Positions 1-64,000 of a DNA stretch of 64,000 bases are shown one piece after another. Numbering within the stretch: the first letter of the stretch is position 1; each line of letters starts with the position of its first letter. The stretch is taken from positions 128,001-192,000 of the forward strand of contig CAYLXA010000003.1 of the NCBI GenBank assembly GCA_964387845.1. The letters run 5' to 3'. The notes beneath the pieces were generated by a model. The model saw only the letters and a program-made list of their open reading frames with translations. It was not told the origin of the DNA and searched no databases. Source of the stretch: an uncultured bacterium (GTDB lineage Bacteria; Omnitrophota; Omnitrophia; Omnitrophales; Abzuiibacteriaceae). Position numbers and translations under genes: made by a program.

Positions 1-996
1 TTCGATAAAAGTAGGGGTTATAAAATCTTCCCATACCTGCTTAGCGCGATCTAATGCTTTCCAAACAGCCCCTTCGGTTTTGAAGTTGCGGATTAACTTT
101 TCGGCTTCGGCGCGCGTATCCGCTTTTCCGAGTACAAAAATCACGTCTTTTGTCTCGCCCGGTTTTAAATCAACATTGACTTGGAGCGACGCGGTTGCAT
201 CATAATGCTTTCCGTGTGTGCCTTTGAGCTGCCCTTCTACGACAGACTGAGGAGCGCGAATTCCGCCGTAACGGCCGAAAAACGTTTCTTTGTCGCCGTC
301 AAATCCCGCAGCCGGCATATTGGTAACCGCATGAAAAGATTGAAGCGGTTTTTCGGAAAGCCCGGAGGAAATAAACCCCGGGACAAGTGCGCGGCGTTTC
401 CAGCCGTAAATAGCGCCTAGTTTTTCATCGAAATCCGTTTCGATAAACGTTTTTTGGAATTCGCGGTGTGTATCGGCTGCGTTTCCGAGGCACCACTCAA
501 AATAAGTAAACAAGCTCAGCTTGCGCGGCGAATCTGATTCGTTTGTGATCGAAACATTCCAAACTTCGACAGGATCTTTGGCATCCACAAACACTGTTTT
601 TTCGATGCGGATTCCTTTGTAGAGACTCTTCAGAACCGAATAACCTTGCCCGTGGCGGACTTCGTAAAAATCATACTCGGTGCAGCAGGGTTTCCAGGTT
701 GCAGACCAAAATTCTTCCGACTCATTGTCGCGAACATAGATGTATTTGCCCCACTCGTCCTTGATTAAGTCCTGTTCCCAACGTGTGATGCGCGACAAAT
801 TGGAATTTCCGTACCATGAAAATCCGGAACCGGTCTGTGATTCAATCATCCCGTAATCGGGATTTGCAATTACGTTGACCCACGGACGCGGCGTATCAGG
901 GCGCGTGATCACATATTCACGGCCGTCCTTTGTGAAGTAGCCGTATTTATTCTCGAATTTTTTTTCTTCTTTTGTTGCACCTGACTTCTGCTTCAT
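1..996 (-). CDS. GH94-family glycoside phosphorylase (cellobiose/chitobiose phosphorylase-like), N-terminal part; the gene runs off the window start
   Basis: Manual minus-strand translation is open to nt 1 and reads ...KYGYFTKDGREYVITRPDTPRPWVNVIANPDYGMIESQTGSGFSWYGNS..., the hallmark N-terminus of GH94 phosphorylases. ATG at 994-996 has a GGGGAGAG SD; an alternative in-frame ATG lies at 1027-1029. It is absent from the ORF track because it is truncated. Confidence 0.7.
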   Translation of the reverse strand, partial: MKQKSGATKEEKKFENKYGYFTKDGREYVITRPDTPRPWVNVIANPDYGMIESQTGSGFSWYGNSNLSRITRWEQDLIKDEWGKYIYVRDNESEEFWSATWKPCCTEYDFYEVRHGQGYSVLKSLYKGIRIEKTVFVDAKDPVEVWNVSITNESDSPRKLSLFTYFEWCLGNAADTHREFQKTFIETDFDEKLGAIYGWKRRALVPGFISSGLSEKPLQSFHAVTNMPAAGFDGDKETFFGRYGGIRAPQSVVEGQLKGTHGKHYDATASLQVNVDLKPGETKDVIFVLGKADTRAEAEKLIRNFKTEGAVWKALDRAKQVWEDFITPTFIE

Positions 997-1050
997 TTTT
1001 CTCTCCCCCGCTAATGCTTGAGCGCTCATCTTTCCTGTTCCTTTCTGAAT

Positions 1051-2334
1051 TTAATTTTTCGATTTTAAAAGTTCATTCACCTTTGGTGCAATTTTAGCTG
1101 CAGCTTCTTCGGCGGTTTCTTTTCCGTTAAACAACAAATCAAATTCCGGCTGAATAATTTTTGCTTCTATTTCGCGCCACCTGGGGTGAAAAGGGTCAAA
1201 AACAATATATTTTACTGCTTCGTTAAGCATCGACTTATTTTCCGGAAGGCCGGGATGTGTGGCCCAATGAGGCCCTTTCGAAACCGACTGAAGCGCCGGC
1301 TGCGCAAGGCCGCGTTCGGCGAGCTGAATTTGGCCGGCCGGACCCGTCAGAGCTTTTACAACTTCCCAGGCTTCTTTTTTATGTTTTGATGATTTTAAAA
1401 CACCGTAGCCGGACCCGCCGGTTCCAAATTTCCGAACGCCTTTCGAATTTTTCGGAAACATCGCAACATCCCAATTAAAAGAATAATTCCGGAGGCTCGG
1501 TGTTTCCCAAATGCCCGACATAAGCATCGCAAGCCGGCCGCTTGAAAACATGGTGTCGACCCCCATGCCCAAATTCGCTAAAGCAACCGGCGTCGGCATT
1601 ACGCGGTGAATATTAATCAGATCTGAGAAAAATTGAAGGCCTTCGACTGAAAGCGGGTCATCGATTTTCGTAACGGTCGGATTTTGAACATCGTCCACGA
1701 GCGCGCCGCCGTTTCCGTAAATAAAATTCTGCCAAGCCCAGCCGTAAAAACCGTATTGAACAATGCGCCCCGCTTCATCTTTTTTAGTCAAAGTTTTGGC
1801 TTTTTCCAAAAGATCATCCCAGTTCCAATCATCGCTCGGATATGGGATGCCGGCTTCGTCAAATAAATCCTTATTGTAAAAAACACAGGCAAACGGCGCC
1901 ACGTCGCGCGGAATTGCGTATACGTTTCCTTCTACTGTAAAACGGCTCAAAATCTCCGGGAAAAAATCACTTTTCTGAAAATCAGGATCGGATTCTATAA
2001 AAGGCGCCAGATTCTCAAACACGTTTTTCCCGGCAAACGTAACGAAATAATTCACTTCGGTTGCAATTACATCGGGCGCCGCGCCGCCCGCAATTCTGGT
2101 TAGGATCTTGCTGTCATAGCCGGAATACGGCGTATGTTCCAATCTGACTTTAATATGCGGATTTTTCTCCTGCCAAGGCTCAATGGCGCGCGTAATAATA
2201 TCGATTTCCTGGGGGCTCCCCCAGAATGCAACTTTAATCTCAATAGCACCATTATCGTCTTCGGTCTTTGCACAACCGTTAAAAAAAGCGCCGACTAAAG
2301 TCGATAGAGCGATAGCAAGAATTAATTTTCTCAT
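1051..2334 (-). CDS. Extracellular solute-binding protein of a sugar ABC transporter (family 1), lipoprotein
   Basis: 427 aa; N-terminal signal with lipobox (FFNGC). Composition and length are typical of sugar-binding SBPs (IKVAFWGSP..., WNWDDLLEKAK). It lies immediately downstream of the GH94 gene. Confidence 0.75.
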   Translation of the reverse strand: MRKLILAIALSTLVGAFFNGCAKTEDDNGAIEIKVAFWGSPQEIDIITRAIEPWQEKNPHIKVRLEHTPYSGYDSKILTRIAGGAAPDVIATEVNYFVTFAGKNVFENLAPFIESDPDFQKSDFFPEILSRFTVEGNVYAIPRDVAPFACVFYNKDLFDEAGIPYPSDDWNWDDLLEKAKTLTKKDEAGRIVQYGFYGWAWQNFIYGNGGALVDDVQNPTVTKIDDPLSVEGLQFFSDLINIHRVMPTPVALANLGMGVDTMFSSGRLAMLMSGIWETPSLRNYSFNWDVAMFPKNSKGVRKFGTGGSGYGVLKSSKHKKEAWEVVKALTGPAGQIQLAERGLAQPALQSVSKGPHWATHPGLPENKSMLNEAVKYIVFDPFHPRWREIEAKIIQPEFDLLFNGKETAEEAAAKIAPKVNELLKSKN

Positions 2335-2337
2335 GAA

Positions 2338-2862
2338 TTAAGCCCAGACCCTTCGTGTGACGGTTTCTTTGACTTCCTTGGTGGGGTAAATATCAAAAAT
2401 GATTTCATCGGGCTGGAACCACAATTTGATTTCACGCTCGGCTTCTTGTTGATTAGAAGAGGTATGGACGACATTCTCATAAACACCTTTTGTCGTAATT
2501 CGCCCGAATTGCCCTCGAATAGAAACCGAGTCAGCTTCTTCCGGATTTGTAGCACCCGAAATATTCCGGCATTTTTGGATAGCGCCTTCACCGGCATACA
2601 CCAGCGCCAGCACCTTTTTGCGGCTATGATATTCGCCCTGCAAATATCCGATCAATTCTTCAAAGAAAGGTTTTTCGCGGAGATGATAATAATGCTCTTC
2701 TGCCAGCTCACGGGAAACACGAATGCATTTGGCAGCAGCAATCTGCAATTTTGTTTCCGAGAGACGTGTTAACACATTCCCTGTTAACGACTTAGCAAGC
2801 CCGTCCGGCTTGATTAAAACCAGCGTTTGTTCCCAACCCATCGGCGTTTTTTCTTTTTCCAT
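2338..2862 (-). CDS. ndk: Nucleoside diphosphate kinase-like protein with C-terminal extension
   Basis: 174 aa with LVLIKPDG, ...GATNPEEADSVSIRGQFG...NVVHTSS motifs matching the NDK fold. The start may be at internal M8 (2841). Confidence 0.65.
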   Translation of the reverse strand: MEKEKTPMGWEQTLVLIKPDGLAKSLTGNVLTRLSETKLQIAAAKCIRVSRELAEEHYYHLREKPFFEELIGYLQGEYHSRKKVLALVYAGEGAIQKCRNISGATNPEEADSVSIRGQFGRITTKGVYENVVHTSSNQQEAEREIKLWFQPDEIIFDIYPTKEVKETVTRRVWA

Positions 2863-3152
2863 TGAACCAACTTTTTAAAAAGGGTTTCTGAACTCGGCAT
2901 TCAAATCCAAAGATTGAATTTTCCTATTGATGATACGGCGGAAAAACAGCCCCGGAGCAAAATGAAAAGTTCGGGAATTATAGCATAGGAGGGTTGATTG
3001 TCAAATGGGTGTTTTAGATGTATTTTTGACAAAATAAATGGAAAAAATCAAAGTTTCATCTATACTTTTATTCTTTAAAAAATAAGCAATCCAAAATCGC
3101 GATACACGGGCATGTCATATAAAATTAGGCTTGATTTCACAAGCTTTACCTC

Positions 3153-4115
3153 ATGAAAAAAGCTATATCAGCGCTTGTTTTTTCTTTGTTCATTATCGCT
3201 CAGGTATTCGTTCTTTGTGAATTAGGAATCCGCACTTACGAATATTTCGTTTATAAAATCCCTTTCCTAAGGTCTATTAGTACTCATTTTGACCCAAAAT
3301 TTGGGTGGGTTGGTTCGCAAGGCGTCTTTTCTTCTTCCCGGCCTAATTTGACTTTATTCGTTGTCGGCGATTCTTATACAAATGGAGAGGGGGTTTCGAC
3401 CGAACACGTTTATTACAACTACCTTCAGCATTACGCAAAAGCATACGTTTTTGTATACGGCGGGTCGGGTTTCGGAAATTTACAAGAATATTTGGTCATG
3501 GACGAATACCTAGATTTGGTCAATCCGGATTTGATTTTGTGGCAAGTAGACGGAAATGATTTTGAGAACAACACATGGGAAATTGAAAGAAGCACATCAA
3601 GAACCGGCAACATCATGATACGGCCTTACTTAATCAACGGAAAGATAGAATACCGGCATCCCAGGCCTTACGGATTTCTTGCCATTCGTTCAAGGTTTTT
3701 TTATAGAGTTTTGATAGCGATCGAAAAATATCAAAAACTACTCACACAGAAAGGCATTATTCTTAATCACGATTCGGAAATCAAACGCAAATATTTTGAT
3801 GCATCTTATAAAGTTACAGCTGAAATTGTGAAAATGGCAAAACATCGTGCCGGCAAAACCCCCGTGGTCGCTTTTATCTCTGACGGAACTTCTGAACGCA
3901 TTAAATCATTTTCTAAGATTTTTAAGGAGAATGGAATTCCCTTTATCGATCAGGTTCCGCAAGTCATGATTGAAGAAACTCGAAAAAGAAAGAAAGATCT
4001 AAGCGCAGGGCCCGGAGTTGGCCACTGGTCTCCCGAGGGGCATTTGATTGTCGCGCAATTTTTAGTGAAGGAATTGATCGAACTAGGTTATTTCCCGCCA
4101 GAATCTCAAACTTGA
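3153..4115 (+). CDS. Membrane-anchored SGNH/GDSL-family hydrolase (AlgJ/DltD/PatB-like O-acyltransferase partner)
   Basis: 320 aa; N-terminal TM helix, GDS-x-T block (FVVGDSYTNGEG) and C-terminal GHWSPEGH (DxxH-type) motif. It is a paralogue of the protein at 50740-51672. Confidence 0.6.
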   Translation: MKKAISALVFSLFIIAQVFVLCELGIRTYEYFVYKIPFLRSISTHFDPKFGWVGSQGVFSSSRPNLTLFVVGDSYTNGEGVSTEHVYYNYLQHYAKAYVFVYGGSGFGNLQEYLVMDEYLDLVNPDLILWQVDGNDFENNTWEIERSTSRTGNIMIRPYLINGKIEYRHPRPYGFLAIRSRFFYRVLIAIEKYQKLLTQKGIILNHDSEIKRKYFDASYKVTAEIVKMAKHRAGKTPVVAFISDGTSERIKSFSKIFKENGIPFIDQVPQVMIEETRKRKKDLSAGPGVGHWSPEGHLIVAQFLVKELIELGYFPPESQT

Positions 4116-4119
4116 CGGA

Positions 4120-4539
4120 TCATTTCTTAACCAAGCCGTTATAGAAATCGTTTTCCAATTCAGCAATCGTCTTAATTAGGATAGGCAAAATGGTGCTATT
4201 AATGTTCACCATACCGCTTTTCAGTAGTGAATCTACTTTTTTAAGATAAAACTCGGGGGGGTTTAAGATTGCTGTGTTCTGGTTGACGCGGAACCTTTCG
4301 ATAGCCAATTTAACAGCAGTTTTTTTATCGAAATCGGAAAGCTGGTCCCATTGCTTAAGATGTCTTGTTAAAGAATTCATAACAATAATATCCGCTTTCA
4401 AAGAAGATGCTTTTGCGTTTATGCCGTAAGACGCGATGCTTTCCGGATTCATCATAACGGCAAGAGTAATTGCGCTTGTTAAGATAAAAAATGCGGCTGA
4501 AAAAATCGGGATTTTTTGATTTGATTGATTTTGTTTCAC
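4120..4539 (-). CDS. Hypothetical exported/membrane protein
   Basis: The ORF-track version (to 4635) has its first 25 codons inside a tRNA-fragment/hairpin repeat. A GTG at 4537-4539 gives a signal-peptide-like N-terminus (KQNQSNQK + hydrophobic core). No recognisable family. Confidence 0.35.
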   Translation of the reverse strand: MKQNQSNQKIPIFSAAFFILTSAITLAVMMNPESIASYGINAKASSLKADIIVMNSLTRHLKQWDQLSDFDKKTAVKLAIERFRVNQNTAILNPPEFYLKKVDSLLKSGMVNINSTILPILIKTIAELENDFYNGLVKK

Positions 4540-4564
4540 AATAATTTTAATCCAAAATGCCAAA

Positions 4565-4585
4565 ATGGCGGAGAGATAGGGATTC
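4565..4585 (-). repeat. 21-nt direct copy of the 3' end of tRNA-Ser(GGA) (tggcggagagatagggattcg), fossil att-like site
   Basis: Exact 21/21 match to 4748-4768. It is followed at 4586-4630 by GC-rich twin hairpins (GCGCG-n5-CGCGC; CGGGT-n5-ACCCG). Confidence 0.6.
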
Positions 4586-4747
4586 GGCGCCCTCCGCGCG
4601 CAATCCGCGCTCCGGGTCGGCCACCCGCCCTGCAAACCTGATGCTCAGCTTTACTTCGCATCATGCAGGGCTCCCTTCGAATCCCTCATGCCACACCGTA
4701 GGCGGCTTCCTCAGCCGCCACGGTGCCGTCATTTTTCATCAGAAAAA

Positions 4748-4839
4748 TGGCGGAGAGATAGGGATTCGAACCCTAGAGACCCCGTTAAGGGCCTACGTAC
4801 TTTCCAGGCACGCCCGTTCGACCGCTCCGGCATCTCTCC
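4748..4839 (-). tRNA. tRNA-Ser(GGA)
   Basis: 92 nt, type II tRNA. Acceptor GGAGAGA/TCTCTCC, anticodon loop CTGGAAA, long variable arm, T-loop TTCGAAT, CCA encoded. Confidence 0.9.
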
Positions 4840-4909
4840 GTAATTACAAAATATAAACAGGTAAAAAGGCTGGTATTATATCAACCTGCGCGCCAAATGA
4901 AACGGAATA

Positions 4910-5428
4910 TTAATGCTGATGCCCGTCATGATCAGAGTGCGGCGGGGCAGGCTGGTTTGGGTTTGGTTGTAACGGCGGCATTGATGTCTGAAGAAAGCGC
5001 TGCATATTCATGCGCTCATCATTAATCTGTTTAATCACCACATCAAGCTCTTCTTTTGGTGCTTTCTTATCGATCAAATCCTTATAAGCTTTCCCCAATT
5101 CATCCAACTTTGCTTTGTGAGCTAGAAATTCCTGGTCAAAAACTTTTTGAGCGTCTGCCGACATATTTGAAACCAAGGGGGGCCGGCTTGCAAGCGACCG
5201 TGATTTCCCTTGAATTCTTTGGGTGATTTCTTCGATTTCGGCAGGTTTAGCACCGCGGTCTACCATTCCGCGCCGCTCCTCAATCATTACTTTTAACTCT
5301 TGCTGAAGGGCTTGCCTATCTTCCTGGCCGGTTTCCGACATTCCGGCAGCAGAAAATGAAACAAATAAACACACCGATGCAAAGAAAAAACATACTGCTC
5401 GATTGTTAAAAATTTTTTTGCTAATCAT
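4910..5428 (-). CDS. Secreted coiled-coil protein with His-rich C-terminus (possible Spy/CpxP/ZraP-like periplasmic stress protein)
   Basis: Start moved to M18 (GTGGAG SD), giving signal peptide MISKKIFNNRAVCFFFASVCLFVSFSAAG. Charged helical body; C-terminus HSDHDGHQH. Confidence 0.5.
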   Translation of the reverse strand: MISKKIFNNRAVCFFFASVCLFVSFSAAGMSETGQEDRQALQQELKVMIEERRGMVDRGAKPAEIEEITQRIQGKSRSLASRPPLVSNMSADAQKVFDQEFLAHKAKLDELGKAYKDLIDKKAPKEELDVVIKQINDERMNMQRFLQTSMPPLQPNPNQPAPPHSDHDGHQH

Positions 5429-5492
5429 TGGATTCTCCACGAATTGAAATAATTTTAGCACTTTGAATGAAAGATGCAATTGCCGTTTCGGG

Positions 5493-5990
5493 TCAGCGTT
5501 TTTCCTTTCGCAGATTCTTAAAGAAGCTTTGCAGCAGCATTTTTGACTCCATCTCTAAAATCCCGCTTGTTACTTTTAATTGATGGTTTAAGCGGTCATC
5601 TTTATGAAGATTGTAAAGCGTGCCGCAGGCGCCGAACTTCGGATCCGGTGCACCGAAAATCAAATTTGCGCAATGTGCAAGCAGCAAAGCGCCCGCGCAC
5701 ATCGGGCACGGTTCGAGTGTCACGTAAAACGATACGCCTTCCAAAGAACCTCGATGCTCAGGGCCGCCCTGTTCATGCAGAAAATCAGACGCCTGTGTGA
5801 TTGCGATCATCTCAGCATGTGCAGTCGGGTCATGCAAAAGTTCGACTTGGTTATAGCCTTTTGCAATGACGCGGTTTTTGTAAACCGCGACAGCACCGAC
5901 AGGGACATCTCCCTTTTCAAATGCGCGCTTGGCTTCTTTTAACGCCTCACGCATGAAAGTTTCATGAATGCTTTTTTGTTCGTTTTCCAT
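5493..5990 (-). CDS. tadA: tRNA-specific adenosine deaminase
   Basis: 165 aa; CDA-fold zinc motifs HAEMIAI and PCPMCAGAL. Confidence 0.9.
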   Translation of the reverse strand: MENEQKSIHETFMREALKEAKRAFEKGDVPVGAVAVYKNRVIAKGYNQVELLHDPTAHAEMIAITQASDFLHEQGGPEHRGSLEGVSFYVTLEPCPMCAGALLLAHCANLIFGAPDPKFGACGTLYNLHKDDRLNHQLKVTSGILEMESKMLLQSFFKNLRKEKR

Positions 5991-6025
5991 TATAATGCTT
6001 TCTCGCCTTTATTCCTTTTTACCCA

Positions 6026-6041
6026 TCATGCGGCCATAGCT
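6026..6041 (+). repeat. 16-nt direct copy of the tRNA-Arg 5' end (tcatgcggccatagct) followed by GC twin hairpins (6042-6083)
   Basis: Exact match to 6141-6156 (4 nt of leader plus the first 12 nt of the tRNA). Hairpins are TCCGCC-n8-GGCGGA and CCCGCCA-n7-TGGCGGG. Confidence 0.55.
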
Positions 6042-6144
6042 TCCGCCAAACTGCGCGGCGGACCCGCCATGCTTTGTGGCGGGCAATTGAATATATTAAG
6101 GCTCTGTTTTTTATATTAACTTTCCGCTACAATATCGACTTCAT

Positions 6145-6221
6145 GCGGCCATAGCTCAATTGGATAGAGCATCAGTCTACGGAACTGAGGGTTGGCGGTT
6201 CAAATCCGTCTGGCCGCACCA
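6145..6221 (+). tRNA. tRNA-Arg(ACG)
   Basis: 77 nt; anticodon loop CTACGGA, T-loop TTCAAAT, CCA encoded. Confidence 0.9.
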
Positions 6222-6315
6222 ATTTACCTTAGAAGCTCCCGCAGTTTATTAATCAAAAATTGGTGCAGCCCTCAGTTACATATAGAAATTTATCTAAGCT
6301 GAGGGCCGCATTACA

Positions 6316-7512
6316 TCAACGCCCGCCTGCCACTTCTCTCAACACTTCTCTGTACTTCCGGATCGCGTTGCCGCGGAAATCCATTTTTTCGGCGTAAGCA
6401 CGCGCATTCTTACCCCACGCGGACAACTGCCCCGGATTCTTCGCTAATTTTTTAACAGCGTCCGCTGCTTCACCTGCCGAAATTGTATCCAACACAACGC
6501 CGCAATTTGCTTCTTGGATCATTCGGGCTACTTCGCTGCTTTGCTCCAACAATCCTACGATCGGACGGCCGCTCGGCAAGAGAGAATACGTTTTGCTGGG
6601 AACTGAGTTACCTGCCAATCCCCGTTTAAGCGAAACCAAATGAAGATCGGCGCTTGCAAGTGTTTCGGCTAACTTTTCGCGCGGTTGGAAATCCAAAAAC
6701 ACAACGTTCGCAAGCTTCATGCCTTTTGCTTTTTCTTGCACAGAACTTCTCAAAGCCCCGCCGCCGACAAAAACCAGCCGGAATTTGTCGTCATCCTGAA
6801 GTTTTTCGGCAAGCTGAAGCATGAAATCAAAATCCTGAACCAAACCGAAATTGCCCGAATGCATCAATACAAAATATCGATCAAGCCAATATTGGCTCGA
6901 CACCGAATTCGACTTCGGAAGCGGTTTGATTTCGCTTGAATCCGCCCAATTCGGAATTACATCAACCCGATCTTCCAAAACACCGTCTTTTGCGAGCAAC
7001 TCTTTCATATCACGGCCGATGGCAATTACGCGTGCCGCTTTTTTTAACGAATATAAATTCAAAGATTTAAAAAGCCGGCTCAAAAAACCTTCTTTCATCC
7101 ATCCGCTCAGAACCGCCGTATTCGGAAAATAATCATTACACAAATAAACATACGGAAACCCGCGAAATGCACAGGCAAATAAAGACACAAACGGCAAAAG
7201 CGGCGGCGATGTGCCTATTAATACCGCATCTGCCTTGGCGTGAAATAAAATGGCAAACGGCGTCATTAATAAAAACGTGGCATAGTTAATGAATCTCCCG
7301 ATTAATGAACTTTGATCTAAAGAAGTAGAAGGAACGGTTGAGACTTTGATGTTCCCAAGTTCTTTGCTGCCTGCACTTTTAAAATCTGAAGCCGGCCCGC
7401 ACAAAACATCGATGTCAAAGTTCTTTGAGAGTTCTTTTGCGATATCCGTCAACAAAACGGAAGTTGCCTGCAAGTCAGGATAAAAATAGCGGTCAACGAT
7501 TAAAAACTTCAT
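6316..7512 (-). CDS. Glycosyltransferase family 4 (WcaI-like)
   Basis: 398 aa; GT-B fold glycosyltransferase with WcaI-like N-terminus MKFLIVDRYFYPD... and a C-terminal EX7E-type region. Confidence 0.7.
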   Translation of the reverse strand: MKFLIVDRYFYPDLQATSVLLTDIAKELSKNFDIDVLCGPASDFKSAGSKELGNIKVSTVPSTSLDQSSLIGRFINYATFLLMTPFAILFHAKADAVLIGTSPPLLPFVSLFACAFRGFPYVYLCNDYFPNTAVLSGWMKEGFLSRLFKSLNLYSLKKAARVIAIGRDMKELLAKDGVLEDRVDVIPNWADSSEIKPLPKSNSVSSQYWLDRYFVLMHSGNFGLVQDFDFMLQLAEKLQDDDKFRLVFVGGGALRSSVQEKAKGMKLANVVFLDFQPREKLAETLASADLHLVSLKRGLAGNSVPSKTYSLLPSGRPIVGLLEQSSEVARMIQEANCGVVLDTISAGEAADAVKKLAKNPGQLSAWGKNARAYAEKMDFRGNAIRKYREVLREVAGGR

Positions 7513-7514
7513 GA

Positions 7515-8732
7515 TTAATTTGTCCCGCGTAAAAATTGATCAAAAGCGGCTTTGATGTTTCCTTGATAATAAAGCCACGAAAAATGCTGCGCTTTTTTCC
7601 GTGCATTTTCGCCCATTTCCAAGACTTTAACCGGGCTTTCGTAAAAGTACAAAATCTTTTCTTTAAGTGGTTCGACATTTCCAACCGGAATTATAAAACC
7701 TTCCTTGCCGTCTTCAACCACATCTTTGGCCCCGGTATTTTCGGAAACAATCACCGGAATGCCCGACGCCATCGCTTCCAAAACCGGAAGCCCAAAACCT
7801 TCAGCAACAGACGGCAGAACAAGCAAATCTGCTTTTTCATAATAACTTTTCATCATCGAAAAAGGAACTTGGGGCACATGACGGAACCATCCGGCATACG
7901 GTTTGTAAGGCGCGCGCGGCCCGTAAAAATTACCCACCAATGTGAGTTCTATTTTTTTGTTTCCGATTTTTTTGATTGCTTCGAGCAAGTATTTAATTCC
8001 CTTCCGCTGCCCGATCGTGCCCACGAATAAAATCCGGATTACGTTGTCTTTAAAAAATGACTCCCCGTCACGCCTACAGGCGAATGCTTCGGCATTAACT
8101 CCGTAAGTAACGACTCGGATTTTTGCGCTGTCAATTTTTTCTTTCTCTAGAGACTGCTTCACCAAATAAGATCCGCAGACAATTAAGTCCGCAAGCCGGG
8201 CTTCTTCTGCCCGGCTCTCCTGCCAAGCCGGATCTTCAAGGCCTTCGTCTATTGTTGCTGCAAAATCCGGATTAAGTTCGGCTTCGTTTTTTAAAATCTG
8301 GCGGGCGTTTATGGTAAATAATGCTGGCTGATCTAAAACACGGCGGATTTTTTTCTTTTTTGCTTCCTTAAAAGATTCGAGAGTTGAACCTGAAAAACCG
8401 ATGATTGCATCAATATCTTTGACGAAATGTTTACTTACATATAAATCCATAACTCGGCCTGCAAAGAAAGCAGCTTGTTTTTTTAAATAGCCCGGAAAAT
8501 AAGCTTGCGAAAACGCGAAGCGGAAAAGTTCCGGCCAAGGGTAGCGGACTACCAGAGAAGGATCTAATTCAGACAACGAAAAACGGGCTTTTGTAAAATT
8601 TGCCCGGCCGAGTGTTGTGATGTAGTAATTTAAAATTTTGGCTTGCTGAAGAGCAAATGCAAATTCCTGCGAATGCTGAACGCCGGGATGAAAGATGTTG
8701 GCCCTGTGCGAAATTTGAGAAGCATTCATCAA
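7515..8732 (-). CDS. Glycosyltransferase family 4
   Basis: 405 aa; C-terminal GT4 signature ...EGFGLPVLEAMASGIPVIVS... Confidence 0.75.
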   Translation of the reverse strand: MMNASQISHRANIFHPGVQHSQEFAFALQQAKILNYYITTLGRANFTKARFSLSELDPSLVVRYPWPELFRFAFSQAYFPGYLKKQAAFFAGRVMDLYVSKHFVKDIDAIIGFSGSTLESFKEAKKKKIRRVLDQPALFTINARQILKNEAELNPDFAATIDEGLEDPAWQESRAEEARLADLIVCGSYLVKQSLEKEKIDSAKIRVVTYGVNAEAFACRRDGESFFKDNVIRILFVGTIGQRKGIKYLLEAIKKIGNKKIELTLVGNFYGPRAPYKPYAGWFRHVPQVPFSMMKSYYEKADLLVLPSVAEGFGLPVLEAMASGIPVIVSENTGAKDVVEDGKEGFIIPVGNVEPLKEKILYFYESPVKVLEMGENARKKAQHFSWLYYQGNIKAAFDQFLRGTN

Positions 8733-8737
8733 ATTTT

Positions 8738-9448
8738 TTACTCTTTATAGGCTTTGCTGAGGCGGATTAAGCTTTCAAACATTCGAATACTATCAGCCAA
8801 TGGGCTTACTTTGCTCTGATGATAATTAACCCATGTGATTGGGATTTCTCGGACAACAAGTCTTGATTTGTGCGCAATCAAAAGTAGCTCAACGTCAAAA
8901 TTGAAGCCGCTTTCTTTGATCTTGGGAAAAACCGTTTGGGCAGCTTCTTTTCTAAATCCTTTAAACCCGCACTGAGTATCTTCGAAACGTAATGGGGTCA
9001 ATATTTTAACGAACAAATTAAACACTCTGCCCATTAATCTGCGATGGCAAGGCTGCGGAATTTTGATCTTTGAGCTACGCACATGCCTTGAACCGATTAA
9101 AATGTCGGATTTCTCCGACTCAAAAATTTCCACAAATTTGAGAATTTCGCGCGGCGGCGTCGACAAATCAGCATCAGTAAAAAAAATAAAATCGCCTTTT
9201 GCGCTTTCAACACCGCATTTGACCGCATAGCCTTTTCCATGATTAACGCGGTTATGAATAACCCGGAGAGCTTGAAATTGTTTGACAAGATTTTGCAATA
9301 TGGGATACGTTTCATCTTGGCTGCCGTCATCCACGACGATGATTTCGTGCGAATAGGGTAGCTTTCTGAGATACGAGGCCAGGCGAGCAATGGCTTTCTT
9401 AATTTGCCGGGCTTCGTTATAGGCAGGGACAATCACAGAAAGTTTCAA
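8738..9448 (-). CDS. Glycosyltransferase family 2 (polyprenol-phosphate glycosyltransferase-like)
   Basis: 236 aa; MKLSVIVPAYNE...IIVVDDGSQDET matches the GT2 DXD-containing N-terminus. Confidence 0.75.
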   Translation of the reverse strand: MKLSVIVPAYNEARQIKKAIARLASYLRKLPYSHEIIVVDDGSQDETYPILQNLVKQFQALRVIHNRVNHGKGYAVKCGVESAKGDFIFFTDADLSTPPREILKFVEIFESEKSDILIGSRHVRSSKIKIPQPCHRRLMGRVFNLFVKILTPLRFEDTQCGFKGFRKEAAQTVFPKIKESGFNFDVELLLIAHKSRLVVREIPITWVNYHQSKVSPLADSIRMFESLIRLSKAYKE

Positions 9449-9467
9449 AATGGCCTCTAAGAAAAAC

Positions 9468-9554
9468 CGGAGAGGGTAGGATTCGAACCCACGAGACCCG
9501 TAAGGGCCTAACGGTTTTCAAGACCGCCGCATTCGACCGCTCTGCCACCTCTCC
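9468..9554 (-). tRNA. tRNA-Ser(TGA)
   Basis: 87 nt type II tRNA; anticodon loop CTTGAAA, long variable arm, CCA not encoded. Confidence 0.85.
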
Positions 9555-9635
9555 AAGTATCAGTTGTAAGCTGTAAGTGCTAAGAATTCTTTTTTTGACT
9601 TACCACTTACAACTTATCGCTTAACACTAGAAGAA

Positions 9636-9728
9636 CGGAGAGGGGGGGATTTGAACCCCCGGTGGCACTTTTCAATGCCACAGCGGTTTAGCAAACCGCC
9701 GCACTAAACCGGGCTATGCGACCTCTCC
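9636..9728 (-). tRNA. tRNA-Ser(GCT)
   Basis: 93 nt type II tRNA; anticodon loop TTGCTAA, T-stem GGGGG/CCCCC, CCA not encoded. Confidence 0.85.
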
Positions 9729-9810
9729 ACATATCAGTCGTAAGTTATAAGTGTTAAGTGATAAGAAACACCTATTTCTTGGCTTACCACTTACAACTTA
9801 TCACTTACCA

Positions 9811-11067
9811 CTAAGCTAAGTACTGATCTAAAACTTTTGGCAGTTTGATGCTGCCATCTGCTTGCTGACAATTCTCGAGTAAACATAGAAACGTTCTCGC
9901 AAGCGCAACGCCGGAACCATTCAGCGTATGGACAAACTTGGGTTTTCCGCCGTCTGCCGGCTTATATTTCACATTGATCCGCCGCGCCTGAAAATCAAAA
10001 AACGTGCTGCAGCTGGATACTTCAAACCATCTTCCGGTTCCCGGCGCCCATGCTTCGATATCATAACATTTTGCCGCTGCAAAACTCATGTCGCCGCTTG
10101 AAAGCAGCAAAACTCTGTAAGGAATCTCGAGAAGCTGCAAAATTTCCTCGGCATCTTTCACCAATTTTTCAAGTTCATTGAGCGACTCTTCCGGCTTTAC
10201 AAATTTTACCAGCTCAACTTTATCAAATTGATGAACACGCGAAAGCCCTTTTGTATCTTTCCCGTAAGAGCCGGCTTCCCTTCTAAAACATGGTGTGTAG
10301 GCCACATATTTCACGGGTAAATCTTTTTCGCCAAGCACATCATCCCGGTGCATATTGGTCACCGGAACTTCCGCCGTCGGGATCAAAAACAAATCATCAT
10401 CTTTGAGCCGGTACATGTCTTCTTCAAATTTTGGAAGCTGGCCTGTGCCGGTCATGCTTGCACGGTTGACCAAAAGCGGCGGCCAAACCTGTTTGTAACC
10501 ATGCTTTTTGGCATGAAGATCGACCATTAAATTAATGAGCGCCCGCTCGAGCTTGGCGCCATCACCTTTAAAAATAGGAAAAGCACTGCCTGAAATTTTG
10601 GCGCCTGTTTCCATGGATAGCCAGCCAAGCGCATTGGCCAGAGCAACGTGGTCCTTGGTTTTAAAGGAGAATTCGGTCTTTTTACCCCATTCCCGCACAA
10701 CCTGATTAGCTGAAGCGTCTTTCCCGATAGGCACGCTATCATCTATAATATTTGGGATATTAAGTATTAATTTATCAATATGTAATTCTATATGCCCCAC
10801 TTTTGAGTCAATTTCAGCTATTTTTTGGGATAATGTCTTTCCTTCTTCTATTTGCTTAGAAATGTCCTTTTTGTCGTGTTTAAGACGGCTTACTTGATCG
10901 TTTAATTCGTTCCGTTTGGCCTTAAAAACATCGGTTTCCTGGATCAATTTACGCTTTTCGGCATCTAAAGCGACGATTTCATCAATGGTTTTTGGGTCGA
11001 CACGCTTTGCGGACAGTTTTTTCTTGTACAAATCTGGGTTTTCGCGAATGAGTTTAAGGTCAAGCAT
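9811..11067 (-). CDS. serS: Seryl-tRNA synthetase
   Basis: 418 aa; N-terminal coiled-coil arm and class II aaRS core (MLDLKLIRENPDLY..., FRREAGS... motifs). Confidence 0.9.
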   Translation of the reverse strand: MLDLKLIRENPDLYKKKLSAKRVDPKTIDEIVALDAEKRKLIQETDVFKAKRNELNDQVSRLKHDKKDISKQIEEGKTLSQKIAEIDSKVGHIELHIDKLILNIPNIIDDSVPIGKDASANQVVREWGKKTEFSFKTKDHVALANALGWLSMETGAKISGSAFPIFKGDGAKLERALINLMVDLHAKKHGYKQVWPPLLVNRASMTGTGQLPKFEEDMYRLKDDDLFLIPTAEVPVTNMHRDDVLGEKDLPVKYVAYTPCFRREAGSYGKDTKGLSRVHQFDKVELVKFVKPEESLNELEKLVKDAEEILQLLEIPYRVLLLSSGDMSFAAAKCYDIEAWAPGTGRWFEVSSCSTFFDFQARRINVKYKPADGGKPKFVHTLNGSGVALARTFLCLLENCQQADGSIKLPKVLDQYLA

Positions 11068-11112
11068 AGTATTCTCCTAAGTTCCAGAGAGAGGTCATTT
11101 TACTCTCCCTGT

Positions 11113-13638
11113 TTAGGATTTACTACTACTTGATTTGGGTGTTTTTTTTGCGGGGGCTTCGTCTGCAACAGAATCTTCCGCTTCTTTGGAAACCACTCGA
11201 GTTGCGGAAGCTACATGGTCTTTATCTTTTAATTTAATCAGGCGGACGCCCTGGGTGTTGCGGCCGCAGGTGCGGATTTGTTCGCCGGGGCAACGGACAA
11301 CCATTCCGGATGATGTGGCTAAAATAACTTCGTCTTCATCCTGTACGGTCAACACGTTGACGATGTGGCCGTTCTTGTCCGTCACTTTTGTGTTGATGAT
11401 GCCCTTCCCGCCGCGGGATTGCAGCCGGTATTCTTTGTACAGCGTCTTTTTACCGAATCCTTTGCTTGTAACCGTCAGCGCCGTGTCTTTTTCGCTGACG
11501 ATTTCGACTGCGACTACTTCGTCTTTTTTCTCGAGACGGATGCCGCGAACACCCGAAGCCGTGCGGCCCATCTCGCGCGCGTCTTTCTCATTAAAACGGA
11601 TGGCTTTGCCCAATTTGGTCGCGATGAAAATTTCGTTTTTGCCATCCGTGATCTTGCAGCCGATAAGTTCATCTTTGTCGCGAAGCTTGATAGCCTGAAT
11701 ACCGGTTGTTCTGGGGTGTGAATAGGCCTCGAGATTGGTTTTCTTGATCGTTCCATCTTTTGTGACCATCACCAAGAAATTTTTATCGCTATATTCTTTC
11801 ACCTGAATAAAACTCGATACGGTTTCCCCTTGCCCGAGCGCGAGCAAATTGACAATGGCCTTGCCGCGCGCCTGCCTGGAGCCTTGCGGAATTTCGTAAG
11901 CTTTCCGCCAATAACACCGGCCTTTGTTTGTAAAAAACATGATGTGATCGTGCGTCGATGCTAAAAACAAATGCTCGATAAAATCTGTATCTTCATCGCC
12001 GACACCGCCGCCCGTTACGCCGCGGCCTCCGCGCTTTTGAAGCCGGTACATGCTGACCGGAATCCGCTTGATATAACCCTGATGCGAAATGGAGATCAAA
12101 ACATCCTCTTCGGCAATCAAATCTTCGATGTCAATATCGGTTTCCGCTGCAACGATTTGTGTGCGCCGTTCGTCGCCGTATTTCTTCGAGATTTCCTGAG
12201 ATTCTTCTTTAACAATCGCAAGGATTTTTTGCCGGCTCTTTAAAAGCGATTTGTAGTATTCGATTCTTTTGAGGAGCTCTAGATATTCTTCCTCGATTTT
12301 ATCCCGCTCAAGTGCCGTCAAGCGCTGAAGCTGCATTTCGAGAATGGCTTTTGCCTGGATTTCCGAGAGTTTGAAATTTTTAACGAGCGCTTCTTTTGCG
12401 ATCTCCGGATTTTTGGATGCGCGGATGGTTTTGATGACCTTGTCGAGATTGGCAATTGCGATTTTTAAGCCTTCCAAAATATGCGCGCGCTTCTCGGCCT
12501 TATCGAGCTCGAATTTGGTCCTTCGTGTAATGACTTCCGCACGGAACTGAATAAAATATTCGAGCATCTGCTTGATATTGAGCACGCGCGGCTGGCCATC
12601 GACCAGCGCAAGCATGATCACGCCGAATGTTTCCTGCATCTGTGTATGTTTGAAGAGTTGATTCAGAATAATGTTGGCGTTTGCATCGCGTTTTAATTCG
12701 ACTACAACCCGCATGCCATCGCGGTCGGATTCGTCGCGGATGTTGGAAATGCCTTCGACTTTTTTGTTCTCGACAAGCCTCACGATTGATTCGATGAGGT
12801 TTGTTTTGTTAACCTGATAAGGAATTTCGGTGATGATAATCGCGTCTTTCTTGCCTTTTGTTTCCGAAGTCTCGATTAACGCTTTTGCGCGCACCACGAT
12901 GCGGCCGCGGCCGGTTTCCTGGTAATTTTTGATGCCGTCTTTCCCGCAAATAATTCCGGCGGTCGGAAAATCAGGGCCTTTGATTAATTTGGAAATGTCT
13001 TTGATCGAAATGGTTGGATCGTCAATCACGGCACAAATGCCGTCGACGATTTCTTTCAAATTGTGCGGCGGAATGTTGGTTGCCATGCCGACTGCAATGC
13101 CGCTTGAACCATTTACCAAACAATTTGGAATGCGCGTCGGTAAAATCGAAGGTTCTTCAAGCGATTCGTCGAAATTAGGAACAAATTCGACCGTATCTTT
13201 ATCAATGTCACCCAGAAATTCGCTTGAAATCGCAGAAAGCCGGGCTTCCGTATAACGCATCGCTGCTGCGTTGTCGCCGTCGACCGAGCCGAAGTTCCCC
13301 TGGCCGTCAACGAGCGGATAACGAAGCGAAAAATCTTGGACCATGCGGACGAGCGTGTCATAAACTGCTGTGTCGCCGTGCGGGTGGTATTTTCCGAGCA
13401 CTTCTCCGACGATACGCGCGGATTTCTTGTAGGGTTTGTTGTGCGGAAGGCCGAGTTCGTTCATTGCGTGAAGAATGCGGCGATGCACGGGTTTTAAGCC
13501 GTCACGAACGTCCGGCAATGCGCGGCCGACGATGACGCTCATTGCGTAGTCAATATAACTACGCTCCATCTCGTCTTCGATCGGAATCGGAATAATTTTT
13601 TCGTTCATTGCATATATATTTTGCTCATCAGCGGCCAT
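11113..13638 (-). CDS. gyrA: DNA gyrase subunit A
   Basis: 841 aa; N-terminus [42 protein letters not shown] and C-terminal beta-pinwheel repeats. Confidence 0.95.
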
Positions 13639-13656
13639 GTTTGCTTTGTTCCTTTA

Positions 13657-16203
<2,547 letters not shown>

Positions 16204-16512
16204 TTACAAATCGCTTACACAAAACCATATTTTTTTAATTCTTTCTTCGCCGAACTCGTTTTGGAGACGTTTTAAAATCGCGGGGCCGTAATTCTGGCTT
16301 AATTCGAACGACAGCGCCGAACTCTCCGTATAAACCTTCACGCCGCCTTGATTTAATGAAGGCTTTGTTTTTGCTGCAATTCTTTCTCCGACAATCTTGG
16401 GCCAACACTCGGCCAAACGCGTATTTTCTTTTTTGGGTTCTTCCGTAAACCCGGCAAATATTCTTTTGATCGCCGCCGCGAGCGGCTTTGTTTCTTGTAG
16501 CGCTGTGTTCAT
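16204..16512 (-). CDS. DUF721-family protein (the small gene usually found between recF and gyrB)
   Basis: 102 aa; ...CWPKIVGERIAAKTKP...VKVYTESSALSFELS... matches the DUF721 pattern. Confidence 0.6.
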   Translation of the reverse strand: MNTALQETKPLAAAIKRIFAGFTEEPKKENTRLAECWPKIVGERIAAKTKPSLNQGGVKVYTESSALSFELSQNYGPAILKRLQNEFGEERIKKIWFCVSDL

Positions 16513-17610
16513 TTAGGCAATCTGCATCGGCATGATGACGTACATGTAATTGTCTTTACCGCGAATCAGGCCCGGTTTATCCGATTTCGACATCGAAATT
16601 TTTACTTCGCCTTCTTCCATGATTTTTAATACATCGATTAAATAGTGCGGGTTAAATCCGATGCTGATCGAGTCGCCATTCACGGAAGCATCCAATTCCT
16701 CTTTCACTTCGCCCAGATTTGCCGAATGAGCCGATACCAGCACTTTCCCGTTCATAAAATCAAGTTTCACGGCTTGTGCATCTTGTGAGGTAAAAAGAGA
16801 TGCGCGCTTAACGGCTGAGAGAAATGTTTGGCGGTCGACAGAACCGATTGTGCTTTCTTCTTTTGGGATCACTTGTTCGTAGTTTGGGAAGCGTCCTTCT
16901 ATTAATCTTGTAATCACGTAGGTGTTGTCGAGATGAAATAAAACTTGGTTTTGCAACTCAGCAATTTTTAAAACACCGTCCGGTTTCAAGATTTTCCCAA
17001 GCTCATGAACCGCTTTCACAGGCACAATCACTTCTAGTGATTTTTTAACAGGCTTGCTTAATTCTTTTTCAACATAAGCCAGCCGCCTGCCGTCGGTCGC
17101 GATAAATCTGATTTTTTTATCGCTCGCTTTAATCAAAACACCGTTCAGCACATAACGAGCTTCATCATGAGAAATAGCAAATGATGTGAGCGATAAACAC
17201 TCTTTGACGATATTTTGATCAATTTCGATCGCGTCATTGAGGTTAAATTCGGGAAGTTTCGGAAAATCTTCCCGCCCTAATCCCATCAACTTACAATATG
17301 TTTTTCCTGTTTTGATATTTACGGCATTGTTCTTATTAACTGTAACCAAAACCTCTCCGGACGGAAGCTCGCGAATCACATCCAGGAACTTACGTGCCGG
17401 CACCGTAATACTACCTTCCGTTATGTTGCGCGATTTCACTTTTGTGCACAGCCCGATTTCTAAATCAGTGCTTGTGAATTGAACCGTATCTTTCCCCACG
17501 GTTTCCACCAAAATATTTCCCAAAATCGGCAATGTCGCACGCGGATTTACACCACCCACTGTGATGCTGAGAGCATTATTAAGATCTTCTTTGTTGATGT
17601 TGAATTCCAT
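16513..17610 (-). CDS. dnaN: DNA polymerase III beta sliding clamp
   Basis: 365 aa; three-domain clamp, MEFNINKEDLNNALS... Confidence 0.9.
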   Translation of the reverse strand: MEFNINKEDLNNALSITVGGVNPRATLPILGNILVETVGKDTVQFTSTDLEIGLCTKVKSRNITEGSITVPARKFLDVIRELPSGEVLVTVNKNNAVNIKTGKTYCKLMGLGREDFPKLPEFNLNDAIEIDQNIVKECLSLTSFAISHDEARYVLNGVLIKASDKKIRFIATDGRRLAYVEKELSKPVKKSLEVIVPVKAVHELGKILKPDGVLKIAELQNQVLFHLDNTYVITRLIEGRFPNYEQVIPKEESTIGSVDRQTFLSAVKRASLFTSQDAQAVKLDFMNGKVLVSAHSANLGEVKEELDASVNGDSISIGFNPHYLIDVLKIMEEGEVKISMSKSDKPGLIRGKDNYMYVIMPMQIA

Positions 17611-17779
17611 GTTTTGCTCCTCTTATACTCTTTTAAATATTAAAAACAGAAGAAAAAGTAGTAGGTGTTCAAAATTATGTTGATAACTATCGTATCCTAT
17701 TTAAAATAAACATCTTACAAATACATAAAGTTGTGAACAACTTAGACATAAACCGCCAAACTCTTATGACAAATGTTAA

Positions 17780-19141
17780 TTATTTTCTGATCGCTGCCAA
17801 GAGCTGATCAACTGCCCGTTTTGTTTCAAAATCATGCTTAACCCTGTTTTTGATCTTATTGATGGCGTGAATGACAGTAGCGTGGCCCCGGCCGCCAAAA
17901 AAATCACCGATTTCGGGCAATGACTTAACTGTAAGCTCACGAACCAGATACATCGCAACTTGCCTAGGGAAAACCACCGATTTAGAGCGCCGTTTTGCGC
18001 GCAAATCAGAAACTTTGATTCCGAAATAATCACAAACACAGCGCTGAATGTGTTCGATTGTGATTTTGCTTTCTTCCTCCCGGAAAGAGTCTTTTAAAAC
18101 ATTCTGTGCCGAGTGAATATCGACCGGGATACCGGTTAAGGACGCATACGCAATGACCCTGACAAGCGCACCCTCAAGTTCGCGGATGTTAGACCGGATT
18201 TTATCAGCGATAAAAAACAACACCTCGTTTGATACCGAAACTTTTTGCCGATCGACAATCTTTTTTAAGATGGCAACGCGCGTCTCCAGCTCGGGCGGCT
18301 GGATGTCGGCAACCAGCCCCCAGCCAAATCTCGAAACAAGGCGCTCTTCAAGCCCTGGGATATCTTTGGGCGGCCGGTCGCTTGTGACAACGATTTGTTT
18401 ATGTGCATCGTAGAGCGTATTGAATGTATGGAAAAATTCTTCCTGTGTTGATTCCTTGCCCGCAATGAAGTGAATGTCATCGATCAGCAGCAAATCCGCC
18501 GTTCTGTATCTTTCTCTAAATGCCGCTGTGGTACGGGTTTGTATTGCAGAAATGAGTTGATTTGTGAATTGTTCGCTTGAAATATAAACTACTTTCGAAG
18601 AAGGGTTTTTTGCCATCACTGTTTGGGCAATAGATTGGAGCAAGTGTGTTTTTCCAAGCCCAACACTTCCGTAAATGAACAGCGGGTTGTATTGCTTTGC
18701 CGGGTCTTCAGCGACTGCGAGCGCGGCTGCGTGCGCAAAACGGTTCCCGGGGCCGATTACAAAATCATCAAAAGTATATTTCCGGTTAAGATCAATATCA
18801 GATGGTCTTTTCTTCGTTCCGCTGGGCCGGTCCGGCGTCGGCGCAACCGTTGTTTCAAATTGCGGCTGCTCAACCACGACATAGTGTATTTCCGGCCGAG
18901 CGCCAATCATCTCAGCCGCGGCACTTTTCATAATGTCTTCATAATGTTCATGCAGCCATTCACCATAAAACTGATCCGGAACTGATAAAACCAAAGCCTC
19001 CGTCCCTATGGATTTGCAAGCGACGGGTTTTATCCATGTGTTAAAGCTCTGCTCGCTTAACTCTTTTCTTATTCCTGAGAGGATCTTTTGCCAGATATTA
19101 TTGGCATCAGAAAGAGTTTCTTGAGGGGTCTTATTTTCCAT
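17780..19141 (-). CDS. dnaA: Chromosomal replication initiator DnaA
   Basis: 453 aa; AAA+ Walker A GSVGLGKTHLLQ and C-terminal DnaA-box binding domain. Confidence 0.95.
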   Translation of the reverse strand: MENKTPQETLSDANNIWQKILSGIRKELSEQSFNTWIKPVACKSIGTEALVLSVPDQFYGEWLHEHYEDIMKSAAAEMIGARPEIHYVVVEQPQFETTVAPTPDRPSGTKKRPSDIDLNRKYTFDDFVIGPGNRFAHAAALAVAEDPAKQYNPLFIYGSVGLGKTHLLQSIAQTVMAKNPSSKVVYISSEQFTNQLISAIQTRTTAAFRERYRTADLLLIDDIHFIAGKESTQEEFFHTFNTLYDAHKQIVVTSDRPPKDIPGLEERLVSRFGWGLVADIQPPELETRVAILKKIVDRQKVSVSNEVLFFIADKIRSNIRELEGALVRVIAYASLTGIPVDIHSAQNVLKDSFREEESKITIEHIQRCVCDYFGIKVSDLRAKRRSKSVVFPRQVAMYLVRELTVKSLPEIGDFFGGRGHATVIHAINKIKNRVKHDFETKRAVDQLLAAIRK

Positions 19142-19390
19142 AAATCATTTATTTAAAATAACTTACGAGTATATCAGGAGAGGCATTCACAAGTAACAAA
19201 AGTTATTAACAATTATCAACAATAATTAACAAGTTATAAACAGAATAGAAACAACCGTTATTATCCTCAGAATTCTGAGCAAATCAAGCCAAAAACACCA
19301 AATTTAAAGAGCCGTATTTTAGCCACGAAAAAATGAAAAGTCTATTTTTATTTTGGCCCCATCGGGCGAGTTCTGTTATAATGCGCGGCT
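19142..19390. promoter_or_regulatory. Putative oriC / DnaA-box cluster in the dnaA-rpmH divergent intergenic region
   Basis: AT-rich 249 bp with four same-orientation DnaA-box-like 9-mers: TTATTAACA 19203-11, TTATCAACA 19213-21, TTATAAACA 19234-42, TTATCCTCA 19261-69. Confidence 0.55.
19353..19382 (+). promoter_or_regulatory. Sigma70-like promoter for rpmH (TTGGCC-n18-TATAAT)
   Basis: -35 at 19353-58 and -10 TATAAT at 19377-82, 8 nt upstream of the rpmH ATG. Confidence 0.45.
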
Positions 19391-19528
19391 ATGAATCCAA
19401 CATATAATCCATCAAAAAGAAAACGCAAGCGAAAACACGGTTTTTTGAAGCGGTCGAAAACTTCCAAAGGTCGTCAGGTTTTACAGCGCCGTAGACGCAA
19501 GGGCCGGAAGCGTTTAACGACTGTTTAA
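19391..19528 (+). CDS. rpmH: 50S ribosomal protein L34
   Basis: 45 aa, [45 protein letters not shown]. Below the ORF-track size cut-off, found by manual translation. Confidence 0.9.
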
Positions 19529-19572
19529 TAAAAGCAGCCAAGCTGTTCATCCTTTCCGCTATTTCAATTTGA

Positions 19573-19923
19573 ATGCGCCAGTCTTTTTCTAAACAGGAAA
19601 AACTTTCTCGGGCTTCGGATATTCGCCGCGTGCTCCGGTCGCATCAAAGCGCAAGAGGCGGCGGTTTTTCCGTTCAGTGGCGGAGGGCGGACGCGGCACA
19701 GGATCATTCGCGCTTCGGCGTTTTGGTTTCGGCGAAATCAATCAAAGGCGCCGCGAAACGAAACCGAATGAAGCGGCTTGTGCGTGAATTTTTCAGGTTG
19801 AACAAACAGAATTTTCGCTTTAAAGGCGATTTTGTAATTCGCGTGAATGATTATAAGCATTTGAAATATAAAGAGTTAGAGCAAATTTTAAAACCAGTTT
19901 TAACACGCGTAGGTTTGTTTTAA
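19573..19923 (+). CDS. rnpA: Ribonuclease P protein component
   Basis: 116 aa basic protein at the conserved position after rpmH. Confidence 0.85.
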
Positions 19924-20132
19924 TGAAAACAATATTGTTGATCGTTATAGGCTTTTATCAAAAATGGATTTCGCCTTTACTCGGCAATCATTGCCGGTTT
20001 GCACCGAGCTGTTCAGAGTATGCGAAATCGGCGATCGAGCAAAAAGGGATTTTAAAAGGAACCGGCCTCGCTGTTGTGAGAATTTCAAAATGTCATCCGC
20101 TGCACGAAGGCGGCTATGACCCTGTGGTGTAA
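19923..20132 (+). CDS. yidD: Membrane protein insertion efficiency factor YidD
   Basis: 69 aa; conserved ...[11 protein letters not shown]...[11 protein letters not shown]. Confidence 0.85.
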
Positions 20133-20135
20133 ATA

Positions 20136-21749
20136 ATGAGTACGGAAAAACGACTTTTACTTGCGACCGCACTTTCGTTCTTGGTGCTGATGGTTTTTTA
20201 TCCCTGGATGACCAAAAAGCAAACAAGCCAAACACCGCCGCCCGCCGCAGAAACTGTCGAAAACAAAGCTTCCGAGCCGGTACCTGCCGTGGTGAAGGAA
20301 GCAACTGCGCAGAAAGATATTCCGGTCATTGAGCCCGCTGAATTTTATGAACTCACAAACGATATTTATTCCATTAAATTTTCAAACGTAGGTGCAGGAA
20401 TTTCGGAGCTTCTTATTAAACAATGGGGCAAGAAAAAAATCGGACGCACAGAACTGATTCAGCCGGCTGATCCGGTCCCCGCTTTTGCGGTGAGCGTTCT
20501 CAACGATCCCAACATGTCCGGCCTTGCACATTACCGGATGGAACACATCGACCATCAAGCCAAAATCATCAGTTTTGTGCACGATTCTTCGAATGATTTG
20601 CGGATCCGGAAGAAATATCAGCTTTTTGAGGATAAATCCGCTTTTTATTTAACCATTCAAGTCGACAACTTGAGCAGCCAAACCAGACAAGTGCCTCTCC
20701 AAATCCGGAACCAGATCTTTTTTGGAAAACTGCATGACGCAATGGACCGCGACCAAATCGAATCTTTCGTAATTCCCAAAGCCGGAAAAGTTCAGGTTAA
20801 AAAGGAAGGCAAAATCGTTAAAAATCCGTTTCTGGTTGAGGACCGGATTGACTGGCAGGCGCTCACCATTAAATATTTTTCTGTCATCGTGAAGCCCGAA
20901 ACGCTTGTGGCAGAGCGTGCCAAAACAACCGTTTCCGCAAACGGCGAATCGCTGGTTTCAACCCTTGATTTTCCCGCCGAAACACTGGCGCCCGGCGCGC
21001 AATTTGAAACCAAGTTTTTAATTTATGCCGGGCCGGAATATCGGGAAGATTTAAAATCTTTCGGATACGGATTTGAACAAACATTAACGCAAGGTGTTTT
21101 CGGCGCGTTTCGGTATTATTTGTTCGTTCTGCTGATGTATTGCCATCAACTCACGGGCAACTTTGGTTTTGCCATTATTGTGCTTACGATTTTGGTGAAA
21201 GTACTGTTCAGCCCCTTTACACACATGAGTTTTGAATCGATGCGAAAGATGCAGGCGGTCCAACCGAAAATCAAAGCGCTTCAGGAGCAATTCAAAAAAG
21301 ATCCGCAGCGCATGAACAAGGAAATGATGGAGCTTTACCGCCGTCATAAAGTCAATCCGATGGGCGGCTGCCTGCCGATGGTTTTGCAAATTCCTATTTT
21401 CATCGGTTTTTATCAAGTACTCGGGCAAATGGTGGAACTCAAGGGCGAATCCATTTGGTGGGTCAAGGATCTGACACTGCCCGATCAATTGGCCAAGATT
21501 TCCGGCTTCGAATTCAATCTGCTTCCGATTTTGATGGTAGGGTCCATGTGGTGGCAGCAAAAAATGACGCCACAGCCTGCAACATCCACCGACCAGGCAA
21601 AAATCATGCAATGGATGCCGGTCATCATGGGCTTTTTCTTTTACGGGTTGCCCTCAGGGCTTGTGTTGTACTGGACTTTGAGCAATTTGCTCACGGTTGC
21701 GCATCAAATTTTAATTCACCACCGCGCAAAACCAATCGCAATCGATTAG
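20136..21749 (+). CDS. yidC: Membrane protein insertase YidC
   Basis: 537 aa; N-terminal TM, large periplasmic domain and C-terminal 5-TM Oxa1 core. Confidence 0.9.
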   Translation: MSTEKRLLLATALSFLVLMVFYPWMTKKQTSQTPPPAAETVENKASEPVPAVVKEATAQKDIPVIEPAEFYELTNDIYSIKFSNVGAGISELLIKQWGKKKIGRTELIQPADPVPAFAVSVLNDPNMSGLAHYRMEHIDHQAKIISFVHDSSNDLRIRKKYQLFEDKSAFYLTIQVDNLSSQTRQVPLQIRNQIFFGKLHDAMDRDQIESFVIPKAGKVQVKKEGKIVKNPFLVEDRIDWQALTIKYFSVIVKPETLVAERAKTTVSANGESLVSTLDFPAETLAPGAQFETKFLIYAGPEYREDLKSFGYGFEQTLTQGVFGAFRYYLFVLLMYCHQLTGNFGFAIIVLTILVKVLFSPFTHMSFESMRKMQAVQPKIKALQEQFKKDPQRMNKEMMELYRRHKVNPMGGCLPMVLQIPIFIGFYQVLGQMVELKGESIWWVKDLTLPDQLAKISGFEFNLLPILMVGSMWWQQKMTPQPATSTDQAKIMQWMPVIMGFFFYGLPSGLVLYWTLSNLLTVAHQILIHHRAKPIAID

Positions 21750-21859
21750 TTGATATTTTCATTCCGTTTATATTTTGTTGATAAGTTTATCTTTCTAGTC
21801 ATAAGTTATTTTTAATAAATGACTTATGATGTATTAAAAATCCACTCAGGCTGTTCAAA

Positions 21860-23674
21860 ATGTCAGAAAAAATCTACGATTGTATTGTAATCGGCGCCGG
21901 TCATGCCGGCACGGAAGCTGCACTTGCCATTGCCCGCACAAACCACAATGTTCTCTTCCTCACGATGAACATTGATTCAATTTGTCAAATGTCGTGCAAC
22001 CCGGCGATCGGCGGGCTTGCCAAAGGCCATATGGTCCGCGAAATTGATGCGCTTGGCGGCCAAATGGCTCTCACGACGGATCAAACCGGCATTCAATTCC
22101 GCATGCTCAACAAATCCAAAGGCCCTGCCGTGTGGGCGCCGCGCGCTCAGTCGGATAAAAAACAATATCAAATGCTGATGAAAAAAATTGTCGAGGCCGA
22201 GAAAAATATTGATCTCAAACAAGATCAAGCCGTTGAGTTGCTTGTTAAAAACGGAAAAGCGACTGGCGTTAGGACGCAGCTCGGAATTTCTTATTACGCA
22301 CAAACCATCGTGATTTCAAGCGGCACGTTCATGCGCGGCTTAATTCATGTAGGCGATGTGAACTTCCCCGGCGGCCGCGGAGGCGATCCGCCGTCTTTGG
22401 GGCTGTCGGATTCGCTGAAAGCGCACGGAATTGAGCTTATGAGATTTAAAACCGGAACGCCGCCCCGTTTGCGGAAAGGCACAATCGATTTTTCAGTCTG
22501 TGAAGAGCAGCCCGGCGATGAAAACCCATCGCCGTTTTCATTTCAAACCGAGAAAATTTCACAAAAACAGCTTTCCTGTTATCTCACACACACAAATGAG
22601 AAAACGCACACTATTATCAAACAAAATCTCTACCGCTCCCCTCTCTACGGCGGCATTATCCAAGGAACCGGCCCGCGCTACTGCCCTTCGATCGAAGATA
22701 AAGTTGTGAAATTCGGTGATAAAGAGCGCCACCAAATTTATTTAGAGCCGGAGGGTTGGGACACGGAAGAAACTTATGTAAACGGAATTTCAACGAGTCT
22801 TCCGCAAGATGTTCAAATCGAGCTCGTGCGCTCAATCCGCGGACTTGAAAATGCCGAGCTGATGAGGTTTGGTTATGCAATCGAATATGATTGCGCGCAG
22901 CCAACACAGCTTAAACATTCACTCGAAACCAAAAAAATCGAGAACCTATTTTTTGCGGGCCAAATCAATTGCACTTCCGGCTATGAAGAGGCTGCCGCGC
23001 AAGGTTTGATTGCCGGTTTGAACGTTATCCGGAAGCTTCGCAACCAACCCCCCTTCATTTTGAGCCGGTCCGAGGCCTATATCGGCGTTTTAATTGATGA
23101 CCTTGTGACGCGCGGGACAACGGAGCCGTACCGGATGTTTACTTCGAGAGCCGAGTTTCGCCTTTTGCTTCGGCAAGACAACGCAGATGAGCGGCTTATG
23201 AAATATGGCCGTGAGTTTGGTTTGATACCGGAAGCCGTATTTGAAAAGACGGAAAATACGATCCGAAAGGTCCAAGAAACAATCAACCAACTACACAAAA
23301 CTCCAATGGGTAGCATATCGGCAAGACAATTTCTAAGACGTCCAGAAGTTACATTTAACTCATTTAAATATAATAAGTTAGACTTAGAAGAACTTGATAA
23401 AGATATCGTCCAACGCATTGAAAATGAAGTGAAATATGAAGGCTATGTGAAGCGGCAATTAATTGATGTGGAAAAATTCAGCAAATTGGAGCGGCGAAAA
23501 ATTCCGGAAGGAATCAATTATCAAACAATTCATAATTTGAGCCGAGAAGCTCGGGAAAAGCTTTCCAAAGTAAAACCGGTATCAATCGGCCAAGCTTCCC
23601 GGATTCCTGGGATTTCTCCTGCGGATCTTTCTGTATTGTCTATTGTGGTTGAGAAGATTTTACGAAATTCGTGA
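21860..23674 (+). CDS. mnmG: tRNA uridine 5-carboxymethylaminomethyl modification enzyme MnmG (GidA)
   Basis: 604 aa; FAD-binding N-terminus YDCIVIGAGHAGTEAA. Confidence 0.95.
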   Translation: MSEKIYDCIVIGAGHAGTEAALAIARTNHNVLFLTMNIDSICQMSCNPAIGGLAKGHMVREIDALGGQMALTTDQTGIQFRMLNKSKGPAVWAPRAQSDKKQYQMLMKKIVEAEKNIDLKQDQAVELLVKNGKATGVRTQLGISYYAQTIVISSGTFMRGLIHVGDVNFPGGRGGDPPSLGLSDSLKAHGIELMRFKTGTPPRLRKGTIDFSVCEEQPGDENPSPFSFQTEKISQKQLSCYLTHTNEKTHTIIKQNLYRSPLYGGIIQGTGPRYCPSIEDKVVKFGDKERHQIYLEPEGWDTEETYVNGISTSLPQDVQIELVRSIRGLENAELMRFGYAIEYDCAQPTQLKHSLETKKIENLFFAGQINCTSGYEEAAAQGLIAGLNVIRKLRNQPPFILSRSEAYIGVLIDDLVTRGTTEPYRMFTSRAEFRLLLRQDNADERLMKYGREFGLIPEAVFEKTENTIRKVQETINQLHKTPMGSISARQFLRRPEVTFNSFKYNKLDLEELDKDIVQRIENEVKYEGYVKRQLIDVEKFSKLERRKIPEGINYQTIHNLSREAREKLSKVKPVSIGQASRIPGISPADLSVLSIVVEKILRNS

Positions 23675-23676
23675 TT

Positions 23677-23692
23677 TGTTTCACGTGAAACA
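23677..23692. promoter_or_regulatory. parS centromere site (perfect consensus TGTTTCACGTGAAACA)
   Basis: 16-bp perfect palindrome identical to the Bacillus-type parS consensus, 2 nt after the mnmG stop. Confidence 0.85.
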
Positions 23693-23822
23693 CAAATTAG
23701 TATTAATTCGTAAGTTGTTATATATAAATTATTTATTTAAATTAAATAGATTGATTGACTAAATATTAAAGATTAGATATAAAGAACGAAATTGTTGTAG
23801 TCGAAACAAAATCTATGAAGAA

Positions 23823-23838
23823 TGTTTCACGTGGAACA
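23823..23838. promoter_or_regulatory. parS centromere site (TGTTTCACGTGGAACA, 1 mismatch)
   Basis: Near-perfect parS 80 bp upstream of parA; the two sites bracket a 130-bp AT-rich stretch. Confidence 0.75.
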
Positions 23839-23917
23839 ATCGGTCTAATGTTTTTTAAAATGCCTCTCAATTTATCAGTGCCTTTCGAAATTAAAAGAAA
23901 TTAACCCGGAGATCACA

Positions 23918-24766
23918 ATGGCAAAAATTATTTCTTTCTCCAATCAAAAAGGCGGCGTCGGGAAAACAACCTCAGCCGTCAATATTGCGTCCATTTGCGC
24001 GCGCGAAAAAGTTCGCACGCTTTTGATTGATTTGGATCCGCAAGGCAATGCAACGAGCGGATTAGGATTTGACAGAAATACATTAGAATCAACAATTTAC
24101 AATTCATTAATCGATCATAGTGATGTTAAAACGTCTATCATTAACACACCCATTGCCAATCTGGATTTAATACCGGCTAACAGCGATTTGGCAGCCGCAG
24201 AATTGGAATTAATTGAAGTCCCAGAACGCGAATTTGTTCTTCGAAAAGTTTTAGAACAAGCGGCGAGTGATTACGATTTGATCATTATAGATTGTCCGCC
24301 GTCGCTAGGGCTTTTGACAATCAACTCGCTAGTCGCAAGCCATCATCTCATGATTCCGCTCCAGTGCGAGTATTATGCGCTTGAGGGATTAACGCAACTC
24401 CTTAATACACATACACTTGTGAAGGAGAAGCTCAATCTGGAGCTTGAAATCGGCGGCGTCATATTAACGATGGCAGATTTCCGAACGAATCTAACGCAGC
24501 AAGTAATTGAAGAAGTGAAAAAATTTTTCGGCGATAAGGTTTTCCAAACCGTGGTGTCGCGTTCTGTGAAAATCAGCGAGGCGCCAAGTTTTGGTAAGCC
24601 GGTAACACTTTACGATCCTTCATCAAAAGGCGCAAAGGCCTATGAAGCGATTGCGATTGAGTTAATCAATAGATTGGGCCTTAAGAAAACAGAAGAACTG
24701 CCAGTTGAAAATTCTCAGCCGACTATTACAGAAGAAACGGTCGGCGCACAAGAACCAAATAATTAA
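23918..24766 (+). CDS. parA: Chromosome partitioning ATPase ParA/Soj
   Basis: 282 aa; deviant Walker A KGGVGKTT; about 30-aa C-terminal extension. Confidence 0.9.
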   Translation: MAKIISFSNQKGGVGKTTSAVNIASICAREKVRTLLIDLDPQGNATSGLGFDRNTLESTIYNSLIDHSDVKTSIINTPIANLDLIPANSDLAAAELELIEVPEREFVLRKVLEQAASDYDLIIIDCPPSLGLLTINSLVASHHLMIPLQCEYYALEGLTQLLNTHTLVKEKLNLELEIGGVILTMADFRTNLTQQVIEEVKKFFGDKVFQTVVSRSVKISEAPSFGKPVTLYDPSSKGAKAYEAIAIELINRLGLKKTEELPVENSQPTITEETVGAQEPNN

Positions 24767-24781
24767 TGAAAGGGAAATCAC

Positions 24782-25687
24782 ATGGAAATTAAAAAGAAAG
24801 CATTGGGCAAGGGGTTAAGCGCATTGATTCCGGACAGCTATACAAAAATCATCCAAGAACAGAAAGAGAAAATTGCGCAAGGCGAACAGGCAAAATCCGA
24901 TGCGCCGATCCAGGAGGTTGCGATTGCGGACATTCAGCCGAATCAAGATCAGCCGCGCCGGCATTTTAATGACGAAGCGCTTTCTGAACTGGCAAACTCG
25001 ATTAAAGAGCAGGGAATTTTGCAGCCTGTGATCGTGAAGCGCAAAGGAAACGGATTTGAGCTGATTTGCGGTGAAAGACGTCTTCGCGCTTCAAAATTAG
25101 CAGGGCTTTCGAAAGTTCCGGTCATTATTAAAGATGTCGCGGATCAGAAATTGTTGGAGCTTGCGTTGGTCGAGAACATCCAACGTGAAGATTTAAACGC
25201 GATTGAAGAGGCGCAAGCCTATTTACGTCTTGTCGAAGAACGCGGGCTTTCCCAAGATCAAGTTGCAGACCGTGTCGGGAAAAACAGGACAACGGTTGCG
25301 AATACAATCCGGATTTTGCGGCTCCCGCAGGATGTTTTATCAGAGCTTGCGGCAGACCGGATCACAAACGGCCATGCACGCGCACTTTTATCACTTCCGA
25401 CACCGGAACATCAGCGTCAGGTTTGCAAGCGGATTGTTCAGGACAAATTGTCGGTTCGGCAAGTAGAAGATTTGGTCAATCGCTCGCTTGCGCGTAAACG
25501 GCGTGCGAAACAGGCGCGTCTTTTAAGCCCCGAAATCCAGGATCTTGAACATAAGTTAGAGCGCAAGCTTGGGACCAGCGTTAAAATTTTTGCCCGCAAA
25601 AATAATCAAGGCCGCATTGAAGTTCAGTATTATTCGCTGGACGATCTCGACCGCGTGCTGAACCTGATTGGAATTCCGAGAACCTAA
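24782..25687 (+). CDS. parB: Chromosome partitioning protein ParB/Spo0J
   Basis: 301 aa; ParB box GERRLRA and HTH. Confidence 0.9.
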   Translation: MEIKKKALGKGLSALIPDSYTKIIQEQKEKIAQGEQAKSDAPIQEVAIADIQPNQDQPRRHFNDEALSELANSIKEQGILQPVIVKRKGNGFELICGERRLRASKLAGLSKVPVIIKDVADQKLLELALVENIQREDLNAIEEAQAYLRLVEERGLSQDQVADRVGKNRTTVANTIRILRLPQDVLSELAADRITNGHARALLSLPTPEHQRQVCKRIVQDKLSVRQVEDLVNRSLARKRRAKQARLLSPEIQDLEHKLERKLGTSVKIFARKNNQGRIEVQYYSLDDLDRVLNLIGIPRT

Positions 25688-25820
25688 CGGTATAATCGCG
25701 AACTCACGGAGAGATGGCAGCCCTTTGCGCTTCCTTATAAACCAATCCACTATTTTTAGTTGAAAGCGCAAGGGCAGCCCTGATTTCTTATAAGAGCCAA
25801 TCATCCTTCAATGAGAATCA

Positions 25821-25848
25821 GGGCAGAGTGGTCGAATGCGGCGGTCTC
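25821..25848 (+). pseudogene. Degenerate 5'-half fragment of a tRNA-Ser gene (D-arm to anticodon)
   Basis: GGCAGAGTGGTCGAATGCGGCGGTCTCG matches 24/28 of the D-arm and anticodon-stem region of the intact tRNA-Ser(CGA) 300 bp downstream. The acceptor part upstream is degenerate. Confidence 0.55.
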
Positions 25849-25885
25849 GCCCGCCAAAAATCGTGGCGGGTCCGCCTTTGGCGGG
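25849..25885 (+). repeat. GC-rich twin hairpins (CCCGCCA-n7-TGGCGGG; TCCGCC-n3-GGCGGA), same module family as 6042-6083
   Basis: Immediately abuts the tRNA fragment. The first arm CCCGCCAAA is shared with the tRNA-Arg locus copy (about 16/21 nt identical). Confidence 0.5.
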
Positions 25886-25906
25886 AAAACCGGGCGATAG
25901 AAAATT

Positions 25907-26191
25907 ATGGCGTGTGTTTATGTTATTTATAGTCAGATAAAAGAGAAATTTTACGTAGGTTCGAGCAGAGAAGAAACTGCCACCCAAAGAATTCTATCCC
26001 ACAACGCAGGCAAAACAAGATCAACTAAATCTGGCCGCCCTTGGGTGTTAGTATTTGAAGAACAATTTCTCAACTATACGGAAGCAAGAAAAAGAGAAAA
26101 CTTCTTAAAGTCAGGTGTTGGTAGACAATTTATTAAGCAAAAATGGAGAGGTGCCAGAGCGGTCGAATGGGGCGGTCTCGAAAACCGTTAG
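25907..26191 (+). CDS. Small GIY-YIG nuclease-domain protein (YhbQ/COG2827-like)
   Basis: 94 aa with VYVIYS...KFYVGSS...R...HN...EARKRE matching the GIY-YIG catalytic core. The last about 15 codons are encoded by the 5' part of tRNA-Ser(CGA); the exact 3' end is uncertain. Confidence 0.55.
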   Translation: MACVYVIYSQIKEKFYVGSSREETATQRILSHNAGKTRSTKSGRPWVLVFEEQFLNYTEARKRENFLKSGVGRQFIKQKWRGARAVEWGGLENR

Positions 26192-26231
26192 GCTCTTATG
26201 GGTCTCCTGGGTTCGAATCCCAGCCTCTCCG
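26145..26231 (+). tRNA. tRNA-Ser(CGA)
   Basis: 87 nt type II tRNA; anticodon loop CTCGAAA, T-loop TTCGAAT, no encoded CCA. Confidence 0.85.
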
Positions 26232-26240
26232 ATTATTTTT

Positions 26241-26495
26241 ATGAAACCTAAGCAAACCAACATCGAAAAAAGCTGGCATGAACGCGGGTTTTCATGCAGC
26301 CTTTGGACCGATGCGCCGGGAACCCGGTGGGAAGATTATGTCCACGATGTCGACGAATTGCTCGTGGTTTTGGAAGGTGATGTTGAGTTTGAAATGAAAG
26401 GCAAAAAGTCAGTTCTTAGAATCGGCGAAGAAATTTTGATTCCTGCCCGCACAACTCACTCTGTCCGCAATGTCGGTAAAATCACCTCAAAATAG
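26241..26495 (+). CDS. Small cupin-fold protein
   Basis: 84 aa from the ATG right after the tRNA. ...VVLEGDVEFEMKGK...ILIPARTTHSVRNVG is a cupin_2 two-motif pattern. The longer ORF-track version (26115) overlaps the tRNA. Confidence 0.6.
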   Translation: MKPKQTNIEKSWHERGFSCSLWTDAPGTRWEDYVHDVDELLVVLEGDVEFEMKGKKSVLRIGEEILIPARTTHSVRNVGKITSK

Positions 26496-26619
26496 CTATA
26501 CGGCTATAAGCACCACTAATTAAATATCATAAGTAACTCATTTTAAAGAGTTTACGAATTTGCAAAGTCGCCGTTTAGCGTTTAAGCTATAACTAAAGGC
26601 GAGTGGAGGCCGCCCCGCT

Positions 26620-27558
26620 ATGGTTAAAAGCGCAACCCTCAATCTGATTTTTTTGATAGCCCTGTCAGGTTGCGCGACAACAGTCGATCCTTCACGGCCG
26701 ATTAGCCCCACACTTCCGCTTTCTTTCAACGATCTTGCCGAAATTCGTGATGGCTATGATCAGCATTTAATCATCATGAAGGAACGAAAATTTTTCAATG
26801 AAGCAGATCTTAATCAATACATTCGCACGATCGGGTACCGGCTGACTTCTGCCTCGGATCGCCCCCATCTCCCGTATCAATTTTTTGTTCTGGATGATGA
26901 TTCGGTGGATGTTTTTAGCTACGGCGGCGGTTATATTTATATCACACGCGGACTCCTAAATTTCGTTGATTCCGAGGCGGAGTTAGCTGCTGTACTCGCA
27001 CACGAAGTTGCTCACGTTGCATCCGGAGCTCATACGCAAGGCGGTCAACAAACATCAACCGGCGGTATGATTTTTGATGCGATGCGTTCAGGCGCGGCTG
27101 CGGCAGGCGGTGCGGTCGGCGGGCCGGCCGGATCCGTCGCAAGCTCGGCGCTTGGCAACGGCATGGAAGTTGTGATACCAAAAATTAAACGGCGCTTCGA
27201 GAAAAACGAGGAAATCGAAGCCGATAGAAAAGCGGTGCATATTTTAATGAAGGCTAATTATGATCCTCGAGAACTTGCAAAGTTTCTTGGGAAAATGTCT
27301 AACATCAAAGTCTACGGAATCGTTCCATATCTGAATTACCTGAATTCACACCCGCCTTACGAGGAGCGCCGGGAGGAATTGATCGATCTGCTGGCGGATA
27401 TTAATTTTAAGTCCCGCGAGTTTAACAAAAATGAAGACCGCTATGTCGCGATCCGCTTTATGACCATGCACGCCGATTCGGTCCCTACGGGAAAAGTTCA
27501 GGTCGTGGCCGTGACCTCCGCGCAAAAAACGCCGCTCGAAACCCCTGCAATTTCCTAA
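26620..27558 (+). CDS. M48-family zinc metallopeptidase, lipoprotein
   Basis: 312 aa; lipobox LSGC; HEXXH in LAHEVAHVASG. Confidence 0.7.
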   Translation: MVKSATLNLIFLIALSGCATTVDPSRPISPTLPLSFNDLAEIRDGYDQHLIIMKERKFFNEADLNQYIRTIGYRLTSASDRPHLPYQFFVLDDDSVDVFSYGGGYIYITRGLLNFVDSEAELAAVLAHEVAHVASGAHTQGGQQTSTGGMIFDAMRSGAAAAGGAVGGPAGSVASSALGNGMEVVIPKIKRRFEKNEEIEADRKAVHILMKANYDPRELAKFLGKMSNIKVYGIVPYLNYLNSHPPYEERREELIDLLADINFKSREFNKNEDRYVAIRFMTMHADSVPTGKVQVVAVTSAQKTPLETPAIS

Positions 27559-27630
27559 TATTTTTGCTTTCCATGCGAAGCAAATTCGGTATGATAATGT
27601 CGTTCTGTTCATCGATAAAGGAAGCAAAAT

Positions 27631-28218
27631 ATGATTTGTCTTGATATGGAAGGCGTTTTGGTCCCCGAGATTTGGATTAATGTCGCCAAGAAAACAAAAA
27701 TCAAAGAATTGCGGCTGACAACGCGCGATATCCCGAATTATGACATCCTCATGAAACGCCGGCTTAAAATCCTGCGTGCCGAGGGAATTAAATTAAAAGA
27801 TATTCAAAAAGTAATCGGCGCAATGGGGCCGCTCCCAGGCGCTAAGCAGTTTTTAGACAAATTGCGTACCCGTGAGCAAGTTTTAATTCTTTCCGACACT
27901 TTCTACGAATTCGCAATGCCGCTCATGAAAAAACTCGGTTACCCGACGCTTTTTTGTAATTGGCTTTCGGTGAACAGCAAAGGGTTTATCAGCGGCTATC
28001 GTCTCCGTCAAAAAAACGGCAAAGAAAAAGCCGTCCGGGCTCTTAAATCCGCCGGTTTTAAGGTGTTTGCAGCGGGGGATTCTTACAATGATATCACCAT
28101 GCTGAAAGCGGCAGACCGGGGGATTCTATTTAATCCGCCGGCCAATATCAAAAAAGAGTTTCCGAAATTCCACGTGGCAAAAAATTATAACGATCTGTTC
28201 CGGCTTCTAACTCAATAA
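27631..28218 (+). CDS. thrH: Phosphoserine phosphatase / homoserine phosphotransferase ThrH-like HAD hydrolase
   Basis: 195 aa closely tracking Pseudomonas ThrH (ICLDMEGVLVPEIWI...TTRDIPNYDILMK...ILSDTFYEF...AAGDSYNDITML). Confidence 0.8.
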   Translation: MICLDMEGVLVPEIWINVAKKTKIKELRLTTRDIPNYDILMKRRLKILRAEGIKLKDIQKVIGAMGPLPGAKQFLDKLRTREQVLILSDTFYEFAMPLMKKLGYPTLFCNWLSVNSKGFISGYRLRQKNGKEKAVRALKSAGFKVFAAGDSYNDITMLKAADRGILFNPPANIKKEFPKFHVAKNYNDLFRLLTQ

Positions 28219-28222
28219 CCCC

Positions 28223-28987
28223 ATGAAAATTCTGTGTTGGAATGTCAACGGCGTCCGGGCCGCCCAGAGAAAGGGGTTTCTCAAATGGCTGGCCAAAGAA
28301 AAGCCCGATGCGCTATGCCTTCAAGAGACCAAAGCCCGCCCCGAACAGCTTGATGAAGAGCTTTTAAACCCGCCCGGGTACGAAACTCACTGGAATTGGG
28401 CCGAGAAGCCCGGCTATAGCGGTACCGCCATCTACACAAAGCAAAAGCCGCTATCCGTCTCTCGCGGCATTGGAATTAAAAAGCACGACCAGGAAGGCCG
28501 CGTGCTGACGGCGGAGTATGACGATTTTTCACTGGTCAACGTTTATGTCCCCAATTCAAAGGATGATCTTTCAAGACTCCCATACCGATTCAAGGAATGG
28601 GATGTTGAGTTCCTGTCATTTCTCAAAAAGCTCGAAAAGAAAAAACCGGTCGTTGTATGTGGGGATTTCAACGTAGCGCACAAAGAAATTGACCTTTCTA
28701 GGCCAAAAGAGAACGAATTTACCCACGGATTCACCAAAGAAGAGCGCGCAGGCTTCGATAATTTCGTAAAAGCCGGTTTGATTGATACTTTCCGCGAATT
28801 CTGCACTGATGGCGGCCATTACACCTGGTGGCATCACTTCAACAATTGCAGGGCGCGCAATATTGGATGGCGGATCGATTATTTCCTGATCTCTAAAGCC
28901 CTCCGGCCTAAGCTCAAGGATGCTTTTATCATGCCCGACGTTATGGGCTCCGATCATTGCCCGGTAGGAATAGACTTAAAATTTTAA
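28223..28987 (+). CDS. xth: Exodeoxyribonuclease III
   Basis: 254 aa; MKILCWNVNG...QETK...DHCPV, the AP-endonuclease fold. Confidence 0.9.
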   Translation: MKILCWNVNGVRAAQRKGFLKWLAKEKPDALCLQETKARPEQLDEELLNPPGYETHWNWAEKPGYSGTAIYTKQKPLSVSRGIGIKKHDQEGRVLTAEYDDFSLVNVYVPNSKDDLSRLPYRFKEWDVEFLSFLKKLEKKKPVVVCGDFNVAHKEIDLSRPKENEFTHGFTKEERAGFDNFVKAGLIDTFREFCTDGGHYTWWHHFNNCRARNIGWRIDYFLISKALRPKLKDAFIMPDVMGSDHCPVGIDLKF

Positions 28988-29199
28988 CATCCCATATTTT
29001 TAAATTACAATAAGTAATAAGTGGGATATTAAATTTTATAATAAGAAATATGTTTGTATAATATCCTAATAATATAGTTAAATTTATAACGTATTGAATA
29101 CATAAAAAATCGGGTTTTATCTGTTAGTATTTTCACCTAAAATCGGGACTTTTCAAAAGTCCGGCACTTTGCAGGCATATTTGTGATATTATTTCCATC

Positions 29200-29601
29200 A
29201 TGACACCAAAAAAAGGAAAGCTTAGCGTCAAATCCAGAGTGAGCAGCCTGAAACATGCGTTCTCGGGCCTTGTGGATATGCTGCTGACAGAGCCGAATGC
29301 GTGGGTTCACATGATTGCCACGGTTCTTGTTCTATTAATGTCGTGGTGGCTTCAAATCAGTATCGGCGGCTTTGTTGCTATTGTCATTGCCATCGGCGGC
29401 GTCTGGATGGCGGAAGCTTTTAACACCGTTCTTGAGATTGTGGTCGATTTGGTATCCTCCGGCCAATATTCGGACGCGGCAAAGCGTGCTAAGGATATCG
29501 CGGCCGCCGCTGTTCTCATTTGGACCGTTGCCGCCAGCCTGATCGGTTTTATCGTTCTCGGCCCGCCGCTTTATGCGCGCCTCCTCCCCCTCTTCTCTTA
29601 A
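29200..29601 (+). CDS. dgkA: Diacylglycerol kinase / undecaprenol kinase (DgkA family)
   Basis: 133 aa; 3 TM helices; signature AEAFNTVLE. Confidence 0.75.
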   Translation: MTPKKGKLSVKSRVSSLKHAFSGLVDMLLTEPNAWVHMIATVLVLLMSWWLQISIGGFVAIVIAIGGVWMAEAFNTVLEIVVDLVSSGQYSDAAKRAKDIAAAAVLIWTVAASLIGFIVLGPPLYARLLPLFS

Positions 29602-29619
29602 ACAACGATTTACCAGCAT

Positions 29620-30010
29620 TTTAACTACGCTCAGGCCCTCGACTCAGCCGACGTTCGGATTTCCCAGCGAGAAATCCTCACTCGACTTCCGGCTGCCCTC
29701 GGCAAGAATAGGCTTCTCAAGAAGCATCTCTCGGAGCTCTTGGGAGCTTGGCTCCCCGCCGTTTTGCTTCGCAAAGCAAAGCAGCGGGGATCCCAAGAGC
29801 GAGAGCGAAGGCACCGAGACGCCGCAGCCCGTCACCCATATTAAATTTTCTATTGAAGGTGAGGGCTGTCCCAATTCTCAAATGAATATACGCCCCAGAC
29901 GCTTTATTGATAATTGGGACAGGAGCGGCTCGAGTGCCGGTGCTGGATGAGAAGTCCATTCTTGCCGCCATGCTCGGGCAGCCTCCAGACGCGTCTTCGC
30001 CGAGGCCTTC
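29620..30010. ncRNA. GC-rich highly structured non-coding island upstream of dnaX (candidate structured ncRNA; identity unresolved)
   Basis: About 390 nt, GC-rich between AT-rich flanks, with overlapping low-complexity ORFs on both strands. Nested helices: GCTCTTGGGA(29738)/TCCCAAGAGC(29793), extendable to about 15 bp; apical hairpin CCCCGCCG-TTTGCTT-CGCA-AAGCAAA-GCAGCGGGG; CTGTCCCAATT/AATTGGGACAG; long-range GCGAAGGC...GAGACGCC(29797-29816)/GGCGTCT...GCCTTCGC(29983-30003). Confidence 0.35.
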
Positions 30011-30072
30011 GCAGTTAAAAATGCTGAATTGGGCGTTGTGGATTAAAGTAAATCGTTGTACAATTCTTCGCT

Positions 30073-31758
30073 ATGTCATATCAAGTCTTCGCGCGCAAGT
30101 TCAGGCCGCAAACTTTTGATGAAGTCATCGGCCAAGAACACATCACCACAACCCTTAAAAATGCGATTAAAAAGGGCCGAGTTGCGCAAAGCTTCCTATT
30201 TTCGGGCTCCCGCGGCGTCGGGAAAACATCCACAGCCCGGATTTTAGCCAAAGCGCTCAACTGCCAAAAGGGCCCCAGCGAAAATCCGTGCGGGAAATGC
30301 CCGAGCTGTGAAGAAATCACGCGCGGCGCAAGCCTTGATGTGCTCGAAATCGACGGTGCATCAAACCGCGGCATCGATGAAATCCGGAATCTTCGCGACA
30401 ACGTCAAATTTAAGCCTTCCAGCGGGCGTTATAAGATTTACATTATTGACGAAGTCCACATGCTGACGGGAGAAGCGTTTAATGCGCTTCTAAAAACACT
30501 TGAAGAGCCTCCGGAACATGTGAAATTTGTTTTTGCGACAACCGAATCGCACAAAGTTCCCCTGACAATCCTTTCAAGGTGCCAAAGGTTTTCATTCCGC
30601 CGCGTTTCCACTTCATTGATTCACGATAAATTGAAGGAAATCTGCAAAAAAGAAAAAATCAAGGCAGGCGAGAAAACACTTTTCCTGATCGCAAAGTCCG
30701 CAGAAGGAAGTTTGCGTGACGGCGAAGGGCTTCTGGACCAAATGTCGAGTTTCGGCGAAGGCGAAATCAAAGAAGACGATGTTTTGTTTTCACTCGGCCT
30801 GACATCGGATGAAACTTATCTTCAATTAATCCGCGCGGTTGAATCGAGAAAATCAAAAGACGTTTTGTCGCTTGTCAGCGAGTTGGTGGATCAAGGGAAA
30901 GACATCGAGCAATTTACCAAAGGCCTTTTGGAGTATTTCCGTGATCTTTTGGTGCTGAAGCTCGGTGATGTAAAGTCCGAATTCATCGAGCGCGATGAAG
31001 AATCGCTCTCGGAGCTTCTGAAATTTTCAGAAAGTTTCAAACGCGAAGAGCTTTTCTTGATTTTAAGCCTGCTTCAGCAGCTTCTCCGGGAAATTAAATG
31101 GTCAAAAAGCCCGCGTTATCTTTTAGAAATTTGCCTGCTCAAAATCGCAAACCGGGAAGAGCTTTCGGCGATTCAAGATATTTTGTCTGAACTCCGGCAG
31201 ATTTCAAAAACACCGGCGCAGTTTTCACCTTCATCAAGCGGTGTTTCCAATTTTCAAGCGGCCTCGTTTCAGGATAAAAAAAAAGCCGTTGAGCGCCCCG
31301 AAATAAAATTCCAACTCAAACCTGCTTTGAAATCCGAGGCAAAAAATCCGGAAGAAACCGCGGTTTCCGCTTACGGCGTGCGCGATATCGATTTTGAAGA
31401 AATGGAGCGCGCCTGGCCGGAACTTTTGTCGCGCGTAAAAACCACCAGGATGTCGGTCGGCACTTATCTTTCGGAATCGGAACCTTTGGAAGTTGCGGGC
31501 AATAAAATTACATTCGGATTTCCGCCGGAATTTAAATTTCATATGGAAAATCTGGAGCATCAGGGCAATAAGGGCTTTATTCAAAAAACGCTCGAGGATA
31601 TTCTGAAAGCGAAAGTGCAAATTCAGTTTGTTGTGGCAAAAGCGGAAAAAATCGAAAAAGTTGTGCCCAAAACCGAACCCGAAAAAGAAAATAATTCAGA
31701 AGTCATTTTGTCCGCGCTGGATATTTTTCAAGGCAGTAAAGTGATCCGGAAAGCTTAG
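30073..31758 (+). CDS. dnaX: DNA polymerase III subunit tau/gamma
   Basis: 561 aa; AAA+ GSRGVGKTS, zinc module CxxC...CxxC, C-terminal tau region. Confidence 0.9.
   Translation: MSYQVFARKFRPQTFDEVIGQEHITTTLKNAIKKGRVAQSFLFSGSRGVGKTSTARILAKALNCQKGPSENPCGKCPSCEEITRGASLDVLEIDGASNRGIDEIRNLRDNVKFKPSSGRYKIYIIDEVHMLTGEAFNALLKTLEEPPEHVKFVFATTESHKVPLTILSRCQRFSFRRVSTSLIHDKLKEICKKEKIKAGEKTLFLIAKSAEGSLRDGEGLLDQMSSFGEGEIKEDDVLFSLGLTSDETYLQLIRAVESRKSKDVLSLVSELVDQGKDIEQFTKGLLEYFRDLLVLKLGDVKSEFIERDEESLSELLKFSESFKREELFLILSLLQQLLREIKWSKSPRYLLEICLLKIANREELSAIQDILSELRQISKTPAQFSPSSSGVSNFQAASFQDKKKAVERPEIKFQLKPALKSEAKNPEETAVSAYGVRDIDFEEMERAWPELLSRVKTTRMSVGTYLSESEPLEVAGNKITFGFPPEFKFHMENLEHQGNKGFIQKTLEDILKAKVQIQFVVAKAEKIEKVVPKTEPEKENNSEVILSALDIFQGSKVIRKA
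31276..31284 (+). other. A9 slippery run inside dnaX (candidate -1 frameshift / transcriptional-slippage site for the gamma subunit)
   Basis: Nine A's in-frame as AAA AAA AAA (KKK, codons 402-404). The -1 frame reads AGC CGT TGA (stop after 2 codons); the +1 frame stops after 6 codons. Confidence 0.5.
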
Positions 31759-31763
31759 CCCTC

Positions 31764-32369
31764 ATGAGCGAAGGTTACCCCGAGATTCTTACCCGCTTGA
31801 TGAAAGCATTTACCATGCTCCCCGGCATCGGCCCTAAATCTGCCGAGCGGATTGTGCTTCAATTATTAAAAGAAAGCGACCAGCAAGTCCGCGAACTTTC
31901 AAAACTGCTCGTGGATGCAAAAGAGAAAATTTTCTTCTGTGATCTCTGCCGCAATCTAACCACCGAAAAGCTTTGCGGAATCTGCAAAGACCCGACGCGC
32001 GTGCAGAAAATCCTGTGTATTGTGGAAAGCCCGAAAGATGTGGCTTTGATTGAAAAAACAGGCGCTTTTCACGGGCTTTTTCATGTTTTATTCGGAACCT
32101 TATCGCCGATCGACGGTGTCGGCCCCCAGGAGCTCCGGCTTGACCGGCTGCTCAAGCGAATTAAAACCACCGGGATCGAAGAAGTAATTTTAGCGACCAA
32201 CCCCAACACGGAAGGCGATACCACCGCGCTTTACATGGCTGAGAATTTAAAAGGAACGAGCGTGAAAGTCACGCGAATCGCGCGCGGGGTTCCGGTCGGG
32301 AGCCATCTGGATTATGTAGACCCGGCGACGCTAGAACAAGCAATGACGGGGCGGACCGTTTTAAGTTAA
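31764..32369 (+). CDS. recR: Recombination protein RecR
   Basis: 201 aa; C4 zinc finger CDLC...CGIC, Toprim domain. Confidence 0.9.
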   Translation: MSEGYPEILTRLMKAFTMLPGIGPKSAERIVLQLLKESDQQVRELSKLLVDAKEKIFFCDLCRNLTTEKLCGICKDPTRVQKILCIVESPKDVALIEKTGAFHGLFHVLFGTLSPIDGVGPQELRLDRLLKRIKTTGIEEVILATNPNTEGDTTALYMAENLKGTSVKVTRIARGVPVGSHLDYVDPATLEQAMTGRTVLS

Positions 32370-32447
32370 TTTCGGATTGTGGGTTGCGAATATCGGATTA
32401 TCTAATCCGCAATCCGAATTCCGAAATCCACAATAGATAGATATTCG

Positions 32448-34514
32448 ATGATCAAAAATCTTTGGAAGCAAAACCAAATGCAAAATAAGGATGCCCTCGA
32501 TCAACTCGTGCTGCGTTCGCGATGGATCGGAAGCGACCCTAAGCTCTGTCTTTGGGGCGGCGGAAATACTTCGACCAAAACAACCGAAAAAAGCCCGTTT
32601 GGCGGTGAAGTGAAGGTGTTGTGGGTCAAAGGTTCCGGTTCCGACATGAAATTCTCAGAGCGTAAACATTTTACGCCGCTCGATCTTCAGAAACTCATGT
32701 CGCTTCTTTCCGTGGGTGACATGAGCGATCAAATGATGGTCGATTACGTAGCGCAGGCACAATTATCACCAAAAGCACCGCGAGCTTCGGTAGAAGCGCT
32801 GCTCCACGCTTTTATTCCATATTCAGACATTGACCACAGCCATGCAGACGCGATTCTCTCAATCACCAACAATACGAACAATGCGCGGCTTATCAAAAAA
32901 TTATACGGAGACGAAATGTTGTGGATTCCGTACGTAAAGCCGGGATTCAATTTATCAAAGCGCGTTTATGCGGCGTTTCAGAAAAACAAGCGCGCAAAGG
33001 GTGCCATTTTGGAAAAGCACGGCATCATCACATGGGGAAATTCGTCCAAACAGAGTTATGCGCGCATGGTTGAAATGGTGAGCCGGGCCGAGAAATTTAT
33101 CGAGAAAAAAGCAAAAGGCAAATCAAAGTCAATATTTGGCGGGAAGCGTTTCCGTGAATTAAAAGCAAATGAGCGCGAGAAATTTTTGTCGCAATCTCTT
33201 CCCATTATTCGAAGCGCGGTGAGTAAAAATAAAAGAATGATTTTAACGGTGAATAGCACACCGGGCGTTCTCGAGTTTGTAAATTCCAAAAAAGGCGCAC
33301 AGCTTTCACAAATTGGCTGCGCAACTCCGGATCATATGCTGCGCACAAAAGGAAAACCGCTTTTTCTAAAAATCAAAACAAGCGTGAATGATTTAACCGA
33401 AAATAGTATTCGGCGACAGATCGAAAGTTACGCAAAAGCGCATGAGCGTTATTACAAGAAATTCAAATCGCCCGGTATGCAGATGTTGGATCCTTATCCG
33501 CGTGTCATTTTGATCCCGCAAGTGGGCCTCATTGCTACAGGCAAAGACTTGGCGGCATCAAAAGAATGTTCCGAAATTTATGAGCACTCGATTTCTACCA
33601 TCCGCGGAGGAGAAGTAGTTGGAAAATATAAATCACTTCCGCTCCCGAAAATATTTGAAATGGAATATTGGCCTCTGGAACTTTACAAACTGTCTCTTGC
33701 GCCGCTGGAAGCCAGTTTGGCTAGGAAAGTTGCCATTGTGACGGGCGCTGTTGGCTCTATCGGCCGTTCGATTTCTGAAAAATTGACAAAAGAAGGTGCC
33801 CATGTAGTTCTCACCGATCTGGATACGGCAAAAGCGCAAAAAGCGGCGGATGAGATTAATCAAAAAACGAAATCAAAACGCGCGATAGGTATTAAACTTG
33901 ATGTAACCAGCGAGCAATCGGTCAAAGAAGCGCTACGGAAAACCGTTTTGTTATTTGGCGGGCTTGATTTAGTAGTTTCAAATGCCGGCATTGCGCATAT
34001 TTCATCGGTGGATCAGCTTTCACTTTCGGATTGGGAAAAGTCGCTTAAAGTCAATGCCACAGGACATTTTTTACTCGCGCGCGAAGCAGTCAAAATATTC
34101 AAGCAGCAAAAATTGGGTGGTAATTTAGTTTTTATTGCGACCAAAAATGTTATGGCGCCGGGGAAAGATTTTGGGGCTTACAGCGCGTCAAAATCGGCCG
34201 AAGCGCAGCTGGCGAAAATTCTGGCAATTGAAGGCGGAGAATTTAATATCCGGGCGAACATTGTAAATCCGGACGGCATTTTTGAAAATTCAGGGCTTTG
34301 GAATCAAAAAGTACGTGAAGAACGCGCCAAATCCTACGGAATTCCGGTCGGTAGGCTGGAGGATTTCTATAAAAACCGCAATTTAATGAAAATCCGGATT
34401 TTGCCGGAAGATGTCGCCAATTCCGTTTTCTTTCTCGCCTCGGATTTATCCGCCAAAACTACCGGATGCACGATCACAGTCGACGGCGGTGTCAAGGAAG
34501 CTTTCCCGCGTTAA
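32448..34514 (+). CDS. Bifunctional class II aldolase / short-chain dehydrogenase (RhaEW/YuxG-like rhamnulose-1-phosphate aldolase/SDR)
   Basis: 688 aa; N-terminal aldolase-II/adducin domain and C-terminal SDR (TGAVGSIGRS Rossmann, YSASK catalytic). Length matches B. subtilis YuxG. Confidence 0.7.
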   Translation: MIKNLWKQNQMQNKDALDQLVLRSRWIGSDPKLCLWGGGNTSTKTTEKSPFGGEVKVLWVKGSGSDMKFSERKHFTPLDLQKLMSLLSVGDMSDQMMVDYVAQAQLSPKAPRASVEALLHAFIPYSDIDHSHADAILSITNNTNNARLIKKLYGDEMLWIPYVKPGFNLSKRVYAAFQKNKRAKGAILEKHGIITWGNSSKQSYARMVEMVSRAEKFIEKKAKGKSKSIFGGKRFRELKANEREKFLSQSLPIIRSAVSKNKRMILTVNSTPGVLEFVNSKKGAQLSQIGCATPDHMLRTKGKPLFLKIKTSVNDLTENSIRRQIESYAKAHERYYKKFKSPGMQMLDPYPRVILIPQVGLIATGKDLAASKECSEIYEHSISTIRGGEVVGKYKSLPLPKIFEMEYWPLELYKLSLAPLEASLARKVAIVTGAVGSIGRSISEKLTKEGAHVVLTDLDTAKAQKAADEINQKTKSKRAIGIKLDVTSEQSVKEALRKTVLLFGGLDLVVSNAGIAHISSVDQLSLSDWEKSLKVNATGHFLLAREAVKIFKQQKLGGNLVFIATKNVMAPGKDFGAYSASKSAEAQLAKILAIEGGEFNIRANIVNPDGIFENSGLWNQKVREERAKSYGIPVGRLEDFYKNRNLMKIRILPEDVANSVFFLASDLSAKTTGCTITVDGGVKEAFPR

Positions 34515-34521
34515 TCTAACC

Positions 34522-36543
34522 TTATTCTTTTGCGGTCAATCCGTTTGTTTTGAGCCATTCCATGAAGGCCTGCTTGGCGGCAGGTGTTAAAATCACAGAC
34601 ACTTTATCTTTTGCTTCAAGCCGTGTATTTCCGTGCGGGACAATAACCATTCCGCGTTTTTTAATCGATGTGATGACAGTTCCTTGTGAAATGTGCAAGT
34701 CTTTGATCGTTTTTCCTGTAATGGATGAGCGCAGCGGAACATTAAATGTCATCGGCAAAATACCGGCCGGCAAAGATTGCTGTTCTTCAAGCCGGTCCAC
34801 TAAATCAGCGCGGTGCCCGGCTAAATCCGTATAAGCTTTAAAAACATGTTCTGATTTTAAAAGACCGACGACCTTTGAAGGATTTGCAGGGTCAACAACC
34901 GGGATTTGATTCATATTACGGCTCAGAAGAAGTTTTGCTGCTTCATTTAAAGGCTCGTTCGAGAAGCAATATTCCGGGATCGGATTCATCAAATCGTGTA
35001 CGATTACGGCATCTAAATTTTCTCCCAGAAGTGTCTTTTGAATTTCTTCAACTTTGATAATGCCCACCCAAGCGCCTTCCTGATTAACCACGAAATAATT
35101 TTCCTTTTTTGCCTTCGATAATCTTTCCATTAATTGTTTTCCCGTCATGGCAGACGGCACAATTTCAAAATCTGTTCCCATCGCATCTTGTACTCGAAGC
35201 GCACCTAAAAGGCGCACTTCTTCAATAGCATGAATGTTGATGCCGCTTCGTTTGAACTTAATCGTATCCATTGAATCGCGGCTTAAAAGCTGTGAGATGG
35301 AAGTTGCGGCAACAGACGCAATCATGAGAGGTAAAATAACATCGTAATTTCCGGTCATCTCAAATACAAGCAGAATGGCGGTTATAGGTGCATGGAAAGC
35401 GCCGGAAAACACGCTCACCATACCAACCAAAGCGTAAGCGCCGGGTGAACCTATTGAAAAGGGAATATGCGGCGCCAGGAATTTTTCGATACAACCACCC
35501 AACATGGCACCGACAAAGAGAGTGGGCGCAAATGTACCCCCCGAACTTCCGGAGCCCAGTGAGATGCAAGTCGCAAAAATTTTTAAAAAAACAAGAATCA
35601 GCAAAAGCCACACGCCGAGCTCTGCGCTGCCATGGAGCGCCATTTCAATTGTTTGGAAGCCCATTCCAAAAATCTGGGGGAAATAGATTCCCATAGATCC
35701 GATTAAAAAACCTCCCACCATCGGTTTAAACCACGGCGGAGACTTGAATTTTTCAAAGGAAGAATCAAATTTGTCCATCATGTAAACAAAAAAGATCGCA
35801 ACCAATGCTGAAACGCACCCAACACCCAAATATAAGAAAATTTCTAGAGGATTTTTCAAGGAATACGTCGGGACAACAAAAGCAGGAGATTGTCCCAGAA
35901 AAATATGACTGACAATAGAGGAGGCGACCGAAGCCACCACAACATTGCTGAGTGCTTTGGCCTCTAAATCCTTCAAAATGATTTCAAGCGCGAACATAAC
36001 ACCTGTGATCGGTGCATTAAATACGGCAGAAATGCCGGCCGCAGTACCACAGGCGATTAGATTTTTAGTCCGTGATTCACTTAATTTTAAAAACTTGCCT
36101 GCAAACGAACCAATACCCGCTCCCATTTGAACGGCGGGGCCTTCCCGGCCGGTTGATGCCCCTGAGCCCAGAGAAATCGCAGAGGTAATGCCTTTCATAA
36201 TGATGCCTCTTGTGCGCATGCGGCCTTTGTTAAGTGTAATTGCTTTTAAAACTTCAGGAACGCCGTTACCAGCCGCTTCCGGCGCAAATAGATAGATTAA
36301 AAGCCCCACAAGAAGTCCGCCAACAGCCGGAATCAGCAACACACGATAGCGGCCCAGATAAGATAAGTGAGTGCTGAGATTGTCAAAAAAAATATGCTCG
36401 CTTAAAGAAATGCCTTTAATGAAGAGAACAATGATCAGACCGGTGACGATACCGATGATGCCTGATAACAACATCGGAAGTGCAAGACGAGCTGTATTGA
36501 GGAAATTATTGAAATTACGCTTGAAGAACAACGCTGCCTTCAT
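34522..36543 (-). CDS. ClC-family chloride channel / H+-Cl- antiporter with C-terminal CBS pair and TrkA-C domain
   Basis: 673 aa; selectivity motifs GASTGREGP and GSGSSGGTFAP; C-terminal CBS pair and RCK_C. Confidence 0.85.
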   Translation of the reverse strand: MKAALFFKRNFNNFLNTARLALPMLLSGIIGIVTGLIIVLFIKGISLSEHIFFDNLSTHLSYLGRYRVLLIPAVGGLLVGLLIYLFAPEAAGNGVPEVLKAITLNKGRMRTRGIIMKGITSAISLGSGASTGREGPAVQMGAGIGSFAGKFLKLSESRTKNLIACGTAAGISAVFNAPITGVMFALEIILKDLEAKALSNVVVASVASSIVSHIFLGQSPAFVVPTYSLKNPLEIFLYLGVGCVSALVAIFFVYMMDKFDSSFEKFKSPPWFKPMVGGFLIGSMGIYFPQIFGMGFQTIEMALHGSAELGVWLLLILVFLKIFATCISLGSGSSGGTFAPTLFVGAMLGGCIEKFLAPHIPFSIGSPGAYALVGMVSVFSGAFHAPITAILLVFEMTGNYDVILPLMIASVAATSISQLLSRDSMDTIKFKRSGINIHAIEEVRLLGALRVQDAMGTDFEIVPSAMTGKQLMERLSKAKKENYFVVNQEGAWVGIIKVEEIQKTLLGENLDAVIVHDLMNPIPEYCFSNEPLNEAAKLLLSRNMNQIPVVDPANPSKVVGLLKSEHVFKAYTDLAGHRADLVDRLEEQQSLPAGILPMTFNVPLRSSITGKTIKDLHISQGTVITSIKKRGMVIVPHGNTRLEAKDKVSVILTPAAKQAFMEWLKTNGLTAKE

Positions 36544-36618
36544 ACCTTGGTGATTATATCACCAACAAGACAGTCAACTCCAGTTAGGAATTTAAAACCT
36601 GCTAAAATCCAGATAAAA

Positions 36619-37104
36619 TTATTCGAGAAGACTTCTAAGCATCCAAGCTGTTTTTTCATGAATTTGCATCCGCTGGGTCAGCAAATCCATCGTAACTTGA
36701 TCGCTTGATTTTTCCGCAATTGGAAATATCGAACGCGCTGTTCGAATAACGGCTCCATGGCCTTCAACAAGTGAACGGATCATATCTTCCGCTTTCAGAT
36801 TGCTTTTTTCTTCCTTGATTGAACTCAAAGCAGAAAATTCGCTGTAACTTCCCGGCGCAAATTCATCCAATGCGCGAATGCGTTCAGCAATCAGGTCAAC
36901 CGCGGTCCATAATTCGTTGTAATGTTGTTCAAACATTAAATGCAGTGTTTGAAACATTGGGCCGGTAACGTTCCAGTGAAATTTGTGGGTTTTTAAGTAA
37001 AGAGTGTAAGTATCGGCTAGTAGTTTAGAAACGCCTTTTGCGATTTCTTTACGATTTGTCTCGGGAATTCCAATGTCGACAGGGATAGATGTTTGAGTAC
37101 TCAT
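36619..37104 (-). CDS. dps: Dps (DNA-binding ferritin-like protein)
   Basis: Start placed at MSTQTS (GGAGGAAG SD). Ferritin-like di-iron site HW...D...E. Confidence 0.8.
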
Positions 37105-37161
37105 AACGGCTTCCTCCAAGTTAGAAACCCATTTTATCACTTTTAACACGGGTTTATAAGT

Positions 37162-37196
37162 AAAAAGCCGCGCTGAATTAAATCAGTGCGGCTTTT
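37162..37196 (-). terminator. Rho-independent terminator (AAAAAGCCGCGCTGA-loop-TCAGTGCGGCTTTTT)
   Basis: 10-bp GC stem with A/T runs on both sides, immediately 3' of the 37212-37772 gene. Confidence 0.6.
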
Positions 37197-37211
37197 TAGG
37201 AGAAAATAAAA

Positions 37212-37772
37212 CTAACGCTTTTTTGCAGGGCCTTGAGCGGTCACTCTATCGGCTGGGCCGCGGGCGATTCGGTTTTCACGCCGGTCGGCACGGTTTTCAA
37301 CACGATCACGCCTGTCTTCGCGTTTATCCAAAAATTCCTTTCGGTTTTTGCGGATTTCATCACGTTTGGCCTGCCATTCCTCGCGGTGCTTCTTGGCATT
37401 TTCCAAACGTTCCTGCCGGGCTTCTTCGAACTTTTCTCTTAAATCCCGGCGGGCATCTTGAAATTCCTGACGGTTTTCGCGCATCTCGGAGACATTTTCT
37501 TGATGCGTTTCCCTTAATTGTTGGCGCAACTGTTGCGCCAATTCTTTGTTTCCCGATTTCAAAGCATCTTGGATTTGCTCACGAAGCGCCTTTTCTTCTT
37601 CCTTAGCCAAACGGGCACCTTCACGGATTTCTCCGCGCTGCTCTTTTAATGCCGAAGCGTAAGGCCGATCGCCCGGCTGAGCGTCGCCCTCTCGAGTTTC
37701 TTCTGCGATCGAAACACCATAAAACAAAAAACTAACCGCCAAAACAGGCAAAAACACTCTGAATAACTTCAT
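37212..37772 (-). CDS. Secreted R/E/K-rich coiled-coil protein (hypothetical; Spy/CpxP-like composition)
   Basis: Start moved to MKLFRVFLPVLAVSFLFYGVSIA (GAGGAGGG SD), removing the overlap with pfkA. Highly charged repetitive helical body. Confidence 0.5.
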   Translation of the reverse strand: MKLFRVFLPVLAVSFLFYGVSIAEETREGDAQPGDRPYASALKEQRGEIREGARLAKEEEKALREQIQDALKSGNKELAQQLRQQLRETHQENVSEMRENRQEFQDARRDLREKFEEARQERLENAKKHREEWQAKRDEIRKNRKEFLDKREDRRDRVENRADRRENRIARGPADRVTAQGPAKKR

Positions 37773-37849
37773 TGGTAAACCCTCCTCTGCGCCTTTAGCG
37801 CAATGAATTCGGTAATAAGACGAGTCCCGCTCAAAAAGGTTTAATGAGT

Positions 37850-38842
37850 TTAAGTAGCCAGTATCGGCAGAATTTTTAACAGGAAAGGATCTAGCTTCTT
37901 TTTCCTGGACCAAGTCTGTTTGAGCGGTGTCGTGACAAACAAATTTTTTACTTTCCCGACTGCGACTCCGGTTTTTCCTTTTAAAATTTGCGTGACGGCA
38001 AAAGCGCCGAGTTCCGTTGCAATTTTGCGGTCCATCGCGGTCGGAATACCGCCGCGCTGCAAATGCCCCAGGACGACAACGCGGTATTCATTGCCGCTTA
38101 GTTTCTTCAATTTTTCCGCGATTTGAAATGCACCGCCTTCTTTTTCGCCTTCTGCCACAATAATCAAGCTGCTGGTTTTTCCGGCTTGATTGGCTTCGGA
38201 AAGCTGTTTGGAGATTGTGCGAAGATTTGTCGTAGTCTCAGGCACCAAAACTTCCTCGGCACCTCCCGAAATCCCGACATCCAAAGCGATAAAACCGGCA
38301 TGCCGGCCCATCACTTCCACCAAAAACATGCGCTCATGCGATTCGGCCGTGTCCCTGATTTTATCGATGGCCTGGAGAGCGGTATTCACCGCCGTGTCGT
38401 AACCGATCGTAAAATCCGTTCCGTAAATGTCATTATCAATCGTTCCCGGCACCCCGATAATTTTTCCTGTCCATATTTTTGACAAATCATGGGCGCCGCG
38501 ATAAGTTCCGTTGCCGCCGATTGTAATGAGGCCGTCAATCCGGTTTCTTTCCAAAATTTCTTTTGCTTTGAGCTGGCCTTCTTTCGTTTCAAATTCCTTA
38601 CACCGGGAGGTTTTGAGAATCGTTCCGCCCCGTTGAATGATATTGGATACATCGCGCGGCCCAAACTCTTTGAAATCTTCCGACAAAAGGCCCTGATAAC
38701 CTCGGCGGATACCGAAAATTTTAAGGCCCGAAGCAGCAGCCACCCGGACAACCGCGCGGATTGCCGCGTTCATTCCGGGCGCATCACCGCCGCTTGTGAG
38801 AAGTGCGATTGTTTTTATTTTGCGAGTTTGTTTGGTTCTCAT
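37850..38842 (-). CDS. pfkA: ATP-dependent 6-phosphofructokinase
   Basis: 330 aa; TSGGDAPGMNAAIR and GGDGS-type motifs. Confidence 0.9.
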   Translation of the reverse strand: MRTKQTRKIKTIALLTSGGDAPGMNAAIRAVVRVAAASGLKIFGIRRGYQGLLSEDFKEFGPRDVSNIIQRGGTILKTSRCKEFETKEGQLKAKEILERNRIDGLITIGGNGTYRGAHDLSKIWTGKIIGVPGTIDNDIYGTDFTIGYDTAVNTALQAIDKIRDTAESHERMFLVEVMGRHAGFIALDVGISGGAEEVLVPETTTNLRTISKQLSEANQAGKTSSLIIVAEGEKEGGAFQIAEKLKKLSGNEYRVVVLGHLQRGGIPTAMDRKIATELGAFAVTQILKGKTGVAVGKVKNLFVTTPLKQTWSRKKKLDPFLLKILPILAT

Positions 38843-38843
38843 A

Positions 38844-39743
38844 TTAATAAGTAAATTCTATACCCGAAACAATGCGCGTATCGAGCTTTTTTGCGCTGCC
38901 CGGGTTGGAATTGTATTCGTTAATGAGGCTGAATTTCAGATTCAAATTGTCGGTAATCGGATTTTTCAGAGCCGTTTCCGCTTTCAGGCGGAATGAGCGC
39001 TCACCGCTCAACGAAGGATAAGCATAAACATCTTCCGAAATCGTCGATTTTCCGATCAAACGTTTTTCAAGATAAATGTGCGGCGTCAAAACAAATTCGC
39101 TTTCGTTTTTTTCGTCCGTTCGAAAGTTCGTAAAGGTCACGCCGGCGCCGGCTTCGGCCATGAATTTAAAATTATCCGAATCGCTGAACCAGTAGCCGAG
39201 TCCCGTGGACGGTGTGTAGCGCGAATCGATATTGGCAAACCGGTCGTGATCGCCCTCGCCCTTTGTAAAGTGAAACCACTTTTTCTCCTCTCCGAAGCTC
39301 CAGGCGTAGCGCACAAGCCCGGAATATTTTTGCGCGTTCATTTTGCGGTCGCGTTCCGAATAATAACCGTCCGCTTTAATGTCGAATTCGTTCACTTTTT
39401 CGACTTTCCGCTTAATTTCAATGGTTCCGGATAGTTCCGAAGTATTTGTATTGCCGCGCTGCCTCGAAAATCCGCCGAAAACTTTTCCGCTCCAAAGTTT
39501 TGGGTCTTCCGAAACGCTTTCCGGAACCGGTTGAGCCGCCACCGCGCCCTTAATTTCCGAAACCGCTTGTTTAGAAATCGTGAGCGTCCCCAAATGTTCT
39601 GTTGTGACAATATAGGAAGCAGCGTCGGTTTTGGCGATAGCCCCCGTAATTTTGTCTCCGTTTACGAGAAAAATCTCATCTGCCAGGACAGATTGTGCGT
39701 TGATAATGAGGAAAAATGTGGCCAAAGTAAAAAGCGTTTTCAT
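38844..39743 (-). CDS. Outer-membrane beta-barrel protein (DUF481-like)
   Basis: 299 aa; signal peptide, alternating amphipathic strands, C-terminal ...GIEFTY aromatic terminus. Confidence 0.5.
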   Translation of the reverse strand: MKTLFTLATFFLIINAQSVLADEIFLVNGDKITGAIAKTDAASYIVTTEHLGTLTISKQAVSEIKGAVAAQPVPESVSEDPKLWSGKVFGGFSRQRGNTNTSELSGTIEIKRKVEKVNEFDIKADGYYSERDRKMNAQKYSGLVRYAWSFGEEKKWFHFTKGEGDHDRFANIDSRYTPSTGLGYWFSDSDNFKFMAEAGAGVTFTNFRTDEKNESEFVLTPHIYLEKRLIGKSTISEDVYAYPSLSGERSFRLKAETALKNPITDNLNLKFSLINEYNSNPGSAKKLDTRIVSGIEFTY

Positions 39744-40093
39744 ATCAAACCTCCCGTTCGTTAAAGCATATTAGCTTTAAGGCTAGAAACCAATGCGCCC
39801 ATGTTGGTAAAGATAAGAATGCATAAAGCGCCATCGCGAGTAATAACATTGCCAAACGTGGCAGGCGATTTTCTGTAGGCAGTCACTTTAAATTTTACTA
39901 CCGTCCCGTTTTCTGTTCAATGATCTTATCGCTGAATAAAGACCGCTTGCGTATATTTTCATGGAATTTTAAAAAAAATTTTATAAATAAATTTAGAAAG
40001 TCCATTTTGCTCAGTTTTGACACGCTCGTTTAATTTTCTTGACGATATTTTTCTAGGATTTAGTCAAACAAAAACGAAAAAGAGAGGTAGCCC

Positions 40094-40291
40094 ATGTATG
40101 AAAAAGAATTAATGGTTTGCGGGTTGAGGCGGCAGCAAAATATTTTGGGTGAATTGATCAACGATCTTAGCGGAAAAAACAGGCTCAGCACCGCAGAATA
40201 TCGCCATTATGACCGGCAAACCAAACAAGTTGAGAAAAGTTTGAAGCAGCTCTTGACGCTTCGCAGCGAACTTCTTGCAGTTCAAAATTAA
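40094..40291 (+). CDS. Small helical hypothetical protein (65 aa), paralogue of the next ORF
   Basis: Good SD AAGAGAGG; helical, no recognisable family (faint DUF465-like). Confidence 0.45.
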   Translation: MYEKELMVCGLRRQQNILGELINDLSGKNRLSTAEYRHYDRQTKQVEKSLKQLLTLRSELLAVQN

Positions 40292-40301
40292 AGGCCCTGA
40301 C

Positions 40302-40520
40302 ATGACAACACAGGAAATAGTTGTGGCCACACTGAAAGATCAGCAGGCGTTGCTTGAAAGCTTAATCACGCAGCTTGAGGGCAGGCCCCGATTTGATGAA
40401 GTAGATTGTCAAATGTACGAAGAAACTTTGAGAGAAATAAGCCAGAATTTAAGCCGGCTCAGAAAATTTCAGAAGCAGCAGTTAAAAACACACGAGAAAG
40501 CCCCTTTTCTTCCCCGCTAA
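40302..40520 (+). CDS. Small helical hypothetical protein (about 72 aa), tandem paralogue
   Basis: Similar pattern to the upstream ORF (LI.QL.G..R.......Y.........L..L). ATG 40302 chosen over the overlapping 40275. Confidence 0.4.
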   Translation: MTTQEIVVATLKDQQALLESLITQLEGRPRFDEVDCQMYEETLREISQNLSRLRKFQKQQLKTHEKAPFLPR

Positions 40521-40545
40521 TTCTTGCCACCCGGCTGGCCGCTTT

Positions 40546-41106
40546 TTATTTGTTTTTATTCCGGTCTATCCAATAAAGCAGGTTGTCTTCGACTTTGTAA
40601 AGCAGGGGGGCGACTTTGATTTTCGGGTAGCGCGCTGAGAGCCGGTCGGTTTCGCTCAAGATAAAATCAATCTCGTTTCCAATCTCGAACATGGGCGAAT
40701 AATGCATAAAATGGTCTTCCGCCATTTTCGTGTCCCAACCGGCACGTTTGGTGAGGCCTTCAATGAATTGGTTTTTTCGGCTGACCAGGTTGACCATCCC
40801 GCATTGCGTGTGGCCGATGAGTGCGATGTGTTCAATCCCGCCGACGGCAATGGCGTAAGAAACTTTGAACTCGCTGTAGCGTAAATTGGCGCCGCCTGCG
40901 CGGATTATAAATGCAAAATTATCCGGAATGTGCAGATGCTTGCGGTTGTCCATGCACATGCCGATCAAGAGCTTTGCTTGTTTGTATTCCTGATGCGGTT
41001 TTTCGGCGTTATGATAAAGAAGTAAATCGCCGATCGGTGTATTCCGGAATTCCTGGGGGATGTCTTCTTTTTTCTGAATTGATAAAAGCCTGTGCATGAC
41101 GCACAT
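40546..41106 (-). CDS. Beta-class carbonic anhydrase family protein
   Basis: CMDNR (CxDxR) and SYAIAVGGIEHIALIGHTQCG (HxxCG signature). Confidence 0.65.
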   Translation of the reverse strand: MCVMHRLLSIQKKEDIPQEFRNTPIGDLLLYHNAEKPHQEYKQAKLLIGMCMDNRKHLHIPDNFAFIIRAGGANLRYSEFKVSYAIAVGGIEHIALIGHTQCGMVNLVSRKNQFIEGLTKRAGWDTKMAEDHFMHYSPMFEIGNEIDFILSETDRLSARYPKIKVAPLLYKVEDNLLYWIDRNKNK

Positions 41107-41132
41107 TTTATCAATAACTCGGCGAACTGTCT

Positions 41133-41609
41133 TTATTTTTTACCTAGCTGTGCAAAAAACGCTTCGGCGCCTTTTTTGACTTGTTCTTCCGTTAAATCTT
41201 GTTTGTGCGTGGCAATGTTCCATTTGTAACCGAAAGGATCTACAACACATCCGCAGCGGTCTCCCCAAAATACATCCGACATTGGCATAATGGATGTTGC
41301 TCCTGCGGTGACGGCCTGATTAAATAATTTATCCGCATCTTCCACATAAATATACAAACCGATCGGTGAATTGCCGAGAGTTTGAGCGCTAGAACACACA
41401 CCCGGCATTTCATCCCCCATCATGATGATGGAATTTCCGATTTCGATTGTGGCGTGCATCGTGCTTTTACCGTCCGGTGCCGGGAAAATCTGTGCGTTTT
41501 TTGCGCCGAACGCTTTTTTGTAAAATTCGATGGCTTTTCTGCAATCTTTAAATGTGAAACTGGGCGTTACCGTATGATATCCGTCCGGAATGGGTTTTAC
41601 GTTTGCCAT
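41133..41609 (-). CDS. VOC-family (glyoxalase/bleomycin-resistance, PhnB-like) protein
   Basis: 158 aa; PhnB-like pattern ...FYKKAFGA...MHATIEIGNSIIM...WGDRCGCVVDPFGYKW. Confidence 0.7.
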   Translation of the reverse strand: MANVKPIPDGYHTVTPSFTFKDCRKAIEFYKKAFGAKNAQIFPAPDGKSTMHATIEIGNSIIMMGDEMPGVCSSAQTLGNSPIGLYIYVEDADKLFNQAVTAGATSIMPMSDVFWGDRCGCVVDPFGYKWNIATHKQDLTEEQVKKGAEAFFAQLGKK

Positions 41610-41627
41610 GGTTTGTCCTTTCTATTA

Positions 41628-41984
41628 TTAAGCGTCTACCATTACTTTAAATCCGCCCCAGAACATGCGTTTGCCGTCAAAAGGCATTGGTGTTTTGCAC
41701 ATTTTTTTAATGAACGGGTCATTCATTACTTTTTTATTGACGCTGTCACGGTGCGCGCGTGATTTGTAAACAATATAAGCAAACACCACTTTCTCGCTCG
41801 GTTTCAATTTGACGCTTTGCGGGAAAGAAGTCCATTTGCCTTTTTTGACATCATCCGCAATACATTCGATATATTCCAATGCGCCGTGTTTGCGCCAGAT
41901 TTTTCCGCATTTTGAAGCCAAACTCCGGTATTTGCCCAAATGCTTTTTCGGGACCGGTGCCACATATCCATCCACATATCGCAT
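41628..41984 (-). CDS. DUF1428 (YbaA-like) protein
   Basis: 118 aa; MRYVDGYVAPVPKK...ALEYIECIADDV tracks E. coli YbaA. Confidence 0.7.
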   Translation of the reverse strand: MRYVDGYVAPVPKKHLGKYRSLASKCGKIWRKHGALEYIECIADDVKKGKWTSFPQSVKLKPSEKVVFAYIVYKSRAHRDSVNKKVMNDPFIKKMCKTPMPFDGKRMFWGGFKVMVDA

Positions 41985-41999
41985 GATGTTCTCCTTAGT

Positions 42000-42368
42000 T
42001 TATTGTTCTTGTAAATAAGCGTTTGCCTCTTCAAAGGAAGAGACCGTTATAATTTGTACTTTTTTTGAATAATGGAACAAAGACATGATGCTGAAGCCGA
42101 TATCTTGGGAAGGATCGGGAACAATTCGGATGACTTCTGTGACGCCGTGCTGGTTGAAATAATCCATCGACCGCTTGATTGCGTCTTGAACGCCTTGTTC
42201 CATGGATTCAACCTTCGATAAATCCGTCAGAATTTTAAAACCTTTTCTGTGCTTCGGCGTTGCTTTTTGGATGTCGCTGTAAGACCGTTCGGCTTGTGTG
42301 ATATCAATCTGCCCGGAGAATGCAATTATCACAGCGTTTAATTTTTCGTCGTAGGAAACTTGAATCAT
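42000..42368 (-). CDS. Hypothetical protein, STAS-like (anti-sigma-antagonist-like) fold suspected
   Basis: 122 aa; beta-alpha pattern reminiscent of SpoIIAA; first gene of a 4-gene minus-strand operon. Confidence 0.35.
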   Translation of the reverse strand: MIQVSYDEKLNAVIIAFSGQIDITQAERSYSDIQKATPKHRKGFKILTDLSKVESMEQGVQDAIKRSMDYFNQHGVTEVIRIVPDPSQDIGFSIMSLFHYSKKVQIITVSSFEEANAYLQEQ

Positions 42369-42548
42369 GGTAGTAAGATTTTACTCTTACCATACTTTTT
42401 GTTCAATGGCTGTCGTAGAGAAAATGTACATGAAATTTTTTCACAGCTGGGTTATTATAAGCAGGTCAAAAACCAAATAAATACTTTTGCAGAAAATGAC
42501 AATCCAAGCCGACAATTTAGTCATCATTAATCATTCTGGCGGGGGTAT

Positions 42549-44999
42549 ATGAAAAATTTTTTGAAGCAATTTCTTCTATTAAGCACGTTTTGGATGTGGC
42601 AAGCCGCTGCTTGGGCGAGCGAAGCGGATCTTAAAATTCCGGATCTCCATGAAGGGCGTTTCGATTTATTCGGCGGTCTTACCGGGTATGAAATCCTTCT
42701 TTACGGCGCACTCATCATTTTGGGGACCGTGGGTGTTTCGCTTTATCAATTCATGAAAATCAAGGCGCTTCCGGCGCACCGCTCGATGCTTGACGTTGCT
42801 GAAACGATTTTTAAAACCTGTCAAACGTATCTCAAACAGCAGGTCAGGTTCCTCATGATTCTTTTCGCGATTATTGCCTGCGCGATGTCTTATTATTTTG
42901 TAGGCCTGCAGCATGAATCCGCGGCGACCCTCAGCTTAGTCCTTTTATTTTCAATCGTCGGCATGGCGGGCTCCACGCTTGTCGCGTATTACGGAATTCG
43001 AGTTAACACCTACGCCAATGCACGCACCGCTTTTGCATCACTGAGAGGCGTTCCGTGGGATGTGGTCAATATTCCGCTCCGCGCCGGCATGTCCGTCGGG
43101 CTTTTCTTGATTTCAGTTGAGCTTGTCATGATGGTCATCATTCTTCTTTTTGTTCCGCGCGATATCGTGGGTTACTGTTTTCTTGGTTTCGCGATTGGAG
43201 AATCGCTCGGCGCGAGTGCGCTTCGAATCGCGGGCGGTATTTTCACAAAAATTGCCGACATCGGTTCAGATTTAATGAAAATCGTTTTTCAAGTCAAAGA
43301 AGATGATCCGCGCAATCCGGGCGTGATTGCTGATTGTGCAGGTGATAACGCGGGTGATTCGGTGGGCCCGACAGCGGATGGTTTTGAAACGTATGGCGTC
43401 ACGGGCGTTGCACTCATTTCATTTATCACGCTAGCCGTCAAAGATCCAACGCTTCAAGCCAAACTCATCGTTTGGATTTTTGCGATGCGCTTTTTGATGG
43501 ATTTTATGTCCGGCGTTTCTTATTTTGTGAACAAAACAATTTCGGAAGCCAAATACAAAAACTTAAAAGATTTTGATTTTGAAGAACCGCTCACGCGTCT
43601 TATCAAAATCGCCACAACTCTTTGTATATCAACATCTTACGGCATGTCGTATTTGCTCGTAGGCGATCTTCCAGATCCGACGCTTTGGTGGAAACTGGCT
43701 TCTATTATTGCCTGCGGTACTTTGGCGGCCTATCTGATTCCGGAATTTACAAAGATTTTCACCTCATCACACTCCAAACACGTGCATGAAATTGTGACGG
43801 CTTCGCGCGAAGGCGGCGCATCGCTCACAATTCTCTCGGGCATTGTGGCGGGTTCATTTTCGGCATTTTGGAAGGGGCTTCTCATCGCAGCGCTTATGTT
43901 TGCAGCTTTTCTTATTTCTGGCATGGGAATCCAAAACATTATGCCGCACGCATCCATTTTTGCATTTGGCCTTGTGGCTTACGGATTTCTCTGCATGGGC
44001 CCCGTCAACATTGCGGTTGATTCTTACGGCCCGGTGACGGACAACGCACAATCCATTTTTGAATTGGCGCAGACGGAATCGATCCCCGGAATTGAAAAAG
44101 AAATTGAGAAGGATTTCGGTTTCAAACCGGATTTCAAAGGCGGCAAACATTATTTGGAAGCCAACGACTCGGCGGGGAACACGTTTAAAGCAACCGCGAA
44201 ACCGGTTTTGATCGGAACGGCGGTGGCGGGCGCTACGACCATGATTTTCTCGATCATTCTTCTTTTACAGGAACATCTTCACGCGAGTGCTGTGGCCGCT
44301 GCAGCAGGCGCGTTTGTTCCTGAAAATATCGGTGAAATTCTTTTGGCAGAGAAATTATCTCTCACAGCAGCACCAGTTTTGCTTGGATTTCTTTGCGGCG
44401 GGGCCGTCATTTTCTGGTTCTGCGGCGCTTCGATTCAAGCCGTCACGACGGGCGCTTATTCGGCGGTGGAGTACATCAAGAAGAACATGAAGCTTGATAA
44501 AAAAGAAGCTCAACGCGAGGACTCTATTCGAGTGGTGAAAATTTGCACGGAATACGCGCAAAAAGGAATGTGGAACATTTTCTTAGGACTTTTGGCGCTT
44601 ACGCTCGCGTTTGCGCTTTTTGACCCGTATTTTTTTATTGCTTATCTTGTGGCGATCGCCGTTTTCGGTTTATTTCAAGCCATGTATATGGCAAACGCCG
44701 GCGGCTCGTGGGATAATGCAAAGAAGCTCGTCGAAGTGGATTTCGGCGAGAAAAACACACCGGTTCATGCGGCGACCGTTGTCGGCGACACGGTGGGCGA
44801 TCCGTTCAAAGACACAACATCGGTTTCGCTTAACCCGATCATTAAATTTTCAACACTCTTCGGAATGCTCGCCGTCGAAATCGCAATCAAAATGGACCCT
44901 GCGATGACTCGCGTGAGTGCGCTCGTCTTTTTGGCTGCGGGCCTCTTTTTTGTCTGGAAATCCTTCTACCGGATGCGTATTCCCGCAAAAAAAGTTTGA
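42549..44999 (+). CDS. hppA: Membrane-bound proton/sodium-translocating pyrophosphatase
   Basis: 816 aa; 16 TM helices; V-PPase motifs GDNAGDSVGP and GDTVGDPFKDT. Confidence 0.9.
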   Translation: MKNFLKQFLLLSTFWMWQAAAWASEADLKIPDLHEGRFDLFGGLTGYEILLYGALIILGTVGVSLYQFMKIKALPAHRSMLDVAETIFKTCQTYLKQQVRFLMILFAIIACAMSYYFVGLQHESAATLSLVLLFSIVGMAGSTLVAYYGIRVNTYANARTAFASLRGVPWDVVNIPLRAGMSVGLFLISVELVMMVIILLFVPRDIVGYCFLGFAIGESLGASALRIAGGIFTKIADIGSDLMKIVFQVKEDDPRNPGVIADCAGDNAGDSVGPTADGFETYGVTGVALISFITLAVKDPTLQAKLIVWIFAMRFLMDFMSGVSYFVNKTISEAKYKNLKDFDFEEPLTRLIKIATTLCISTSYGMSYLLVGDLPDPTLWWKLASIIACGTLAAYLIPEFTKIFTSSHSKHVHEIVTASREGGASLTILSGIVAGSFSAFWKGLLIAALMFAAFLISGMGIQNIMPHASIFAFGLVAYGFLCMGPVNIAVDSYGPVTDNAQSIFELAQTESIPGIEKEIEKDFGFKPDFKGGKHYLEANDSAGNTFKATAKPVLIGTAVAGATTMIFSIILLLQEHLHASAVAAAAGAFVPENIGEILLAEKLSLTAAPVLLGFLCGGAVIFWFCGASIQAVTTGAYSAVEYIKKNMKLDKKEAQREDSIRVVKICTEYAQKGMWNIFLGLLALTLAFALFDPYFFIAYLVAIAVFGLFQAMYMANAGGSWDNAKKLVEVDFGEKNTPVHAATVVGDTVGDPFKDTTSVSLNPIIKFSTLFGMLAVEIAIKMDPAMTRVSALVFLAAGLFFVWKSFYRMRIPAKKV

Positions 45000-45134
45000 T
45001 AGAGCCCTGCACAAAAGTTGCTTTCTGGTCTGTAAACTAGTAAACCCCTTTTACTGCAGAAAGAGGTTTATACTGTTCGGAATGGCAAACTCCAGCGTGC
45101 ATCGGTATGACAGTAGAAATTAAGGAGAGATACC

Positions 45135-45428
45135 ATGAGTGAAGAATTTGAACCCAAAGAGACTGCTTCGAGCCTGGCGCAAAATGATTCTGAAAATACA
45201 GTCGCTATTTTGAATGATATTCAGCAGAAACCTTTCGGAAAATCCGGAAGGCCGTTTAACTGGTTCAATCGGAATCGTTCCGAATCACGCGGAAACGAAT
45301 TCAGGCAAGAAGGATTTTCTTCGCAATCCTCAGGCGCGCGTCATTTTGATAAGCCCCGAGGCGAGGAAAGGCATGATTTTGGCGGGAAAAAGAAGAAATT
45401 TTTTCATCGAGGGAAAAGGCCGCGCTAA
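45135..45428 (+). CDS. Small basic disordered protein (hypothetical; RNA-binding-like tail)
   Basis: 97 aa; strong SD TAAGGAGAG; R/K/G/F-rich C-terminus (...GGKKKKFFHRGKRPR). Confidence 0.5.
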   Translation: MSEEFEPKETASSLAQNDSENTVAILNDIQQKPFGKSGRPFNWFNRNRSESRGNEFRQEGFSSQSSGARHFDKPRGEERHDFGGKKKKFFHRGKRPR

Positions 45429-45448
45429 ATTTGCTGCAAAACTTTACG

Positions 45449-45476
45449 TTGACATCTTGCCGAAACCGTGTAGACT
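45449..45476 (+). promoter_or_regulatory. Sigma70-like promoter TTGACA-n16-TAGACT
   Basis: Perfect -35 hexamer; lies between the 45135 gene's stop and a strong terminator. Confidence 0.4.
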
Positions 45477-45520
45477 CACGCCCGAAGTACATTGGTGAAG
45501 CTTTAAGGATAGTTTGAACA

Positions 45521-45551
45521 CCGCAAGCTTATCATAGCTTGCGGTTTTTTT
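45521..45551 (+). terminator. Intrinsic terminator CCGCAAGCT-TATCAT-AGCTTGCGG-TTTTTTT
   Basis: 9-bp perfect stem plus a U7 tract, 37 nt upstream of the cspA ATG. Confidence 0.7.
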
Positions 45552-45587
45552 GTTTAAGACACCCTGCTTCGCAGAAGGGAAATTAAA

Positions 45588-45791
45588 ATGGCACAAGGTA
45601 CAGTTAAGTGGTTCAATAACGAAAAAGGATTTGGATTCATTGCACCCGAGAATTCCGCGAAAGATGTGTTTGTTCATCATACCGCGATTCAAGGCGAAGG
45701 CTACAAAAGCTTGAACGAAGGTGACAACGTCCAATTTGACATCGTCAGCGGACCCAAAGGCGACCAAGCAGCTAACGTTGTAAAACGTTAA
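45588..45791 (+). CDS. cspA: Cold-shock protein (CspA family)
   Basis: 67 aa; RNP1 KGFGFI and RNP2 VFVHH. Confidence 0.95.
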
Positions 45792-45807
45792 ACGCTTTGA
45801 TTTTTAC

Positions 45808-45845
45808 AAAAACCCCGTTCTCTTGCAAAAGAGAGCGGGGTTTTT
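45808..45845. terminator. Bidirectional intrinsic terminator between cspA and katG
   Basis: AAAA-CCCCGTTCTCTT-GCAA-AAGAGAGCGGGG-TTTTT. Confidence 0.7.
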
Positions 45846-45852
45846 GTGTTTA

Positions 45853-48093
<2,241 letters not shown>

Positions 48094-48234
48094 TTAACTC
48101 CTTTTTAGATTTTGCACTTTTTGCATATACCTTCCAAAACAACTTTCTTATCTATTAATAAGAATAATTCCTATTTGCATATGATTTTACAATCAGCTAA
48201 CGACAAGCAAGATGTTAATCATTTAACTCAATTA

Positions 48235-48798
48235 TCAATCTAACTCTTTAAGAACCTTAACCGGGTTTCCGCCCACAACTGTTTTGGAAGGAACGTCTTT
48301 TGCAACAACGGCGCCTGCAGCAATAATACTCTCATCGCCAATTTTAATTCCTGGGCATAAAACAGCACTTCCTCCAATCCAAACATCATTTCCTATATGA
48401 ACAGTTTTTCCAAACTCTAGCCCTCTGCGCCGCTCCTGCGCATCTAGCGGGTGGCCAGCCGTATAAATTTGGACATTAGGTCCTAACATAACGTTAGAAC
48501 CGATTATAATTTTAGCCACATCCAATAAGATACAATTGAAATTCAAATAGACATTCTCACCGAGTTCGATATTTTTCCCATAATCACAATAAAAAGGCGG
48601 CTGAAGCCATAGCCCCGAACCGACTTTGCCAAATAACTTCTTGCACAAGGCCAATCGATCGCCATTTTTGATATCTTGAACAGAGCTATTTAGTTTGTTC
48701 AGTAAATCACGTGCTTTCTTGCGCATACGCACAAGTTCCGCATCACTTGCGTTATAAAGTTCTCCCGAAATCATTTTTTCATATTCAGTCATAGTTTC
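48235..48798 (-). CDS. maa: Maltose/galactoside O-acetyltransferase (left-handed beta-helix)
   Basis: Hexapeptide repeats; aligns with Maa from ...EYEKMISGELY. Start set at M15 because a TATAAT lies inside the longer version. Confidence 0.75.
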   Translation of the reverse strand, partial: ETMTEYEKMISGELYNASDAELVRMRKKARDLLNKLNSSVQDIKNGDRLALCKKLFGKVGSGLWLQPPFYCDYGKNIELGENVYLNFNCILLDVAKIIIGSNVMLGPNVQIYTAGHPLDAQERRRGLEFGKTVHIGNDVWIGGSAVLCPGIKIGDESIIAAGAVVAKDVPSKTVVGGNPVKVLKELD

Positions 48799-48931
48799 CA
48801 TTATACCCGCACTGGACAAAAAAAGAACCCGCTTAACCAATTACGATTAAGCGGGTTTATGTAATGGCTACCGTGAATTTAAACAAAAATGGCCACAACG
48901 CATAAAACGAAGTGGCCATTTTGTTTAAATC

Positions 48932-49004
48932 CTCCCGAGCCAGGGCTCGAACCTGGGACCCAGCGATTAACAGTCGCTTGCTCTACCAACTGAGCTACTC
49001 GGGA
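48932..49004 (-). tRNA. tRNA-Asn(GTT)
   Basis: 73 nt; anticodon loop CTGTTAA, T-loop TTCGAGC. Confidence 0.85.
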
Positions 49005-49149
49005 ATGAGTGAGGCGAGTAAGGATTATAGCGAAATAACGGGCAATTTTGAAGCTGATTATAAGACCGATTTAGAAAGCCTTATTCTCATAAAGCCGGCA
49101 AGAATAAATACCTACATTGCTGCCAGCGGCTGTAGCAGTCAATCCTATT

Positions 49150-50496
49150 TCAGTAAACCAAAGTTTTTGGAAGTTCTTTCCCGCCGGTTTCATGCCACCA
49201 GTTTAATGTTTTCTTTTTAAGGTCTTTCATCATTTCTTCATGTTCTGGGTTTTGAGACAAGTTATTTCTCTCAAAAGGATCATCCGGCAGATAGTATAAA
49301 TCCTGGTCACCTGCTTTGCGGGCGGGGAAATCGGTCATGACATGTTGAATTCGGAAATAATTGTTCCGATCTTCCGTTATGTCTTTCACGTAGAAAATAT
49401 ACTTCCATTTCTCGGTCCTAGCATAAAAAGCATAAACGTCGCTTTCCGGCGCCGGATTCTTTGATGCAACCGAAGGATATATTGCTCCAAACAGGGTATC
49501 TCGGAATTCGGCATTTTTTCCTTCAATAGCAGGTTTCAAAGATTTTCCGGCCATGCTTTCCGGCGGCGCAATTCCGGCGTAATCCAGAATGGTCGGGACA
49601 ATATCAAGCGCGCTGATCATTTTTGGAATCACTTGTCCGCTTTTGATATGATCGGGCCAGTAAAAAATAACGGGCGTCCGCAATCCCATTTCGAATGCGG
49701 ATCCTTTGGAAACAAGGCCGTTGCACCATCCATTATCGATGACGAAAATAACCAGCGTATTTTTAAGCAGGTCCTTTTCTTTTAGTTTTTCTAAAACAGC
49801 GTTAATGCTGGCATCAAGCCAGTATTCCATAGCAAAACTTAATCTTTCGATTTCGCGGTAACGCTTATGCTTTTCTTTCGGCACCCAAGATGGGATTGGT
49901 ATGTCATCCTGTTTGAAAAAATTTAAAAATTCCTTCGGAGGCCGAAGAGGCACGTGAGGAATTCGCGGCGCGTACCATACAAAAAAGTTCTGATTTTTAA
50001 GCTTATCAAAAAATTTGAATAGATCTTTTTGATCGCGCCTGACAAAAAAATAATCCTTGCCTTTACCATGAGTAAAACCAAGGCGCTCCGGCTTTCCTTC
50101 CCAATATTTTCCTTGTGCAAATGTTGCGTAGCCTGTGTCGCGCAGAAGAGCAGGTAATAGGTACTTCGCGTTTAATTGGTCGGGGCCGCTGTTGTAGTAA
50201 ATTCCATGCTGATGGGGGTACATTCCGGAAAGAAATCCTGCCAAAGTAGGGCGGCATCGCGACATCGGCACATAAGCTGTCGGGAACAAAGTGCCTTCTT
50301 GCGCGAGTTTATCAATGGTTGGCGTTTTGACATTGGGATTTCCGGTGAATCCTGTGTGCGTGTGGTTATGATCGTCTGAAATAATGAGTAATATATTGGG
50401 ACGAACGCCAGATTCTGCAAAACATTTCAAATTTAAACTTAGCAATACCGCAACAAATAAGATTGCGCACCTAGTCAAAAACCTATTTTTTATCAC
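49150..50496 (-). CDS. Sulfatase-family (alkaline-phosphatase superfamily) exported protein
   Basis: 448 aa; signal peptide; N-terminal ILLIISDDH... and MSRCRPTLAGFLSG region (non-canonical C-x-P-x-L instead of C-x-P-x-R); GTG start. Confidence 0.65.
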   Translation of the reverse strand: MIKNRFLTRCAILFVAVLLSLNLKCFAESGVRPNILLIISDDHNHTHTGFTGNPNVKTPTIDKLAQEGTLFPTAYVPMSRCRPTLAGFLSGMYPHQHGIYYNSGPDQLNAKYLLPALLRDTGYATFAQGKYWEGKPERLGFTHGKGKDYFFVRRDQKDLFKFFDKLKNQNFFVWYAPRIPHVPLRPPKEFLNFFKQDDIPIPSWVPKEKHKRYREIERLSFAMEYWLDASINAVLEKLKEKDLLKNTLVIFVIDNGWCNGLVSKGSAFEMGLRTPVIFYWPDHIKSGQVIPKMISALDIVPTILDYAGIAPPESMAGKSLKPAIEGKNAEFRDTLFGAIYPSVASKNPAPESDVYAFYARTEKWKYIFYVKDITEDRNNYFRIQHVMTDFPARKAGDQDLYYLPDDPFERNNLSQNPEHEEMMKDLKKKTLNWWHETGGKELPKTLVY

Positions 50497-50743
50497 GCCT
50501 ATATCCTTTTCTATTTCCCCAAAAAATACAAAGACAAGTTAAAAGCAGCATCAAAAAAATGGATTCATAATTAAGCTGGATCAAACAATCTTCCAAAGAT
50601 CTGCCTATTACGATTAAATCTGCAATCCGGCTCAAAGCACTGTAAACCCCGTAGCAAGCACCATCAATCAGGTAGCCTCTGCCGGCAAAGAAAGCCAGCC
50701 AGCAAATTATTGCTAAAAGAAAAAACGGTCTTTGCTTTATCAT
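50483..50743 (-). CDS. Small 2-TM membrane protein (hypothetical), translationally coupled between the SGNH and sulfatase genes
   Basis: 86 aa; overlaps both neighbours by a few nt. Confidence 0.35.
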   Translation of the reverse strand: MIKQRPFFLLAIICWLAFFAGRGYLIDGACYGVYSALSRIADLIVIGRSLEDCLIQLNYESIFLMLLLTCLCIFWGNRKGYRRDKK

Positions 50744-51672
50744 GAATTAAAACACCGATTAACTGCTACTTCAGCGAACAGCCTGGCGCCGGCGGTATTT
50801 AAGTGATCTTCAGATGAAAACAAATCAGGGTCGTCGATCACGTACGATCCATTAAAATATTTGTAGCTGTAACGATCCGCAAGTTGCCGGATAAAAGCGT
50901 AAGCTTCCGAGAATTGTGGAAAATTTTTTGACATGTCTAAATATTGAGGCGACATAGGATAGGACACTAGACAGACATCCGCATTTTTATTTTTCAGATA
51001 TGAAAAAATAAGCTCGAGTTTATTAGCGGCTTTTCCGCTATGAAAATCTGATGCCGGAAGTTGCAGCTGAACTCTCTTTTGAATTCTAGATTTGATTTCG
51101 TTTGCCGTATAAGTTTGCGACATCGGGTCGTCCAGAGTTTGGGCGCCGTCCTTGTGAAGAACAAATTTGCTCTTAAAACTTCCGCGCTTTAAAAAAACTT
51201 TAAAGTAATTTAGCAAATTAATTTTATGCCGGGCGGTCAGTATCAGTATTGGAGGGTCTTCCGGAGATTCATAATCCTTTAAAAATAATTCGGAGTTCAT
51301 TTTTTCGCGGTAATCAGAAAAGAAATGCGGATCGACCTGTAGAATTATTTTTCCAGGCTGTTTTTTGGAGAAGTAGAGCATTATTTTTCCTACGAGCACA
51401 TCTAAGTTTTCGTAAGAAGCGGCGAGGTTGATAAAACCAGCTTGTCCGGTGAAACCTTGGCTTGTATGAGAGTCGCCGAAGGCAACATTTTCAGCGGTTG
51501 AATTAAAAAATAAAGCGCGGTGATGCTCAAAAACATCCCGTTTTTGAACTTTTGTGCGAATCAATATTTCTGCGGAGAGCAAAAAAACGAAAGTAATTAT
51601 GAAAGAAGTGGCGGCAAAAACTTTTAACCAAATCTTAAAATTGGAAGTAGAGGAATTCACTATTGGATTCAA
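50740..51672 (-). CDS. Membrane-anchored SGNH hydrolase-type O-acyltransferase partner (AlgJ/DltD/PatB-like)
   Basis: 310 aa; TM anchor, AFGDSHTSQGF block, C-terminal DHLNTAGARLFAEV. Confidence 0.6.
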   Translation of the reverse strand: MNPIVNSSTSNFKIWLKVFAATSFIITFVFLLSAEILIRTKVQKRDVFEHHRALFFNSTAENVAFGDSHTSQGFTGQAGFINLAASYENLDVLVGKIMLYFSKKQPGKIILQVDPHFFSDYREKMNSELFLKDYESPEDPPILILTARHKINLLNYFKVFLKRGSFKSKFVLHKDGAQTLDDPMSQTYTANEIKSRIQKRVQLQLPASDFHSGKAANKLELIFSYLKNKNADVCLVSYPMSPQYLDMSKNFPQFSEAYAFIRQLADRYSYKYFNGSYVIDDPDLFSSEDHLNTAGARLFAEVAVNRCFNS

Positions 51673-53164
51673 CGAATAAGAAAATAAAATTGAGAGAAGC
51701 CAATATGCCGAGCAAGAAAGCGGTTTTGACAGACGGCTCCCAAGAGTTAATAAGTGTCGGCGATTCTATTTTTCGGATATGGACAAGTTCGTCTTCCGCT
51801 TTAAGCACGGGGTTGAATTTTTTCATCCATTCTTGCGAATTTGGCAATGCAAATGCGATCAGCAACATTCCGACTGTCAGTAAAATCTGATACACGAATC
51901 GAATCGAAATGGCATCAAACACAAAACCATTCCATCCAAACATGCTTTTGTAAAATAGCAAACTAGCTTGCAAAGATTCAGCTCTGAATAAAACCCACGA
52001 AATGAGCACGACAAAAAAAGTGAGCGCGGTTGATCCCATATTTTTTAAAAATGCGTACCGATTTATAATTTCCATTTTATTTCCGAGGGTTTTCGCCCAA
52101 AGGTGGTTGAGTCCTATGAATAACCCATGCAGCACTCCCCACAATATGAAAGTCCAATGAGCGCCGTGCCACAGCCCGCCCAGCAGCATGGTCACCATAA
52201 TATTCATGCATTGGCGTACCACCCCCTTGCGGTTTCCGCCTAAAGGAATGTAGAGGTATTGCCAAAGAAATCTGGAAAGCGTCATGTGCCAGCGTCTCCA
52301 AAATTCTACAATCGACGATGCTTTATAGGGCGAGTTAAAGTTCATGGGTAGGACAATCCCAAACATCCTTGCCAATCCTATTGCCATATCCGAATAGCCA
52401 GAGAAATCGAAATAAATCTGCAATGCATAAGCAATTACCGCTCCCCAGGCTCCCGAAAAGCTTGGCGAAGTTCCTGCGGCCGCAGCTTCAAAAACCGGCG
52501 TTGAAAAAGTGGATATTGTGTCTGCCAGCAGTACCTTTTTGCTGAGTCCGAGAACAAATAATGTAATTCCAACAGAAAAATTTTCATGCAGCCGGGTTGT
52601 TTTTTCAGGGCGGTTGTTTTGCAAAAATTGCGGCATCATTTCGTGATGATGGACGATGGGGCCGGCAATGAGTTGGGGGAAAAAAGTAACAAATAAACAA
52701 TAGGTAATGAAATCGTAATCTTGCGCCTTTTTTTTATAAACATCCACCAAGTAAGTAATTTGTTGAAATGTGAAGAAAGAAATCGCGAGCGGAAGAATGA
52801 TTTTGTGAATACTAAAAGATTGGCCAAATAACCAGTTTATATTCTCAATTAAAAATCCGGCGTATTTATAATAAGCTAACAGCAAAAGATTAAAACCAAT
52901 TCCAAGAATTGTTATAAGCTTTGCAGGACCCTTCTTATTTTTCTTGATTAATTTTCCTATGAAAACACCGGTGAGGTAGTTGAAGCCAATCGATATAAGA
53001 ATTAAAAGCAAATAGCTAAAATTCCACCAGCCATAAAAAAACAAAGAAGCGGTAGCGAGCCAGGCGATCGAGATTTTTTGCCCGGAAGTTTCTTTCAATA
53101 TGTAATAAACGGATGCTGTTATGGGCAGGAAGGCGAAAATAAATTCGAAAGAATTAAATAGCAT
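51635..53164 (-). CDS. MBOAT-family membrane-bound O-acyltransferase (AlgI/DltB/PatA-like)
   Basis: 509 aa; multi-TM protein with conserved MBOAT His region (...WHMTLSRFLWQYLYIPLGGNRKG...). Confidence 0.8.
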   Translation of the reverse strand: MLFNSFEFIFAFLPITASVYYILKETSGQKISIAWLATASLFFYGWWNFSYLLLILISIGFNYLTGVFIGKLIKKNKKGPAKLITILGIGFNLLLLAYYKYAGFLIENINWLFGQSFSIHKIILPLAISFFTFQQITYLVDVYKKKAQDYDFITYCLFVTFFPQLIAGPIVHHHEMMPQFLQNNRPEKTTRLHENFSVGITLFVLGLSKKVLLADTISTFSTPVFEAAAAGTSPSFSGAWGAVIAYALQIYFDFSGYSDMAIGLARMFGIVLPMNFNSPYKASSIVEFWRRWHMTLSRFLWQYLYIPLGGNRKGVVRQCMNIMVTMLLGGLWHGAHWTFILWGVLHGLFIGLNHLWAKTLGNKMEIINRYAFLKNMGSTALTFFVVLISWVLFRAESLQASLLFYKSMFGWNGFVFDAISIRFVYQILLTVGMLLIAFALPNSQEWMKKFNPVLKAEDELVHIRKIESPTLINSWEPSVKTAFLLGILASLNFIFLFVESNSEFLYFQF

Positions 53165-53327
53165 GGCTGCTATTTTAGCTAGAAACAGCTTACTATCAAC
53201 AAAACTTTTATCATGATGCAGAGTGCGTACATGATCAAAATTGGATCAAAGGATTGGATGTGGTTAAACTTGCGGTTTAATTTTTTGACTTTTGATATAA
53301 TGACACCGTGCTTTACGAGATGAACTT

Positions 53328-53789
53328 ATGAATTTTGGAGAAATCGTTCAGGAAATTCAATACGTGCTGGCACCCGCAATTATGGTGTCGAGTGCGGCGC
53401 TTCTATTACTTGGATTTCAGAACAAATTTGCTACCCTGGCCAGCCGGTTTCGTGCGCTCAATCAGGAGCGGCGGGCACTTGCTGTCAAAAATTTCCGCAC
53501 TAAGGAAGAGAACGAGCGTTTCGATAATTTAGTGACACAAGTGAATCATTTGCATGAGCGCGCAACCTGCGTCAAGAATGCGATTCTCCTGACGTATTTA
53601 TCAATTGTTTGCTTTGTTTTAACATCCGTTTTGCTTTTTGTAAGCATTCACGCCAATCTTCAATTCTTTCAATTTATTATTACCCTTTTTCTTGTCGGCC
53701 TTGTTTTAATCTTGGCAACTTCACTGATCATGATAAAAGAAATTTCGATCGCATTTAAAGTTGTAACACTCGAGAAAAAATCTGCCTGA
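53328..53789 (+). CDS. DUF2721-family membrane protein
   Basis: 153 aa; ...LAPAIMVSSAALLLLGFQNKFATLASRFRAL... matches the DUF2721 pattern; preceded by an extended -10 (TGATATAAT) at 53289-53303. Confidence 0.5.
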   Translation: MNFGEIVQEIQYVLAPAIMVSSAALLLLGFQNKFATLASRFRALNQERRALAVKNFRTKEENERFDNLVTQVNHLHERATCVKNAILLTYLSIVCFVLTSVLLFVSIHANLQFFQFIITLFLVGLVLILATSLIMIKEISIAFKVVTLEKKSA

Positions 53790-53805
53790 TGAAGGGCTCT
53801 GAAAT

Positions 53806-54348
53806 ATGAGCGATGAAGATTCAAATTTAGCCGCTTTGAGGCACGCCCGCGAAGCTTTTTTAAAGCAAATCGAGCAGGAAAAAGATCCCGTCAAGAAAGA
53901 AAAACTCAAAGAATTTATCCCTTACATGGAAAGAACTTTTTCGCTGCATGAGATCGACTGGTTTCGGGTTAAAGCGATTGAGACAGCGAATGCGGCACGT
54001 GCTTTTGCAGATTCCGAGGAATCTGAGAAGGAATTTCAAGTTTCAAACCGGGTTTTCTGGCTCAGGGCGCTTGCTTTGCTGTGGACTTTATTTTTAATCA
54101 TGAGCCCGATCGTTATTTGGACCGGTATGCAGAATGTATATGTTTACCAAACTAACGAAGGCTCTGAGATTATCAGCGAAACTTTCGAGGGTGATCACAT
54201 CATTATCGGAGAAAACAAAATTCCGATGGAATTCAACCGGCGTGAATGGACGCTTCTGAAGGATCCCGTTGCAAGAGTTGCAGGCGTGATTCTTGCTTTT
54301 TTCGGTTTGGTTGCGCTGACTTTGGGTAAAACAGAATTATTGAAATGA
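53806..54348 (+). CDS. Hypothetical membrane protein
   Basis: 180 aa; 2 TM segments, no recognisable family. Confidence 0.45.
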   Translation: MSDEDSNLAALRHAREAFLKQIEQEKDPVKKEKLKEFIPYMERTFSLHEIDWFRVKAIETANAARAFADSEESEKEFQVSNRVFWLRALALLWTLFLIMSPIVIWTGMQNVYVYQTNEGSEIISETFEGDHIIIGENKIPMEFNRREWTLLKDPVARVAGVILAFFGLVALTLGKTELLK

Positions 54349-54349
54349 T

Positions 54350-54781
54350 CTAACGTCTTGCGGCTTCCCGGAGCGCAGTATTGATTTTCTCGACCAGGCT
54401 GTGAAGTTCGTCGTCTTTGCGGATCCGGATTTGATGCGTAAAGTCGCCTGTTTTGATGATTTCTGTCAGGGATTTTTCAATCCGGTAAATGGGCCCTGCA
54501 AGGCGATGTGTCAGGCGGATGGCGGAATAAGTCATTGCGGCGAATAAAATCGGAATGCCAACCGCTAGAATCCAATTAACACGCTCAAGCGCCGGGAAAA
54601 GCGTTTCCGCAATCAGTTCCGGAATCGCGACTTCGCGCGCGACTGCCTGCCAAATCAAATAATAAAGGCAAACCAAGACAAAAATTGCAGGCACGCCCAT
54701 TGCGGTCAAAATAAACCTTAAATACTTTTGCTGCAGCGGGTGATCAGCGAATGCGTTTTTTCGGCGGTTTGCGTGTTTCAT
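54350..54781 (-). CDS. Small membrane protein consisting of 2 TM helices plus a HAMP domain
   Basis: 143 aa; HAMP pattern AGPIYRIEKSLTEIIKTGDFTHQIRIRKDDELHSLVEKIN. Confidence 0.55.
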   Translation of the reverse strand: MKHANRRKNAFADHPLQQKYLRFILTAMGVPAIFVLVCLYYLIWQAVAREVAIPELIAETLFPALERVNWILAVGIPILFAAMTYSAIRLTHRLAGPIYRIEKSLTEIIKTGDFTHQIRIRKDDELHSLVEKINTALREAARR

Positions 54782-54785
54782 AGGC

Positions 54786-55496
54786 CTAAATTTTCCCGAT
54801 TAGAATATCGTCAAAAAAGCCTTCCGCTTCACTTTTGGTTCCTTCGGCGTCTGTCATCAAAGCAATTGCGACAACCTTCATTTTTGGTTTTTCACCGAAC
54901 AACTTTTGATAATCTTCGTAAACATTTCGGTGCTCACTCGCCCATTCGCTATTTTTTAGACGGCCCGACCGTAAAACCAACTGCCTAATTTTATCCGAGT
55001 AAGGGCTTTTGATAATTGTATTTTCCGGAATTGACTCGTCCCATACGTATTCAACGCACTTAAAGTTTGTAAAAAACCCTTGAGAAAAAATCACATAGAC
55101 CCGAGCCGCGAAATCATCACGCTTTTTTGGATCGGCCTCAGTTTTTTTATCGGGAAATTTGCCGACGCGCCATTTCCATAATAAATGCGGATATTCGGAA
55201 ATATCGAATTTGATTTTAAAGAAAATCGCAGATGCCGATTTCATGCTTTCCGAACGGACAAAACCACCGGGTTCTTCTAATTCAATCCAATATTTAACGC
55301 GGCCGTGGAATACTTTCTCCTCCCATTCTTTAAGCGCGCCGGGATGGTTAAAGTCAAAAACGTGGAACATATTTTGAATGGTGGGTGTTAAAGAAATGGG
55401 CGGTTTAAAGGGTACCGGCGTTAGAAATAGAGCAGCCGACAAAACCAGTATAATGAGTACACCAAGCCAGAAAAAATGCGAATCTTTATTTTTCAC
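54786..55496 (-). CDS. Membrane-anchored periplasmic protein (DUF3047-like)
   Basis: 236 aa; N-terminal TM anchor and about 200-aa W/F-rich domain; upstream partner of the HAMP protein. Confidence 0.4.
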
Positions 55497-55513
55497 CTTT
55501 TAGTTATCGGCTA

Positions 55514-56089
55514 TTGGGCTACAATATATCTATGAATTATTTGACCGCTTTTATCCTTACGATTTCTTTATTGGCCGTATTTCATGAAAGGAGCTTTGCG
55601 ATGGTTGGAAAACCCGAATCAAGAAAACCTCAGAAAGGCGAGCAGTGCAGCCTGCCGACGAATGATGCGGAATTGCGGAAAATATTAACACCCGAGCAAT
55701 ATAAAGTTGTGCGTGAAAACGGAACCGAAATGCCGTTTATGAATGCTTATTGGAACAACAAAAAGCCCGGCATTTATGTGGATATTGTTTCAGGTGAAGC
55801 GCTTTTCAGCTCAACCGAAAAATTTGATTCCGGGACCGGTTGGCCGAGCTTTACGGCACCGATAAAGATAGAGAACGTTGTTGAAAAATCGGATGAAAGC
55901 CACGGCATGGCCCGCACGGAAGTCCGTTCTAAAGAGGGCGACTCTCATTTGGGCCACGTGTTTCCGGACGGCCCAGGCCCCACTGGCATGCGTTACTGCA
56001 TTAATTCCGCGGCGCTCCGTTTTATTCCGGCGGAAGATCTTGAAAAAGAAGGTTATGGAAAGTACCGCTATTTGTTCGAGAAGAAATAA
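55514..56089 (+). CDS. msrB: Peptide-methionine (R)-S-oxide reductase MsrB, exported
   Basis: GWPSF and [10 protein letters not shown] motifs; N-terminal signal peptide (start possibly M7, 55532). Confidence 0.85.
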
Positions 56090-57451
56090 TCAGCGCACGT
56101 ATCGGCGCATGTAACGAAAAGCAGGTGCAAGCCGGCCGTGTTCCATGATAACGCCGCGCCGGATTTCGGCCGGAATCGCCGCGTGTTCCGTGAGGTCGAG
56201 TGCGCCATGTGAAGCGATTTGATAAACGTAATCTCGAATTTGCGCGCTGAACTCGCGCGATGAGTCCTCCGGAAATTCGCACGGCAATTGATCGACCGCA
56301 AGAACCGCGATTCCGCTTCCCGAAATTCCATCCCTGATTTTTCCTGTTTTTGGATCATAAATAAAAGTGGGATTTCCGGGGTCCGTTGTTTTTTTCGTGA
56401 TTTCGATTGTGCCGCCGATATCACAGGTCAAATCGCCGATTAAACCCAGCCGGAACGGCTTTGCTTTCCGGTAGAGTTTTTTAACCATCGATTCCGGAAC
56501 AAGGCGCGGGTAGCGTTTATCCCAATAGCTTGCATTGATCAATAAATTGAGAAGCGGAAGATAATAATCCAGGTTTGATTCATATTGTTTCGGATTTTCC
56601 AAATAGTCTTCAAAATAAAATCCACCCTTTTTCTTTGGCCGGAGCTTTTCTTCGCGCTGAAACATGATCTTGTAAACCTCATTCGTCCGGTGTTTTTGGT
56701 GGCGGATGAACCGCGCCATATCGTTCGGATGAATTTCAATGGGGTCAAAAATATCGATCACTTCCTCGGCGCCATGCGCGACGTTGCCGTGTCCCGTAAT
56801 TCCGACAATGAAAGGTGAAAGCCGGCGGTCAAAGCCGGTGCGCCTGATTTCACGCGCAATTTGGCGTAAGTGCCGTTTGGCGGTTGCGTAATTTCCGTAA
56901 TCAATTGAACGCCGCACAAATTCAAACGGCGTTTTCAGGTTCTGCAGCCGGCGTCGGATCCCCAAATAGTGGAGTGAATCAATCATGCCGCAAATTCCAG
57001 CGAAGCGCCCAAAATAGACAAGCCGGTTTTTGGCGGCATCGATGATGTGCTCATAGTCCACCAAGGTAATTTTTTTGCGCATAAGCGTTTTTAATAAAAG
57101 CCGGTTGTGTTCCTGGCCTTTTGTCGTGTGCGAAAAGAAAGCGTACATTTTTCCGGAAAGCAGCTCATGCGGATCGGGTTCTTTGACGCCTAGCAAGAAC
57201 TTTGCTTTTTGGAAGTGTGTGACGATTTTCGCGCCTGCGCGCCGGTAGGCGGAATCTTTAAAAATCCGGTTGGAACTTGAAAGGACCTCAACATGAATTT
57301 TGCGGTCGACCAGCCAGCCCACATCTTCAGGTGTGAGCGCCGCCCGCTTTTCCCAGATGTTTTTGGCTTCCGAAAGCAACCCTACGACAAGCGGTTTTCT
57401 CATGAAAAATATGATATCACACGGCGCATCCTGTTTTACAGGCGCTTTCAT
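56090..57451 (-). CDS. Saccharopine dehydrogenase / LKR-SDH-like protein (AlaDH/PNT N-terminal domain)
   Basis: 453 aa; AlaDH/PNT-N (VVGLLSEAKNIWEKRAALTPEDV) and LOR/SDH-like C-terminal region; start possibly M17. Confidence 0.5.
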   Translation of the reverse strand: MKAPVKQDAPCDIIFFMRKPLVVGLLSEAKNIWEKRAALTPEDVGWLVDRKIHVEVLSSSNRIFKDSAYRRAGAKIVTHFQKAKFLLGVKEPDPHELLSGKMYAFFSHTTKGQEHNRLLLKTLMRKKITLVDYEHIIDAAKNRLVYFGRFAGICGMIDSLHYLGIRRRLQNLKTPFEFVRRSIDYGNYATAKRHLRQIAREIRRTGFDRRLSPFIVGITGHGNVAHGAEEVIDIFDPIEIHPNDMARFIRHQKHRTNEVYKIMFQREEKLRPKKKGGFYFEDYLENPKQYESNLDYYLPLLNLLINASYWDKRYPRLVPESMVKKLYRKAKPFRLGLIGDLTCDIGGTIEITKKTTDPGNPTFIYDPKTGKIRDGISGSGIAVLAVDQLPCEFPEDSSREFSAQIRDYVYQIASHGALDLTEHAAIPAEIRRGVIMEHGRLAPAFRYMRRYVR

Positions 57452-57582
57452 TTAGTTTTTCGGTCTTTCTTGAGTGATTTAGAAAGTCTTTTCTCGGATA
57501 GTGGCCGCCTGGTATCAAACTATTTTTTCGGTTAGGCTTTCTTTAGTATTTTATCAACCTATTAACAAGGAGGTGAGCCAGA

Positions 57583-57960
57583 TTGGCTAAGCGAAGAATT
57601 TTAATTATTGATGACAATCTTGATGTTATTGAGTCAGTCAAAACGACCCTGGAAGAAACCGGAAATTACGAAGTCCGGGGCGAAACCAGGGCTTCAAACG
57701 GTTTGAACACCGCGCGTCTTTACCATCCCGATTTGATTCTTCTCGACATCATCATGCCTGAAATTGCGGGCAATGAAGTAGCGAGGCGGATCAAAGATGA
57801 TCCCGAAACAAAAAACATCCCGCTTGCTTATTTCAGCGTGATTGTTTCGGAGGATGAAATCCGCTCGCGCAACGGAATCATCGGCGGGAATAGGTTCATT
57901 CCGAAAGCTTCGAACTTGCAAGAGCTTGTTCACTCAATAGAAGAAAGCATCGGAAAATAA
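57583..57960 (+). CDS. Stand-alone response-regulator receiver domain (CheY-like)
   Basis: TTG start with AAGGAGGT SD; RILIIDDN...LILLDIIMP...K receiver motifs. Confidence 0.8.
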   Translation: MAKRRILIIDDNLDVIESVKTTLEETGNYEVRGETRASNGLNTARLYHPDLILLDIIMPEIAGNEVARRIKDDPETKNIPLAYFSVIVSEDEIRSRNGIIGGNRFIPKASNLQELVHSIEESIGK

Positions 57961-58287
57961 TCCTTTCTTTGGTCATTGCGAGCCGCTGTCACAAAGCCAG
58001 ATTCTTTCCGCCAGTTCAACTCGCTGGTACATTTCTGTCGAAGCTCAATTTATTTCTCGGAGCGCCATTACGGAAAAAATTTGAATGGCTCAAATTTTTG
58101 ACGTAGGCTGAGTACGGCGATTTTAGTTTAGGCAACTGGCCTTAAAATCGCCGCACGGAGGAAAGCGAAGAGAAACAAGTTGAGCTGAGATTGCTTTATC
58201 ATAGATTAAAGTGATTCGTAATGACAATGTACAAAAGAAGCTGACGGGGAAAGAAATTTTGGCTATGCTAATCAAGAGGCAGCCAAA

Positions 58288-59457
58288 ATGAAACAGTGTA
58301 TTCTCAAAAAGGGCAAAGAAAAAGCTCTCCAGAACCGCCATCCTTGGATTTTCTCGGGTGCCATAGACGAAATTGATAATACGCTTACGCCCGGCGATCT
58401 CATTGAAGTTCTCTCATCAAAAAAAGAGTATTTGGCAACCGGTTATTTTAACCCCCATTCGCAGATCTCAGTCCGCGTTCTTAGTTTTTCAAACCAAAAA
58501 ATCGGTCAAGAATTTTTTGAAAAGCGGATCAAAGACGCTATTTATTTAAGGTCGAATTATTTCAAAGAAAATACAAACGCTTACCGCCTTATCCATTCAG
58601 AGGGCGATTTTTTACCAGGTCTGATTGTTGACCGGTATGGCGATTTTTTGGCCGTGCAATTTTTAACGGCCGGAATGGACCGGTTCCGTGACGTCATTGC
58701 AGGAATTTTATCCGAAGAACTAAGGCCGAAAGGAATTTTTGAACGGGCAGATGCCAAAGAGCGCGAACTCGAAAAGCTTGGTTCAAAAAATGGAGTCATT
58801 TTTGGCGAAGCGCCGCCCGAGAAGATTGAAATTTTGGAAAATGGTTTACGGTTTCTCGTGAACTTGCGCGAAGGCCAAAAAGGCGGATTTTTCTTAGACC
58901 AACGCGAAAACCGGAAACTGATTGAATCCGTCAGCTCCGGCAGGAAAGTCCTCAATTGTTTTTCTTACTCAGGCGCATTTTCGGTTTATGGAGCACGGGG
59001 TGGCGCGCTGGAAATTGTTTCGGTCGATAGTTCGCAGCCGGCGCTTGAATTGGCGGATGAAAATTTTAAATTAAATCAACTCAATGTTTCGCACAAAACC
59101 GTTAAAAAAGACGTTTTCGAATTCTTGCGGGAAGATAAATCCGAATTCGATCTCATCATTCTCGATCCGCCGGCATTTTGTAAAAATAAGCAGCAAATAG
59201 ATCAAGCAGCGCGCGGCTACAAAGATATCAACCTTCAGGCGATCAAAAAGCTATCGGCGCGCGGCTTGTTGTTTACCGCATCCTGCTCCTCATTTATTTC
59301 ACCCGACTTGTTTCAAAAAATCATTTTTGGCGCGGCGAAAGATGCTTCGCGCGATCTGCGGATCATTCAAAAAACTTCTCACGCGCTGGATCATCCGATT
59401 AATATTTATCATCCGGAAGGCGAATATTTAAAAGGGTTGCTTTGCCAAGTTCTTTAG
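58288..59457 (+). CDS. rlmI: 23S rRNA m5C1962 methyltransferase RlmI-like (PUA + class I SAM MTase)
   Basis: 389 aa; N-terminal KKGKEKALQNRHPWIFSGAID and C-terminal SAM MTase fold. Confidence 0.8.
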   Translation: MKQCILKKGKEKALQNRHPWIFSGAIDEIDNTLTPGDLIEVLSSKKEYLATGYFNPHSQISVRVLSFSNQKIGQEFFEKRIKDAIYLRSNYFKENTNAYRLIHSEGDFLPGLIVDRYGDFLAVQFLTAGMDRFRDVIAGILSEELRPKGIFERADAKERELEKLGSKNGVIFGEAPPEKIEILENGLRFLVNLREGQKGGFFLDQRENRKLIESVSSGRKVLNCFSYSGAFSVYGARGGALEIVSVDSSQPALELADENFKLNQLNVSHKTVKKDVFEFLREDKSEFDLIILDPPAFCKNKQQIDQAARGYKDINLQAIKKLSARGLLFTASCSSFISPDLFQKIIFGAAKDASRDLRIIQKTSHALDHPINIYHPEGEYLKGLLCQVL

Positions 59458-59463
59458 GATAAC

Positions 59464-59670
59464 TTGAAGACTATGTCGCTATTTTATTTCCACGCATTCT
59501 TGATTGCTTCTGCGTCTATTTTCGGATTTTATTTTTCATGGTGGGAATTTTCTGCCTATTCAAAATCAGCGGAGGTTTTAAATTTGGCCGCTGCAGTCAG
59601 TTCTTTGGCGGCTTCTATCGCGCTTCTGGTTTATTTGGTTTGGTTTGTCAGGAAGAAATTACTGAAGTAG
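59464..59670 (+). CDS. Small 2-TM membrane protein (hypothetical)
   Basis: 68 aa, hydrophobic. Confidence 0.35.
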   Translation: MKTMSLFYFHAFLIASASIFGFYFSWWEFSAYSKSAEVLNLAAAVSSLAASIALLVYLVWFVRKKLLK

Positions 59671-59671
59671 T

Positions 59672-61036
59672 TTATTGCCAGGTCAAATAGATTTTTTCTT
59701 CACGTTCTTTCCACCACCTGTATAAATCCCGCGGCAGTGGAATCCATGCCGAGCTGTCTTTTGTCAATTCATCCAATAGAAATTTGTAATTCGTAATCCA
59801 TTTCTCTCGTCCGCTCAATTGAGGCTCCGGATGTGTCAAAATATTCGCCGCGCCGCCGCGCTTTTTTATTTTTCCGATCATTTCAAGCTGAAATTTAAGA
59901 ACGCGTTCGGGTGAAAAACCGCGCATCTCAAGAACAAAATCTTCCGCTACGTTCGTTGGAAATTCAAGCAGATTGGTTTTTTCGATTCTGTACGGAAAAC
60001 AAGTGCTGCAGCCTTCGGATGCCGGAACGGGGCTGTTGACATTTTCAAACGTATCATGCACGCTCAGATCATAATGAACAAATGCATTCAAAGCCCGAAA
60101 AAGCGCCGGTGTATGATGGTAGCTCGGGCTTCTGAATCCGGTACAGTTAAAATCCCGCAAAAAGGAGGAGGCTTCCATTAAACGTTCGCGTATTTTGTTT
60201 TCCGGCAAATAAGTAGTCTGATGATCGTGCCGGATGCCGTGACATCCGATTTCGTGGCCCGCATCAAATAATTTTTGGATCGCGCTGTGTTCTGTGCCGG
60301 CTATTTTCGCGACAATCAGCCAAAGCGAGCGCAGATTTTTAGCTTCTTCGATTTTCCGAAAGGCCTCGATTCCGTTTTCGTGCCGGAATCCCCAGGCGGT
60401 ATCCACATCATGGTTCAGAAAAGCCACGAAGCATTTTCCGTCGGGCCACAACGGAACCCCCGGAAATTTTTGATTGCCTGCGTTGTCAATCAATGCTTTT
60501 ACCAAAAACCGCCAAACATCAACCGAAAAATCTTTAAAAGGTTTCGGATAGACCGGCCGGGATTTGTTGCTGAGCAGTGTCCGCGATAAATTAAAAGAAA
60601 GCATTGCCGTTTTCCGGACGAATCCGGGAAGCCCGTCGGGGTCGATTCCCAACCTTACATAAATGGGCGGCTTGCGGTTGACGTATTTTTCCTGCTGGAT
60701 GAATTCAATCGTTTGATCCGGATCGAAATAAAAATGAAATTTTCCGGCGTTATCGATTGTCACCAAAGGAAAAGTTTCGCCCGATTCTTGTTCGAGGTGC
60801 GCAATTGTTTTTCCGGTTGGCGTAATCTCCGAAGCGATTTGAAGGTGGGAAAATAGGCCGTCTTGGATTTCTTCTCTGAAGTTGTCCAAAAGTTGTGCGG
60901 CTTCACCTGAAAATATGATTCGGCCGAACCGGGTTTGAAGCGCCGAAGACAAATGGAGTTCAATCGGTTTTCCGGGGCCTACCAATATTTCGAAAACACT
61001 TTTCGGAAATCCCCAGAATCGGAAGATATTTTTCAT
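59672..61036 (-). CDS. Polysaccharide deacetylase (CE4/NodB-homology) family protein
   Basis: 454 aa; NodB-like motifs ...FLNHDVDT... and ...GHEIGCHGIRHD... Confidence 0.6.
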   Translation of the reverse strand: MKNIFRFWGFPKSVFEILVGPGKPIELHLSSALQTRFGRIIFSGEAAQLLDNFREEIQDGLFSHLQIASEITPTGKTIAHLEQESGETFPLVTIDNAGKFHFYFDPDQTIEFIQQEKYVNRKPPIYVRLGIDPDGLPGFVRKTAMLSFNLSRTLLSNKSRPVYPKPFKDFSVDVWRFLVKALIDNAGNQKFPGVPLWPDGKCFVAFLNHDVDTAWGFRHENGIEAFRKIEEAKNLRSLWLIVAKIAGTEHSAIQKLFDAGHEIGCHGIRHDHQTTYLPENKIRERLMEASSFLRDFNCTGFRSPSYHHTPALFRALNAFVHYDLSVHDTFENVNSPVPASEGCSTCFPYRIEKTNLLEFPTNVAEDFVLEMRGFSPERVLKFQLEMIGKIKKRGGAANILTHPEPQLSGREKWITNYKFLLDELTKDSSAWIPLPRDLYRWWKEREEKIYLTWQ

Positions 61037-61039
61037 CGC

Positions 61040-61771
61040 TCAGACTGAAACGGCTGAGTATGCAATCCGCATGGCAAGCGGCCTTAGAAATGAAAAGGCA
61101 TTTAAAAATTTATCGAAGGGAATCAAAATTGAAACCGGCGCGGGGCCCAAGCCGTTTGGGATAAAAGCGAAAAATTCCAAGTGTTCGAAGCGAAAACCCG
61201 TTTTCTGGAAGAGCGACTCCAACGTGCGCTGGTTCGATTCTTTAATTTGAGGAAGCCATTCGCGCATTTCATTTTTATTCATCCACGACATCCATTGATA
61301 ATAAGGGCATGCGCCGTTCATATCGATCACCACAAGGCGGCCGCCCGGTTTCAGGATTTTTTTGTAATTTAAAAGCGCATTTTCCTTGTGCATGTAATAA
61401 CTGAAGGTATTGATGCCGGCCAGAACATCGAAAGCGCCTTTTGTATCGCGATCCTTGATAAATTCAGCGGGATTTTCACAATCGCCTTGATAAAAAGAAG
61501 TTTGAGGAGAACGCTTCTTCGCTTGCTTGATCATTTCGGCACTGATGTCCATGCCGACAACTTTTAATCCGTGCTCGCTGAGCCATTGGGTATAAACACC
61601 GGTTCCGCAGCCAAGCTCCAGAACGGTTCCGGATTTTGGAAGTACTTTTCGCAAAAACGGCTGGTAGTAAGTGTCAAAGTTATAGGATTGGCCGGCCAGA
61701 ATGACGCCGTGTTTGGTGTCGTAAACGTCCGCGAATTCGTCGTAGTATTTTTGAATTTGTTCGTGCGCCAT
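61040..61771 (-). CDS. Class I SAM-dependent methyltransferase
   Basis: 243 aa; motif I VLELGCGTG. Confidence 0.75.
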   Translation of the reverse strand: MAHEQIQKYYDEFADVYDTKHGVILAGQSYNFDTYYQPFLRKVLPKSGTVLELGCGTGVYTQWLSEHGLKVVGMDISAEMIKQAKKRSPQTSFYQGDCENPAEFIKDRDTKGAFDVLAGINTFSYYMHKENALLNYKKILKPGGRLVVIDMNGACPYYQWMSWMNKNEMREWLPQIKESNQRTLESLFQKTGFRFEHLEFFAFIPNGLGPAPVSILIPFDKFLNAFSFLRPLAMRIAYSAVSV

Positions 61772-61896
61772 AAATTAGGAAAGAAATTGTAACACGTTAT
61801 CCAATTAACGGCATCTTAAAGTAAAGCGTGAGTTTCAGCTTCCATTTATAAAGGCGAGGCTATACAATTCACTTAATTTAAGGTGATTCGGGTTCA

Positions 61897-63096
61897 ATGC
61901 CGAAAACTATATCACCCAATCGGTTTAGCAAAATGAACAAAAAATGGACTAAAAACACCTCAAAATACCTTATTCCCGGCTGCTTGGCAATTTGCCTGCT
62001 TTTTTTGGTATCGGGCTGCGGCGAGAATAAAAATGGGGCCCCAATCGTTAAAATCGGCTGCGCAGCGCCCCTGACAGGCGATCAGGCACAAATCGGTATC
62101 GATATGTGCAACGGCGTGCGGCTTGCGATTGACCACGCAAACGAAAAGCAAATAGGAATCCCCGGCCACAAAATCGAAATATTTGCGCTCGATGACCAGC
62201 ATAATCCCGCGCAGGCCGTTAATGTTTCCAAAAAGTTTGTATCTGATTTGAATGTCGCAGCGGTTGTGGGCCATTTTAATTCAAGCTGCACAAAACCAAC
62301 CTCTGCGGTTTATCACGAAGCCGGCATGACGCAAATCACGCCCGCTTCAACCAATCCTGAATTATCCAAGCAGGGTTTCAAGACATTTTTCCGGATCGCC
62401 GCAACGGATGATGTGCAGGGCCCGAAAGGCGCCGAATTCGCGGCGCGCGAGCTCGGCGTAAAGAAAGTATTCATCATTGATGACAAAACCACTTACGGAA
62501 AAGGCCTTGCCGATGAATTTGAAAAGCGTGCGCGGTCGCTTGAGATCGAAGTTTTGGGCCACGAAGGTATTACGCAAGGCGATAAAGATTTCAAGCCGCT
62601 TTTAACAAAAATCAAGCCCTTAGCGCCGGATTTGATTTATTTCGGCGGTATTTATCCAGAAGGCGCTTTGCTTTTGAGGCAGGCGCGCTCGCTTGAACTC
62701 CCGGCGCCTTTTATGGGCGGCGACGGTATCGCGACTCCTATTTTCATTGAACTCGCGAGCCCGGCGTTAAGCGAAGGAACTTATGCGACGATGGTCGGCG
62801 GCGATATGAAAAAAGTGCCAAGTGCCGCAGAATTCATCAAATCTTATGAAGCGCGCTACGGAGAAATTGGCCAGTGGTCTGCGTATGGCTACGATGCGGC
62901 GAATATTTTGATTCAGGCGATCCAAAAAGCAGGCACGAAAGACCGCAAAGCGGTTTTGAAAGCAATGCGCGAATTTCCTTCCTTTCAGGGCGTCACAGGT
63001 GAGGTTGTTTTCGATAAACGCGGCGATAACGAGAAGCAATTTATCGGCGTTTTCAAAGTCGAGAACGGCAAACTGGTGTACGTAGGCCCCGCGTAA
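61897..63096 (+). CDS. Branched-chain amino-acid ABC transporter substrate-binding lipoprotein (LivJ/K-like)
   Basis: 399 aa; lipobox LVSGC; type I periplasmic binding fold. Confidence 0.8.
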   Translation: MPKTISPNRFSKMNKKWTKNTSKYLIPGCLAICLLFLVSGCGENKNGAPIVKIGCAAPLTGDQAQIGIDMCNGVRLAIDHANEKQIGIPGHKIEIFALDDQHNPAQAVNVSKKFVSDLNVAAVVGHFNSSCTKPTSAVYHEAGMTQITPASTNPELSKQGFKTFFRIAATDDVQGPKGAEFAARELGVKKVFIIDDKTTYGKGLADEFEKRARSLEIEVLGHEGITQGDKDFKPLLTKIKPLAPDLIYFGGIYPEGALLLRQARSLELPAPFMGGDGIATPIFIELASPALSEGTYATMVGGDMKKVPSAAEFIKSYEARYGEIGQWSAYGYDAANILIQAIQKAGTKDRKAVLKAMREFPSFQGVTGEVVFDKRGDNEKQFIGVFKVENGKLVYVGPA

Positions 63097-63107
63097 TTTC
63101 CAACCGT

Positions 63108-64000
63108 ATGGACGGCGTTTTCCTCCAGCAACTTGCAAACGGCCTCACAATCGGCATGATTTATGCGCTGATTGCGCTCGGCTATACGATGGTGTACGGC
63201 ATCGCCCAGCTCATCAATTTTGCGCACGGCGAAGTGTTTATGGTCGGCGCTTATCTCGGGCTTTTGGCGAACATGATTCTGCAGAGTTTTTTCCCGGATT
63301 CTCCCGAAACAATTTTTTTAGTGACCATTATTTTCATATTTTCGATGGCGGGCACCGGGCTTCTCGGAATCGTAATTGAACGTTTTGCTTATCGGCCGCT
63401 TCGGAACGCCCCTCGCCTCGCGCCGCTCATTACGGCGATCGGCGTTTCATTTTTGCTTCAAAATGCGGTCATGATTCTATTCGGGCCTCAGGACAGGCCT
63501 TTTCCGGGTTTAATTGAAGTCGAGACTTATAATTTTGCGGGCGTCACGATTACAAAACTTCAAATTTTAATCGCGGTTGTTTCCGTTGCGCTCATGCTGA
63601 TCCTGCATGGTTTCATTAAAAATACGCGCACCGGGAAAGCCATGCGCGCGCTGGCGGATGATTATCAGGCCGCAAGTCTCGTAGGCATTAACACCAACCG
63701 AACAATTGCAGCTGCATTTTTAATTGGCTCAAGTCTTGCCGGTGCAGGGGGTGTCATGTTCGGCATGTACTACAACACGATTAATTTTCACGACGGCTAT
63801 TTGGCGGGCCTCAAAGCATTCACGGCGGCTGTTCTGGGCGGAATAGGAAACATTCCGGGCGCCATGATTGGCGGGCTTTTGCTGGGCGTCTTGGAAGGCC
63901 TCGCGGCGGGTTATTTATCATCCGAATGGAAAAACGTGTTCGCGTTTTTTGTGTTGATCCTAATCCTGCTCTTCCGCCCATCAGGGCTCTTGGGATCGCG
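63108..64000 (+). CDS. livH: Branched-chain amino-acid ABC transporter permease (LivH-like), 3'-truncated by the window end
   Basis: Manual translation MDGVFLQQLANGLTIGMIYALIALGYTMVYG... is open to the window end. Confidence 0.8.
   Translation, partial: MDGVFLQQLANGLTIGMIYALIALGYTMVYGIAQLINFAHGEVFMVGAYLGLLANMILQSFFPDSPETIFLVTIIFIFSMAGTGLLGIVIERFAYRPLRNAPRLAPLITAIGVSFLLQNAVMILFGPQDRPFPGLIEVETYNFAGVTITKLQILIAVVSVALMLILHGFIKNTRTGKAMRALADDYQAASLVGINTNRTIAAAFLIGSSLAGAGGVMFGMYYNTINFHDGYLAGLKAFTAAVLGGIGNIPGAMIGGLLLGVLEGLAAGYLSSEWKNVFAFFVLILILLFRPSGLLGS

What the first reader, a model, noticed from the sequence alone, without database searches (positions are those of the whole stretch)
29620..30010. 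About 390-nt GC-rich, highly structured non-coding island between dgkA and dnaX
The composition shifts sharply to GC-rich. Overlapping low-complexity ORFs on both strands argue against coding. Several nested helices are visible: a 10-15 bp helix closing a 3-way region at 29738/29793, an apical 20-bp imperfect hairpin, an 11-bp CTGTCCCAATT/AATTGGGACAG hairpin and a long-range inverted repeat at 29797-29816/29983-30003. ffs (SRP RNA) sits upstream of dnaX in many bacteria, but no clear domain-IV motif (GGAAGCAGC with GNRA loop) could be matched, so the identity is open: a novel structured RNA, a divergent SRP/6S-like RNA, or a MITE with inverted termini.
Basis: partly seen in the sequence, partly recalled or inferred. 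Interest (0 to 1): 0.55.

Follow-up and report, generated by a model that had tools for sequence, protein, structure and literature searches.

The report
Orphan foldback insertion upstream of dnaX
The GC-rich, heavily base-paired stretch between dgkA and dnaX is real, but it is a roughly 420-base non-coding insertion found only in this one genome, most likely a hairpin-forming mobile-element-like insert and not SRP, 6S or any other conserved RNA gene.

Summary
Window 29602-30059 folds into one long branched rod of about 164 base pairs (z = -8.4 on +, -9.1 on -). It is the most structured 240-nt window and the most GC-rich intergenic gap of the 64 kb, and it shows no coding signal.

It is not SRP, 6S or any other Rfam family: a permissive scan gave only junk miRNA hits.

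The key result is comparative. Two sister lineages (83-84% DnaX identity; six contigs from five sequencing runs) have a dgkA-dnaX spacer of only 56-62 nt. Two outgroups have 34-43 nt before dnaX. Only window 30026-30066 is homologous to those short spacers. So about 420 nt (roughly 29602-30025) were inserted in this lineage, just upstream of a conserved, probably leaderless, dnaX promoter.

The insert has long imperfect inverted arms and TTAA on both sides of its core. Its GC content (55-57%) looks foreign beside 46% in coding DNA.

No second copy was found in about 73 kb of this genome, other fetched loci, plasmids, phages, IMG/VR or JGI metagenomes. The rest of the source genome could not be searched.

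Best reading: a MITE-like foldback insertion, family unknown and copy number untested (about 0.45). A newly acquired structured RNA is not excluded.

The parts
29200..29601 (+). dgkA (diacylglycerol/undecaprenol kinase family, 133 aa). Its stop codon TAA at 29599-29601 abuts the element.
   Evidence: ORF. Pfam PF01219 on this product and its orthologues. The C-terminus aligns with relatives.
29602..30025 (.). Lineage-specific non-coding insertion of about 410-424 nt. Boundaries are uncertain by a few nt on the left (29602-29605) and by about 10 nt on the right (30014-30025).
   Evidence: There is no counterpart in the 56-62-nt spacers of L082-L086. GC is 55%. No coding signal.
29602..29641 (.). 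5' strand of the closing rod P1. It pairs with 30001-30059 in blocks of 12 bp (29602-13/30048-59, perfect), 9 bp (29614-22/30018-26, perfect), then 4+2+5+3 bp. A 21-nt bulge (30027-30047) sits on the 3' side.
   Evidence: mean pair probabilities 0.54-0.99. Both strands of P1 also appear in independent Logan contigs.
29621..29624 (.). Left TTAA. It is a possible target-site duplication or the palindromic end of the inverted repeat. A TTAAA also occurs at 29598-29602.
   Evidence: Read directly from the sequence. The partner is at 30015-30018.
29646..29687 (.). Side hairpin on the left arm, with apical stem GGATTTC/GAAATCC. It has no counterpart on the right arm.
29691..29728 (.). 5' strand of rod P2, which has 33 bp in four blocks. 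It pairs with 29939-29983.
   Evidence: I1, I4; pair probabilities 0.96-1.00.
29730..29805 (.). Hairpin A, about 29 bp: a 10-bp base, a 7-nt internal loop and a 16-bp imperfect apical stem.
   Evidence: (I7, I2). The only Rfam 'hits' are generic hairpin matches to miRNA models at E = 0.1-0.4.
29810..29938 (.). Stem P3 (29810-25/29925-38, 13 bp). It carries hairpin B (29826-29867, with an AT-rich 21-nt loop) and hairpin C (29868-29920, CTGTCCCAATT/AATTGGGACAG).
   Evidence: (I3).
29939..30025 (.). Right arm of the insert: the 3' strands of P2 and of inner P1.
30015..30018 (.). Right TTAA.
30026..30072 (+). Ancestral spacer retained from before the insertion. It holds a putative dnaX promoter: TTGTGG at 30036-30041, a 17-nt spacer, TACAAT at 30059-30064, and the ATG 8 nt further on, with no Shine-Dalgarno. 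Positions 30048-30059 form the 3' strand of the outer 12-bp stem.
   Evidence: Positions 30026-30066 are 92.7% identical to the L084-L087 spacers. A -10-like hexamer lies 7-9 nt before the ATG in all five lineages. Promoter function is inferred, not shown.
30073..31758 (+). dnaX (DNA polymerase III gamma/tau, 561 aa), followed by recR.

Best explanation
The element is a lineage-specific, non-coding foldback insertion of about 420 nt. It resembles a MITE, or the remnant of a palindromic mobile element of foreign origin. It landed in the short dgkA-dnaX spacer of this Omnitrophota-like genome, between the dgkA stop codon and dnaX's own promoter, where it disrupts neither gene.

Shown: the insertion, its architecture, its lack of coding capacity, and the absence of any known RNA-family match.

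Inferred:
- It arrived by transposition or illegitimate insertion, possibly at a TTAA.
- It has no dedicated cellular function.
- When dgkA transcription reads into it, it forms a long double-stranded rod at the 3' end of the dgkA message. Other co-transcribed bacterial MITEs and REP elements behave this way, as RNase III substrates or as barriers to 3' exonucleases.

The perfect outer 21 bp pair the first bases of the insert with ancestral promoter-region sequence. They may be a later extension of the palindrome by templated mutation, or the remains of a hairpin that was the insertion target.
For: Empty sites. Sister lineages P0002 and P0003 (83-84% DnaX identity to the window and 84% to each other) have spacers of 62 and 56 nt in five spacer-spanning contigs from five sequencing runs; a sixth contig, L087, starts 63 nt upstream of dnaX and reaches no dgkA. 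Outgroups at 64% and 60% identity have 34 and 43 nt before dnaX, in conserved synteny.

Homology. Only window 30026-30066 matches the short spacers.

Composition. The insert is 55-57% GC, against 46% for coding DNA and 24-47% for other intergenic gaps.

Architecture. The arms 29602-29728 and 29939-30059 are inverted copies with 74-100% complementary blocks. TTAA flanks the core on both sides. The length is under 500 bp.

Pairing. 158 of 164 predicted pairs are Watson-Crick, and the G.U counts (6 on +, 12 on -) give no significant strand preference. That is what a DNA-level palindrome would show.

Coding. No coding signal.

Expression signals. No convincing promoter or terminator of its own on the + strand.

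Family definition. Prokaryotic MITEs are described as <500 bp, with TIRs and direct repeats that decay with age, giving transcripts with very stable stem-loops, at 1 to hundreds of copies per genome (PMC10969869).
Against: No second copy or related IS was found anywhere. The searches covered the 64-kb window, 9 kb beyond it, 0.5 Mb of relatives' loci, plasmids and phages, IMG/VR and JGI metagenomes with 12 back-translated patterns on both strands.

MITEs are typically AT-rich, and this element is GC-rich.

The inverted arms are long and imperfect rather than forming short sharp TIRs.

TTAA is palindromic, so it cannot be told apart from part of the inverted repeat.

The central third is itself built of three well-formed hairpins, which a passive transposon core does not need.

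The perfect complementarity of the first 21 nt to ancestral flank sequence is not explained by simple cut-and-paste insertion. The chance of the 12-mer alone is about 3e-6 by my estimate.
Confidence: 0.45

Rival explanations
1. A horizontally acquired gene for a new large structured non-coding RNA of about 400-460 nt, rod-shaped with a three-hairpin head. It would be transcribed on its own or processed out of the dgkA transcript.
For: The fold is extreme: z = -8 to -9 and the top outlier of the window. The architecture is branched with well-defined local hairpins, not only end-to-end complementarity. The - strand folds better and has twice as many G.U pairs (12 against 6). The - strand also carries a promoter-like site at 29913-29885 and a small G.U-dependent hairpin followed by a U-rich tail at 29902-29890. 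The position just upstream of dnaX is where ffs lies in many bacteria (established knowledge).
Against: There is no Rfam match. No homologue exists in any collection, so there is no covariation. The element is absent from the closest relatives. Only 4-7% of pairs are G.U, and the 6-against-12 asymmetry is not significant (one-sided binomial about 0.12). No convincing terminator is present. The - strand promoter and terminator matches are within the chance expectation of the scan (5 found against 1.5 +/- 1.4, and 4 found against 2.0 +/- 1.4, over 1.3 kb).
Confidence: 0.2
2. A cis-acting element shaped at this locus. The rod would close over the region between dgkA and the dnaX promoter and act as an mRNA 3' stabiliser or insulator. 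It might instead act as a DNA cruciform that modulates the leaderless dnaX promoter, because its outer 12-bp stem includes the promoter spacer at 30048-30059.
For: The perfect 12-bp and 9-bp outer stems pair the first 21 nt after the dgkA stop with ancestral promoter-proximal sequence, looping out the 21 nt that carry the -35-like hexamer. The left-strand sequence has no counterpart in relatives (partial output). Chance is very unlikely.
Against: The relatives manage without it. About 420 nt of foreign-composition sequence cannot have arisen locally. Nothing was found that shows selection as opposed to templated mutation in a quasi-palindrome.
Confidence: 0.15
3. An assembly artefact: a chimeric or mis-joined core inside a metagenome-assembled contig.
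For: An independent Logan assembly of run SRR15237813 breaks on both sides inside the element. The dgkA contig ends at window 29672 and the dnaX contig starts at 29997. The core 29673-29996 is therefore seen only in the window's own assembly.
Against: Both junctions, and 71 nt plus 29 nt of insert sequence (29997-30025), are reproduced exactly by the independent assembly, and those two pieces pair with each other as P1. The inverted repeats are imperfect (74-94%), unlike amplification or assembly palindromes. The core is coherently nested with the verified ends.
Confidence: 0.05
4. A small protein-coding gene: the 125-aa ORF at 29573-29950 (+) or the 84-aa ORF at 29717-29971 (-).
For: Open frames of 115-135 codons exist on both strands.
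Against: There is no Pfam hit and no real homologue among billions of proteins. Codon-usage scores fall below the mean of true genes: the two named ORF frames score below the true-gene minimum, and the best frame (+0.08, 77 codons) only just exceeds it. No gene was called here in the source records, since the ORFs are not in the protein collection. Mirrored ORFs are expected in a GC-rich palindrome.
Confidence: 0.02

Closest known systems
Prokaryotic MITEs that fold as co-transcribed hairpins (Neisseria Correia/CREE, enterobacterial ERIC, Coxiella QMITE2)
   Same: Under 500 bp, no ORF, intergenic, and inverted ends that give a very stable stem-loop transcript. An empty site is seen in relatives, and there may be a short target duplication (TTAA; Correia elements use TA). 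Sources: PMC10969869 and PMC2649163 (abstract) for RNase III binding of CREE.
   Different: No second copy or parent IS was found. The element is GC-rich rather than AT-rich. The arms are about 100 nt long and imperfect. It is larger than most families. The core is itself three hairpins. The outer stem uses host flank sequence.
REP/BIME clusters
   Same: GC-rich extragenic palindromes at the 3' ends of genes within operons, which fold in the mRNA (established knowledge; PMC3184786 abstract).
   Different: BIMEs are mosaics of a repeated unit of about 35 nt. No repeated unit was found here (direct-repeat families of 13 nt or less), and there are no other copies in the window.
SRP RNA (ffs), which lies upstream of dnaX in many bacteria
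   Same: Genomic position upstream of dnaX, and a rod-like fold.
   Different: There is no match to the small or large bacterial SRP models at E <= 10. The element is absent from the same spacer in close relatives. It is about 420-460 nt, against roughly 100-270 nt.
6S RNA and 6S-like rods
   Same: A long irregular double-stranded rod.
   Different: There is no Rfam match. It is more than twice the length, has a branched head instead of a central bubble, and is not conserved in relatives.
Large structured bacterial RNAs, some of them linked to mobile elements (HEARO/omega RNA, OLE, GOLLD, ROOL)
   Same: Size class and extreme predicted structure. HEARO is associated with mobile elements.
   Different: None of these families matches. 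There is no adjacent TnpB/IscB or other partner gene. All of those families are defined by covariation across many homologues, which is lacking here.

Membership tests
Prokaryotic MITE | Length under about 500 bp and no transposase or other ORF | tested here: met
   The insert is about 410-424 nt. No coding signal.
Prokaryotic MITE | Terminal inverted repeats | tested here: inconclusive
   The inverted arms are clear but long and imperfect, e.g. CAGCATTTT-AACTACG against CAGCATTTTTAACTGCG, then 74-81% blocks. The exact termini cannot be fixed from a single copy.
Prokaryotic MITE | Target-site duplication flanking the element | tested here: inconclusive
   TTAA lies at 29621-24 and 30015-18, and TTAAA at 29598-602 and 30015-19. 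It is 4-5 nt and palindromic, so it cannot be distinguished from part of the inverted repeat or from chance.
Prokaryotic MITE | Presence/absence polymorphism (empty site in related genomes) | tested here: met
   Spacers are 56-62 nt in two sister lineages and 34-43 nt before dnaX in two outgroups. These are different species (83-84% DnaX identity), not strains.
Prokaryotic MITE | Multiple copies in a genome and/or a related autonomous IS with the same ends | tested here: inconclusive
   No copy in about 73 kb of the same genome and none in any public collection searched.
Prokaryotic MITE | AT-rich composition (typical, not obligatory) | tested here: not met
   55-57% GC against 45-46% for the window.
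Bacterial SRP RNA (RF00169 / RF01854) | Match to the covariance model, including the domain IV helix 8 motif | tested here: not met
   cmscan of 29500-30150 on both strands at E <= 10 found only miRNA-model hairpin hits. A gathering-threshold scan of the window found only tRNAs.
Bacterial SRP RNA (RF00169 / RF01854) | Universal and essential, hence conserved in close relatives | tested here: not met
   Absent from the orthologous spacer in all relatives examined. Whether ffs lies elsewhere in these genomes was not testable.
6S RNA (RF00013) | Covariance-model match; a rod of about 180 nt with a central bubble | tested here: not met
   No hit. The predicted fold is a 458-nt rod with a three-hairpin head.
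Conserved structured ncRNA of any new class | Homologues with covariation that supports the helices | tested here: not met
   No homologue was found in any collection, so no covariation test was possible.
Conserved structured ncRNA of any new class | Transcription as a discrete RNA | not testable with these tools
   No expression data were available. Consensus promoter and terminator matches lie within the chance range.

The most novel reading that the evidence does not exclude
The insert is a self-contained, horizontally moving RNA or DNA element of a kind not yet described. It would be a rod of about 420 nt whose terminal 21 nt are complementary to two segments of the flanking target, looping out the -35 region of the dnaX promoter. 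That would mean either a mobile structured RNA gene or a foldback element that selects or remodels its target by base pairing with it.
Probability: 0.1. Interest if true: 0.65.

Novelty: new member of a known kind. Interest (0 to 1): 0.3.

Why it matters
If it is a MITE-like insert, it is a small addition: mobile elements of Omnitrophota are barely described, and a full-text search found no paper pairing Omnitrophota with MITEs. It would then be an example of a hairpin element tolerated immediately upstream of the promoter of an essential replication gene.

Its practical value is as a caution. Extreme predicted structure next to dnaX, in the classic ffs position, does not identify an RNA gene. 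The empty sites in sister genomes settle that here.

It would matter more if the core proved to be a transcribed, strand-specific RNA, or if the flank-complementary ends proved to be part of an insertion mechanism. Neither can be tested without the full source genome, its reads or expression data.

Tried and rejected
- **Rfam.** A gathering-threshold scan of the whole window and a permissive scan of 29500-30150 gave only tRNAs elsewhere and generic miRNA-hairpin matches. This rejects SRP, 6S, RNase P, tmRNA, group I/II introns, HEARO, OLE and the other large RNAs in Rfam.
- **Copies in the window.** blastn with word size 7 and TIR pattern searches with 3 mismatches found none.
- **Relatives through DnaX in genome contigs.** None of the 80 loci resembles the element.
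- **Element ORFs used as bait for other copies.** Five frames were concatenated and searched against the 5.8-billion-protein index, with no hit. A full HMMER search with the 125-aa ORF gave two hits that are summed weak matches to tandem-repeat proteins.
- **Frames used as pseudo-proteins.** Twelve degenerate patterns were scanned across JGI metagenomes and six across IMG/VR. Pattern matches occurred, but none was confirmed. One exact 20-mer in IMG/VR gave nothing.
- **blastn 'distant' against plasmids and phages.** No match.
- **Extending the genome.** About 9 kb beyond the right end of the window was obtained (L091) and holds no copy. Two look-ups at the left end failed because the proteins are not on record with those start codons.
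- **Strand assignment from G.U asymmetry.** 6 against 12, not significant.
- **Other large intergenic gaps.** Checked for similar foldbacks; only ordinary terminator hairpins were found.
- **Literature.** Nothing on Omnitrophota MITEs or on run SRR15237813.
- **Covariance model.** I considered building one from the single sequence and dropped it. The element exceeds the column limit, and only dnaX loci were available to search.

Full report
**What is there**

The window carries dgkA (29200-29601, +; Pfam DAGK_prokar on this product and its orthologues). It also carries dnaX (30073-31758, +), followed by recR. The 471-nt gap between dgkA and dnaX is the most GC-rich intergenic gap in the window. 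It is 53% GC overall, 55% for 29602-30025 and 57% for 29625-30014. Coding DNA is 45.8% and the other 27 gaps are 24-47%.

**Structure**

The sequence from 29602 to 30059 folds into one nested structure of about 164 base pairs. The minimum free energy is -205.4 kcal/mol on the + strand (z = -8.4) and -221.5 on the - strand (z = -9.1). As ssDNA, z is -8.9, and none of 100 shuffles did as well. A 240-nt sliding scan of all 64 kb ranks 29641-29880 first, at z = -8.3 against a mean of -0.3 and sd of 1.5.

The anatomy:
- **Closing rod P1:** 29602-29641 pairs with 30001-30059. Its outer 12 bp and 9 bp are perfect, and a 21-nt bulge sits on the 3' side.
- **Side hairpin:** 29646-29687.
- **Second rod P2:** 29691-29728 pairs with 29939-29983 (33 bp).
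- **Head:** hairpin A (29730-29805), then stem P3 (29810-25/29925-38), which bears hairpins B (29826-67) and C (29868-920).

The fourth (29797-816/29983-30003) is weak and is replaced by stronger long-range pairs.

**Not coding**

- Six frames give no Pfam hit.
- Five concatenated frames find nothing in the word-indexed protein collection, not even a self-hit, so no gene was called here in the source records.
- A full HMMER search with the 125-aa ORF returns only two long tandem-repeat proteins, whose weak similarity is summed over nine repeats.
- Codon-usage log-odds of the open frames are -0.41 to +0.08 bits per codon. True genes in this window score 0.25 +/- 0.09, with a minimum of 0.04.

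**Not a known RNA**

cmscan at gathering thresholds finds only tRNAs in the window. A permissive scan of 29500-30150 at E <= 10 finds only generic hairpin matches of hairpin A to two miRNA models. This excludes SRP, 6S, RNase P, tmRNA, intron and ribozyme models, and the large ornate RNAs held in Rfam.

**The decisive comparison**

DnaX places the organism among Omnitrophota-like bacteria, going by the named hits. Only two lineages are close:
- P0002 is 83% identical.
- P0003 is 84% identical.
- The two are 84% identical to each other.

In five contigs from five sequencing runs, the dgkA-dnaX spacer of these lineages is 62 nt (L082, L083) or 56 nt (L084-L086). A sixth contig, L087, begins 63 nt upstream of dnaX, so it does not reach dgkA and gives no spacer length.

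Two outgroups (64% and 60% identity) keep the peptidase M48 - HAD - (exo/endonuclease-phosphatase) - dnaX synteny. They have 34 and 43 nt before dnaX.

blastn shows that only window 30026-30066 matches the short spacers, at 92.7% identity. Nothing matches 29602-30025. The short spacer is therefore ancestral, and about 410-424 nt were inserted in the window's lineage. An essential housekeeping RNA at a conserved locus would not show this pattern.

**Where it landed**

All five lineages have a -10-like hexamer 7-9 nt before the dnaX ATG and no Shine-Dalgarno sequence. The hexamer is TACAAT, TAGAAT or TAAAAT. In the window and its two sisters, a TTGnnn lies 17 nt upstream of the hexamer.

I infer that dnaX has its own promoter and a leaderless mRNA; this is not shown. 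The insert lies between the dgkA stop codon and this promoter, so neither gene is disrupted.

As RNA on the + strand, the insert would be the 3' trailer of dgkA transcripts. There is no U-tract terminator after the rod.

**Features that point to a foldback or MITE-like insertion**

- The size is under 500 bp and there is no ORF.
- The composition is foreign to the host.
- The left arm (29602-29728) and right arm (29939-30059) are inverted copies, with 74-100% complementary blocks.
- TTAA lies on both sides of the core, at 29621-24 and 30015-18.
- 158 of 164 pairs are Watson-Crick. The G.U counts (6 on +, 12 on -) show no significant strand bias, as expected for a DNA-level palindrome rather than an RNA selected on one strand.
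- This fits the published description of prokaryotic MITEs: <500 bp, TIRs, direct repeats that decay with age, very stable transcript hairpins, and 1 to hundreds of copies per genome (PMC10969869).

**Features that do not fit**

No second copy or parent IS was found. The searches covered:
- the window;
- 9 kb beyond it;
- 0.5 Mb of relatives' loci;
- plasmids and phages;
- IMG/VR;
- JGI metagenomes, scanned with twelve degenerate patterns on both strands.

The rest of the source genome could not be searched.

Other points against a simple MITE:
- The element is GC-rich, whereas MITEs are typically AT-rich.
- The arms are long and imperfect.
- The central third is itself three good hairpins.

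**An unexplained detail**

The first 21 nt of the insert (29602-29622) are perfectly complementary to two segments on the right. These are 30048-30059, which is ancestral, and 30018-30026, of which at least TGCTG looks ancestral by comparison with L082. The two segments are separated by the 21 nt that carry the -35-like hexamer. The relatives have no counterpart of the left strand (partial output).

By my estimate the chance of the 12-mer alone is about 3e-6. Three explanations are possible:
- The palindrome was extended outward later, by templated mutation.
- The element inserted at the TTAA tip of a pre-existing hairpin. Removing the core and one TTAA leaves CAGCATTTT-A-AAAATGCTG.
- Selection favoured a closed rod.

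I cannot decide between them.

**Assembly check**

An independent Logan assembly of run SRR15237813 reproduces both junctions exactly, but it breaks inside the element:
- The dgkA contig ends at window 29672.
- The dnaX contig starts at 29997.

The outer rod P1 is therefore doubly supported. The core is seen only in the window's own assembly. The breaks could reflect a repeat, a coverage dip over a hairpin, or ordinary fragmentation; the same contigs also break inside a tRNA gene and inside a protein-coding gene. The imperfect repeats argue against an amplification or assembly palindrome.

**Verdict**

SRP and 6S are rejected.

| Reading | Confidence |
|---|---|
| Orphan, lineage-specific foldback insertion of MITE-like character, co-transcribed with dgkA as a long double-stranded rod and without a dedicated function | about 0.45 |
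| Horizontally acquired structured RNA gene | about 0.2 |
| Locus-specific cis element | about 0.15 |
| Assembly artefact | about 0.05 |
| Small protein-coding gene | about 0.02 |

With a single copy and no homologues, covariation, copy number and expression all remain untested. Interest is modest.

Noticed in passing
window 4564-4839: tRNA-Ser(gga) lies at 4748-4839 (-). A 23-nt direct duplicate of its 3' end (AATGGCGGAGAGATAGGGATTCG) sits at 4564-4586. The roughly 160 nt between them are GC-rich and form the second most structured 240-nt window (z = -7.2). This looks like an att-type remnant of an element integrated at the tRNA, or a partial tRNA duplication. The whole-window Rfam gathering scan missed this tRNA.
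   Followed up: partly
window 26144-26232: ARAGORN finds tRNA-Ser(cga) (+), but the whole-window Rfam gathering scan does not list it. A Logan contig of the same sample starts 7 nt inside this tRNA.
   Followed up: no
window 30036-30075; L082 1445-1517; L084 2931-3003; L088, L089 about 2431-2503: dnaX has no Shine-Dalgarno sequence. A -10-like hexamer (TACAAT, TAGAAT or TAAAAT) lies 7-9 nt before the ATG in all five lineages, which suggests a leaderless dnaX mRNA made from its own promoter.
   Followed up: partly
L082, L084, L088, L089 compared with window 26620-30073: dgkA itself is a clade-specific addition to the conserved peptidase M48 - HAD - exo/endonuclease-phosphatase - dnaX - recR block. 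It is present in the window and its two sister lineages and absent in the 60-64% outgroups.
   Followed up: no
window 29672 and 29997 (L090 end, L081 start): Independent Logan contigs of run SRR15237813 stop inside the element on both sides, and the protein collection holds no ORF from the missing core. This could mean a repeat, a coverage dip over the hairpin, or ordinary fragmentation.
   Followed up: partly
window 45806-45847: A near-perfect 19-bp hairpin (ACAAAAACCCCGTTCTCTT/AAGAGAGCGGGGTTTTTGT) has A/T runs on both sides. It looks like a bidirectional intrinsic terminator and shows what ordinary terminators look like in this genome.
   Followed up: no
window 19142-20135, 39744-40545, 45000-45852: Three intergenic gaps of 800-1000 nt contain no ORF of 120 aa or more. 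They were checked only for inverted repeats, and their content was not examined further.
   Followed up: no

What the first reader, a model, noticed from the sequence alone, without database searches (positions are those of the whole stretch)
31271..31300. A9 slippery run inside dnaX positioned to produce a truncated gamma subunit
dnaX contains nine consecutive A's read in-frame as AAA AAA AAA (codons 402-404 of 561). A -1 shift reaches TGA after two codons (S-R-stop) and a +1 shift stops after six. An AGGA sits just upstream. This mirrors the E. coli A-AAA-AAG frameshift and the Thermus A9 transcriptional-slippage mechanisms that make gamma from the tau gene, at a similar relative position (about 72% of tau).
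Basis: partly seen in the sequence, partly recalled or inferred. Interest (0 to 1): 0.6.

Follow-up and report, generated by a model that had tools for sequence, protein, structure and literature searches.

The report
Conserved A9 slippery run in dnaX
A run of nine A's inside the DNA-replication gene dnaX of an uncultured Omnitrophota bacterium is kept letter for letter in about twenty diverged relatives and most likely lets the cell make a second, shorter clamp-loader protein, the same trick already known from Thermus, so this is a well-supported but unsurprising new example.

Summary
dnaX (30073-31758, +, 561 aa) carries A9 at 31276-31284, read in frame as AAA AAA AAA (codons 402-404). The -1 frame stops after S-R (TGA 31290-31292) and the +1 frame after six codons (TAA 31304-31306). 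The run lies in the variable linker between domain III and the C-terminal DnaX_C domain.

It is not chance. It is the only A9/T9 run in 64 kb, where shuffles predict about 23. Exactly A9 is present in 20 of 27 non-redundant Omnitrophota dnaX genes with at least 50% identity, although the flanking DNA is randomised. Three lineages keep A9 in another phase (peptide EKKT), so the run is conserved, not the peptide. Stops close both alternative frames far more often than the null predicts.

No E. coli-type stimulators are conserved: there is no downstream hairpin, no Rfam match, and the upstream AGGA is clade-specific and too close.

Best reading: Thermus-type programmed transcriptional slippage that yields a gamma-like product of about 46 kDa beside a 63-kDa tau, possibly with some -1 ribosomal frameshifting on the embedded A_AAA_AAA heptamer. 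It is a new member of a known kind. No expression data exist.

The parts
30073..31758 (+). dnaX ORF encoding full-length tau-like DnaX (561 aa, 63.4 kDa), uninterrupted in the zero frame
   Evidence: ORF list; Pfam DNA_pol3_delta2, lid, gamma3, DnaX_C; homologs named DNA polymerase III subunit gamma/tau in Omnitrophota; mass
30772..31179 (+). Region coding for domain III (aa 234-369), the last domain that the short product would keep
   Evidence: Pfam PF12169 match at aa 234-369
31276..31284 (+). A9 homopolymer (AAA AAA AAA, codons 402-404): the proposed slippage site
   Evidence: Only A/T run of 9 or more in the window, against 23.5 expected. Exactly A9 in 21 non-redundant relatives
31278..31284 (+). 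In-frame A_AAA_AAA heptamer embedded in the run: a possible -1 ribosomal frameshift site
   Evidence: Read from the sequence. Relatives whose run has decayed keep exactly this in-frame heptamer (L137, L138, L139, L028) or A_AAA_AAG (L100)
31290..31292 (+). TGA stop in the -1 frame. It ends the product of A10/A7 mRNAs or of a -1 frameshift (...KKK-S-R, 406 aa, 45.9 kDa)
   Evidence: A -1 stop within 3 codons in 14/20 relatives against a null of 0.23 (p 1e-5)
31304..31306 (+). TAA stop in the +1 frame. It ends the product of A8/A11 mRNAs (...KK-K-PLSAPK, 410-411 aa, 46.2 kDa)
   Evidence: A +1 stop within 4 codons in 14/20 relatives against a null of 0.19 (p 1e-6)
31271..31274 (+).
   Evidence: Found next to the run only in the window and four relatives (L081, L082, L085, L140 by sequence); absent at that position from the other A9 lineages. 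It lies 3 nt from the heptamer
31396..31692 (+). Region coding for DnaX_C (aa 442-540), the tau-only C-terminal domain that the short product would lose
   Evidence: Pfam PF20964 match at aa 442-540

Best explanation
The A9 run is a programmed transcriptional-slippage site of the Thermus thermophilus dnaX type.

Proposed mechanism. While RNA polymerase transcribes nine consecutive T's of the template, the whole RNA:DNA hybrid is homopolymeric, so the nascent RNA can realign and A's are added or lost. This gives a mixed mRNA population.
- Transcripts with 9 or 12 A's encode full-length tau (561-562 aa, 63 kDa).
- Transcripts with 10 or 7 A's are read into the -1 frame and end at TGA after S-R (405-406 aa, 45.9 kDa).
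- Transcripts with 8 or 11 A's are read into the +1 frame and end at TAA after PLSAPK (410-411 aa, 46.2 kDa).

Both short products keep domains I-III, the clamp-loader ATPase core, and lack DnaX_C, the tau-specific part. They therefore correspond to a gamma subunit. Some -1 ribosomal frameshifting on the embedded A_AAA_AAA heptamer may add to the -1 product.

Shown: the sequence anatomy, its nucleotide-level conservation, and the conservation of stops in both alternative frames. Inferred: that slippage happens, its efficiency, and that the short protein is used.
For: - Anatomy: A9 in frame, stops 2 and 6 codons away in the two other frames, placed after domain III and before DnaX_C.
- Run conservation: 20 of 27 non-redundant Omnitrophota dnaX genes with at least 50% identity, plus one at 47%, have exactly A9 in the linker. 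Their flanks are at random identity, median 0.28.
- Codon level: 17 phase-0 lineages use AAA three times. AAA makes up about 58-88% of the other Lys codons in the same genes, giving a product probability of 5e-7.
- Three lineages (L107, L108, L117) keep A9 in phase 1, changing the peptide to E-K-K-T. So the run is conserved, not KKK.
- Both alternative frames close quickly. The -1 stop lies within 3 codons in 14/20 (null 0.23, p 1e-5). The +1 stop lies within 4 codons in 14/20 (null 0.19, p 1e-6). Both lie within 6 codons in 13/20 (null 0.08, p 3e-10). The -1 stops are TGA, TAA or TAG built from different zero-frame residues (F-E, I-N, I-R, I-D, I-K; sequences), which points to selection on the stop rather than on the peptide. 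Selection on the +1 frame is expected for slippage, where A's are both gained and lost, but not for a pure -1 ribosomal shift.
- No ribosomal stimulators. Downstream 50-nt folds have a mean z of -0.11, with 0/21 below -2, whereas the E. coli cassette control gives -19.1 kcal/mol and z -2.34. There is no Rfam DnaX-element hit at E up to 10. The SD-like sequence is not conserved.
- The genome avoids such runs: 1 observed against 23.5 expected in the window, and 6 runs in 135 kb of relatives' flanks against 21 in about 12 kb of linkers.
- Precedent: T. thermophilus dnaX uses A9, slippage and nearby stops in both non-zero frames to make gamma:tau at about 1:1 (PMC5009743, PMC1088944, both citing Larsen et al. 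2000).
Against: - There are no RNA or protein data for this organism or any relative, so slippage by an Omnitrophota RNA polymerase is untested.
- Any A9 run contains an in-frame A_AAA_AAA heptamer, so -1 ribosomal frameshifting cannot be excluded from sequence alone.
- Relatives whose run has decayed keep exactly the in-frame heptamer (A7 in phase 2 followed by G in L137, L138, L139 and L028; A_AAA_AAG in L100). That hints at a translational component.
- Part of the enrichment of +1 and -1 stops is shared by descent: a weak KKK-[ED]-x-[FI]-x-[LV] motif recurs in several lineages. The binomial p-values therefore overstate independence.
- A second Omnitrophota clade (about 50% identity, P/A-rich linker) has no run at all, so the short product is not universally required.
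Confidence: 0.62

Rival explanations
1. The short product is made mainly during translation. Either there is a -1 programmed ribosomal frameshift on the in-frame A_AAA_AAA heptamer (31278-31284), or ribosomes slide on the poly-A lysine tract. Either way translation would end at TGA 31290-31292, and transcription would be faithful.
For: - The heptamer is present in the correct phase.
- The -1 stop is conserved within 3 codons in 14/20 lineages.
- Where A9 has decayed, what remains is exactly the in-frame heptamer followed by G (L137, L138, L139, L028) or the E. coli-type A_AAA_AAG (L100).
- L028 has a 7-bp hairpin 5 nt downstream, z -2.03.
- E. coli dnaX is the precedent (PMC5009743).
Against: - A heptamer needs 7 A's, yet exactly 9 are conserved, including in phase-1 variants.
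- The +1 frame is also closed significantly early, which a -1 shift does not require.
- There is no conserved downstream structure (mean z -0.11, 0/21 below -2) and no conserved SD-like element at about 10 nt.
- There is no Rfam match to the DnaX frameshifting element.
- In E. coli, A_AAA_AAA is reported to be much less shift-prone than A_AAA_AAG (PMC5009743).
Confidence: 0.22
2. There is no recoding. KKK is a conserved basic motif of the tau linker (for example a contact or flexibility element) and is encoded by AAA simply because AAA is the preferred lysine codon. The nearby off-frame stops are a by-product of A/T-rich codons.
For: KKK is nearly invariant at protein level in alignment A1. 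AAA is the majority Lys codon in these genes, about 75%. A weak peptide motif follows the run in several lineages.
Against: - The probability that all 17 phase-0 lineages use AAA three times is about 5e-7, given their own codon use.
- Three lineages keep A9 but not KKK; their peptide is EKKT.
- Off-frame stops are enriched against a null taken from the same genes.
- The residues that supply the -1 stop are chemically unrelated (E, N, R, D, K) but all start with GA, AA or AG after a T.
- The genome otherwise avoids A9/T9 runs, 1 against 23.5 expected.
Confidence: 0.08
3. The run is a hypermutable DNA tract (replication slippage or phase variation) or an assembly artefact, with no programmed role in expression.
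For: Homopolymers are hotspots for indels and for sequencing errors (general knowledge).
Against: All 21 non-redundant assemblies, and four duplicate contigs from other samples (L084, L095, L099, L105), show exactly A9 with an intact tau frame. No A8 or A10 variant was seen in this clade. A heritable +/-1 change would remove the C-terminal domain from all DnaX, which is unlikely to be tolerated as a switch.
Confidence: 0.03

Closest known systems
Thermus thermophilus dnaX A9 programmed transcriptional slippage (Larsen et al. 2000, as described in PMC5009743 and PMC1088944)
   Same: The gene is the same and a single zero-frame ORF encodes tau. There is a run of exactly nine A's in the sense strand, stop codons lie close by in both alternative frames, no stimulatory RNA structure is needed, and the predicted short product lacks the C-terminal tau-specific part.
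   Different: The phylum differs (Omnitrophota). [quoted passage not shown] Slippage is experimentally shown in Thermus and only inferred here.
Escherichia coli dnaX -1 programmed ribosomal frameshift cassette (A_AAA_AAG plus upstream SD-like element plus downstream stem-loop; annotated 'DnaX frameshifting element')
   Same: [quoted passage not shown] An in-frame A-rich heptamer is present.
   Different: The heptamer is A_AAA_AAA, not A_AAA_AAG. AGGA lies 3 nt upstream rather than about 10 nt and is not conserved. There is no downstream stem-loop (z -0.9 and +0.25 in the window, against -2.34 for the E. coli control). There is no Rfam match.
Two-ORF dnaX genes with A10 and shorter poly-A runs, in which tau itself requires recoding (Antonov et al. 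2013, PMC3711429)
   Same: A poly-A run in dnaX is used as the recoding site, with transcriptional realignment as the proposed mechanism.
   Different: In those genes the zero frame stops right after the run and the long product needs the shift. Here tau is the standard zero-frame product and the short product needs the shift.
Caulobacter crescentus gamma made by proteolysis of tau (cited in PMC5009743)
   Same: The end result is the same: two DnaX forms from one gene.
   Different: That route is post-translational and has no slippery sequence. Nothing in the present data bears on proteolysis.

Membership tests
DnaX (clamp-loader tau/gamma) protein family | AAA+ clamp-loader module, lid, domain III and a tau C-terminal domain | tested here: met
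   Pfam: DNA_pol3_delta2 E 1.3e-45, DNAX_ATPase_lid, DNA_pol3_gamma3, DnaX_C, all above their curated cut-offs. Homologs are named DNA polymerase III subunit gamma/tau.
Thermus-type dnaX transcriptional-slippage site | Homopolymeric A run of about 9 in the sense strand inside dnaX, downstream of the clamp-loader core | tested here: met
   A9 at 31276-31284, after domain III (aa 369). The length is conserved at exactly 9 in 21 non-redundant relatives.
Thermus-type dnaX transcriptional-slippage site | Tau encoded by one uninterrupted zero-frame ORF | tested here: met
   A 561-aa ORF runs through the A9 to DnaX_C. The same holds in all relatives.
Thermus-type dnaX transcriptional-slippage site | Stop codons close to the run in both non-zero frames | tested here: met
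   Window: the -1 stop comes after 2 codons and the +1 stop after 6. Relatives: both within 6 codons in 13/20, against a null of 0.08.
Thermus-type dnaX transcriptional-slippage site | mRNA population with heterogeneous A-run length | not testable with these tools
   No transcript data are available. This needs RNA sequencing or in vitro transcription.
Thermus-type dnaX transcriptional-slippage site | Two protein products (tau and a shorter gamma) in comparable amounts | not testable with these tools
   No proteomic data. Predicted masses are 63.4 kDa and 45.9/46.2 kDa.
E. coli-type dnaX -1 PRF cassette | A_AAA_AAG slippery heptamer in frame | tested here: not met
   The window has A_AAA_AAA followed by GCC. 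Only relative L100 has A_AAA_AAG.
E. coli-type dnaX -1 PRF cassette | SD-like stimulator about 10 nt upstream of the heptamer | tested here: not met
   AGGA ends 3 nt before the heptamer. SD-like motifs are absent from most A9 lineages. In the E. coli cassette AGGGAG ends 10 nt before the heptamer (sequence verified).
E. coli-type dnaX -1 PRF cassette | Stable stem-loop a few nt downstream; match to the Rfam DnaX frameshifting element | tested here: not met
   Window downstream fold: z -0.92 for 60 nt and +0.25 for 50 nt. Across 21 lineages the mean z is -0.11. The E. coli control gives z -2.34. No Rfam hit at E up to 10.
E. coli-type dnaX -1 PRF cassette | Stop in the -1 frame shortly after the shift site | tested here: met
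   TGA two codons after the run.
Two-ORF (tau-by-recoding) dnaX | The zero frame terminates at the run and the C-terminal domains lie in another frame | tested here: not met
   The zero frame is open to aa 561 and contains DnaX_C.

The most novel reading that the evidence does not exclude
Within one clade of Omnitrophota the homologous site appears in three states: A9 (transcriptional-slippage type; 21 lineages), A_AAA_AAG (E. coli ribosomal type; L100) and in-frame A_AAA_AAA_G (L137, L138, L139, L028). This could be a natural series in which transcriptional and translational recoding replace each other at the same codon.

Combined with the A9/A10 runs found in the same linker of dnaX in Ignavibacteriota, Bacteroidota, Leptospira, Planctomycetota and Desulfobacterota (12 runs in 72 loci), it would mean that making gamma by poly-A slippage is a widespread and repeatedly evolved bacterial solution, not a Thermus peculiarity.
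Probability: 0.35. Interest if true: 0.5.

Novelty: new member of a known kind. Interest (0 to 1): 0.35.

Why it matters
Bacteria reach the tau/gamma pair of the replicative clamp loader by different routes: ribosomal frameshifting in E. coli, transcriptional slippage in Thermus and proteolysis in Caulobacter. This convergence is used as an argument that gamma matters.

This locus adds an uncultured phylum (Omnitrophota) in which the signal is visibly under purifying selection at the nucleotide level: exact run length, AAA-only codons, and stops kept in both alternative frames. It shows that recoding which produces a truncated product, and which disrupted-ORF screens miss by design (PMC4066793, PMC1088944), can be detected by comparing sequences alone.

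In practice, annotation of these MAGs should list two dnaX products. It does not change the current understanding of the mechanism.

Tried and rejected
- The genome-contig scan with the whole protein was swamped by generic AAA+ motifs and returned mostly distant phyla. It was useless for close relatives but was reused as a cross-phylum survey.
- A protein-level survey of KKK with regex anchors failed to anchor on most sequences of the second clade. Only its anchored subset was used (32 KKK, 9 KK-only, 10 none).
- In the tally the linker coordinates ignore alignment gaps, so the windows are a fixed 79 codons. The run counts agree with the 450-nt windows, but the linker length there is nominal.
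- The search for an E. coli-like downstream hairpin or upstream SD-like element was negative in the window and across the 21 A9 lineages. Rfam was negative.
- The hairpin search at the A7/A8 variant sites gave no consistent signal.
- P0041 (387 aa) was suspected to be a run-length variant. It is a single G-to-T nonsense change 31 codons upstream of an intact A9.
- The primary Thermus paper (PMC26496) is not in the held library, so its content is cited through reviews.
- No paper links dnaX and Omnitrophota.
- An SRP RNA gene was looked for upstream of dnaX and not found.

Full report
**1. Observation**

The window encodes a 561-aa DnaX on the + strand at 30073-31758, followed 5 nt later by recR (31764-32369). 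Pfam places the clamp-loader AAA+ module at aa 20-178, the lid at 183-230, domain III at 234-369 and the tau C-terminal domain DnaX_C at 442-540.

Nine consecutive A's occupy 31276-31284 and are read in phase as AAA AAA AAA, codons 402-404 (...FQD-KKK-AVERP...). The -1 frame reads AGC CGT TGA, so it stops after two codons. The +1 frame reads CCG TTG AGC GCC CCG AAA TAA, so it stops after six. AGGA lies at 31271-31274.

**2. Chance?**

It is the only A or T run of nine or more in the 64 kb. Shuffles that preserve dinucleotide content predict 23.5 +/- 6.9 such runs. The genome therefore avoids these runs, and its single exception is in dnaX.

**3. Organism and relatives**

The closest proteins are DnaX of uncultured Omnitrophota. 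In a 29-sequence alignment (55-84% identity) the linker between domain III and DnaX_C is essentially unalignable, except for a nearly invariant KKK.

DNA for relatives came from three sources: a metagenome scan seeded with a C-terminal-half alignment, exact-protein look-ups, and three Omnitrophota loci from the genome scan.

**4. Nucleotide-level conservation**

- Of 27 non-redundant genes with at least 50% identity, 20 have exactly A9 in the linker, and one further gene at 47% does too.
- Thirty nt on each side of the run have a median pairwise identity of 0.28, which is random.
- In the 17 phase-0 lineages all three lysine codons are AAA, although AAG makes up 12-42% of the other lysine codons in the same genes. 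The product of the per-gene probabilities is 5e-7.
- Three lineages (L107, L108, L117) carry A9 in phase 1 (GAA AAA AAA ACx, peptide EKKT). The run is conserved, not the peptide.
- Duplicate contigs from other samples show the same A9, which argues against assembly error.
- In the relatives' flanks there are 6 A/T runs of 9 or more in 135 kb, against 21 in about 12 kb of linker.

**5. Alternative-frame stops**

A null distribution was taken from every codon boundary of the same 20 genes.

| Measure | Observed | Null | p |
|---|---|---|---|
| -1 stop within 3 codons | 14/20 | 0.23 | 1e-5 |
| +1 stop within 4 codons | 14/20 | 0.19 | 1e-6 |
| both within 6 codons | 13/20 | 0.08 | 3e-10 |

The -1 stop is TGA, TAA or TAG, assembled from a T-ending codon plus a codon that starts with GA, AA or AG. 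The zero-frame residues at that position are E, N, R, D or K, which are chemically unrelated. This suggests that the stop is the selected feature (sequences).

These p-values assume independent lineages. Several lineages share a weak KKK-[ED]-x-[FI]-x-[LV] motif, so the true significance is lower, but lineages with unrelated downstream sequence show the same pattern.

**6. Stimulators**

- The 60 nt downstream of the run fold no better than shuffles (z -0.92), and neither do the 60 nt upstream (z +0.88).
- Across 21 A9 lineages the mean z of the downstream 50 nt is -0.11, and none is below -2.
- The genuine E. coli dnaX cassette was used as a positive control. Its sequence was verified at 100% identity in 5424 E. 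coli genomes, where it is annotated "DnaX frameshifting element". It gives -19.1 kcal/mol and z -2.34.
- Rfam reports no DnaX element, even at E up to 10.
- The AGGA occurs next to the run only in the window's nearest relatives, where it is simply the codons for Q/E-D. It ends 3 nt before the in-frame heptamer, whereas AGGGAG ends 10 nt before the heptamer in the E. coli cassette.

**7. Mechanism**

The anatomy matches what reviews describe for Thermus thermophilus dnaX. There, a run of nine A's undergoes transcriptional slippage that gives mRNAs with extra or missing A's. Stops lie nearby in both non-zero frames, and gamma and tau are made at about 1:1 from a single tau ORF (PMC5009743, PMC1088944).

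Simulated transcripts give these products:

| A's in mRNA | Product |
|---|---|
| A9 / A12 | tau, 561-562 aa, 63.4 kDa |
| A10 / A7 | ...KKK(K)SR, 405-406 aa, 45.9 kDa |
| A8 / A11 | ...KPLSAPK, 410-411 aa, 46.2 kDa |

From general knowledge, a nine-base run spans the whole RNA:DNA hybrid of the elongation complex. That would explain why no stimulator is needed and why the length, rather than the phase, is conserved.

I therefore favour programmed transcriptional slippage (confidence about 0.6). It remains an inference, because no RNA or protein was examined.

**8. Rivals**

- **-1 ribosomal frameshifting on the embedded A_AAA_AAA heptamer.** It cannot be excluded. It gains some support from relatives whose run has decayed: L137, L138, L139 and L028 keep A7 in exactly the phase that preserves the heptamer, followed by G, and L100 has A_AAA_AAG. 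Against it as the sole mechanism are the two surplus A's, the phase-1 variants, the selected +1-frame stops and the lack of stimulators.
- **A purely protein-level KKK motif.** This is contradicted by the codon statistics, the EKKT variants and the stop enrichment.
- **Hypermutable tract or artefact.** This is contradicted by the invariant length in all assemblies.

**9. Distribution**

A second Omnitrophota clade (about 50% identity, P/A-rich linkers) lacks any run, so the feature is clade-specific.

Outside the phylum, 72 dnaX loci from the genome scan contain 12 A9/A10 runs in the same post-domain-III linker, against 7 in 351 kb of flanks. They come from Ignavibacteriota, Bacteroidota, Leptospira, Planctomycetota and Desulfobacterota, and most have a stop within 0-3 codons in at least one alternative frame.

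The literature records the Thermus case and a set of two-ORF A10 genes (PMC3711429). It notes that disrupted-ORF screens cannot see sites that yield shorter products (PMC4066793, PMC1088944). No paper in the held library links dnaX and Omnitrophota.

**10. Verdict**

One refinement is needed: the site is Thermus-like rather than E. coli-like, and the AGGA is incidental. It is a new member of a known kind, with convincing comparative support and no experimental support. Interest is moderate to low for a specialist. The most interesting residue is the apparent coexistence of A9, A_AAA_AAG and A_AAA_AAA_G states at the homologous site within one clade.

Noticed in passing
window 29736-29800 (+), in the 470-nt gap between the diacylglycerol-kinase-like gene (29200-29601) and dnaX: A very stable long hairpin (-51.5 kcal/mol, z -5.13, no shuffle as good) with no U-tract after it. 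It is unique in the window. No comparable inverted repeat lies upstream of dnaX in relatives L081 and L140. Rfam gives only noise-level hits. Its function is unknown.
   Followed up: partly
L005, L012, L020, L021, L026, L033, L038, L057, L066, L068, L076 (dnaX linker, aa about 376-423): A9 or A10 runs in the same post-domain-III linker of dnaX in Ignavibacteriota, Bacteroidota, Leptospira, Planctomycetota and Desulfobacterota MAGs or genomes. Most have a stop within 0-3 codons in an alternative frame. There are 12 runs in 72 loci, against 7 in 351 kb of flanks. L020 (Leptospira biflexa MAG) has two A9 runs.
   Followed up: partly
L018 (aa 514/554), L037 (aa 566/610), L053 (aa 514/551): A10 runs close to the C-terminus of dnaX in a Trichlorobacter, a Nitrospirales and a deltaproteobacterial MAG, each with a -1-frame stop 1-3 codons later. 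Slippage there would trim only the last 40 or so residues.
   Followed up: no
L100, L137, L138, L139, L028 (dnaX linker): Omnitrophota relatives without A9 keep an in-frame slippery heptamer at the homologous place: A_AAA_AAG in L100 and xxA_AAA_AAA_G in the other four. L138 has a hairpin that ends 1 nt upstream of its A7 (z -2.28). L028 has a 7-bp hairpin 5 nt downstream (z -2.03).
   Followed up: partly
L141 1371-1373 versus L090: L141 is 99.94% identical to L090 but has a single G-to-T change that turns GAA into an in-frame TAA at dnaX codon 388, so the called protein (P0041) has 387 aa. The A9 run 31 codons downstream is intact. This is probably a population variant or an assembly error.
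   Followed up: yes
L114 and L116 (start of DnaX_C...VKAKKMSCG...): In the second Omnitrophota clade, which has no linker run, an A8 in phase 2 (GCA AAA AAA ATG) sits at the conserved KKMS motif that opens DnaX_C. L103 and L109 have A7 and A6 at the same place.
   Followed up: no
window 31759-31763 and relatives L137, L139, L140: recR follows dnaX directly, with a gap of only a few nt and no ybaB/EbfC-like gene between them. This differs from the dnaX-ybaB-recR order that I recall from many bacteria. No SRP RNA gene lies upstream of dnaX.
   Followed up: partly
window 4748-4839, 9467-9555, 9635-9729, 26144-26232: Four tRNA-Ser genes with four different anticodons (GGA, TGA, GCT, CGA) lie within 22 kb. 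ARAGORN finds six tRNAs in the window, while Rfam's gathering threshold reports four.
   Followed up: no
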